Shown: one piece after another, positions 1-25,814 of the stretch
Numbering within the stretch: the stretch's first letter is position 1
Layout of the letters: every line of letters starts with the position of its first letter
Virus record (IMG/VR): IMGVR_UViG_3300038492_000581
Coordinates: 1 to 25,814 of that record
Origin: a virus
Taxonomy: Duplodnaviria; Heunggongvirae; Uroviricota; Caudoviricetes
Length of the DNA stretch: 25,814 nucleotides
Strand: one strand, 5' to 3'
Made by a program: the position numbers and the translations under genes
The notes under the pieces: generated by a model
The model's input: the letters and a program-made list of their open reading frames with translations, nothing else
What the model was told of the DNA's origin: nothing
The model's database searches: none

Positions 1-17
1 GTTTCCCAGTCACGATC
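1..17 (+). other. Random-amplification (Round A/B, SISPA-type) primer tag; technical artefact
   Basis: The window begins with exactly GTTTCCCAGTCACGATC, the Round A/B primer B sequence, and it replaces the expected first half of the Nudix box. Confidence 0.9.
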
Positions 18-272
18 CAGGGTGGAGTAAGAGAGTTGAGGGAAGAGACTGGGATTGCAATCGAAGCTTGTAACCTTGTCCACGTTAATAACTACAGTCA
101 GCTCGATCGGAATCCAGGCGAGCGGGCTATTAATATTGTGTATCGCTATACCTTGAGAGGTAATGAGGAAATCAAGGTGGGGGATGACGCTGAAGCTTTT
201 AAGTTTGTTGACGTCAAGGAAGCAGAAGGGTTGGCTTTCGAGGGGTATGACGTGGCAGTGAGGATTCTCTAA
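18..272 (+). CDS. Nudix hydrolase, 5'-truncated
   Basis: The frame reads VRELREETG (the RExxEExG half of the Nudix box) and later GDDAEAFKFV. Stop TAA overlaps the next ATG. Confidence 0.8.
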   Translation, partial: QGGVRELREETGIAIEACNLVHVNNYSQLDRNPGERAINIVYRYTLRGNEEIKVGDDAEAFKFVDVKEAEGLAFEGYDVAVRIL

Positions 273-1228
273 TGAAAAAGATCGCGTACGTAGCGTTGAA
301 GTACGACTATGGAGTTCAAGATAAGGGTTTGTCGTACGAATCGAAGAATCTGGAGCCAGGCTTTCAGGCTTGTGTAGACGAAGGATTGTTTGAATTTAAG
401 TCTTACTATCCGGATGTCGAAGACACAAATTGGAATGATCTGATTTCCAAGATTGTTAGTTATGAGATTGATGCTATTTTTCACGTTGCTTTCAATGAGG
501 ATAAAGATCTTCCCGAGGGTGTTGCCTCGATCGCTTTAAAGAATGATATTCCAGTAATTCAATGGGATTGTGATGCAAGCTGGCGATTCGAAAACTTTAT
601 TAAAGGGCGTAAGAATAGAGTTAGTCACTTTGTCAGCACACACTCCAGTACTCTTGACTGGTACGAAAATAATGGGATGACCGTCATCAAGTCCCAGTGG
701 GCAGGTTCTCCTCTGTACACCAACTTGCCCAATCTTGAGAAGAAGTATGATGTTGGATTCTGTGGACAGAAACACGGAATCAGGGGCGAGATTGTTACGG
801 CAATGCATAATGCCGACATCGATCTTCATATGTTTGGATGGTACTGGGAGGGTTTTAAGAATGGGCATCCTCATACGCCTGAACTATCCGATATGCTGGA
901 CGTACTTCATCGTTCCAAAGTATGTTTGAATATGTCAAACCCTTGGCATGTGGGAACTATGCCGCAAATCAAAGGGCGACACTTTGGTATTCCCAAAGCA
1001 GGCGGATTTCAGATCACCACGCCTGCTGATAATTTGGAAGAGTACTTTGTCTTGGATAAAGAGATAGTGGTTGTAAATGATGTCGATGAGTTAATCGAGA
1101 AGACTCGGTATTATCTTGATCACGCGGACGAAAGATTAGCCATCGCTGAAGCAGGTCATCAGAGAACTATTACTGAGCACACTTGGCCTAATAGAATGCG
1201 ACACATCTTGGAATCAATTGGCCTATGA
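272..1228 (+). CDS. GT-B glycosyltransferase, CgeB/spore-maturation-like (Glyco_trans_1_2 type)
   Basis: C-terminal YDVGFCG...SKVCLN...R-F-x-IPKAGGFQIT...EYF..DKEIVV..DVDELIEK..YYLDH..ER..IAEAG..R...EHTW..R pattern typical of this family. Confidence 0.85.
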   Translation: MKKIAYVALKYDYGVQDKGLSYESKNLEPGFQACVDEGLFEFKSYYPDVEDTNWNDLISKIVSYEIDAIFHVAFNEDKDLPEGVASIALKNDIPVIQWDCDASWRFENFIKGRKNRVSHFVSTHSSTLDWYENNGMTVIKSQWAGSPLYTNLPNLEKKYDVGFCGQKHGIRGEIVTAMHNADIDLHMFGWYWEGFKNGHPHTPELSDMLDVLHRSKVCLNMSNPWHVGTMPQIKGRHFGIPKAGGFQITTPADNLEEYFVLDKEIVVVNDVDELIEKTRYYLDHADERLAIAEAGHQRTITEHTWPNRMRHILESIGL

Positions 1229-1800
1229 TTCGGACACAACTTAGAACGGGTAAGGTGCTGCTTTACCATGAAGGTGCGTTCTATGATCCTCGAAGTTTTC
1301 TTCAGAGTAATAATCGTATCTTTCCGGGCTCTTTCAACCCAGTTCATAATGGGCATATCGCGTGCGGCCAAGGTTGTATTTTTGAGATACCCAGAGCTAA
1401 TTATTACAAAGGTCCAGTGCCAGAAGACAATCTCATTCATCGAATTAAGATGTTGAGTCTTGTTGGAATTCCTGTTCTAATAACTAATGCTTTGAGTTAT
1501 ACGCAGAAAGACGAGACTCTGCGTAAAATTGTCGATCAAGACTACATCTATCGAATTGCCGGAGACACTTGGAATAAGTGCGTGTATCATGACATACAAA
1601 TGTTTGAGGGGGTGGAAGAATCATCATTTGAAGTTTCCCCTGTTGACGGCGAACAAGTTTTGATACCAAGTTTAGATTTGAACTTTAGGATAGTTGATAT
1701 ACCAAGATCCACAGTTCGAAGCACATCAATCAGACAGGCTGACTACAATGATATGCCGGAAGTTGTAGCTCAGTATATCAAAGAAAACAAAGTTTATTAA
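1225..1800 (+). CDS. HxGH-superfamily nucleotidyltransferase (NadD/cytidylyltransferase-like)
   Basis: FPGSFNPVHNGH (HxGH motif), GDT after a beta strand, and C-terminal RSTSIR (SSTxIR-like). ATGA overlap with the GT gene. Confidence 0.65.
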   Translation: MIRTQLRTGKVLLYHEGAFYDPRSFLQSNNRIFPGSFNPVHNGHIACGQGCIFEIPRANYYKGPVPEDNLIHRIKMLSLVGIPVLITNALSYTQKDETLRKIVDQDYIYRIAGDTWNKCVYHDIQMFEGVEESSFEVSPVDGEQVLIPSLDLNFRIVDIPRSTVRSTSIRQADYNDMPEVVAQYIKENKVY

Positions 1801-1801
1801 G

Positions 1802-2131
1802 TTGAGGGCTTGGCAAATGTGTGATTTAAGAAAGATAGCTTCGATATCTGTTTTGGGACAGATTATTCAGGTTGATGTTCCGTTGCGACTCGTGGAGGAA
1901 AACCATTATTTGTCGCCGGGCTTATACAGAAAGCAACTGTCTGGAATTCCTGTAGGAATTCCCTGTTCTACGACCACACAGTATTTTGATGGTAAAGTTT
2001 GGCGTGAAGAAGGTGATGGTTGGGAAGTACATGAATTAATTGTGCCGGCTGAAAATGTCAGAAGAAAATATAATGATCAAGAGATAATAGATGGATTGCG
2101 GGAAGCTCTTTTCAAAATATTGGGAGCATAG
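1802..2131 (+). CDS. Hypothetical protein (possibly continues by +1 frameshift to 2258)
   Basis: 109-aa ORF filling the operon gap. The start is uncertain (TTG 1802 or a nearby ATG). Confidence 0.55.
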   Translation: MRAWQMCDLRKIASISVLGQIIQVDVPLRLVEENHYLSPGLYRKQLSGIPVGIPCSTTTQYFDGKVWREEGDGWEVHELIVPAENVRRKYNDQEIIDGLREALFKILGA

Positions 2132-2258
2132 TCATACCTTTAACAATGAGGAAGATATAAATCAAGATAGTTGTTCTGGGTTCTTTGGACGGCATGGAGA
2201 GATAGCAAGACAGGCATTAAATAAGTTCCATGAGAGTACAACGAAAGGGAATTGTTAA
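2091..2258 (+). CDS. 55-aa ORF (MDCGKLFSKYWEH...GEIARQALNKFHESTTKGNC) or frameshifted C-terminus of the preceding gene
   Basis: Translated by hand; it is below the 60-aa track cutoff. Its TAA (2256-2258) abuts the gmd ATG at 2259. Confidence 0.4.
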   Translation: MDCGKLFSKYWEHSHTFNNEEDINQDSCSGFFGRHGEIARQALNKFHESTTKGNC

Positions 2259-3332
2259 ATGAATTCGAAAACTGCTGTAATAACGGGAGTTACCGGACAA
2301 GACGGAATGTACCTTGCTCACTATCTTCTGTCTTTGGGATATAGGGTAGTTGGCGTAAATCGTAGAACGTCCATGCCAACCGATCAAAGACTGAGAACAT
2401 TACGAGGTAGCCCAAATTTTGTGGTTGTTAGCGGCGATGTGACCGACATTAGTAGCATTCAGTCTGTCATAGAGAAATTTTCTCCGGATGAGCTGTATCA
2501 TTTAGCAGCCCAGTCGCACGTGGGCGAGTCTTGGAACTCTCCTATTTCTACTTCGGATATTACCGGGATAGGGACACTTAACTGTCTGGAAGCCATTCGT
2601 AAGGCCAAGCCGGAGTGTCGGTTCTACTTTGCTGGTAGTAGTGAGCAGTTTGGTAATTCGATCCGAAAGGATTATGTTTCGGAATACGAAGGGTGTAGAT
2701 CAATTGTGCCAATGAAAACTATGGCCGATTTAGAGGATCGTATGCTTAATGAGCGGTCTCCTATGCACCCAGAATCCCCTTACGCAGCAGCGAAGGTATT
2801 CGGGTACAATATGACCCATGTTTATCGTAGATCTTACGACATGTTTGCTTCTTGCGGAATTTTATTTAACCACGAATCGCCTATGAGAGGTGATCAATTT
2901 GTGACCCGGAAGATCACTTTGGGGCTTGCAAATGTACTGGCCGGAAATCAGGATTGTGTGAATCTGGGTAACCTAAGTGCTTGTCGGGACTGGGGTTTTG
3001 CCGGAGATTACGTCAAGGCCATGCACGCCATGCTCCAGCTTGACCATCCCGACGACTTCGTGATCGCTACTGGCGAGACTCACTCTGTGCAAGAATTTGT
3101 TGACATTGCTTCGGATTATATGGGCCTTAATAAGGGTACTATTAACGTGGACCCCAATCTATTCAGGCCGAAGGATGTTGATGTACTGATTGGTGACGCT
3201 TCCAAGGCCAAGAATATTCTGGGATGGGAAGCGACTACTTCGTTCGAAAGTCTGGTACACATGATGTGTGATCATGATAAGGCTTTTGTGAAGGGTCGCC
3301 TGGATATCGCTGATACTTTTTTGGGAGTGTAA
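2259..3332 (+). CDS. gmd: GDP-mannose 4,6-dehydratase
   Basis: TGVTGQDG (GxxGxxG), AAQSHV, SSE, YAAAK (YxxxK), GILFNHESP.RG..FVTRKI, LGNL...RDWG.AGDYV. Carries a ~25-aa insertion after SSEQFG. Confidence 0.95.
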   Translation: MNSKTAVITGVTGQDGMYLAHYLLSLGYRVVGVNRRTSMPTDQRLRTLRGSPNFVVVSGDVTDISSIQSVIEKFSPDELYHLAAQSHVGESWNSPISTSDITGIGTLNCLEAIRKAKPECRFYFAGSSEQFGNSIRKDYVSEYEGCRSIVPMKTMADLEDRMLNERSPMHPESPYAAAKVFGYNMTHVYRRSYDMFASCGILFNHESPMRGDQFVTRKITLGLANVLAGNQDCVNLGNLSACRDWGFAGDYVKAMHAMLQLDHPDDFVIATGETHSVQEFVDIASDYMGLNKGTINVDPNLFRPKDVDVLIGDASKAKNILGWEATTSFESLVHMMCDHDKAFVKGRLDIADTFLGV

Positions 3333-3333
3333 G

Positions 3334-3996
3334 ATGGATAATATGAAGGGGCAAGAAGAGTACGTCGTGACCGATAGGGATAAGCGACTGTACCGAGCCA
3401 ATAAAGAGCGTCGTCGTACGTCGGCTCGTGAATTGACAGAGGAAGAGACTAATCTTTTCTTGACTATTGTGGCAGAGCACCGTGGCAGCGGAGAGCTTGA
3501 AGTAAAACTTGGGCTTAGTCGTGCCGACGCAGAGGAGATTAAGGCTCGATTGGGTATTGATCTACCTCAAGACGCTCGATCTCTACTTAATCGAAGGGCG
3601 GAGGAGAATATCGAACGCACTGAAGCAGAGATGCAGAAGAGACGTCTCGCGGCTAAGGCGGAGCAACGTGAACGTCAGGCTCGACAAAATGCTATGGACG
3701 ATCAGAGCCGAGTACTCAAAGTCGATGATGGCAACCTCCAAATGAGCAGCCAGCAGGCTAAAAGTGAATGGCGTGAACGAGAGAAGCGTGCAAGCAGAGA
3801 ACAAGTTAAGGCAGAAGAATCTGCTTGGCGTCTACCAAGAGGCGAAGAATTTGAGATTGTTGACCGCTTTAAGACGGATATTCTTATTCGTGGAATGCGT
3901 TTTTGTGTCGACAAATATGGTATAGAAGCTAAGGACATCCGAGCCGAGGCCGAGCGTCTTGGGCTTGGAATTGATTGGAGTTTGATACATCGATGA
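3334..3996 (+). CDS. Hypothetical charged, coiled-coil-rich protein
   Basis: 220-aa ORF rich in E/R/K, abutting both neighbours. Confidence 0.7.
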   Translation: MDNMKGQEEYVVTDRDKRLYRANKERRRTSARELTEEETNLFLTIVAEHRGSGELEVKLGLSRADAEEIKARLGIDLPQDARSLLNRRAEENIERTEAEMQKRRLAAKAEQRERQARQNAMDDQSRVLKVDDGNLQMSSQQAKSEWREREKRASREQVKAEESAWRLPRGEEFEIVDRFKTDILIRGMRFCVDKYGIEAKDIRAEAERLGLGIDWSLIHR

Positions 3997-4265
3997 TAAC
4001 TATAAGAAAAATTAAGAGGGCAATTAAAGCTGCCATCAGTCAATATCGAGCAGATACAGTTTTTGAAAATTTTGATTTTGCTGAATTGGCTCGTGGGCTA
4101 ACCAGTCGTCCGTATGAATTGGAAGGTCTGAGTTCATCACAAAATATCAAATTATATAGTTTGTATGATTTGATAGATGAATGTAAAAAGCAGGGTGTTG
4201 ATTGCAAGACCGTTGGGGACACAATCAGTAAGCTGCAAAATGATGAGGTTTTTGTTTCCAAGTGA
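3993..4265 (+). CDS. Hypothetical protein
   Basis: ATG 3993 overlaps the upstream TGA (ATGA); this is the likely start within track ORF 3975..4265. Confidence 0.6.
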   Translation: MITIRKIKRAIKAAISQYRADTVFENFDFAELARGLTSRPYELEGLSSSQNIKLYSLYDLIDECKKQGVDCKTVGDTISKLQNDEVFVSK

Positions 4266-4981
4266 TTAGGGGGCAACACGTTCTTCTGAGTATTCTATGT
4301 ACTATGGTTAATGACGCCAAACTAAAAACCGAATACCTTAGAGGCAAATCTGTCTCGGAGGTAGCCAAGATTGTTGGTTGTTCAAAAGCCACAGCTTATC
4401 GCCACCTCCGAGACATGGGAGTAATCCGTGACAAATCGAAGGCACAAAAAAACTATCAGACTAAGCACGGCCATCAGAGGAAGGGTTCTTCCCACGATGA
4501 GGCAAGTCGTGAACGCATTAGAAAATCTCAATCGGAGTTTTGGGGAAGCGACAAGAGCGATGAAGCTCGTGCAAAAATATCTGAAACACGAAAAAATGAG
4601 TGGAGAAGCTTGACTCCACGAGGCAAAAAAGCTATAGTAGATCAACTCACCGCTGCGTCTCGACCGAAGAAGGGCGAACTCTCTAAATTTGCCACAGCAT
4701 TCATTGGCTACGCCGAAGATCGAGAGCCGGTCCGCACAGGCATTTTCATAGCAGGCAAAAGATCCGCGGGCATACTGTTTATCGATCGCGGCATAGTAGT
4801 TGAAATCGTGCAACCACGGTTTGGTCTCTCTGAGTTACATAGAAAAGAGAGAGATGAGCTAAATCGCAGAGGTCTACACCTCATATTAGTTTTGAACAAT
4901 TCTAACTCTGTTTCTCAGTCTCGATGTCAAAGATTGTACGAACAGATTAACAACGAAGTTGAAGTTTTGGAGCTTGATTGA
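4262..4981 (+). CDS. HTH + NUMOD3-like repeats + degenerate Vsr/DUF559-like endonuclease domain
   Basis: N-terminal HTH (KSVSEVAKIVGCSKATAYRHL), HDEASRERIRKS and SDEARAKISETRK NUMOD3-like motifs, and a C-terminal DUF559-like pattern lacking the acidic/His catalytic residues. Confidence 0.55.
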   Translation: MIRGQHVLLSILCTMVNDAKLKTEYLRGKSVSEVAKIVGCSKATAYRHLRDMGVIRDKSKAQKNYQTKHGHQRKGSSHDEASRERIRKSQSEFWGSDKSDEARAKISETRKNEWRSLTPRGKKAIVDQLTAASRPKKGELSKFATAFIGYAEDREPVRTGIFIAGKRSAGILFIDRGIVVEIVQPRFGLSELHRKERDELNRRGLHLILVLNNSNSVSQSRCQRLYEQINNEVEVLELD

Positions 4982-5721
4982 TGACGGAAGAGAACGAGAT
5001 TGATGTGTCGGAAGAGCTGCTCGCCACGCGAGAGAGACCGGGCTTGATGGGTGGCATAGAAAAGGTTCCCAGCAAACTTCTTTCGAGAGACTGGAATGAG
5101 GAGCTTGAGGATGAGGACTGTGTTATTCAGGAGGGACGACGCCTTCCTACTCTCAAGGGTCTGCAAAAGCTCGCACGCCAAGCCGGATGGAACGGAAGTG
5201 ATTCAAACATCATAATTGGCGGAGATGGACGGCTGGTGAGTGCAACCGTCACTGTTGCTTTTGAAGATGGGTCAGTGTTTTCGGGTTCTGGCGATTGTAA
5301 CAAGAATAATTCCAAACCTCCATACTCCTATTATCCTACCGCCGTTGCCGAGTCTCGTGCGATGGCTCGGGCACTCAAAATTGCACTTGGGATCTTTGAG
5401 CTGACTGCCGAAGAGATTGGTTTTGGCGACGCGTTGTCAGGATTTTCTTCTTCAAGCGGCAAGGCGGTAAAGGTTAAGATAGACCCCGCTCAGATTAAGG
5501 CTGTTGAAGTGGCATTGCAGCGTCGTAAGATGGACTTTATTACTGTTGCCCAAGAGGTATTGGAAGAGCGGGCAGATGAGCTTACCAGTCTTGCTGATTT
5601 GACTTCCAAAGAAGGTCGGGATATTCTGTCATTTTTGAATAGCAAGAGTGTTGAAGATAATGTTGCAACGTCGAGAACTGCTCGCAAGAAAGAACTCAAG
5701 AAGCAGCTTGAAGAGGGTTAA
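4978..5721 (+). CDS. Putative single-strand annealing protein (Rad52/Sak/Erf-like)
   Basis: LKGLQKLA...ATVTVAFEDG..FSGSGD...AVAESRAMARALKIALGI...AEEI core, plus a C-terminal AQIKA...LT..E...I..L helical domain, as in phage SSAPs. Confidence 0.6.
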   Translation: MMTEENEIDVSEELLATRERPGLMGGIEKVPSKLLSRDWNEELEDEDCVIQEGRRLPTLKGLQKLARQAGWNGSDSNIIIGGDGRLVSATVTVAFEDGSVFSGSGDCNKNNSKPPYSYYPTAVAESRAMARALKIALGIFELTAEEIGFGDALSGFSSSSGKAVKVKIDPAQIKAVEVALQRRKMDFITVAQEVLEERADELTSLADLTSKEGRDILSFLNSKSVEDNVATSRTARKKELKKQLEEG

Positions 5722-5724
5722 GAG

Positions 5725-6246
5725 ATGCAGAGACCGTTAAGAGTATACAAACCAAATGCTGGAGGCAATGGATCAGCATTTCAGTTTAGCTATGGATTGA
5801 AACGTAAGGCTAAGGGTCCCGCTGAACCCGTTATGTTCATTGAGGCTACCAAGCAAGCAGGCCCAAAACCTAAGCCGGGCAGCTCTGAATCGTGTTTTGA
5901 CTGGTCCGATGAGAAGAAGACCGTTGTTATGATGAACACTGATGAGCTTGCACAGATTGTAGCGTTTATTACTGGACTTGATCGGGTTCGGCCTGGACGC
6001 GATGGAAAGCCGGATTTTTCGCGGAAGTTTTTTCATAAGCATGAGAGCGGCGACAAGTCTATTACTATTACCAAGCCGAACCCGAATGACGAAAATGATA
6101 AGTGGCAGAATTGGAAGATTTCGATCTCCAAAGGTAAGGGCGATTTCATTCAGACGTTCATGACTGCTGGCGAAGTCTACGCCCTTAAGCTGCTCTGTGA
6201 AAAGATTATTACTGAGTACTTTGGTCGGCCAATTTTGAGGAAGTGA
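5725..6246 (+). CDS. Whirly/PC4-fold ssDNA-binding protein (putative)
   Basis: VYK...G.AF, FDWSDEKKTVVMMNTDELAQI, FFH, KSITI, W.IS and MTAGEVYALKLL...I..YFG align by eye with plant Whirly IYKGKAAL, YDWSRKQ.FSLSVTEIG.I, EFFHD, KVLKV, FFNLS and VTKAEFAVL..AF......LLG. Confidence 0.6.
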   Translation: MQRPLRVYKPNAGGNGSAFQFSYGLKRKAKGPAEPVMFIEATKQAGPKPKPGSSESCFDWSDEKKTVVMMNTDELAQIVAFITGLDRVRPGRDGKPDFSRKFFHKHESGDKSITITKPNPNDENDKWQNWKISISKGKGDFIQTFMTAGEVYALKLLCEKIITEYFGRPILRK

Positions 6247-6247
6247 A

Positions 6248-6772
6248 ATGAATAATCCCCAAATAATTCAGTTCAATATCTTGTCAGAAGACGCTCGTCT
6301 TCCGACGAAAAATGATCCGGACGATCTCTGTTTTGATTTCTACGCCGCCGAAGATGCAACAATTTTTCCCGGCCAGACTGTTATGCTGACGTTTGGCTTG
6401 CGTGCGATTCTTCCGCAAGGTTTCGGCTTCGAAATCAAAGAGAGAAGTGGGCTTGCCAATAAGGGTATTATTGTTGGTGGTGGCGAGATTGATCAGGGAT
6501 ACCGTGGTGAATGGAAGGTAATCTTGCGGTACAACGCACCAAGAAGTACTGCTGATCCATCAACCGAATTGATTCTCGGTGCCAGAATTGGCAGCCAAAC
6601 ACCTATCCAGTTCAAAGGTAAGCCTTTTGAAATCAAAAAGGGTGATCGTGTTGCTCAGGGGCGTCTTGTTCGTATGATTGACACTCAAGTCAAGGAGATC
6701 TCTGATGAAAAGTTCGAGCGGATCGAGAAGACAGCCAGAGGCGAGCGAGGTTTCGGATCAAGCGGCCGATGA
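6248..6772 (+). CDS. dut: Trimeric dUTPase
   Basis: FDFYA, ERSGLA, GEIDQGYRGE, GDRVAQ and RGERGFGSSG (motifs 1-5). Confidence 0.95.
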   Translation: MNNPQIIQFNILSEDARLPTKNDPDDLCFDFYAAEDATIFPGQTVMLTFGLRAILPQGFGFEIKERSGLANKGIIVGGGEIDQGYRGEWKVILRYNAPRSTADPSTELILGARIGSQTPIQFKGKPFEIKKGDRVAQGRLVRMIDTQVKEISDEKFERIEKTARGERGFGSSGR

Positions 6773-7058
6773 CCGAACTCGTATTTGGTTTTGTCCACAG
6801 TGCGACAAGCAGAGGCTCGGTCTTCCTATGGGCGTCGAGCCCGATCGATCTCTTGTTGATGTAGAGACGCCTTCAGGAAAGATCGTACAGCTTTATAAAA
6901 ATGTTTGTGGATACTGTGAACGTAAGTATCTCGACAAATATTTCAATGCCGAGAAGAAGGCTGATAAGAAAATTGTTGAGGCCGTCAAAGATCTTGTAGA
7001 GAGTGGTGAAACAGATACTACTCTTCCTGATGGTCGTTCGCTTGAGGAGCTTTTGTAA
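6678..7058 (+). CDS. Hypothetical zinc-ribbon protein (start uncertain)
   Basis: CPQC...CGYC pairs. The in-frame starts overlap dut substantially; see the frameshift finding. Confidence 0.6.
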   Translation: MTLKSRRSLMKSSSGSRRQPEASEVSDQAADDRTRIWFCPQCDKQRLGLPMGVEPDRSLVDVETPSGKIVQLYKNVCGYCERKYLDKYFNAEKKADKKIVEAVKDLVESGETDTTLPDGRSLEELL

Positions 7059-7060
7059 AA

Positions 7061-8230
7061 GTGAAGGGTAACTACTGGACTGCCGGTCTCGATATCTTTG
7101 GCGAGGGTGTCGACAGCAAAATACCGGATGATGTCGTCGATGTGGCCATCATTGGCGGAGGATTTTCGGGTGCCAGCGTATTCTATCATCTGGGCAACAG
7201 AATGTCTTCTGTTATCATTGATGCTCACCCTCTGTGTGGCATGGATGGATCTTCAAAAGGTCCAGGCATCGTAACATGGATGAATGATTGTTCTATCAGT
7301 AGTGAGGCTTGCCAGTACTCCCTGATGAATAATAGGATGCTTGAAAGGGCCGTCAAATATGATGGGCTCGATTGTAGGTACCATCATGATGGACATGTCT
7401 ATCTTTCTCAGTTAGAGTCGGGGCTTCCGGGATTAGAAGCGGCACTTGCGAACTCAGACATGGCGGAAGCTTCTGAGAATTTCGCAATGCTACCCAGAGA
7501 CGCGATTGTTGGCGGAGTAATGTCTGAAAGTTTTGCAGGCGGGGCCTTTTTGCCATCAGCGTTTGCAGTTAATCCGCACTTACTTGTTAATAGCATGGTA
7601 GTGCAAACAAGAAGTGATAGGAACACAGTTGTTACTGGCAGCATAGTAGAGTGTGTTAATCGGGAAGATAGTATCTTTCGAATAACTCTAAAGGGAGAAC
7701 ATCACATTTTTGCTCGCAAGATAGTGTACTGTCTTGGAGCATACACACCACAATTGGTTCCCGAGACCGAAGATGTTATTGACCTAAAGAGAAATATTTG
7801 TATTGCTACTTCCAAGGTGCATGAACGAATGTTTTTCTCGTGGCCACGCTCTTCGATGTCGGCAGGCTATAAGTGGTATAGAAGCACGAACGGGCGAGTC
7901 CTCTCTGGTTATGCGGATGCATTCACTGGGGAATATGATTCGCCCGCGGTTTATCGTAAGGCCACAACTGATCTCTTTACAACTTTCCCTATAATTGAAG
8001 CCACTATCAAGTATAATTGGGTAAGCTTGTTTGGATCTACAAAGACTGGGCCGCTTGTGGGCCCACTTCCTAACCGGGAAAACGAGTATGTCAGTACGGG
8101 TTACGGAAATAGCTCTCTATCGTATGCATTTTTGAGCGGCTTTATTATCGCCGATCATTTGTTAAACGGCGGGAGTGATTTCCCATACTCTAATGCATTT
8201 AGTCCGGAGGGAAGATTGGATGGGGTTTGA
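7061..8230 (+). CDS. FAD-dependent oxidoreductase, DAO/glycine-oxidase family
   Basis: DVAIIGGGFSGASV (GxGxxG), S.K.PG, VNPHLLV, GPLVG and C-terminal TGYGNSSLSYAFLSG.IIAD. Confidence 0.85.
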   Translation: MKGNYWTAGLDIFGEGVDSKIPDDVVDVAIIGGGFSGASVFYHLGNRMSSVIIDAHPLCGMDGSSKGPGIVTWMNDCSISSEACQYSLMNNRMLERAVKYDGLDCRYHHDGHVYLSQLESGLPGLEAALANSDMAEASENFAMLPRDAIVGGVMSESFAGGAFLPSAFAVNPHLLVNSMVVQTRSDRNTVVTGSIVECVNREDSIFRITLKGEHHIFARKIVYCLGAYTPQLVPETEDVIDLKRNICIATSKVHERMFFSWPRSSMSAGYKWYRSTNGRVLSGYADAFTGEYDSPAVYRKATTDLFTTFPIIEATIKYNWVSLFGSTKTGPLVGPLPNRENEYVSTGYGNSSLSYAFLSGFIIADHLLNGGSDFPYSNAFSPEGRLDGV

Positions 8231-10376
8231 TATTGCACGACGAAGCTTTGAGCTTCCAGAATCATTCATTAAAAAGTTTCGCGGCAAACAACCAGAATGG
8301 GGACCTCTTGGTTACTTCACATTCAAAAGAACATACGCTCATCTTCTCGACTCAGACGACCCCTCGAAAGGTACTGAAGAGTGGTGGCAGGTTTGCCAGA
8401 GAGTAGTTGAGGGCACTTTTTCTATCCAAAAAAACCATTGCGAAGGCCAGCATTTGCCTTGGGATCAACGGAAGGCTATGCGGTCAGCCAAGGTTATGTA
8501 CCAACTCATGTGGGAATTTAAGTTCCTGCCGCCAGGCAGAGGACTCTGGCATATGGGGACTGGATACGTTGAAAGATCGGGAGGGGCATCACTTAATAAT
8601 TGCAGCTTTGTATCTACAAAAGATATTAGCAAAGAAGGTGCGAAACCTTTTTGTTTCATCATGGATATGTCCATGCTGGGAGTCGGCGTAGGTTTTGACG
8701 CTCGTGGATCTGGCAAGGTAGAGATTTTGGGGCCGACCAAGCAAGGGCGAGGTTACAAGAAAGAAGAGTATGTCATCCCGGATAGTCGGGAAGGTTGGGT
8801 GGAAAGTTTGCGGCTATTAATTGACGCATATATCTTTGAAAAGCCCTTACCTATTTTTGACTATACTAAGATTCGTCTTGCTGGAGCACCTATTAGAGGT
8901 TTTGGTGGAGTTGCATCTGGACCACAACCTCTCGTGGAAATGCATGAAGACATAGCAGAACTTTTGGAATCACGGATTGGCGATACTTTGAGTTCTGTTG
9001 ATATTATTGATATTGGGAATCTTATTGGTCGCTGTGTTGTTGCCGGTAACGTTCGCAGGACTGCCGAGATTACATTTGCTAAGCCTGAGGATTCTGACTT
9101 CCGTAAGATGAAGCAAGATCTTGGTAAGACATTTGCTAAAGCAAAAAAGTTTGGCATATGGCCCGTTAAGAACTCGACTGACGCTTATAACGCATTGACA
9201 GAAGTTCATAAGTTGGAAGATGTTCCAGATGGGTGGGAAGGCACTTTATCCGAGCTACGTAAGAGCGTCCGGCTTTCTGTTCGGGATCACTTCCCCAGCG
9301 TACATCATCGTTGGGCATCAAACAATTCCATCTTTGCGACCGTAGGCATGGATTATACTGAGGTTGCAGAAGATACGGTAATTAATGGTGAGCCTGGATA
9401 TGAATGGCTCGACAATGCTCGTGCCTACGGACGCATGATCGACCCTCCCAACCATAAAGATCGCTATGCCGTGGGTGGAAATCCGTGCTTAGAGCAAACT
9501 TTGTGGAATTATGAGCTTTGTACGCTTGTAGAAACTTTTCCGGCACGTCACGATTCCTTCGAAGAATTCAAAAAGACCTTGAAGATCGCGTACTTGTATG
9601 CTAAAACTGTGACGTTGGTGCCCACGCACTGGCCCGAGACGAACGGCGTTATGATGAAAAATCGACGCATCGGGTGCTCGCAGTCCGGCATTATTCGAGC
9701 TTTTAAAAAGCACGGACGTCGCGGCATGTTGAAGTGGTGCGACATGGGTTATAAGTATCTTGAGGGGCTTGATGAGGTCTATTCAGACTGGCTCGGAGTG
9801 CCGCACTCTATCAAAAAGACTTCGGTCAAGCCCTCTGGCACTGTATCTTTACTTCCTGGTGAAACACCTGGGATTCATTATCCTCATTCTCGTTACTATA
9901 TTCGCCGGATTAGGCTTGGGACTCATTCGCCTCTTATTGAGGTTGCTAAGAATGCTGGTTACAAGGTAGAGCCTGAAATTGGCAAAGAAGATACGAGTGT
10001 GGTAGTTGAGTTTCCTATTAAAGAACAGCTTTTTGAGCGTGCTAAAGAAGATGTTTCGGTGTGGGAACAGGTTGGTAACGCTGTTGAGTACCAAAGATAC
10101 TGGGCAGACAATCAAGTCTCTATCACTGTGACTTTCAAGCCTCAAGAGCGACAGGATATTAAGCATATTTTGGAGCTTAATGAGGACAAACTTAAGGGAA
10201 TTTCTTTCCTGCCGCTTTCAGATCATGGCTATGTACAAGCTCCTTATGAGACAATCACCGAAGAGCAGTATAACGAAATGGTCGGGAATTTGAAGCCAAT
10301 CAGTTTTGATAATGCTTTTGATCACGATGCTGAAGCCAGTCGTTTTTGCGACGGCGAGGCATGTACCTATAAATAG
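8220..10376 (+). CDS. nrdJ: Class II (adenosylcobalamin-dependent) ribonucleotide reductase, monomeric RTPR type
   Basis: FLPPGRGLW, LNNCSF, GVGVGFD, VVAGNVRRTAEI, GGNPCLEQ (NPCxE), TSVKPSGT and C-terminal CDGEAC. ATG 8220 follows a GGAGG RBS. No intein. Confidence 0.95.
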   Translation: MGFDIARRSFELPESFIKKFRGKQPEWGPLGYFTFKRTYAHLLDSDDPSKGTEEWWQVCQRVVEGTFSIQKNHCEGQHLPWDQRKAMRSAKVMYQLMWEFKFLPPGRGLWHMGTGYVERSGGASLNNCSFVSTKDISKEGAKPFCFIMDMSMLGVGVGFDARGSGKVEILGPTKQGRGYKKEEYVIPDSREGWVESLRLLIDAYIFEKPLPIFDYTKIRLAGAPIRGFGGVASGPQPLVEMHEDIAELLESRIGDTLSSVDIIDIGNLIGRCVVAGNVRRTAEITFAKPEDSDFRKMKQDLGKTFAKAKKFGIWPVKNSTDAYNALTEVHKLEDVPDGWEGTLSELRKSVRLSVRDHFPSVHHRWASNNSIFATVGMDYTEVAEDTVINGEPGYEWLDNARAYGRMIDPPNHKDRYAVGGNPCLEQTLWNYELCTLVETFPARHDSFEEFKKTLKIAYLYAKTVTLVPTHWPETNGVMMKNRRIGCSQSGIIRAFKKHGRRGMLKWCDMGYKYLEGLDEVYSDWLGVPHSIKKTSVKPSGTVSLLPGETPGIHYPHSRYYIRRIRLGTHSPLIEVAKNAGYKVEPEIGKEDTSVVVEFPIKEQLFERAKEDVSVWEQVGNAVEYQRYWADNQVSITVTFKPQERQDIKHILELNEDKLKGISFLPLSDHGYVQAPYETITEEQYNEMVGNLKPISFDNAFDHDAEASRFCDGEACTYK

Positions 10377-10385
10377 GAGTTTACG

Positions 10386-10730
10386 ATGACCCGCATCCAG
10401 CCCAGCGAAGAAATGCATATCGAGTTTGCTACAAATCAGACTACCAAGGAAAGGGTGGAGCACATGTGCATCATTACTCTTGGTAGAGCTATCAAGAGTA
10501 TTTCCGAAGATCGCCAGAAGGCATTGGTTAATGCTGTTATGAGCGAGATTGGCGGAGTTGAAACGTTCCGTCCCGTTTCGCCCTACTCTTTCGAGGTTGT
10601 GATTGCCAAAACCTTTCCGGCTGATCAAGTTTTGGAGGAAATTAAGAAGGAGATTGGTATTGCTACCAGCCCTCTTGATCTTCCCGCGGGAGGCGGTGGT
10701 AAGCTGATTGTTGGAAATTTTGAGAAATGA
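10386..10730 (+). CDS. Hypothetical protein
   Basis: 114-aa ORF with a GGAG RBS upstream. Confidence 0.65.
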   Translation: MTRIQPSEEMHIEFATNQTTKERVEHMCIITLGRAIKSISEDRQKALVNAVMSEIGGVETFRPVSPYSFEVVIAKTFPADQVLEEIKKEIGIATSPLDLPAGGGGKLIVGNFEK

Positions 10731-10801
10731 TTTCTTTTGCAGTTACATTGGGATACTTTCTTTTTGGCATCTTTGTCGGGATAATAACTAATGAGCGATA
10801 A
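10727..10801 (+). CDS. 24-aa single-pass membrane peptide (MISFAVTLGYFLFGIFVGIITNER)
   Basis: Translated by hand. ATGA overlap with the upstream stop, 11-nt overlap with the next gene, and it fills the only gap in the operon. Confidence 0.55.
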   Translation: MISFAVTLGYFLFGIFVGIITNER

Positions 10802-11114
10802 GTGCTGCCATCTGCCTGATGGTACAGGAAGAATTTGTGGCATATATCCGATGGGCGACATGGTGCCAGACGACATGCTGTGTGCGGCTTGTGTCAATTT
10901 TATTAATCGGGGCATACTGCCGCAAAACGTACATCCTCGATTAGGTGATTGGTGGATAAAGCATCTGTCAGATGTTTTAAAACATGAAAAGGCACGAGAA
11001 GCTGATCAAGAAAAGATGCAAACTTTGGTTGCAAAATTAGATTTCATCAATTCGCTTCCGGAAGATAAAAAAGCTTTATTTAGGTATGATGTTATTACAG
11101 AAGATGACAAATGA
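10791..11114 (+). CDS. Hypothetical Cys-rich protein
   Basis: CC...C...CxxC cluster at the N-terminus; coupled to neighbours. Confidence 0.65.
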   Translation: MSDKCCHLPDGTGRICGIYPMGDMVPDDMLCAACVNFINRGILPQNVHPRLGDWWIKHLSDVLKHEKAREADQEKMQTLVAKLDFINSLPEDKKALFRYDVITEDDK

Positions 11115-11512
11115 TAATCATACTTGATGACAATCCCAGTAGAGTCGCTATGCTTCGTGGTATGACAAGTACAAGGGTAGTTCACTTCGAAGAGGTGGCA
11201 CCATTTATCGAGTACTTGGAAGCCCACAAGGGAAGTCCTCGTCTGATAATGCTTGATCACGATCTTGGCGGCAAGCCTCCCATGTATTATGGACAGTTTT
11301 GTGATCCCGAGGATACCAGAACGGGCAGCGAAGCAGCACGCCAGATGGTTCAGAAGAGCTTAGTGAGTCAAGATTCGCTTTGTATTATTCATTCAGAAAA
11401 TCCAATTGGCGTACAGAGTTTGCTCCAAATACTTGGAGGCAAGTCGGATCTTGCTGTTGTTCCATTTCGTTCCTTACAAAGATTTCTTGATAAGTTGAAA
11501 TCGGAGTTTTAA
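11111..11512 (+). CDS. Stand-alone cyclic-phosphate-processing receiver (REC-like) domain protein
   Basis: ILDD, LDHDLG, TG and IIHSENPIG motifs typical of this atypical receiver family. Confidence 0.75.
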   Translation: MIIILDDNPSRVAMLRGMTSTRVVHFEEVAPFIEYLEAHKGSPRLIMLDHDLGGKPPMYYGQFCDPEDTRTGSEAARQMVQKSLVSQDSLCIIHSENPIGVQSLLQILGGKSDLAVVPFRSLQRFLDKLKSEF

Positions 11513-12273
11513 TGGTTAAGAGAATTGTCAGCTCTGGCGATGGCATGCCCAAAGGTGCTATCTCCGTCCTTGATAAGGGGTTTGTTCGAGTAACAGATAC
11601 ACTTGGATCTGATATCACTCCCGTGAATGCGGCTCGAATTTCCTTCGGAAAAGAAGTGAGTGAATTCTCTCCTGAAAAGGATGGCAAGCTTCTTGATTAT
11701 CTTGCGAGCCACAAGCACACCTCCCCTTTTCGTCACGCTATGATTCAGTTTCACATCAAGGCTCCCGAAGTTGTTATGCGACAGTGGTGGAAGCACATCG
11801 TTGGGTGTAATTGGACTGCTGAGGATGGATCTTTCAACGATACGGGATGGAATGAGATCAGCGGGCGATATGTGGAGTTTACTCCGGAATTCTATGTGCC
11901 TGAGTCCTTTCGGCCTCAGTCACAAAGCAATAAGCAGGCGTCTGATGATGGAGATCTGTCTAATAAAGTGATCGGTGCTAAGGGCTTCTTTTCCACTCAT
12001 ACTGTTCGCAATGAATACTTAGAGGCTATCGACGATGCATATAAAAGTTATGATCGTTTGATAAAGGCGGGAGTCTCAAAAGAGCAAGCCCGTATGGTTC
12101 TTCCCATCAGTCTTTATGTCGAATGCTACTGGACTGCATCTCTTCAGGCGGTTGCACATTTCTGCAAGCTGCGTGTTCATAAAGGAGCACAGGGCGAGAT
12201 TCAGGAGTACGCTAACGCGGTCAACGATCTTGCTTCTCAAGCTTTTCCTCATGCCTTTGAAAAGTTGCTATGA
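11512..12273 (+). CDS. thyX: Flavin-dependent thymidylate synthase
   Basis: VNAARISF, HKHTSPFRH, RQWWKH, WNEISGRY, GVSKEQARMVLP and LRVHKGAQGEIQEYA. Confidence 0.95.
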   Translation: MVKRIVSSGDGMPKGAISVLDKGFVRVTDTLGSDITPVNAARISFGKEVSEFSPEKDGKLLDYLASHKHTSPFRHAMIQFHIKAPEVVMRQWWKHIVGCNWTAEDGSFNDTGWNEISGRYVEFTPEFYVPESFRPQSQSNKQASDDGDLSNKVIGAKGFFSTHTVRNEYLEAIDDAYKSYDRLIKAGVSKEQARMVLPISLYVECYWTASLQAVAHFCKLRVHKGAQGEIQEYANAVNDLASQAFPHAFEKLL

Positions 12274-12512
12274 GCGTATATGTGGACGAATCAAGATGGC
12301 GTCTTGGTCGTATGCATATGTGTCATATGATGGCCGACACCTTAGACGAATTACACGAGATGGCAGATTGTCTTGGTCTGAAACGTGAGTGGTTTCAGGG
12401 CGATCATTACGATATATCGAAATCAAAGCGGGTCCAAGCTGTGAAGCTTGGTGCTATTGAAACTACATCCCGTGATCTGGTTAAACGTTTTCGTAAGCAT
12501 TTACGGAATTGA
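12270..12512 (+). CDS. DUF4031 family protein
   Basis: VYVD...CHM.AD..DELH..A..LGLKR.WFQ.DHYDI. Confidence 0.85.
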   Translation: MSVYVDESRWRLGRMHMCHMMADTLDELHEMADCLGLKREWFQGDHYDISKSKRVQAVKLGAIETTSRDLVKRFRKHLRN

Positions 12513-12576
12513 TCAAGTGTCTATACGTGAAATAACAAGCTGCCCAATTGGGTTAAAAGACTGATTAAGTAACATT

Positions 12577-12602
12577 CGCCTCGGTAAGATCTTACCGAGG
12601 CG
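12577..12602. terminator. Perfect 26-bp palindrome (terminator hairpin or operator)
   Basis: CGCCTCGGTAAGATCTTACCGAGGCG is its own reverse complement. It is followed by TTT and lies between the replication and structural blocks. Confidence 0.55.
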
Positions 12603-12640
12603 TTTAGTGTAATAATTCCTTGCCATAGTTGCAGTTTTGT

Positions 12641-12647
12641 TAAGGAG
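12641..12647 (+). promoter_or_regulatory. Strong Shine-Dalgarno site
   Basis: TAAGGAG, 7 nt before ATG 12655. Confidence 0.75.
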
Positions 12648-12654
12648 TTATGTT

Positions 12655-13092
12655 ATGGCACAAGAACAGTCTGCCCTTGTGGGCTCTGGAACCATTCCGT
12701 TCATCCGCAATATTCTCCCTTCTGGATCTCGTGGATTAGCCGCAATACCATCTGGCCAAGGAGGTCATCGTCTCGGCACCCAAGTGATTGTCGCAAACTT
12801 TGAAGACATGAACTCGGTTGATGCTTGGAGTGCTGGGGATCACTCCGTTTCTACTACAGCCGTTGAAATTGCCGGTCCTCTTATTAATCCACTAAATAGA
12901 AACCGAACCGTACGGATTCAGAATACTGATGCCTCTACGGCTATGTTTGTGGGGCCAACCAATGGAGTTACGGCCACGAACGGTTTTCGGGTTGCGGCCG
13001 GCGAGACTCTTGAGCTTCCACTCTTGAACAACGCTTCTGTGTGGGCAATTACGTCGGCAGGAACAGTTGATGTTCGTGTAATCGTCTACTAA
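12655..13092 (+). CDS. Putative virion structural protein (small beta-rich domain)
   Basis: C-terminal RNRTVRIQN...MFVG...GFRVAAGE...LP...VWAI...DVRVI pattern; paralogous to the next ORF. Confidence 0.65.
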   Translation: MAQEQSALVGSGTIPFIRNILPSGSRGLAAIPSGQGGHRLGTQVIVANFEDMNSVDAWSAGDHSVSTTAVEIAGPLINPLNRNRTVRIQNTDASTAMFVGPTNGVTATNGFRVAAGETLELPLLNNASVWAITSAGTVDVRVIVY

Positions 13093-13125
13093 TGACAGCT
13101 TTTTTCTTCGAAAAGGAGTTGTCAA

Positions 13126-13581
13126 ATGAGTCATCACGGAACTCATGAAGCTTACTCGGTCTTAGGATCGGGTACAGTCCCAACCCTTAATCAATCTCCG
13201 GCATTATCTGGAGCACTCGCTGGGGGCCAAGCTCCCATTCCAGATGTTACCAAAGATCTGCGGATGCGGACAGGAGAGGCTGCCGCTATTATCAACCCAG
13301 AAGACTTCTCCGTCTTTCTCGGGTTTAGGCATCAGGCTGTTGCGGTCAATACTTCTGTTACTCCAATTCCTCAATCCCCGTTAGAAAACAGAAGAGCGAT
13401 AACCATTCATAACAACGGCCCCGATATTGTTTATCTGGGCTTTGACGGAGTCTCTACGACTGAAGGCTTTCCTCTTTTGGTAAATGAGAAAATAGCCTTT
13501 TCATTACAAGGCAATGTTAGTGTAATGGTGTATGGAATTTCAGAAGGAGCCTCTGACGTGAGGATAATTGAAATTGCATAA
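13126..13581 (+). CDS. Putative virion structural protein, paralog of 12655..13092
   Basis: RRAITIHNNG...VYLG...GFPL...EK...VYGI...DVRII, with an AAGGAG RBS. Confidence 0.65.
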   Translation: MSHHGTHEAYSVLGSGTVPTLNQSPALSGALAGGQAPIPDVTKDLRMRTGEAAAIINPEDFSVFLGFRHQAVAVNTSVTPIPQSPLENRRAITIHNNGPDIVYLGFDGVSTTEGFPLLVNEKIAFSLQGNVSVMVYGISEGASDVRIIEIA

Positions 13582-14341
13582 CTGGAGCGACGAAGAAATT
13601 GAAATCCTACGAAGAGATTACGGCAACACTCTCGTGCAGGAAATTCCGATTGACAGATCGGTTAGATCGATCTATCTAAAAGCACATAGGCTGGGCCTAA
13701 AAGGTGAGGTAGGACCAAAACCAATTTATTCATATGATGAATCTGCATTCGATTCAGACTATGCAACTTATTGGGCGGGCTTTATCGCTGCCGATGGCAA
13801 TATATCCGTCAATATGCGTGTTCTTCAATTAGATTTGGTTCACAAAGATAGAGATCATCTGAAAAAGTTCAAAGATTTCATTAATTATAGCGGACCTATA
13901 TATGATTATTCAAAGTCATGTAAATTGACGATAAATAATGCGAAATCAATAACAGAAAGGCTGGCAGCTTTTGGAGTAAGGCCCCGGAAGACTTTTGCTA
14001 TACAGCCGCCAGCTTATTTGTCAGATGATGCTGCTCTTCATTTTATAAGAGGTTATTTCGATGGAGATGGTTGGTTTACCGAGAGTAAATCTCATGGTAA
14101 ATATAAATACCCTGTAATTGGATTTTGTGGGACTTTAGGTATGATGGAGTGGGTGTACCAATCTATTTCTGATAAAGTAAATCTCAAAAGGTCTCACTCA
14201 ATACATCCACACAATAATATCTATCAATTCACCATTACAGGAAGCAGCGTTTTGGATATTTGCGAGTGGCTATATTCAAATTCTAATGAAGATGTCCGTT
14301 TGACAAGAAAATATAAGGTTTATAGAAATTGGTTGGCATAA
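13568..14341 (+). mobile_element. Free-standing double-motif LAGLIDADG homing endonuclease with N-terminal HTH
   Basis: YWAGFIAADG and FIRGYFDGDG motifs, N-terminal WSDEEIEILR...R....I..KA.RLGL. Overlaps both neighbours by 13-14 nt and is visibly AT-richer. Confidence 0.85.
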
Positions 14342-15186
14342 GCACTTTAATAAGCGTCGGGGGCAGCTCCGGCGGTAGTGGTGGGGGTTCCACAAGCGGA
14401 ATCACTTCCATCAATAGTGCGACCGGTCCAGCCATCACTATTACTCAGTCCGGCATCATCAATGTTATCCGTACTGGAAACATCATAAATATTGGTGCTC
14501 AACAAAGTGGAGTTTTAGGTGTTAACGGAATAAATGTTACACAGGTAAACGGAAACTTTATTGTTGATGGATCAGCTTTATCAGGAATTTCAGGCAGTGG
14601 AGGCGGGGCTGAAGTTGTAGCTCAGAGGTCATTTCCTTTTGTTGGTATATTCAGCGGAATCTTTTCTCATAATTTTGGCACACGAAATGTACAGGTTCAG
14701 ATAATTGACGATGGAAATCCTCCGGAGCATATTGTTCCTGACAGAATCATAAGAGACAATCTTGATCAGGTAAGCGTGGTCTTTAATAGACCTCAAACTG
14801 GGACAGTTATAATACATGGACCTTCTGGATTAAGTAATGGCTCAAGTACAGGTATCACTTCTATTAATAGCGATACTGGTCCAGCTATCAATATCGTTGG
14901 AGTCAACGGTGCAACGGTAACAAATCCATCTGCGGGAGTAATACTGGTAGACGTTGCTTCTCTGTCAGGATCAGTGGGGCTATCTAAATTTGCCGCATCT
15001 TTTGTCGGTATATCAAGCGGCTTGTTTCAGCACAATCTTGGTTCGCGAGATGTTTTAGTGCAAATACAAGATGACTCTGGTCCTCCACGCAAGATAATAC
15101 CCGACAACATCATATTTGACGATCTAAACCACGTTAGTGTACTCTTTAATGGACCACGTAGTGGAAGGATCATTATAATAGGATAA
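14329..15186 (+). CDS. Putative fibre/structural protein with two internal repeats
   Basis: Gly/Ser-rich, with two GITSINS.TGPAI.I units and two HN.G.R.V.VQI.DD...I.PD.I..D.L..VSV.FN.P..G..II.G units. TTG start. Confidence 0.7.
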   Translation: MVGISTLISVGGSSGGSGGGSTSGITSINSATGPAITITQSGIINVIRTGNIINIGAQQSGVLGVNGINVTQVNGNFIVDGSALSGISGSGGGAEVVAQRSFPFVGIFSGIFSHNFGTRNVQVQIIDDGNPPEHIVPDRIIRDNLDQVSVVFNRPQTGTVIIHGPSGLSNGSSTGITSINSDTGPAINIVGVNGATVTNPSAGVILVDVASLSGSVGLSKFAASFVGISSGLFQHNLGSRDVLVQIQDDSGPPRKIIPDNIIFDDLNHVSVLFNGPRSGRIIIIG

Positions 15187-15191
15187 GAACA

Positions 15192-15962
15192 ATGGTTAGA
15201 ATAGATGGCGATTATATTCCTGCCTCAAGTGGTTCGTCACACCTTGGTGTAGACGGAAACGTCAACAACAATGGAAACAATGCCTTTGACGCGAGCACGA
15301 TAAGTCCTTTTGGGCATGTCATTCAAAACTCAGGCGTATTCTTAGACCCTCATCTTGGTCAATCCGGCATTCTGAGATTCAGTTTGGCTGCCGCCGCACT
15401 CCAGGTATCTGTAGATGGCGGAGCCACGTTTGAGAATTTGTCTGCGGGCGGCGTCGATTCCATTGGAGTACTTGGTGACGCCAATTTGACGGGCAATGTT
15501 GATCTTGCGACGCCGTCATCTGGTTTCTTGGCCATCGAAGATTCGTCCAACAATTCTCCTCTTCTATTTTCTGTTGATACACTGGGTCTTTCTGGTCTTT
15601 GGGACTTTCCTTCCCAAGGATTTAATGGCAGTATTGTGAATGAGGTAGTTGTTGGAGGGACCTCTGTTCAGGGAAGTATTACCTTTGCCGGTGCTTCAGG
15701 AATCACGGCGGATCTCGTTGGTCAAACCTTAACATTTACCGCTGGACCATCCATAGCAAAGTGTTATGGAGAAGCTTTCACTTCGCAAAACAACTTTACC
15801 GTTACCCACGGCTTGGTTTTAACTCGCAATCCAGTAGTCATGATTTACGATGTTAATAACAACTGGATCGTTCCAGATAGCATTAGCGTACTAAATGCTA
15901 ATCAAATTCAGATACGTTTCAACACTACCCAGACGGGGTCAGTAACAGTTATTGGGTGCTAA
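15192..15962 (+). CDS. Putative fibre/structural protein
   Basis: N-terminal module shared with 15963..18482; C-terminal module shared with 14329..15186. Confidence 0.7.
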   Translation: MVRIDGDYIPASSGSSHLGVDGNVNNNGNNAFDASTISPFGHVIQNSGVFLDPHLGQSGILRFSLAAAALQVSVDGGATFENLSAGGVDSIGVLGDANLTGNVDLATPSSGFLAIEDSSNNSPLLFSVDTLGLSGLWDFPSQGFNGSIVNEVVVGGTSVQGSITFAGASGITADLVGQTLTFTAGPSIAKCYGEAFTSQNNFTVTHGLVLTRNPVVMIYDVNNNWIVPDSISVLNANQIQIRFNTTQTGSVTVIGC

Positions 15963-18482
15963 ATGCCAGCAACAAGCGATCTTTTTCCGTCCGTAAGTGG
16001 GCGATCTCACATCGGAGTCGATGGAGGATTTAATACAGGCTCGTTTGACCTGTCTACTCTTCGTCCATTTGGACACATAGTTCAATTATCGGGCGTCATC
16101 GCAGATCCGATGACTGGTGAATCTGGCGTTATCCGATTTTCCAGCATTACAGATGTTTTGGAAGTCTCGATTAATGGCGGAAGAACATTTGATTCGTTGC
16201 CAAGCTCTGGCCAGATACAGGAATCCATTAATCAGCTCAGTCCCGATGGCGGAGCTAATCAGTCATTGGATGATGCGTATGATCTTGGTAATGCTATCAA
16301 TCTGCATTTTGATAGCAGTTATGGTTATCGGGGCGTTCTACTTAGAGAAACGCAACCTGGTTTAAATCCAATAAGCGTAAATGATTTTACTCCTCAGGCT
16401 CTAAGACATTATGGATTGGCAGTTAGTGGACACGCTCCTAATCCAGACAATCCGAATAGCTACGCGTTTGCGAGACTTGTTTCAAACGCTTTAGCCATTC
16501 AGGGATCTGGACAGGATAGTGGTGGTAACGATGCACCTGCTAATATAGTAATAGGAGTTGATGTTCCCGGAATTCCAGCGGTTGGAGTCAACGAAAATAC
16601 TGCTATTATGGCGACAAGTGGACGATTTGTTCACTATGTTGGGGGTAACTATAACCAGAATTTAGATGGGATTTGGACACTTGCTACAGATAGCAGCGTC
16701 ACTCATACATATCTTGGTGAAGTAAACAAAACAGCCCAAGCATCTTACAATATTGTAACTTTTGGGTTCCAGGAGTGGGATAGAGTACTTCGATTAACAG
16801 CATCTCAACAATTAAGACTCAACGCCTTTACTGATGCCGGCACCGCCAGCGGAGCAATGCGATTTCAAATTGGTCCGCACAAAGCTTGGCACGTAAACAA
16901 CGATAATGAAGCCGGAAATAAGTGGTTCCCTATCGCACACTCCGGACAAGTTCTCCAAATGATTCTGGAGAATGGTGGTGGCGATCCATCACTACAAGCT
17001 TCTTATGATGGCGGCAATGAGATAAATTTAAGTAATCAGGTAACTACTCTTGGTCCTGGCCCTAATAATTACGGTGTAGTAATTAAAGATCAAACTCCTG
17101 GTAGCGATCCAAACATACTTAATTCTCTCGGGCAACCAGCAGGATTTGGAGTTGCGGTTAGTGGTGCCAATCCATTCAACAGTCAGTTTACTCATTCGAT
17201 AGCTTGCTTGAATTCAAATGGATTGTATATTCGTGGCTCTGGATTAGATGCTACGCACGCAAACGGTCCAAGTAGGCCAGTTGAGTTATTTGTTGGGGTT
17301 TCAGGACAACCATGGGGTGATGATCAAGTAGCTTCGATTAGATCTACAGCCGGCATGGAAATTGTAACTCCAAGCGGTAATTTGACGCTAAGATCTTTCG
17401 GTCCAGACTGTAATCTCGTTCTAAACTCTGAAGTCGATATAGAGATGTCAAGCGGTGCCGATATCTCTGTAACCGTTGGCGATGATTACAACTTGGTTGC
17501 ACAAGATCAAATCAACTTAACTTCCGCATCAGATAATATCACACTAACTGCAAATGCGGGTGGATTGAACTTGCTCGCCGCGGGCAACAATACTGTTTGG
17601 GGTATTAATGGCAGCATCACTGTCAATAATGGATCTACAAAGTTTATAGGACTTGATGATATTACTCATGTTGTCTTGGGTAATGACAACAGTTTTGTAT
17701 TGAGTGCTTCTGGTGACTCGAATTTTCTTGTTCAGGCTGGCGGGCCTGTAACTTTAGAAGCTGGACATAGAGATGCCAGTGCTCCAGGCGATAAGTCCGG
17801 CGTATTTACATTTGTTCCTCACGACGAACACAATACATGGCAAATTAAAACAGGTAATGATCCAGAAGGTACTTTAAATCCGATAGCTCATTCCGGTCAA
17901 GTCTGTGGAATGATCGATGATAAGATCAGAACTGGCCGCGACCTGACCTATAGCTGGTTCATTTCAACAAATGTTGAGCGGGTGTTTGATAACAATGCTG
18001 GTGACTTTATTGTGCCTGGCCCGACAACTCGAAATGACGATGATCCATCTGGTGTTATCGCTTCGTATATCATGGACGTTGGACAAGTGGATAGGTTTCA
18101 GGTGCAATTCCCAGTACCTCATGAATTGGATGTTTCACAGCCAGTTTCAGGAATGATGTACTTCAGAAGAGCTTCTGGCGGCAGTGATAACACCACGGCG
18201 GAAATGATTTGGACGCTACGTGTCAATAATCCCGGAGATAATTTTTCGAATACTGCTGAAGGCACAAATATTTTCGCGTTGACTCCGGTGGATATACCAA
18301 ATGGCGATAATGATGATATGCTTATTGCTGAAATTGGAACCTTGTTGCCTGGAGGCACATTAACTCAAGATAGTTTTGTGCACGGATCATTTTCGAGAGA
18401 TAATGTAAATAATCCAAACGATGATTTAACTACTGACATAGATTTCATCGGTGTTAAATTTGTGGGAAAGAGGAAGCCCTAA
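15963..18482 (+). CDS. Large putative tail fibre/receptor-binding protein
   Basis: 839 aa, G/S/N/D/T-rich, with an internal ~245-aa-spaced duplication and two IAHSGQV connectors. Confidence 0.7.
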   Translation: MPATSDLFPSVSGRSHIGVDGGFNTGSFDLSTLRPFGHIVQLSGVIADPMTGESGVIRFSSITDVLEVSINGGRTFDSLPSSGQIQESINQLSPDGGANQSLDDAYDLGNAINLHFDSSYGYRGVLLRETQPGLNPISVNDFTPQALRHYGLAVSGHAPNPDNPNSYAFARLVSNALAIQGSGQDSGGNDAPANIVIGVDVPGIPAVGVNENTAIMATSGRFVHYVGGNYNQNLDGIWTLATDSSVTHTYLGEVNKTAQASYNIVTFGFQEWDRVLRLTASQQLRLNAFTDAGTASGAMRFQIGPHKAWHVNNDNEAGNKWFPIAHSGQVLQMILENGGGDPSLQASYDGGNEINLSNQVTTLGPGPNNYGVVIKDQTPGSDPNILNSLGQPAGFGVAVSGANPFNSQFTHSIACLNSNGLYIRGSGLDATHANGPSRPVELFVGVSGQPWGDDQVASIRSTAGMEIVTPSGNLTLRSFGPDCNLVLNSEVDIEMSSGADISVTVGDDYNLVAQDQINLTSASDNITLTANAGGLNLLAAGNNTVWGINGSITVNNGSTKFIGLDDITHVVLGNDNSFVLSASGDSNFLVQAGGPVTLEAGHRDASAPGDKSGVFTFVPHDEHNTWQIKTGNDPEGTLNPIAHSGQVCGMIDDKIRTGRDLTYSWFISTNVERVFDNNAGDFIVPGPTTRNDDDPSGVIASYIMDVGQVDRFQVQFPVPHELDVSQPVSGMMYFRRASGGSDNTTAEMIWTLRVNNPGDNFSNTAEGTNIFALTPVDIPNGDNDDMLIAEIGTLLPGGTLTQDSFVHGSFSRDNVNNPNDDLTTDIDFIGVKFVGKRKP

Positions 18483-19561
18483 TGAGATTTTCAAAAGACT
18501 GGTACGATTATGATGGAAAGGTTCGTACGAATCATTCAGGTGCAACGCTTAAAATTCGGGCTTCAGGACTTACAGATCTCCATGTCGGGTTTGACACGGA
18601 TTTCTTTAACGTTCCAGTTTTAAACCCTGGTCAGGTTACAGCTTTCGTTAACGGGAACCAAACCCATGGCTTGGCCGCAAGCGGATTCCTTTTATTTGGA
18701 CAATTGGATCCAAACATAGTCAACGATATAGTTATTACCACAACTATTGGTCCAGAATTTCCGCTCGGCATAATCGTAGACAGGTGGAGAGACGAATCTG
18801 ATACACAGGGATATTTTTGGGATGTCAGCTCGATTGCAGTAAATAGCGGAGCAATTCTGCTACCTGTACCAGATGCCTCAGGTATTGTTTTGGTTTACGG
18901 AGATTCAGTTGTAGATTCTTTGATTCCGATGCATAGCGGAACAATAGCACCACTGAATCCTAAAGGTACTTTGTCTTCTTGGCCGAACAAGGTGTTTGAG
19001 GATATCGATATCATCAACCACTCGTTTGGAGGATGGTTCGGGTGCGGGTTAGAGTTCCCACTTGCAGGATTCAATTCGGAGACGGAGCTGAGAGATGCCG
19101 TGCCGCAGGCTCATCCAACAGTGCCGTCAATGATAGACCGAAACCACGTCTTCTCCCCAACATTCTTTCCTCGTGGCACCAAGCCTACAGTAGTCTTCTA
19201 TACGCTCGGAAATAATGATGGAGGGACTGGCCGCCTGAATCACGGTCTTCGTTACGTTGAGGATCTGGTTGCCAATTTTATATCGATCAAATCGAGATGG
19301 CCAGATGTTAAGATAGTGGTTTGCACCACTCACACATCGGGAGAATCCGCAGACAGACAAAGAACCCTGGCGAACGTCGCGGCCACACAAACCCAGATCG
19401 ACGGACTTATTTTTGTCGACTTTACTGAGGAGCTTTCTCTTCTCGGATTCAATAACGTGGATTTACATCCAACGGAAGACATCCATAGCGTAATGGCTGA
19501 TATAGTTCGTACCAAATTATTGGCCGAATGCCCCGAGATATTTGATGGAAGCACTAATTGA
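18482..19561 (+). CDS. SGNH/GDSL esterase (CE2-like N-domain), probably virion-associated
   Basis: YGDS, LGNND and DLHP catalytic blocks, with an N-terminal RFS..W.......SGA.L.I beta domain. Confidence 0.75.
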   Translation: MRFSKDWYDYDGKVRTNHSGATLKIRASGLTDLHVGFDTDFFNVPVLNPGQVTAFVNGNQTHGLAASGFLLFGQLDPNIVNDIVITTTIGPEFPLGIIVDRWRDESDTQGYFWDVSSIAVNSGAILLPVPDASGIVLVYGDSVVDSLIPMHSGTIAPLNPKGTLSSWPNKVFEDIDIINHSFGGWFGCGLEFPLAGFNSETELRDAVPQAHPTVPSMIDRNHVFSPTFFPRGTKPTVVFYTLGNNDGGTGRLNHGLRYVEDLVANFISIKSRWPDVKIVVCTTHTSGESADRQRTLANVAATQTQIDGLIFVDFTEELSLLGFNNVDLHPTEDIHSVMADIVRTKLLAECPEIFDGSTN

Positions 19562-19886
19562 GAAAGTACTTGATCAGTATGGCCCGCCTGGTCTGGCCAT
19601 CATTTTTCTTGTCTGGGCGGTTGTGCGTCTTGCTAAGCGTCTAAAAGCTATTGAGGACGGCAAGGATGCCGCTCACGCTGCCGAACTGGAGCGTGAGCGT
19701 CGTAGAACCGAGGAGTCAACGGAGCTTGTGAAGTCGAATATAGAGGCTATCTGCAAAATCACCTCTTCGATGGATGGAATTTCTAAGACCTTGGATCAAA
19801 CCAAGGAGTTGAACAAAGAGGTGTTTGAGTATCTTAGGAAATCTGAGGACGAACGGTGCCGTCGAGACTTGCCTCCTGGGTCATGA
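19542..19886 (+). CDS. Holin-like protein (single N-terminal TM + coiled coil, BhlA-like)
   Basis: YGPPGLAIIFLVWAVVRLA hydrophobic helix followed by a charged coiled coil; last gene of the structural block. Confidence 0.5.
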   Translation: MMEALIEKVLDQYGPPGLAIIFLVWAVVRLAKRLKAIEDGKDAAHAAELERERRRTEESTELVKSNIEAICKITSSMDGISKTLDQTKELNKEVFEYLRKSEDERCRRDLPPGS

Positions 19887-20046
19887 CTGTGGCCCCATAA
19901 GGCTTTCTCTCTGGCTTATTAACTGCCGCCAGCACCTCATCGCGAATAGAGGAGATGATTTCTCCCGGCACATCGTAGTCAATCAATCTTTCCGCGATGA
20001 TTCTTCGAATTACTATTTCAATATTTTCTTTCTTTTCGGTTGCCAT
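19834..20046 (-). CDS. Hypothetical protein
   Basis: 70-aa terminal ORF of the - strand block; its tail overlaps the holin-like gene convergently by 53 nt. Confidence 0.5.
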   Translation of the reverse strand: MATEKKENIEIVIRRIIAERLIDYDVPGEIISSIRDEVLAAVNKPERKPYGATVMTQEASLDGTVRPQIS

Positions 20047-20067
20047 TAATCGTACCTTTTCTTAAGG

Positions 20068-20643
20068 TTATTCATTCTTTCCAGAATGGACACAATTTCT
20101 TGCTTCACAGTCGCAAGACCCATTCTCGCCACAGCAAGATTGAGTGCTTGATCCGTTGTCAAGCCATGCTTGTTTGAATAACAAGACTTTAGACTTTCGA
20201 TCTTTTTCCTGAGTCTTGATCTGGCTTCTAATGCGGCGACGAGCTTGTTTTTCTCTCGTTCTCTCGCTGATGACGTCGACCATTTCATGTTGTCCTCCTT
20301 CGACTTTGGTTCTTATAAAGGCGTCAGGTTTCTTACGAAACAATACACAGCCTTTGACCGAAGGAACTAAAACACGACGAACATGATTGGTCATTGCTGG
20401 GAACAGTGGATTAATTACACCGTTCACTTCTTCGATGAGTCGAGTATCGTTGTAAACCATTATGTCTTCGCAAGTTGTTCCCCTTAGATCTTGCAACGCT
20501 CTCGCAAGTACTGCGTATAGATGTTGAAGAGGATCAAAAAGTGGTTTGCCTTGCGTATCAAGACGAGGCGAGACCTTCTGAGATGCCTCAAAAGTCTCGC
20601 CCGTGATGAAGTAACCCGAATGGTTGAAAAAGACTTGGAGCAT
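20068..20643 (-). CDS. Degenerate RNase H-like protein
   Basis: LYAVLARALQDL...IMVYNDTRLIEEVNG resembles RNase HI-like EY.ALI..L..A....V.IYSDS.LVV.Q.NG. Only one catalytic Asp is recognisable. Confidence 0.45.
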   Translation of the reverse strand: MLQVFFNHSGYFITGETFEASQKVSPRLDTQGKPLFDPLQHLYAVLARALQDLRGTTCEDIMVYNDTRLIEEVNGVINPLFPAMTNHVRRVLVPSVKGCVLFRKKPDAFIRTKVEGGQHEMVDVISERTREKQARRRIRSQIKTQEKDRKSKVLLFKQAWLDNGSSTQSCCGENGSCDCEARNCVHSGKNE

Positions 20644-21251
20644 TAGCGTGGTGCTACTGGTGATCTCGTCTTGTCAACATGACTATACCCAGATTCATCT
20701 CCAAGCCAGGCTGCACGCACATATTCAGCGTACTTTGGATTTGCCGATTCGGGATCAGGACCAAGACCAGATGTCACCCTATCAACTCCGTCGTGAATTC
20801 CTTGTGCGACGGCATTAATCAGTTCCTTTGTCCTGTCGGACAAAGGAAAAGATCCGTCTTCGTTGAGATTATCTCCGAAGTTCACCTGATCCTCCACCAA
20901 ACGGAGTCCCGCTACGATCGCCTCGCCTGGCACATTGAACTCAGTCAGTACCCGATCCGCAACGTCGCTAAGAATGCCTCCTACAACTGTTACAGCGTCT
21001 TTGTTGGCTGTGTCTTCCAGGGCATTCGCTACCGCCGTCAATATCTCGGCGGATACGTCAGTGCGTTGCAAGAGCTGGGTAGCGGCCACACGAACCCCGG
21101 TCTCAATGTATCCAAGAACGTTGTCGAAACGATCCTGATCCATATTCTCGATCAATTCGACACCATCCCCATTGCCAGTCGAGACGCATCCCGGCCCGAA
21201 AACGAATACGACTGCCAAAATGGCACACATTACATTAAACTTCATGGTCAA
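20643..21251 (-). CDS. Putative lipoprotein
   Basis: MTMKF-hydrophobic stretch-GPG/C signal followed by an acidic helical domain. GAGG RBS. Confidence 0.55.
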   Translation of the reverse strand: MTMKFNVMCAILAVVFVFGPGCVSTGNGDGVELIENMDQDRFDNVLGYIETGVRVAATQLLQRTDVSAEILTAVANALEDTANKDAVTVVGGILSDVADRVLTEFNVPGEAIVAGLRLVEDQVNFGDNLNEDGSFPLSDRTKELINAVAQGIHDGVDRVTSGLGPDPESANPKYAEYVRAAWLGDESGYSHVDKTRSPVAPR

Positions 21252-21907
21252 TCCTCTTTTCCCTTGATGTTTGCATTACTGCCGACCGCCAAATCGTGGC
21301 CGCCAGTTCGGGCGGCACCATACGCTGCCCGTTGTTTAGCATTCATCATTCGAATGTTGGCCTTGCAACTTCGACACGTTCTATACATAGTCTTGCCATC
21401 ATCATTCGACCAAGGCTTCGATTTGTTCGGATGAGAGCAATCATTTCTGGCCACAGTCTTAAGTCGAGGACCAGGTCTTTTGTCTGGATCGGCCACAGGC
21501 TCGTCGCCCATAGACTGAGCAGATTGAGAACGCTGGTGCTCCTCTCTTTCTCTCATTTTTTGAGCTACAAAGGCTTCGTCATCATCGATTTCTGCCCTTG
21601 AAAATTGCTGTCTGCGTTCCGCAGCAGTTTGAAAACTTTCATCATGTTCCTGAATTCGAACAGGTTTCTCTTGGTACGGTAATGAAGGGCTGGTAACAAT
21701 TTGTAATGCAAGATTGATGCCATTTTCAAGTACTTCAGTGCTGGCAATTTGAGTCATAAGCCTTTCAATGCAATCACGACAAACTTCATGCTCTTGTTCT
21801 TTTCTGGCCTGGGGCCTCTTTATCTTGATAACACCCAAGGACTTAAGATCATCAGTCTCTCGACCGCAGAGATCACATTCGATTATGGTTACTGTTCTTG
21901 TTGCCAT
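21248..21907 (-). CDS. Hypothetical protein with Cys/His zinc-binding motifs
   Basis: CDLC...CRDC at the N-terminus and CSH...CRSC at the C-terminus. Confidence 0.65.
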   Translation of the reverse strand: MATRTVTIIECDLCGRETDDLKSLGVIKIKRPQARKEQEHEVCRDCIERLMTQIASTEVLENGINLALQIVTSPSLPYQEKPVRIQEHDESFQTAAERRQQFSRAEIDDDEAFVAQKMREREEHQRSQSAQSMGDEPVADPDKRPGPRLKTVARNDCSHPNKSKPWSNDDGKTMYRTCRSCKANIRMMNAKQRAAYGAARTGGHDLAVGSNANIKGKED

Positions 21908-21921
21908 AATTATTACTACAC

Positions 21922-22572
21922 TTAATCGTTTGAGTAACGTTTCAATATTTCGGCTATGAGTGGGTTACGCTGTATGTCTTGGACAGTATCCATATTGACT
22001 ATACCTACGCCATCCATGCTGTAAAGTCGATTTATAGCGTCACTTAGACCGCTATTACCGGGCTCAATATCGCATTGGTCAAGATCTCCTGCCACAATCA
22101 ACTTACAGTGATCTGCCACACGAGTAAAAAGCATCTTCATAGCTTCACCATCTCGTGGCACGTTTTGTGCTTCCTCAACGATTACCACACAATTTGAAAA
22201 CGATCGTCCGCGACACATACTCAGAACAGTAAATTCCACATACTCTTTTACGAATCTTTTGACTTCTTCTTCGGTCATATGCATTTTACGAAGATTGTCT
22301 TTAATCGACTCTAAGTATGGAGAAACTTTTTCTTCCAATGTGCCTGGAAGAGAGCCCAGCCTCTCTCCTGTATTGCTGGGCATGTAGGGCCGAATAATTA
22401 TCAGCCGCTTGAACTTTTTGTTTTTCAAACAGAGCTGAACAGCCTTACTAAGTGCAAGGTATGTTTTACCAGTTCCAGGATAACCTGTGCAGATTGTGAT
22501 TGTGTTCTCGTCGATCGAATTAAGGTATTCTTCCTGGCCCCAACTACGTGGTTCTGCGGGCCTAAAACTCAT
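21922..22572 (-). CDS. phoH: PhoH-family ATPase
   Basis: GYPGTGKT, IIRP, LGSLPGTLEEK..PY, RGRSF, IVEEAQN and GDLDQCD. AGGAGG RBS. Confidence 0.93.
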   Translation of the reverse strand: MSFRPAEPRSWGQEEYLNSIDENTITICTGYPGTGKTYLALSKAVQLCLKNKKFKRLIIIRPYMPSNTGERLGSLPGTLEEKVSPYLESIKDNLRKMHMTEEEVKRFVKEYVEFTVLSMCRGRSFSNCVVIVEEAQNVPRDGEAMKMLFTRVADHCKLIVAGDLDQCDIEPGNSGLSDAINRLYSMDGVGIVNMDTVQDIQRNPLIAEILKRYSND

Positions 22573-22580
22573 TCCTTCTT

Positions 22581-23171
22581 CTACCTCCTGCCATTACGGC
22601 GACGTACCCAAGCTAAAGATTCTGACGGCTGATTATAAGACTTGTGAAACTGCTTACGTTTGCCGCCTTTTTGAGAAGCTTTTGCAACCAGTTTCTCAAG
22701 CTGATCGATCAAAAGCACACCATTAAGATGGTCGATTTCATGCATAACGGCTCGTGCCATCAAGCCAGAGAAATCTTTCTCCATCTTGTTACCTTTGGTA
22801 TCGAAGTACTCGATTTTAACATTTTTTGGTCGGGGGACTCGAAGAAAAACACCAGGTAGGGACAGACATCCCTCCTCTTTCTTCGAAACTTCTCGGCTTC
22901 GCGTCTTCACTTTGGGATTGATGAATACCTCAATATCACCATTCGGAAGCTGTAGATTAAAGATGCGACGAGGATGTCCAATTTGCACAGCAGCTAAACC
23001 AACGGCACTATTTGTTTCGATTTCTCTAAGAAGAACTGTATTCATGTCAAGAATAGCAGCTTTATCTTCTTCCGTAAGAGGAAATTCTACTTCTTTAGAG
23101 CGAAGACGAAGAAGAGGGCCAAGTTCGGGATCTGCTTGAGTGATAATTTTGCGTTCGATGATTTCGTCCAT
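22581..23171 (-). CDS. def: Peptide deformylase
   Basis: GLAAVQIG, EGCLS and HEIDHLNG all intact. The likely start is ATG 23171, just after the map stop. Confidence 0.95.
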   Translation of the reverse strand: MDEIIERKIITQADPELGPLLRLRSKEVEFPLTEEDKAAILDMNTVLLREIETNSAVGLAAVQIGHPRRIFNLQLPNGDIEVFINPKVKTRSREVSKKEEGCLSLPGVFLRVPRPKNVKIEYFDTKGNKMEKDFSGLMARAVMHEIDHLNGVLLIDQLEKLVAKASQKGGKRKQFHKSYNQPSESLAWVRRRNGRR

Positions 23172-23176
23172 GATAT

Positions 23177-23962
23177 TTAACAGAGAATCTCTGCTCCTTT
23201 TTCGGTTACGAGAACGGTGTGTTCGTGGTGGCATGCGAGAGATCCATCTTTAGTGCGGATCGTCCAGCCGTCTTCATCGATGGTGGTCTCCGTTTTTCCA
23301 AAGGTGCAGACCGGCTCAACGCAAATTATATCGCCCGCGGTCAGCTTTGTCAAGGCGTATTTCTCGCGAAGACATTCGTAAGCTACACCAGACAGACCTT
23401 TTGGGTACGAATGATGTATGCTCGGCTTTTGGTGAATTGACTTTCCAATACCGTGACCAGTAAATTGAGTCATGACGTTCAAACTATTTCGATCGGCAAT
23501 TAGCTTTCCAATATCCGCTAATACATCTAAAGTAACTCCAGATTCAATCGTATCCACGATTTCTTCACATAGATGTTGAGTTCGAGCTATTAACTGCTCA
23601 GCTTTTGAGTCTGCAACAATAGAGTACCCTTCTTCCCTGTATTGTCCTACAAGAATACTTCGTGCGGCGTCAACATTCCATCCGTCGACAGAAACTCCCA
23701 TGTCGATGGTAAGGAGGTCGCCACGCTTCAGCTTGTAACCATTTGGTATACCGTGAACAGCGACATCGTTAACTGACATGCATGCGTTTGCTGGATAGTC
23801 TAAATAACCATTAAAGCAAGGTATTCCACCCTGTTTTTCTATGAGACTGCCAACAAATTGATCCAATTTGGTCAGGCTACATCCTTCATGGGCCAACCTT
23901 AACGTTCTCTCCATCACATGCTTGTGGATCTTGGCGGCTTCTTTGGTCTTCTCTATACTCAT
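23177..23962 (-). CDS. map: Methionine aminopeptidase type I
   Basis: SVND.AVHGIP, IDMG...DGWNVDAARS, GHGIG..IH..P, EP and HEHTV; all five metal ligands are present. Confidence 0.93.
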   Translation of the reverse strand: MSIEKTKEAAKIHKHVMERTLRLAHEGCSLTKLDQFVGSLIEKQGGIPCFNGYLDYPANACMSVNDVAVHGIPNGYKLKRGDLLTIDMGVSVDGWNVDAARSILVGQYREEGYSIVADSKAEQLIARTQHLCEEIVDTIESGVTLDVLADIGKLIADRNSLNVMTQFTGHGIGKSIHQKPSIHHSYPKGLSGVAYECLREKYALTKLTAGDIICVEPVCTFGKTETTIDEDGWTIRTKDGSLACHHEHTVLVTEKGAEILC

Positions 23963-24530
23963 TCACGAGTTCCTTGACTTTTTGCCAGTGCGGCAAAACT
24001 TGTCTGTATCCTCTGCGTCCCGTACGAAGAAGATATGATGGATGATATGTGACAATTGTTGGGTATTTTTGTCCGTTGATGTTTAACCCAAGATCAGTCT
24101 CAAAGAGTTTGAATAAGGCTCCTTTTATTTCGGAACCCACTATAGTGGTGGCAGCCATCTTGCCAAGCAACACAATAAATTTGGGCTGTAGCTGCTCGAT
24201 TTGTAAATGAAGACGCCATCGACAAGCATCCATCTCTTCTATTTGAGGATCACGATTGTTTGGTGGTCTACAAAGAACCGTGTTCGTGATGTAAATCTCT
24301 TCTCTTGTTACACCAACAAAATCAAGTATCTTGTTAAGCTTCTCGCCTGCTTGCCCAACGAAGGGCTCGCCGCCCTTATCCTCATTTTCGCCTGGTGCTT
24401 CGCCCACTATCATGAAAATTGGGTTGTGGCTGCCCGTACCAAAGACAATTTGACTACGTTCGTGACAAAGCCCGCAATCCTGGCAGTCCGCCAAACCTTT
24501 TTCTGCGACATCGAGTATTTTATTACGCAT
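23886..24530 (-). CDS. Uracil-DNA glycosylase family 4
   Basis: CQDCGLC, VGEAPGENED..GEPFVGQAG, NTVLCRPPNNRDP..EE..AC and TYHPSYLLR. The C-terminal tail overlaps map by 77 nt. Confidence 0.92.
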   Translation of the reverse strand: MRNKILDVAEKGLADCQDCGLCHERSQIVFGTGSHNPIFMIVGEAPGENEDKGGEPFVGQAGEKLNKILDFVGVTREEIYITNTVLCRPPNNRDPQIEEMDACRWRLHLQIEQLQPKFIVLLGKMAATTIVGSEIKGALFKLFETDLGLNINGQKYPTIVTYHPSYLLRTGRRGYRQVLPHWQKVKELVNEYREDQRSRQDPQACDGENVKVGP

Positions 24531-25479
24531 TGTTGTGCCCTACAAAGAATGACTCTGCCCAGTTTGTAGCGTCCCTATTTTTTCTAAGGCAGTAGTCTCC
24601 AAAATGAATTGTGTCGGCAAGATTACACATGTGAGCAACTATCTTGCCTTCCAAAGTTTTCATGTTCGAATAAGGGTTGCAGATGTTTTCTAATGCCTGT
24701 TTCTTGGATTCGGGCACATCGATATTCTCATTGCTGTCGGCTTGCAGAAGTACGCCGTGCAATATCCTGAATGATGCACGATACAATCCCGTCATTTCAT
24801 AGGCATCAATCGGTCTAAGTATATTGCCTTCGAAGTATGTAGTTGAGAACCAGCCTATGTTTCTGAAGATGCATCCAGCGACGATTAGAGACTCGTTAAT
24901 CTCGGCATCTACTTCGCCAAAACTTGCAATGGCAGCCTTAGCTGCACGTATTGTGTGAACAGTGTGTATAAGAAGTCCGCCGCGGCAGGCAAGTGGTCCG
25001 TTTAAGCCATAGGGAGATGTGCCAAGCATTACTTCGGCGAGTTCAAGCTGTTCTTCAGCGATTCGAAGAATATCTCTGTAGTCTGGATCATCTATTTCGT
25101 CAATGAATCGGCGGATTTCCTCGACGTAGAATTTGATTTCTGCGGAAGAAGGGCCTCGGACATAGTCCGTTATGTTTTCAGGTTCACCCTTATAAGGTTT
25201 TGCACCTTCTTTCTGTACCGTGAGCTGAAGTTCGCCATTGTATGTGGTAACATCGGCACGCATTCTGACAAATCGTCCGGCAGACATGCTACTGCCGTGT
25301 GGCCGCAGAGTAAGGCCCCATACAACTCCCGAGATTTTACCTGTAACGTCTTGTGCGACGAATCGCACGAATGGAGTTTTGCCTTTGGGTGTAAACGACT
25401 TAGCTTCCGAGATCATGAAGATTTGCTCGAACGTTCTACCCTCGGCAAGTTGATTGATGGGCGTGTATTGATCGATCAA
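24523..25479 (-). CDS. YhaM/Cbf1-like OB-fold + HD-fold protein with lost catalytic residues
   Basis: OB module (PF..F..QD.TG.I....W...V.....DV..Y.G.LQL) followed by GGLLIH and AGCIFRNIG in place of AG.ILHDIG. Likely TTG start at 25479 (TTGA overlap). Confidence 0.75.
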   Translation of the reverse strand: MIDQYTPINQLAEGRTFEQIFMISEAKSFTPKGKTPFVRFVAQDVTGKISGVVWGLTLRPHGSSMSAGRFVRMRADVTTYNGELQLTVQKEGAKPYKGEPENITDYVRGPSSAEIKFYVEEIRRFIDEIDDPDYRDILRIAEEQLELAEVMLGTSPYGLNGPLACRGGLLIHTVHTIRAAKAAIASFGEVDAEINESLIVAGCIFRNIGWFSTTYFEGNILRPIDAYEMTGLYRASFRILHGVLLQADSNENIDVPESKKQALENICNPYSNMKTLEGKIVAHMCNLADTIHFGDYCLRKNRDATNWAESFFVGHNNA

Positions 25480-25661
25480 CGCTGAAACCTTTTCTTGGGC
25501 CCCGAAACACTTCGATTTTCTCGCTGCTTGCACTCAGAACATTTTGCGATTCGTCGCACAATAAGGTCTACTTCTTCGTATGCTCCAATAGATATTCTTT
25601 CGTCGCTACCAAGGTATTTTGCATAACAAGTTTTGCACTCAATTATCTGTACTGTTATCAT
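25476..25661 (-). CDS. Small zinc-ribbon protein
   Basis: CKTC...CSEC, coupled on both sides by 4-nt overlaps. Confidence 0.65.
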   Translation of the reverse strand: MITVQIIECKTCYAKYLGSDERISIGAYEEVDLIVRRIAKCSECKQRENRSVSGPKKRFQR

Positions 25662-25813
25662 GCTTCTGCCCTAATAGTTTCGACGTCACGAGCAATTCTA
25701 CGTTGAATGGTTTGATGGTGATTCATCTCTAAATCTCTTGCCAATTCTCTGTAGCTTTTGCTATATCCATAATGAAGCATCAATAGTTCTGGATATCGAG
25801 AAGAGGCCATGAT
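25658..25813 (-). CDS. C-terminal fragment resembling sigma-70 region 4 HTH (5' end beyond the window)
   Basis: Translated by hand: ...PELLMLHYGYSKSYRELARDLEMNHHQTIQRRIARDVETIRAEA*. Its TGA overlaps the next ATG. Confidence 0.5.
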   Translation of the reverse strand: MMASSRYPELLMLHYGYSKSYRELARDLEMNHHQTIQRRIARDVETIRAEA

Positions 25814-25814
25814 T

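What the first reader, a model, noticed from the sequence alone, without database searches (positions are those of the whole stretch)
4978..6246. SSAP paired with a plant-Whirly-like ssDNA-binding protein
ORF 5725..6246 matches plant Whirly proteins by eye along its whole length (YK..A, DWS.K....E...I, FFH, K.I.I, hydrophobic strand, T.AE...L...LG). It occupies the slot directly after an annealing protein where phages normally carry an OB-fold SSB. Whirly proper is known as a plant organellar ssDNA-binding and repair protein, with distant fold relatives such as PC4, Pur and MRP1/2. A phage SSAP-Whirly recombination module would be unusual and would bear on the origin of organellar Whirly.
Basis: inference. 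Interest (0 to 1): 0.75.

Follow-up and report, generated by a model that had tools for sequence, protein, structure and literature searches.

The report
Phage annealing protein paired with Whirly
A large uncultured phage carries a true but divergent relative of the plant-organelle "Whirly" single-stranded-DNA-binding proteins, fused into one operon with a Rad52/Redβ-like DNA-annealing protein. In sister phages an unrelated zinc-ribbon protein holds the same position, so the gene looks like a swappable helper of phage recombination rather than the phage's main SSB.

Summary
Both ORFs are real and tightly coupled. The upstream gene's stop overlaps the SSAP start as TGATG, and only 3 nt separate the SSAP from the Whirly gene.

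**Whirly gene (5725-6246).** It models as ββββα x2 (pLDDT 83.5). Its best structural matches are plant WHY1/2/3 and PBF-2 (E about 1e-7). Sequence links it to Pfam-Whirly-positive proteins (hhalign 99.6%, E 7.6e-25). A homotetramer is predicted.

**Annealing gene (4981-5721).** It has no Pfam or PHROG match. Its model combines a Rad52/Sak/Redβ-like core with a Redβ-type C-terminal domain.

**The "SSB slot" idea is wrong.** This phage and 9 of 10 relatives searched also encode a canonical OB-fold SSB; this phage's copy ends in an acidic tip.

**New result.** In 68 IMG/VR loci with this SSAP, the next gene is a Whirly in 7, an unrelated Cys4 zinc-ribbon protein in 60, and both in none. Ten whole records hold exactly one of the two. 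The partner type changed at least 2-3 times on the SSAP tree.

**Reading.** The Whirly protein is most likely an SSAP-dedicated ssDNA-binding accessory. This is an inference; nothing has been tested biochemically.

This scan had already noted phage Whirly proteins on other DNA, and UniProt auto-labels one. I found no description of the SSAP pairing or of the alternation with the zinc-ribbon protein.

The parts
4262..4981 (+). Conserved upstream gene (239 aa): N-terminal HTH and NUMOD-like DNA-binding part plus a C-terminal DUF559/Vsr-like (PD-(D/E)xK-type) nuclease-like domain. Its stop TGA (4979-4981) overlaps the SSAP start ATG (4981-4983).
   Evidence: HTH hits are below the Pfam cut-offs, with a weak match to PHROG 664. 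ESM-Atlas feature and structure neighbours are DUF559 and 'homing endonuclease family' clusters, a lead only. The gene is syntenic in L002, L004, L005 and L014, and NUMOD3 scores 21.6 bits in the L005 homolog. Junction read.
4981..5721 (+). SSAP-like protein (246 aa) of an unannotated family. N-terminal β-β-β-α annealing-type core at aa 27-141 (nt 5059-5403), disordered linker at aa 147-164, Redβ-CTD-like three-helix domain at aa 162-228 (nt 5464-5664), then a basic C-terminal helix.
   Evidence: AF2 model pLDDT 67.4. Foldseek top hits are RAD52, 80α Sak and Mgm101 at E 1-3e-3, prob 0.99-1.0. VIA-align: Redβ CTD Z 8.6/8.2, RAD52 Z 8.0, Sak 7.2, Redβ NTD 7.2, Mgm101 6.4. Named Atlas neighbours are RecT, ERF, Rad52 and Sak. 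No Pfam or PHROG hit.
5713..5717 (+). Shine-Dalgarno-like GAGGG, 7 nt upstream of the Whirly ATG and inside the end of the SSAP gene.
   Evidence: Sequence read directly.
5725..6246 (+). Whirly-family protein (173 aa): two ββββα repeats, predicted homotetramer through helices 72-90 and 147-172, short basic C-terminus and no acidic SSB-like tip.
6248..6772 (+). dUTPase, the next gene of the same tightly packed run. Its ATG lies 1 nt after the Whirly stop.
   Evidence: Pfam PF00692 E 2.7e-20 and PHROG 135 E 1.5e-41. Junction read. dUTPase or MazG follows the pair in relatives.

Best explanation
The segment is a phage recombination operon: an HTH-nuclease-like gene, then an SSAP, then a Whirly-family protein, then dUTPase. 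The 246-aa protein belongs to a large unannotated family of the Rad52/Redβ superfamily of single-strand annealing proteins. It has an N-terminal annealing core and a Redβ-type C-terminal partner-docking domain. The 173-aa protein is a divergent but genuine Whirly-domain protein that most likely forms a whirligig tetramer and binds single-stranded DNA on its β-sheet faces. It is not the replicative SSB, because the phage keeps a canonical OB-fold SSB with an acidic tip elsewhere. I infer that it is an accessory ssDNA binder made together with the SSAP. On this reading it coats ssDNA exposed at breaks, ends or forks and presents it to the SSAP for annealing, or restricts what the SSAP can anneal. 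In about 90% of sister phages an unrelated Cys4 zinc-ribbon protein holds the same slot. Shown here: fold, homology, operon coupling, conservation of the pair, mutual exclusivity with the zinc-ribbon gene, and coexistence with OB-fold SSB. Inferred: ssDNA binding, tetramer formation, cooperation with the SSAP, and the direction of any effect on annealing.
For: Whirly identity:
- AF2 model pLDDT 83.5, β4-α-β4-α.
- The 15 best PDB matches are all plant Whirly chains (E 9e-8 to 2e-6, TM about 0.6, full length), followed by MRP1/2 and PUR. Swiss-Prot models give the same order.
- The clade profile finds 171 cluster representatives, and 60 of the 150 scanned hit Pfam Whirly (best 1.7e-10).
- hhalign against Pfam-positive protist and archaeal members gives 99.6%, E 7.6e-25. 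That set hits WHY1/WHY3/PBF-2/WHY2 in the PDB.
- Direct BLASTP to a Thecamonas Whirly-positive protein gives 32% identity over 160 aa, E 5e-14.
- Homotetramer prediction: score 0.91, best of 3 controls 0.00. That mark was reached by 20 of 30 proteins solved as pairs of one chain and by 1 of 23 solved as single chains. Runs agree in at least 92% of contacts and partner pLDDT is at least 85. The interface lies on the two helices, as in solved Whirly tetramers, so the pass may reflect likeness to those structures.

SSAP identity: with details under parts.

Coupling: TGATG overlap, a 3-nt gap preceded by GAGGG, and a 1-nt gap to dUTPase.

Partnership:
- SSAP-Whirly adjacency occurs in the window, L001, L013, L014 and 7 IMG/VR loci, with gaps of -4 to +5 nt.
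- Of 68 IMG/VR SSAP loci, 7 have Whirly, 60 have the zinc-ribbon gene, 0 have both and 1 has neither.
- Whole-record searches with positive controls: 5 of 5 Whirly-type records have one Whirly and no zinc-ribbon gene, and 5 of 5 zinc-ribbon-type records (91-100% complete) have the reverse.
- The partner label needs 3 changes on the SSAP tree, of which at least 2 are forced by well-supported branches.

Not the main SSB: an OB-fold SSB is present in the window's own genome (E 9.6e-26, tail ...DDDQLF) and in 9 of 10 relatives.

Family-level hint of SSB-like function: more distant members end in DDDVPF, DDDDLPF or ADAPF tips. One of them sits directly downstream of DnaE-type Pol III α.

Literature parallels: phage SSAPs work with cognate SSBs (PMC5928155). 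Plant WHY2 co-purifies with the Rad52 homologue ODB1, and both act in mitochondrial recombination repair (PMC9070903, PMC6981420).
Against: - No biochemical data exist for any phage member.
- The window protein itself fails Pfam Whirly, and its clade lacks the acidic tip seen in other members.
- The literal KGKAAL motif of plant Whirlies, with the lysine needed for 24-mer assembly, is not present. The protein has YKPNAGGNGSAF instead (PMC3245945).
- The SSAP call rests on a medium-confidence model (pLDDT 67). Its matches score Z of at most 8.6, which the tool notes is a common level. dsRBD domains match the same core almost as well (Z 6-7.3). No curated SSAP HMM hits it.
- Adjacency and mutual exclusivity show linkage, not physical or functional interaction.
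- The zinc-ribbon alternative has no known function, so 'functional equivalence' is an inference.
- Whirly-fold proteins can be RNA binders, as ChmC and MRP1/2 are (PMC11077065).
Confidence: 0.6

Rival explanations
1. The Whirly protein acts as a brake or fidelity filter rather than a helper. Like plant Whirlies, it would coat resected ssDNA and block annealing at short microhomologies, so that the SSAP joins only long homologous tracts.
For: [quoted passage not shown] The homology and the predicted tetramer are the same as for the best explanation. The tight co-expression with an SSAP also fits a modulator.
Against: The second lysine of KGKAAL, needed for cooperative 24-mer coating in plants, is not conserved (PMC3245945). 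Nothing here tells stimulation from inhibition. Repeated exchange with a small zinc-ribbon protein says nothing about direction.
Confidence: 0.15
2. The gene order is inherited synteny in a variable early-gene slot. The Whirly protein would then do something unrelated to the SSAP, for example act as a decoy or shield against host defences that sense phage ssDNA or SSB, or compact DNA.
For: The slot is variable: Whirly, zinc-ribbon or, in one locus, neither, and some loci carry 200-700 nt inserts between the SSAP and the zinc-ribbon gene. Neighbouring genes (dUTPase, MazG, DAO, RNR) are nucleotide-metabolism genes, not recombination genes. Host systems that sense phage SSB exist (abstract of 10.1101/2025.11.11.687766).
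Against: 67 of 68 loci keep one of the two genes directly after the SSAP, mostly with overlapping stop and start codons. Each whole record has exactly one copy of one type, at that site only. This persists over SSAP divergence down to about 25-30% identity.
Confidence: 0.12
3. It is an RNA-binding protein in the manner of ChmC of nucleus-forming jumbo phages or trypanosome MRP1/2. It would act on phage transcripts or promote RNA-RNA or RNA-DNA annealing.
For: MRP1/2 are the next-best structural matches (E 3e-6 to 5e-4), and 2 of 150 family members hit Pfam MRP. ChmC is a phage Whirly-fold homotetramer that prefers RNA (PMC11077065).
Against: Plant ssDNA-binding Whirlies match better than MRP in both structure and sequence. 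The protein lacks ChmC's long disordered tail; only residues 170-173 are low-confidence. The context is an SSAP operon. Other family members carry SSB-type tips next to a replicative polymerase.
Confidence: 0.1
4. It is the phage's replicative SSB, replacing an OB-fold SSB. This is the core of the first reader's 'slot' argument.
For: Some distant family members with DDDxPF tips sit in replication modules.
Against: The window's own genome has a canonical PF00436 SSB with an acidic ...DDDQLF tip. Four of 5 Whirly-type and 5 of 5 zinc-ribbon-type relatives have one too. The window protein has a basic C-terminus.
Confidence: 0.03

Closest known systems
Plant organellar Whirly proteins (StWHY1/p24 of PBF-2, StWHY2, AtWHY1-3; Pfam PF08536; PDB 1l3a, 3n1h, 4koo, 4kop, 4koq)
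   Same: Same two-repeat ββββα fold over the full length (E about 1e-7, TM about 0.6). Sequence homology is detectable through intermediates. The FDW/YDW and FxH motifs and the terminal helix are shared. A helix-mediated homotetramer is predicted. Both coexist with an OB-fold SSB and with a Rad52-type protein (plant WHY2 with ODB1).
   Different: Only about 15% identity to plant proteins. No transit peptide. The KGKAAL motif is replaced by YKPN-x5-G-x-A-x-QF, without the lysine needed for plant 24-mers. It is phage-encoded and translationally coupled to an SSAP. ssDNA binding is untested.
Protist and archaeal Whirly-like proteins (e.g. Thecamonas trahens AMSG_10476, Amoeba proteus transcript, a Micrarchaeota MAG protein)
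   Same: These are the nearest named relatives: 32% identity over 160 aa to the Thecamonas protein, and hhalign 99.6%. They share the YKPN..G.A.QF and FDW motifs and pass the Pfam Whirly cut-off.
   Different: The eukaryotic ones carry N-terminal presequence-like extensions. None is characterised, and their gene context is unknown here.
Phage SSAP plus cognate SSB modules (λ Redβ with host SSB tail; HK620 Sak4 with its SSB; RecT-SSB compatibility)
   Same: An annealing protein is co-encoded with a single-strand-binding partner. The SSAP here has a Redβ-like C-terminal domain (Z 8.6), the domain that in λ binds Exo and the SSB tail.
   Different: The adjacent partner is a Whirly fold (or, in sister phages, a zinc ribbon) rather than an OB-fold SSB, and it lacks an acidic tip. 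The phage's OB-fold SSB is encoded elsewhere. No λ-Exo-type exonuclease was recognised. The upstream gene looks like an HTH-DUF559 nuclease.
ChmC of Chimalliviridae (PhiPA3 gp61, phiKZ gp67, Goslar gp176)
   Same: A phage-encoded Whirly-fold protein, a homotetramer, that binds single-stranded nucleic acid.
   Different: ChmC prefers RNA, has a long disordered C-terminal region, belongs to nucleus-forming jumbo phages and shows no sequence similarity to Whirly. The protein here is compact, is sequence-related to Whirly proper, and sits in an SSAP operon.
Phage T5 PC4-like protein (PDB 4bg7) and other PC4-like ssDNA binders
   Same: A non-OB ssDNA-binding fold of the same broad PC4-like/Whirly class in a phage, implicated in recombination-dependent replication (PMC7549692).
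   Different: T5 PC4-like is a single-repeat protein that dimerises (type II). The protein here has both repeats in one chain (type I) and groups with Whirly, not PC4.

Membership tests
Whirly domain family (Pfam PF08536, broad sense) | Two tandem β-β-β-β-α repeats forming two antiparallel sheets packed against a helix pair | tested here: met
   The AF2 model (pLDDT 83.5) has strands 5-9, 17-26, 34-44, 66-70, helix 72-83, strands 99-104, 111-116, 130-136, 140-146 and helix 148-166. Whirly chains fill the top 15 PDB matches.
Whirly domain family (Pfam PF08536, broad sense) | Detectable sequence homology to the Whirly domain | tested here: met
   Direct hmmscan of the window protein finds nothing. 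Close homologs score E 0.0063-0.17, and L035's SSAP-linked homolog passes the cut-off (25.1 vs 23 bits). The clade profile against Pfam-positive members gives 99.6%, E 7.6e-25, and those members hit WHY1-3/PBF-2 in the PDB at E 6e-8. BLASTP to Whirly-positive P0069 gives E 5e-14.
Whirly domain family (Pfam PF08536, broad sense) | Homotetramer ('whirligig') held by the helices | tested here: met
   Prediction only. Score 0.91, best of 3 controls 0.00. That mark was reached by 20 of 30 proteins solved as pairs of one chain and by 1 of 23 solved as single chains. Runs agree in at least 92% of contacts and partner pLDDT is at least 85. The interface is at residues 72-90 and 147-172. The pass may come from likeness to solved Whirly tetramers.
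Whirly domain family (Pfam PF08536, broad sense) | Sequence-non-specific binding of single-stranded DNA on the β-sheet surface | not testable with these tools
   Needs EMSA or fluorescence polarisation with purified protein.
Plant WHIRLY proteins sensu stricto (WHY1-3) | KGKAAL motif with the second lysine that drives 24-mer assembly | tested here: not met
   The window protein has VYKPNAGGNGSAFQF at this place, and the family consensus is IYKPN....G.A.QF. The motif's role is taken from PMC3245945 and PMC9070903.
Plant WHIRLY proteins sensu stricto (WHY1-3) | N-terminal organelle-targeting peptide, nuclear-encoded | tested here: not met
   The fold starts at residue 4-5 of a phage ORF.
Rad52/Redβ superfamily of single-strand annealing proteins | β-β-β-α annealing core | tested here: met
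   The model has strands 70-79, 85-94, 99-107 and helix 119-136. Matches: RAD52 Z 8.0 (rmsd 4.8, 108 aligned), Sak Z 7.2, Redβ NTD Z 7.2, Mgm101 Z 6.4. Foldseek prob 0.99-1.0 at E about 1e-3. Caveats: model pLDDT is 67, and dsRBDs match at Z 6-7.3.
Rad52/Redβ superfamily of single-strand annealing proteins | Membership in a curated SSAP sequence family (Rad52_Rad22 PF04098, SSAP_Sak PF06378, RecT PF03837, ERF PF04404) | tested here: not met
   None of the nine family members scanned hits any of these at E up to 10. The PF04098 and PF06378 HMMs do not ring on the genome. None of the 120 homologs listed carries a precomputed Pfam domain. It is therefore filed as a new family with the superfamily's fold, not as a member of a named family.
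Rad52/Redβ superfamily of single-strand annealing proteins | Small C-terminal helical domain as in Redβ, which docks Exo and the SSB tail | tested here: met
   Residues 162-228 match 8tfu_A at Z 8.6 (rmsd 2.9, 67 of 70) and 6m9k_D at Z 8.2. This is fold only; the partner is unknown.
Rad52/Redβ superfamily of single-strand annealing proteins | Oligomeric ring or filament, and annealing of complementary ssDNA | not tested
Bacterial/phage OB-fold SSB (PF00436) | OB-fold ssDNA-binding domain with an acidic C-terminal tip | tested here: not met
   ORF 5725-6246 is not an OB fold and ends ...GRPILRK. The genome's real SSB is at G000:C1:39591-39893(-), 134 aa, ending ...DDDQLF.
ChmC (Chimalliviridae) | Whirly-like fold followed by a 50-70-residue disordered N/G-rich tail | tested here: not met
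   Only residues 170-173 are below pLDDT 50. The ChmC description is from PMC11077065.

The most novel reading that the evidence does not exclude
The Rad52-type SSAP plus Whirly cassette of large marine phages is the evolutionary source, or a sister lineage of the source, of the eukaryotic organellar pair Rad52-like ODB1/Mgm101 plus Whirly. On this reading 'plant-specific' Whirly proteins entered eukaryotes from a phage recombination module, as the T7-like organellar replication enzymes did. The SSAP's partner slot would be a general plug-in position, taking Whirly or zinc-ribbon, that tunes annealing and could be exploited for recombineering.
Probability: 0.12. Interest if true: 0.85.

Novelty: new variant of a known kind. 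Interest (0 to 1): 0.6.

Why it matters
A 2022 review (PMC9070903) calls Whirly proteins plant-specific. Here a sequence-related Whirly sits in a phage recombination operon directly behind a Rad52/Redβ-like annealing protein. This mirrors the plant mitochondrial association of WHY2 with the Rad52 homologue ODB1.

The finding has three consequences.
- It gives a simple microbial system for asking what a Whirly protein does to strand annealing. That question is still open in plants: whether ODB1 and WHY2 compete or cooperate was left unresolved (PMC9070903).
- It exposes a large SSAP family, with more than 149 clusters and no Pfam or PHROG match for the members scanned, and two alternative co-encoded partners. 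SSAP-partner compatibility limits recombineering in new hosts, so this is relevant there.
- It supplies phage relatives close to protist Whirly-like proteins for a proper test of where organellar Whirly came from.

Tried and rejected
- **Single-sequence searches of both window proteins.** Pfam, PHROGs and PDB sequences gave nothing useful. Small clade profiles against PDB also found nothing.
- **The search for related loci with the narrow Whirly alignment A1 in IMG/VR.** It matched 233 patterns but confirmed none. The SSAP alignment worked instead.
- **tblastn against 50,697 deposited phage genomes.** No match for the window Whirly or for two other family members. The SSAP gave one weak hit to Paenibacillus phage API480 (29% over 47% of the query, E 1e-3). 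No cultured phage model is therefore at hand.
- **Curated SSAP HMMs.** Pfam Rad52 and Sak HMMs on the genome, and hmmscan of nine SSAP family members at E up to 10, found no SSAP family.
- **PHROGs for relatives.** The zinc-ribbon partner and relatives' SSAP and Whirly proteins gave only weak hits to families of unknown function. ESM-Atlas features for the zinc-ribbon protein returned only unnamed viral clusters.
- **Whole-record search through loci from metagenome assemblies.** IMG/VR records were used instead.
- **Promoter and terminator scan of 2000-10500.** Counts were no higher than in shuffled sequence, so no transcription unit boundaries could be set.
- **Ideas rejected.** Whirly as a replacement for the OB-fold SSB. 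The upstream 239-aa gene as a freely mobile homing endonuclease, since it is syntenic across relatives, though its nuclease nature is only a lead. The small zinc-ribbon ORF 6678-7058 as the window's copy of the slot protein: it matches a different gene, L002's 96-aa protein.
Full report
**1. Observation**

The window is part of a 109,785-bp uncultured phage record, estimated 64% complete. Its genes include a glycosyltransferase, GDP-mannose dehydratase, dUTPase, a DAO-type oxidoreductase, class II ribonucleotide reductase, ThyX, a LAGLIDADG endonuclease, PhoH and peptide deformylase.

Both ORFs of the finding exist on the + strand. The first is listed from TTG 4978, but the database form starts at ATG 4981 and is 246 aa. 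The junctions are very tight:
- The stop of the upstream 239-aa gene (TGA 4979-4981) overlaps that ATG as TGATG.
- The SSAP stop (TAA 5719-5721) is followed by the Whirly ATG at 5725, with GAGGG 7 nt upstream.
- The dUTPase ATG lies 1 nt after the Whirly stop.

A consensus promoter and terminator scan gave no more sites than shuffled sequence, so transcription unit borders are not defined.

**2. The 173-aa protein is a Whirly-family protein**

On its own it matches nothing in Pfam, PHROGs or PDB sequences. A word-indexed search found only four relatives at 40-69% identity.

The structural evidence is clear. An AlphaFold2 model from these five sequences is confident (pLDDT 83.5, pTM 0.78) and shows β4-α-β4-α. 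Foldseek against the PDB puts 15 plant Whirly chains first (WHY2, StWhy2, PBF-2 p24, WHY3, WHY1; E 9e-8 to 2e-6, TM about 0.6, full length). Trypanosome MRP1/2 and PUR repeats follow. Swiss-Prot models give the same order.

Sequence evidence agrees:
- A profile of the five sequences finds 171 cluster representatives among 1.84 billion.
- Sixty of the 150 scanned hit Pfam Whirly at E of 0.01 or better, with a best value of 1.7e-10.
- Members with presequence-like N-termini include proteins of Thecamonas trahens and Amoeba proteus. Several pass the Pfam cut-off.
- The window clade aligns to seven such proteins at 99.6% probability, E 7.6e-25, over 140 columns.
- That second profile hits WHY1, WHY3, PBF-2 and WHY2 in the PDB at 6e-8 to 4e-6.
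- The window protein is 32% identical over 160 residues to the Thecamonas protein (E 5e-14).

A four-copy prediction scored 0.91 against 0.00 for the best of 3 controls. That mark was reached by 20 of 30 proteins solved as pairs of one chain and by 1 of 23 solved as single chains. Runs agree in at least 92% of contacts and partner pLDDT is at least 85. The interface lies on the two helices. Whirly tetramers are solved structures, so this pass may show likeness rather than independent evidence.

The literal KGKAAL motif of higher-plant Whirlies is absent; the protein has YKPNAGGNGSAF. The second lysine of that motif drives 24-mer assembly in plants (PMC3245945). I therefore file the protein under the Whirly domain family in the broad sense, not as a plant-type WHIRLY.

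**3. The 246-aa protein is SSAP-like, with lower confidence**

No Pfam or PHROG family matches it or its relatives. The Rad52 and Sak HMMs do not ring on the genome. A profile search finds at least 149 clusters, mostly on 50-180-kb phage contigs; none of the 120 listed carries a precomputed Pfam domain.

The model is of medium quality (pLDDT 67.4) and has two domains separated by a disordered linker. Foldseek's best matches are human RAD52, the 80α Sak SSAP and yeast Mgm101 (E 1-3e-3, prob 0.99-1.0). An exhaustive alignment to PDB representatives gives these values:

| Model region | Match | Z |
|---|---|---|
| Residues 162-228 | Redβ C-terminal domain (8tfu; rmsd 2.9, 67 of 70 residues) | 8.6 |
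| Residues 162-228 | Redβ C-terminal domain (6m9k) | 8.2 |
| Residues 27-141 | RAD52 | 8.0 |
| Residues 27-141 | Sak | 7.2 |
| Residues 27-141 | Redβ N-terminal domain | 7.2 |
| Residues 27-141 | Mgm101 | 6.4 |

In the ESM Atlas the named neighbours are RecT/Bet, ERF, Rad52 and Sak clusters.

Two caveats apply. Z values of this size are common, and dsRBDs match the same core at Z 6-7.3. The argument rests on convergence: an SSAP-type core and a Redβ-type C-terminal domain in the same protein, in the same order as in Redβ.

**4. It does not fill the SSB slot**

The genome has a canonical OB-fold SSB (PF00436, E 9.6e-26) about 34 kb away. It is 134 aa and ends ...DDDQLF. Four of five Whirly-type and five of five zinc-ribbon-type related records also have one. 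The Whirly protein is therefore an additional protein, not the replicative SSB. Its own C-terminus is basic.

**5. What the slot holds in relatives**

Contigs carrying close Whirly homologs show the same order. L001 has SSAP, Whirly, dUTPase. L013 has a partial SSAP, Whirly, dUTPase. L014 has two GDP-mannose dehydratase genes, a 235-aa gene, a 241-aa HTH gene, a 227-aa SSAP, Whirly and MazG.

More distant, otherwise syntenic phages have a 102-124-aa Cys4 zinc-ribbon protein between the SSAP and dUTPase or MazG.

I fetched 68 IMG/VR loci encoding an SSAP relative and classified the neighbours with HMMs built from the Whirly and zinc-ribbon alignments:

| Gene directly after the SSAP | Loci | Gap to SSAP |
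|---|---|---|
| Whirly | 7 | -4 to +5 nt |
| Zinc-ribbon | 60 | mostly -4 to +15 nt |
| Both | 0 | - |
| Neither | 1 | - |

Whole-record searches confirm this, each with a positive control:
- Five zinc-ribbon-type records (91-100% complete) have no Whirly anywhere and exactly one zinc-ribbon gene.
- Five Whirly-type records have exactly one Whirly and no zinc-ribbon gene.

On a maximum-likelihood tree of 66 SSAPs the partner label needs three changes, at least two of which are forced by well-supported branches. Whirly-type rows form the early branches of one of the two main clades (midpoint root, for drawing only).

All eight SSAP-linked phage homologs scanned (seven from IMG/VR plus L014's) have Pfam Whirly as a top hit, and L035's passes the cut-off. 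Four of them (L035, L037, L039, L043) are nearer to the protist-type profile than to the window's clade.

**6. Interpretation**

One of two unrelated small proteins is almost always translationally coupled to this SSAP. Only one of them is ever present per genome, and they have been exchanged more than once. The simplest reading is that both serve the SSAP. Because the Whirly fold binds single strands, I take the Whirly version to be an SSAP-dedicated ssDNA-binding accessory.

Known parallels support this reading:
- Phage SSAPs depend on cognate or compatible SSBs (PMC5928155; 10.1101/2020.04.14.041095).
- In plant mitochondria WHY2 co-purifies with the Rad52 homologue ODB1, and both affect recombination repair (PMC9070903, PMC6981420).

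Several things remain inference: whether the phage protein helps or restrains annealing, whether it touches the SSAP's C-terminal domain, and whether that domain instead binds the OB-SSB tip. The RNA-binding alternative (ChmC, MRP1/2; PMC11077065) is less likely but not excluded.

**7. Wider family and prior knowledge**

Other family members end in bacterial-SSB-like tips such as ...DDDVPF...DDDDLPF and ...ADAPF. One of them, seen in 36 blocks of the collection, lies directly after DnaE-type Pol III α, an RNase T-like exonuclease and a ClpB-like ATPase. The family therefore also supplies SSB-like hubs in other phages.

UniProt already auto-names one uncultured phage protein 'Whirly transcription factor'; it is the best BFVD match. 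This scan has noted phage Whirly proteins many times on other DNA, and the SSAP pairing once.

In the searchable literature I found ChmC, the T5 PC4-like protein and the PC4-like fold review. I found no paper on phage Whirly-SSAP modules. A 2022 review still calls WHIRLIES plant-specific (PMC9070903).

**8. Verdict**

The new elements are the conserved SSAP-Whirly operon, its genome-wide mutual exclusivity with a zinc-ribbon partner, and the parallel with the plant ODB1-WHY2 pair. Novelty: a new variant of a known kind. Interest: 0.6.

Noticed in passing
L002:5681-5989, L004:5692-6027, L005:3482-3856 and 60 of the IMG/VR loci L015-L082: An unannotated 102-124-aa Cys4 zinc-ribbon protein family (CxxC...YYEL.C..C, conserved W.RW near the C-terminus). 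It is almost always translationally coupled behind this SSAP family and is mutually exclusive with the Whirly gene genome-wide. Function unknown; no Pfam, PHROG or Atlas name.
   Followed up: partly
window 4262-4981 (+): A 239-aa gene with an HTH and NUMOD-like N-terminal part. Its C-terminal domain has DUF559/Vsr-like 'homing endonuclease family' clusters as Atlas neighbours. It is conserved in synteny directly upstream of the SSAP and overlaps its start. It could be the nuclease partner of the recombination module rather than a mobile endonuclease.
   Followed up: partly
G000:C1:39591-39893 (-), outside the window (L007:1411-1815): A canonical OB-fold SSB of the same phage, 134 aa, ending in the acidic tip ...NEDDDQLF. 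It is a candidate ligand of the SSAP's Redβ-like C-terminal domain.
   Followed up: partly
L008:8001-8609 (also L009, L010); L011:2006-2725: Whirly-family proteins with bacterial-SSB-like acidic tips (...DEFADAPF, ...EETDDVPF) in other phage contigs. They lie immediately downstream of DnaE-type Pol III α, an RNase T-like exonuclease and a ClpB-like ATPase, and look like Whirly-fold replicative SSB hubs.
   Followed up: partly
window 6678-7058 (+): A small CxxC...CxxC protein after dUTPase, 28% identical (E 4e-12) to a 96-aa gene at the same position in L002. It is distinct from the SSAP-linked zinc-ribbon family. Its listed TTG start overlaps dUTPase by 95 nt, so the real start is probably later.
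   Followed up: partly
window 3334-3996 (+): A 220-aa Arg/Glu-rich protein with no family match. It is conserved at the same position (220-235 aa) upstream of the HTH-nuclease gene in L002, L004 and L014.
   Followed up: no
window 13568-14341 (+): A LAGLIDADG-type homing endonuclease ORF about 1.3 kb downstream of the ThyX gene (11512-12273).
   Followed up: no
AFDB cluster A0A5P9BH43: A 189-aa protein auto-named 'NinB protein' matches the Whirly model (E 2.6e-6, TM 0.60). NinB/Orf is a λ recombination mediator, so the name may be wrong, or may hint at a further link between this fold and phage recombination.
   Followed up: no

Follow-up and report, generated by a model that had tools for sequence, protein, structure and literature searches.

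The window analysed here, a 25,814-nucleotide stretch of DNA, is the opening 25.8 kb of an IMG/VR virus record of 109,785 bp (estimated completeness ~64%), and derives from an uncultured, aquatic phage with a genome of ~170 kb. The minus strand of the window carries a conserved block of genes, within which map, encoding a predicted methionine aminopeptidase (MAP), is followed by def, encoding a predicted peptide deformylase (PDF). The features of the block, in the direction of transcription, are as follows:

24523..25533, minus strand: 336-aa OB-fold, YhaM-like protein, first gene of the conserved block
23886..24530, minus strand: family-4 uracil-DNA glycosylase (UDG)
23177..23962, minus strand: map, predicted type Ia methionine aminopeptidase, 261 aa
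23177-23179, minus strand: TAA stop codon of map
23172..23176, minus strand: 5-nt spacer between the map stop and the def start, ATATC on the coding strand
22581..23171, minus strand: def, predicted type 1 peptide deformylase, 196 aa, with its ATG at 23171
21922..22572, minus strand: PhoH-like ATPase, downstream of def
21248..21907, minus strand: 219-aa conserved protein, last gene of the block

An earlier note on this DNA had described map and def as co-oriented and separated by 5 nt, and this arrangement is seen both in the nucleotide sequence and in the translations, with the two genes on the minus strand. The longest def open reading frame would encode 217 aa from a start at 23234, but this version is probably wrong, since the public protein collection holds a protein of 196 aa and the N-termini of relatives favour 23171. 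For map, the version in the public protein collection comprises 245 aa and begins at M17. Position 23962 was retained as the better start because the family model, as well as the predicted fold with its first helix, includes residues 3-23; with this start, the first 77 nt of map are shared with the UDG gene upstream. No Shine-Dalgarno sequence is present at a normal distance before def, an AGGAG being located >20 nt upstream, and we therefore infer that efficient translation of def depends on coupling or reinitiation. A perfect TTGACA-17-TATAAT sequence inside map was considered as a def promoter and rejected; relatives lack it at the corresponding position, a contig would be expected to contain ~0.1 perfect sites of this kind, and its occurrence is probably due to chance.

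The family-4 UDG was assigned through PF03167 (E=1e-33) and TIGR00758 (162 bits against a cut-off of 125), and the PhoH-like ATPase through PF02562 (E=2.4e-54) and phrog_170. PhoH follows def in relatives wherever their downstream sequence exists, with an extra ORF or spacer between the two genes in three cases. The 336-aa protein displays a weak match to PF01336 and scores 44 bits against the YhaM exoribonuclease model NF010007, which is below the cut-off of that model. The 219-aa protein retrieved a weak DUF6221 match only, and its homologues occupy the same position in most relatives. Since all these genes lie on one strand with minimal gaps, the map–def module is probably co-transcribed with the nucleotide-metabolism and repair genes that surround it. 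The UDG gene is located upstream of map in the window, and at the same position in relatives.

The record that includes map and def also encodes a large terminase (TerL) and a portal protein, in addition to a ribonucleotide reductase (RNR), a thymidylate synthase, a dUTPase, an endonuclease, RNA ligases, a Thg1-like enzyme, NAMPT and a DNA ligase. It further contains ~24 tRNA genes which, together with the RNA ligases and the Thg1-like enzyme, indicate that the phage invests in translation. Searches of the contig (~64% complete) for Formyl_trans_N (fmt), PTH2 and RF-1 returned no match. The GC contents of map (45.2%) and def (43.3%) match that of the contig (45.2%), and in codon usage the pair is similar to the genes for terminase, portal and RNR (cosine 0.915). 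No GenBank phage has a TerL more than 27% identical to the one encoded here, and the phage thus has no cultured relative; the sequence occurs in two DNA runs only, both belonging to one aquatic-metagenome study. A cellular or chimeric contig had been named in the earlier note as a finding that would undo its proposal. The contig is viral and displays no sign of chimerism, as seen from the presence of TerL and portal, the matching GC content and the synteny kept across relatives. Residing in a genuine viral genome and being inherited with it, map and def are virus-encoded auxiliary genes.

Structure and active sites of MAP and PDF

MAP matches the Pfam family Peptidase_M24 (PF00557; E=1.5e-32) and passes the equivalog cut-off of the type I methionyl aminopeptidase model of NCBIfam, TIGR00500 (191 bits; cut-off 171.35), with just 64.6 bits being obtained for the type II MetAP model (cut-off 222.65). 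The PHROGs collection contains no MAP family, its best match being a partial one to a family of unknown function. The AF2 model of MAP (pLDDT 96.2) adopts the pita-bread fold and superposes in Foldseek on solved type I MetAPs from E. coli and P. aeruginosa with TM values of 0.84-0.87. E. coli Map (PDB codes 1MAT and 2MAT) and the P. aeruginosa enzyme (PDB code 4FO8) share with MAP this fold, the five metal ligands, the two histidines and a similar length. The ligands D87, D98, H170, E216 and E247 and the catalytic histidines H70 and H177 align with those of the solved MetAPs, and all seven residues are invariant in 15 of the 15 lineage members compared. The residues that align to the methionine pocket of the solved enzymes, F50, Y53, C61 and W233, are likewise invariant in the lineage. 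MAP lacks both the ~60-residue insert of type II enzymes and the N-terminal extension of types Ib and Ic, the alignment beginning at residue 3. Judged by its sequence, MAP is a type I methionine aminopeptidase (M24A) with predicted activity.

In comparison with bacterial type Ia MetAPs, MAP differs by its phage origin, by its operon with def and by a helical insert of 13 residues that is specific to the lineage. This insert extends over residues ~190-203, between metal ligands H177 and E216, and residues 192-203 are modelled by AF2 as a confident helix. The spacing between H177 and E216 is exactly 38 residues in 15/15 lineage MAPs, while in 80 bacterial MAPs, from which the insert is absent, it is 25 at the median and never exceeds 30. 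The site of the insert is presumably distinct from that of the type II MetAP insert, and we know of no counterpart to it among characterised MetAPs.

PDF was assigned to Pep_deformylase (PF01327; E=8e-40, 136 bits against a cut-off of 22.8), passes the cut-off of NCBIfam TIGR00079 (111.1 bits; cut-off 103.95) and matches phrog_2890. Alignment to solved structures revealed that all three catalytic motifs, for which the consensus sequences G-x-G-x-A-A-x-Q, E-G-C-x-S and H-E-x-x-H were tested, are present as GLAAVQ, EGCLS and HEIDH. The three motifs are conserved in 15 lineage members, with the second reading EACLS in most relatives. The AF2 model presents a core with pLDDT >90 followed by two C-terminal helices, comprising residues 154-180 and 184-194; confidence drops from 91 to 55 along the length of the first, and the second, a basic helix, is of low confidence. 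The C-terminal element of the model is an α-helix, as in type 1 enzymes, and not the β-strand of type 2. PDF is on this basis a type 1 peptide deformylase for which activity is predicted. E. coli Def (PDB code 1BS4) and the T. maritima enzyme (PDB code 1LME) have the three motifs and the C-terminal α-helix in common with it.

As far as its sequence goes, PDF resembles the type 1B enzymes of bacteria overall, except that its tail is longer. A basic C-terminal extension of 48 residues with a net charge of +9 follows HEIDH in the window, and the corresponding regions of lineage PDFs comprise 46-58 residues after HExDH with net charges of +9 to +16; the median over the PDF homologues retrieved is 34 residues. 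The tail of the window PDF differs from the lineage consensus. Lineage PDFs therefore depart from the bacterial type 1B enzymes in having a longer tail, with a second basic helix predicted, and in the linkage of their gene to map. Bacterial def is usually linked to fmt.

The claim in the earlier note that the catalytic motifs of both enzymes are intact thus stands, both in the alignments to solved structures and across the 15 lineage members. This conservation bears on the idea that MAP, PDF or both lack catalytic activity, or are moonlighting scaffolds such as ribosome binders that displace host exit-tunnel factors. The very basic PDF tail, the extra surface helix on the MAP model and the long branches on which the window copies lie would all be compatible with such a function, but invariance of the metal ligands and catalytic residues across the lineage would be unexpected if catalysis were dispensable, and we regard this explanation as highly improbable.

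Conservation and origin of the pair

The nearest MAP homologues, which are 38-47% identical to MAP, reside on contigs of 102-173 kb in the gene order sigma factor, OB-fold protein, UDG, MAP, PDF, PhoH. When IMG/VR was searched with a MAP alignment, 21 loci were identified, with the whole block present in 10, and the whole block was also present at L008, a locus found earlier with a single MAP protein. To avoid circularity, a second IMG/VR search used the YhaM-like OB-fold protein as bait, and all 16 contigs found in this way (16/16, five of them new) display YhaM-like–UDG–MAP–PDF–PhoH in the same order. A profile search against 1.84 billion representatives revealed ~35 clusters (50% identity) that outscore ordinary bacterial MAPs. 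Four of the distant MAP clusters were inspected; three lie in a MAP-PDF-PhoH context, and the contig of the fourth ends inside the gene after MAP. In total, the map–def pair was located on 23 contigs of up to 183 kb, some of which are near-duplicates.

The junction between the two genes varies across the lineage. The MAP stop and PDF start codons overlap as ATGA in L009, L011, L013, L015 and L140, and other short overlaps are observed in L141 and L143. In L008, L018 and L021, 340-690 nt are inserted between MAP and PDF, and the ORFs within the inserted segments displayed no Pfam match. Identity among 15 lineage members is only 32-49% for MAP and 36-55% for PDF, with medians of 49% and 55%, respectively. 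Active sites that remain invariant at such low levels of identity point to long purifying selection. Divergence of MAP and PDF is correlated (Mantel r=0.875, a value reached in 0 of 2000 permutations), although shared ancestry alone accounts for much of this correlation, and the distances of both proteins also correlate with those of neighbouring genes. The map–def pair is a conserved module of the whole phage lineage and not an accident of one contig.

A tree built from 101 MAPs unites the 15 lineage sequences in a single, long-stemmed clade (SH-aLRT 99) and places six other viral MAPs outside it. The window MAP is the most divergent member of the lineage and has the longest branch, at 1.32 changes per column. 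The tree contains no supported bacterial sister, the placement near Verrucomicrobiota and Kiritimatiellota having a weak value of 73. The best identities to the cellular MAPs sampled are ≤36% and are scattered over many phyla. An assignment of donor or host was rejected for these two reasons.

The earlier note had further stated that map and def are unlinked in most bacteria, and in agreement with this, none of the 80 nearest bacterial map loci has def located within 3 kb. The other viral MAP loci examined also lack def within 3-5 kb. It therefore seems that the two genes were brought together within the phage lineage rather than imported as a unit. The single clade, the syntenic block and the correlated divergence fit a single ancient acquisition, after which the genes were inherited vertically. 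These data also bear on the origin of the block itself. Both map and def are universal in bacteria, and many MAP matches among GenBank 'phage' records look like bacterial contamination, so that the block could be cellular DNA, present here as a mis-binned bacterial fragment or through an assembly chimera. This is almost certainly wrong, as the 109.8-kb record also encodes TerL and portal, the block recurs on the 23 viral-type contigs, neither GC content nor codon usage sets the pair apart from the rest of the contig, no bacterial map locus among the 80 has def nearby, and the lineage MAP clade stands apart from bacterial MAPs.

Relation to other phage-borne enzymes

GenBank phage records matching PDF number 170, and those matching MAP number 35, most of the latter resembling bacterial contamination. 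The two lists share one genuine phage record only, in which the genes are unlinked. Phage MAPs that appear to be real include those of a 595-kb uncultured phage and of Vibrio phage V6Aob. No def lies within 4-5 kb of MAP at the three GenBank phage MAP loci inspected, and in five cultured phages encoding PDF no annotated MAP is located beside def. The def-map adjacency is thus absent from the GenBank phage loci inspected and common within this uncultured lineage.

The author of the earlier note knew of no characterised phage that encodes the two enzymes as an operon. One isolate, V6Aob (PV454620.1), does encode both. Its genes for PDF and a type I MetAP occur in a clear phage context that includes DNA ligase and baseplate genes, but they are ~13 kb apart and form no operon, and its MAP is only ~32% identical to that of the window. 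A literature search retrieved no paper on V6Aob. Similarly, no description of a phage MAP–PDF pair was found in a full-text literature search, whose coverage excludes most subscription journals and which included a jumbo-phage genomics review.

Phage-borne deformylases with intact motifs are known from cyanophage S-SSM7 (PDB code 3UWA) and Vibrio phage Vp16, and these belong, like the window PDF, to phrog_2890. Phage PDFs are active enzymes, and for those of the S-SSM7/Vp16 type a role in the support of protein maturation during infection has been proposed (PMC3660681). The C-terminal helix is missing from the S-SSM7 and Vp16 enzymes (PMC3660681), and the PDF of cyanophage S-SRM01 has 12 residues after HExDH as against 48 in the window PDF. 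Because 48 residues follow HEIDH, the window PDF is placed outside this C-terminally truncated marine viral class. A MAP beside the PDF gene is not reported for S-SSM7 or Vp16 in the accessible text of the corresponding publications (PMC3660681; PMC5591237).

Closer counterparts are the PDFs of Caulobacter phages CcrColossus and Cr30, Brevundimonas phage Gurke and Stenotrophomonas phage DLP_6, which are 34-40% identical to the window PDF and keep a basic C-terminal helix, with 30-38 residues after HExDH. The tail of the window and lineage PDFs is 10-25 residues longer than in these four enzymes. The four phages are large and rich in tRNA genes, with tRNA clusters beside def in CcrColossus and Gurke, but no annotated MAP adjoins def in any of them. 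The map–def pair is a twist on known phage-borne deformylases and protein-maturation auxiliary genes and not a new mechanism, both enzymes being textbook ones.

Proposed role in the maturation of phage proteins

Few viral auxiliary genes are as abundant as those for phage deformylases, the role of which is still debated. In the lineage described here the next enzyme of the pathway is always found beside the deformylase, which argues that the selected function is to complete the N-terminal processing of phage proteins and argues against deformylation being a mere side effect. We consider it probable, at roughly 0.75, that MAP and PDF are working, co-expressed methionine-excision enzymes of the phage that add capacity to this pathway. 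Both genes would be carried on one transcript and translated by coupling, as suggested by the 5-nt gap in the window and the overlapping codons in relatives, such that the deformylase and aminopeptidase activities would rise together. The phage PDF would then deformylate chains that are being synthesised on the host ribosome, and the phage type Ia MAP would subsequently remove methionine where the second residue is small. MetAP acts only after deformylation by PDF, and both enzymes work at the ribosomal exit while the chain is being translated (summarised in PMC3660681). Added MetAP capacity would thus also need PDF capacity, which may account for the tight coupling of map and def. Likely benefits would be that more chains can be processed while phage proteins are made in a burst, and that the phage no longer depends on how much host enzyme is present or in what state. 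The gains suggested in the earlier note, namely higher throughput, an altered N-degron fate and a bypass of inhibitors, are hypothetical.

The C-terminal helix of type 1 PDFs has been proposed to dock the enzyme on the ribosome (Bingel-Erlenmeyer 2008, as cited in PMC3660681). By analogy with the shorter helix of E. coli PDF, the long basic C-terminal helix and tail of the phage PDF probably anchor it near the ribosomal exit tunnel. Phages can depend on MetAP: cos-type Streptococcus phages need the host enzyme late in their lytic cycle, and one mutation in MetAP is sufficient for resistance (PMC6761271). The pair fits this experimental evidence.

Rather than adding general capacity, MAP and/or PDF could be active but specialised, processing a narrow set of phage or host proteins, for example a virion protein that needs a free N-terminus. 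The 13-residue insert shared by the lineage MAPs and the long stem of their clade agree with such a function. The longest branch of the window MAP and the deviant tail of the window PDF further suggest that altered specificity is possible in this particular phage. The PDF of cyanophage S-SSM7 prefers D1-type N-termini (PMC3660681), and loss of MetAP in Streptococcus blocks a late phage step and not general protein synthesis (PMC6761271). In contrast, the methionine-pocket residues F50, Y53, C61 and W233 do not vary and the active sites look standard. Many phage proteins also appear to be ordinary MetAP substrates, as ~47% of the ORFs called on the contig have a small second residue compared with a background of 38%, although the start sites in these calls are crude and the census does not separate the two readings. 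A narrow specialisation is unlikely.

The selective pressure might also come from interference with host methionine excision, the pair keeping the process going despite PDF or MetAP inhibitors of competitors, host defence or host shut-off by the phage. Accessory PDFs on mobile elements lower susceptibility to actinonin, natural PDF inhibitors appear to be widespread (PMC12690207), and mutation of the host MetAP is itself a route to phage resistance (PMC6761271). The sequences of MAP and PDF present no sign of insensitivity to inhibitors, the pair is not accompanied by any linked inhibitor or defence gene, and its neighbours (UDG, PhoH and YhaM-like) are genes of DNA and RNA metabolism rather than of defence or counter-defence. 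Such a bypass, which we judge to be very unlikely as the principal explanation, would account for the selection of the enzymes and not for how they work, and it is compatible with the added processing capacity favoured above.

A more far-reaching proposal is that MAP and PDF, possibly with PhoH, constitute a phage-specific set of ribosome exit-site factors. These would have their own docking mode through the PDF tail and the MAP helix, might associate as a physical pair, and would displace host PDF, MAP and trigger factor, channelling phage nascent chains through both processing steps. Phage proteins would in that case be shielded from fMet-dependent degradation, and the phage would be immune to interference by host or competitors with methionine excision. 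This arrangement appears quite unlikely. Prediction of a MAP and PDF complex, in which a control scored higher, speaks neither for nor against it. With the additional helix of its MetAP and the long basic tail of its PDF, the lineage nevertheless provides natural variants for questions of ribosome docking.

Composition of the gene block

The UDG-MAP-PDF-PhoH genes are preceded by a gene for a protein with an N-terminal OB fold.

24523-25533 (-): OB-fold, YhaM-like protein of 336 residues

Similarity of this protein to the 3'-5' exoribonuclease YhaM is weak (44 bits, under the cut-off). Its gene opens the block, upstream of UDG-MAP-PDF-PhoH, in 15 of the 15 lineage members analysed, and it is likewise the first gene of the block in all 16 loci retrieved with the OB-fold protein. 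One distant relative (L143:4067-5777) has no UDG gene, and MAP-PDF-PhoH come immediately after the OB-fold protein. What is invariant in the block is thus the core MAP-PDF-PhoH.

In some relatives an extra 340-690 nt separate MAP from PDF. Intervals noted for these inserts in the compared loci:

L008:4810-5403: MAP–PDF insert
L018:3665-4423: MAP–PDF insert
L021:3771-3962: MAP–PDF insert

The ORF in the insert displayed no Pfam match in the two cases tested, L008 and L018. The inserts may represent small genes, either mobile or specific to a lineage, interrupting an otherwise tight MAP–PDF coupling.

The map gene and its product

UDG and map overlap in different frames by 77 nt (23886-23962); in relatives the overlap is ~14 nt. 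In the public protein collection, map is recorded with M17 as its start, which leaves out part of the first helix. Within the map coding sequence, 148 nt ahead of its stop codon, lies a perfect sigma-70 consensus.

23325-23353 (-): TTGACA-17 nt-TATAAT

No other site in the 109.8-kb contig matches at 12/12 positions; the number expected by chance is ~0.1. Relatives do not share the perfect site at the corresponding position; several of them present a 9-11/12 match ~42 nt further downstream.

The segment between metal ligands H177 and E216, which in lineage MAPs carries a fixed 13-residue helical insert, comprises 45 residues in the MAP of another virus, IMGVR_UViG_3300025326_000150 (L031). This MAP is unrelated to those of the lineage and has no PDF nearby. 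The length of its segment suggests that this surface site has received insertions twice, independently.

Both enzymes in an isolated phage, a phage tRNA and other window genes

Vibrio phage V6Aob (PV454620.1; 98.7 kb), a Vibrio harveyi phage that has been isolated and is not part of the studied lineage, encodes a PDF as well as a type I MetAP. There the two genes are ~13 kb apart and surrounded by ordinary phage genes.

The contig that contains the window also encodes a tRNA, found in a stretch termed L005.

L005:6835-6906, contig about 69,835-69,906 (-): tRNA with CAU anticodon

The top of its acceptor stem displays a C1-U72 mismatch; bacterial initiator tRNAs are typically mismatched at 1:72. 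The three consecutive G-C pairs are lacking in its anticodon stem. Candidate identities are initiator, elongator Met and Ile2.

Elsewhere in the window, a nucleotide-sugar module comprises glycosyltransferase-like, cytidylyltransferase-like and epimerase/dehydratase genes, and a FAD oxidoreductase gene is located immediately upstream of the ribonucleotide reductase gene.

272-3332 (+): nucleotide-sugar module
7061-8230 (+): DAO-family FAD oxidoreductase
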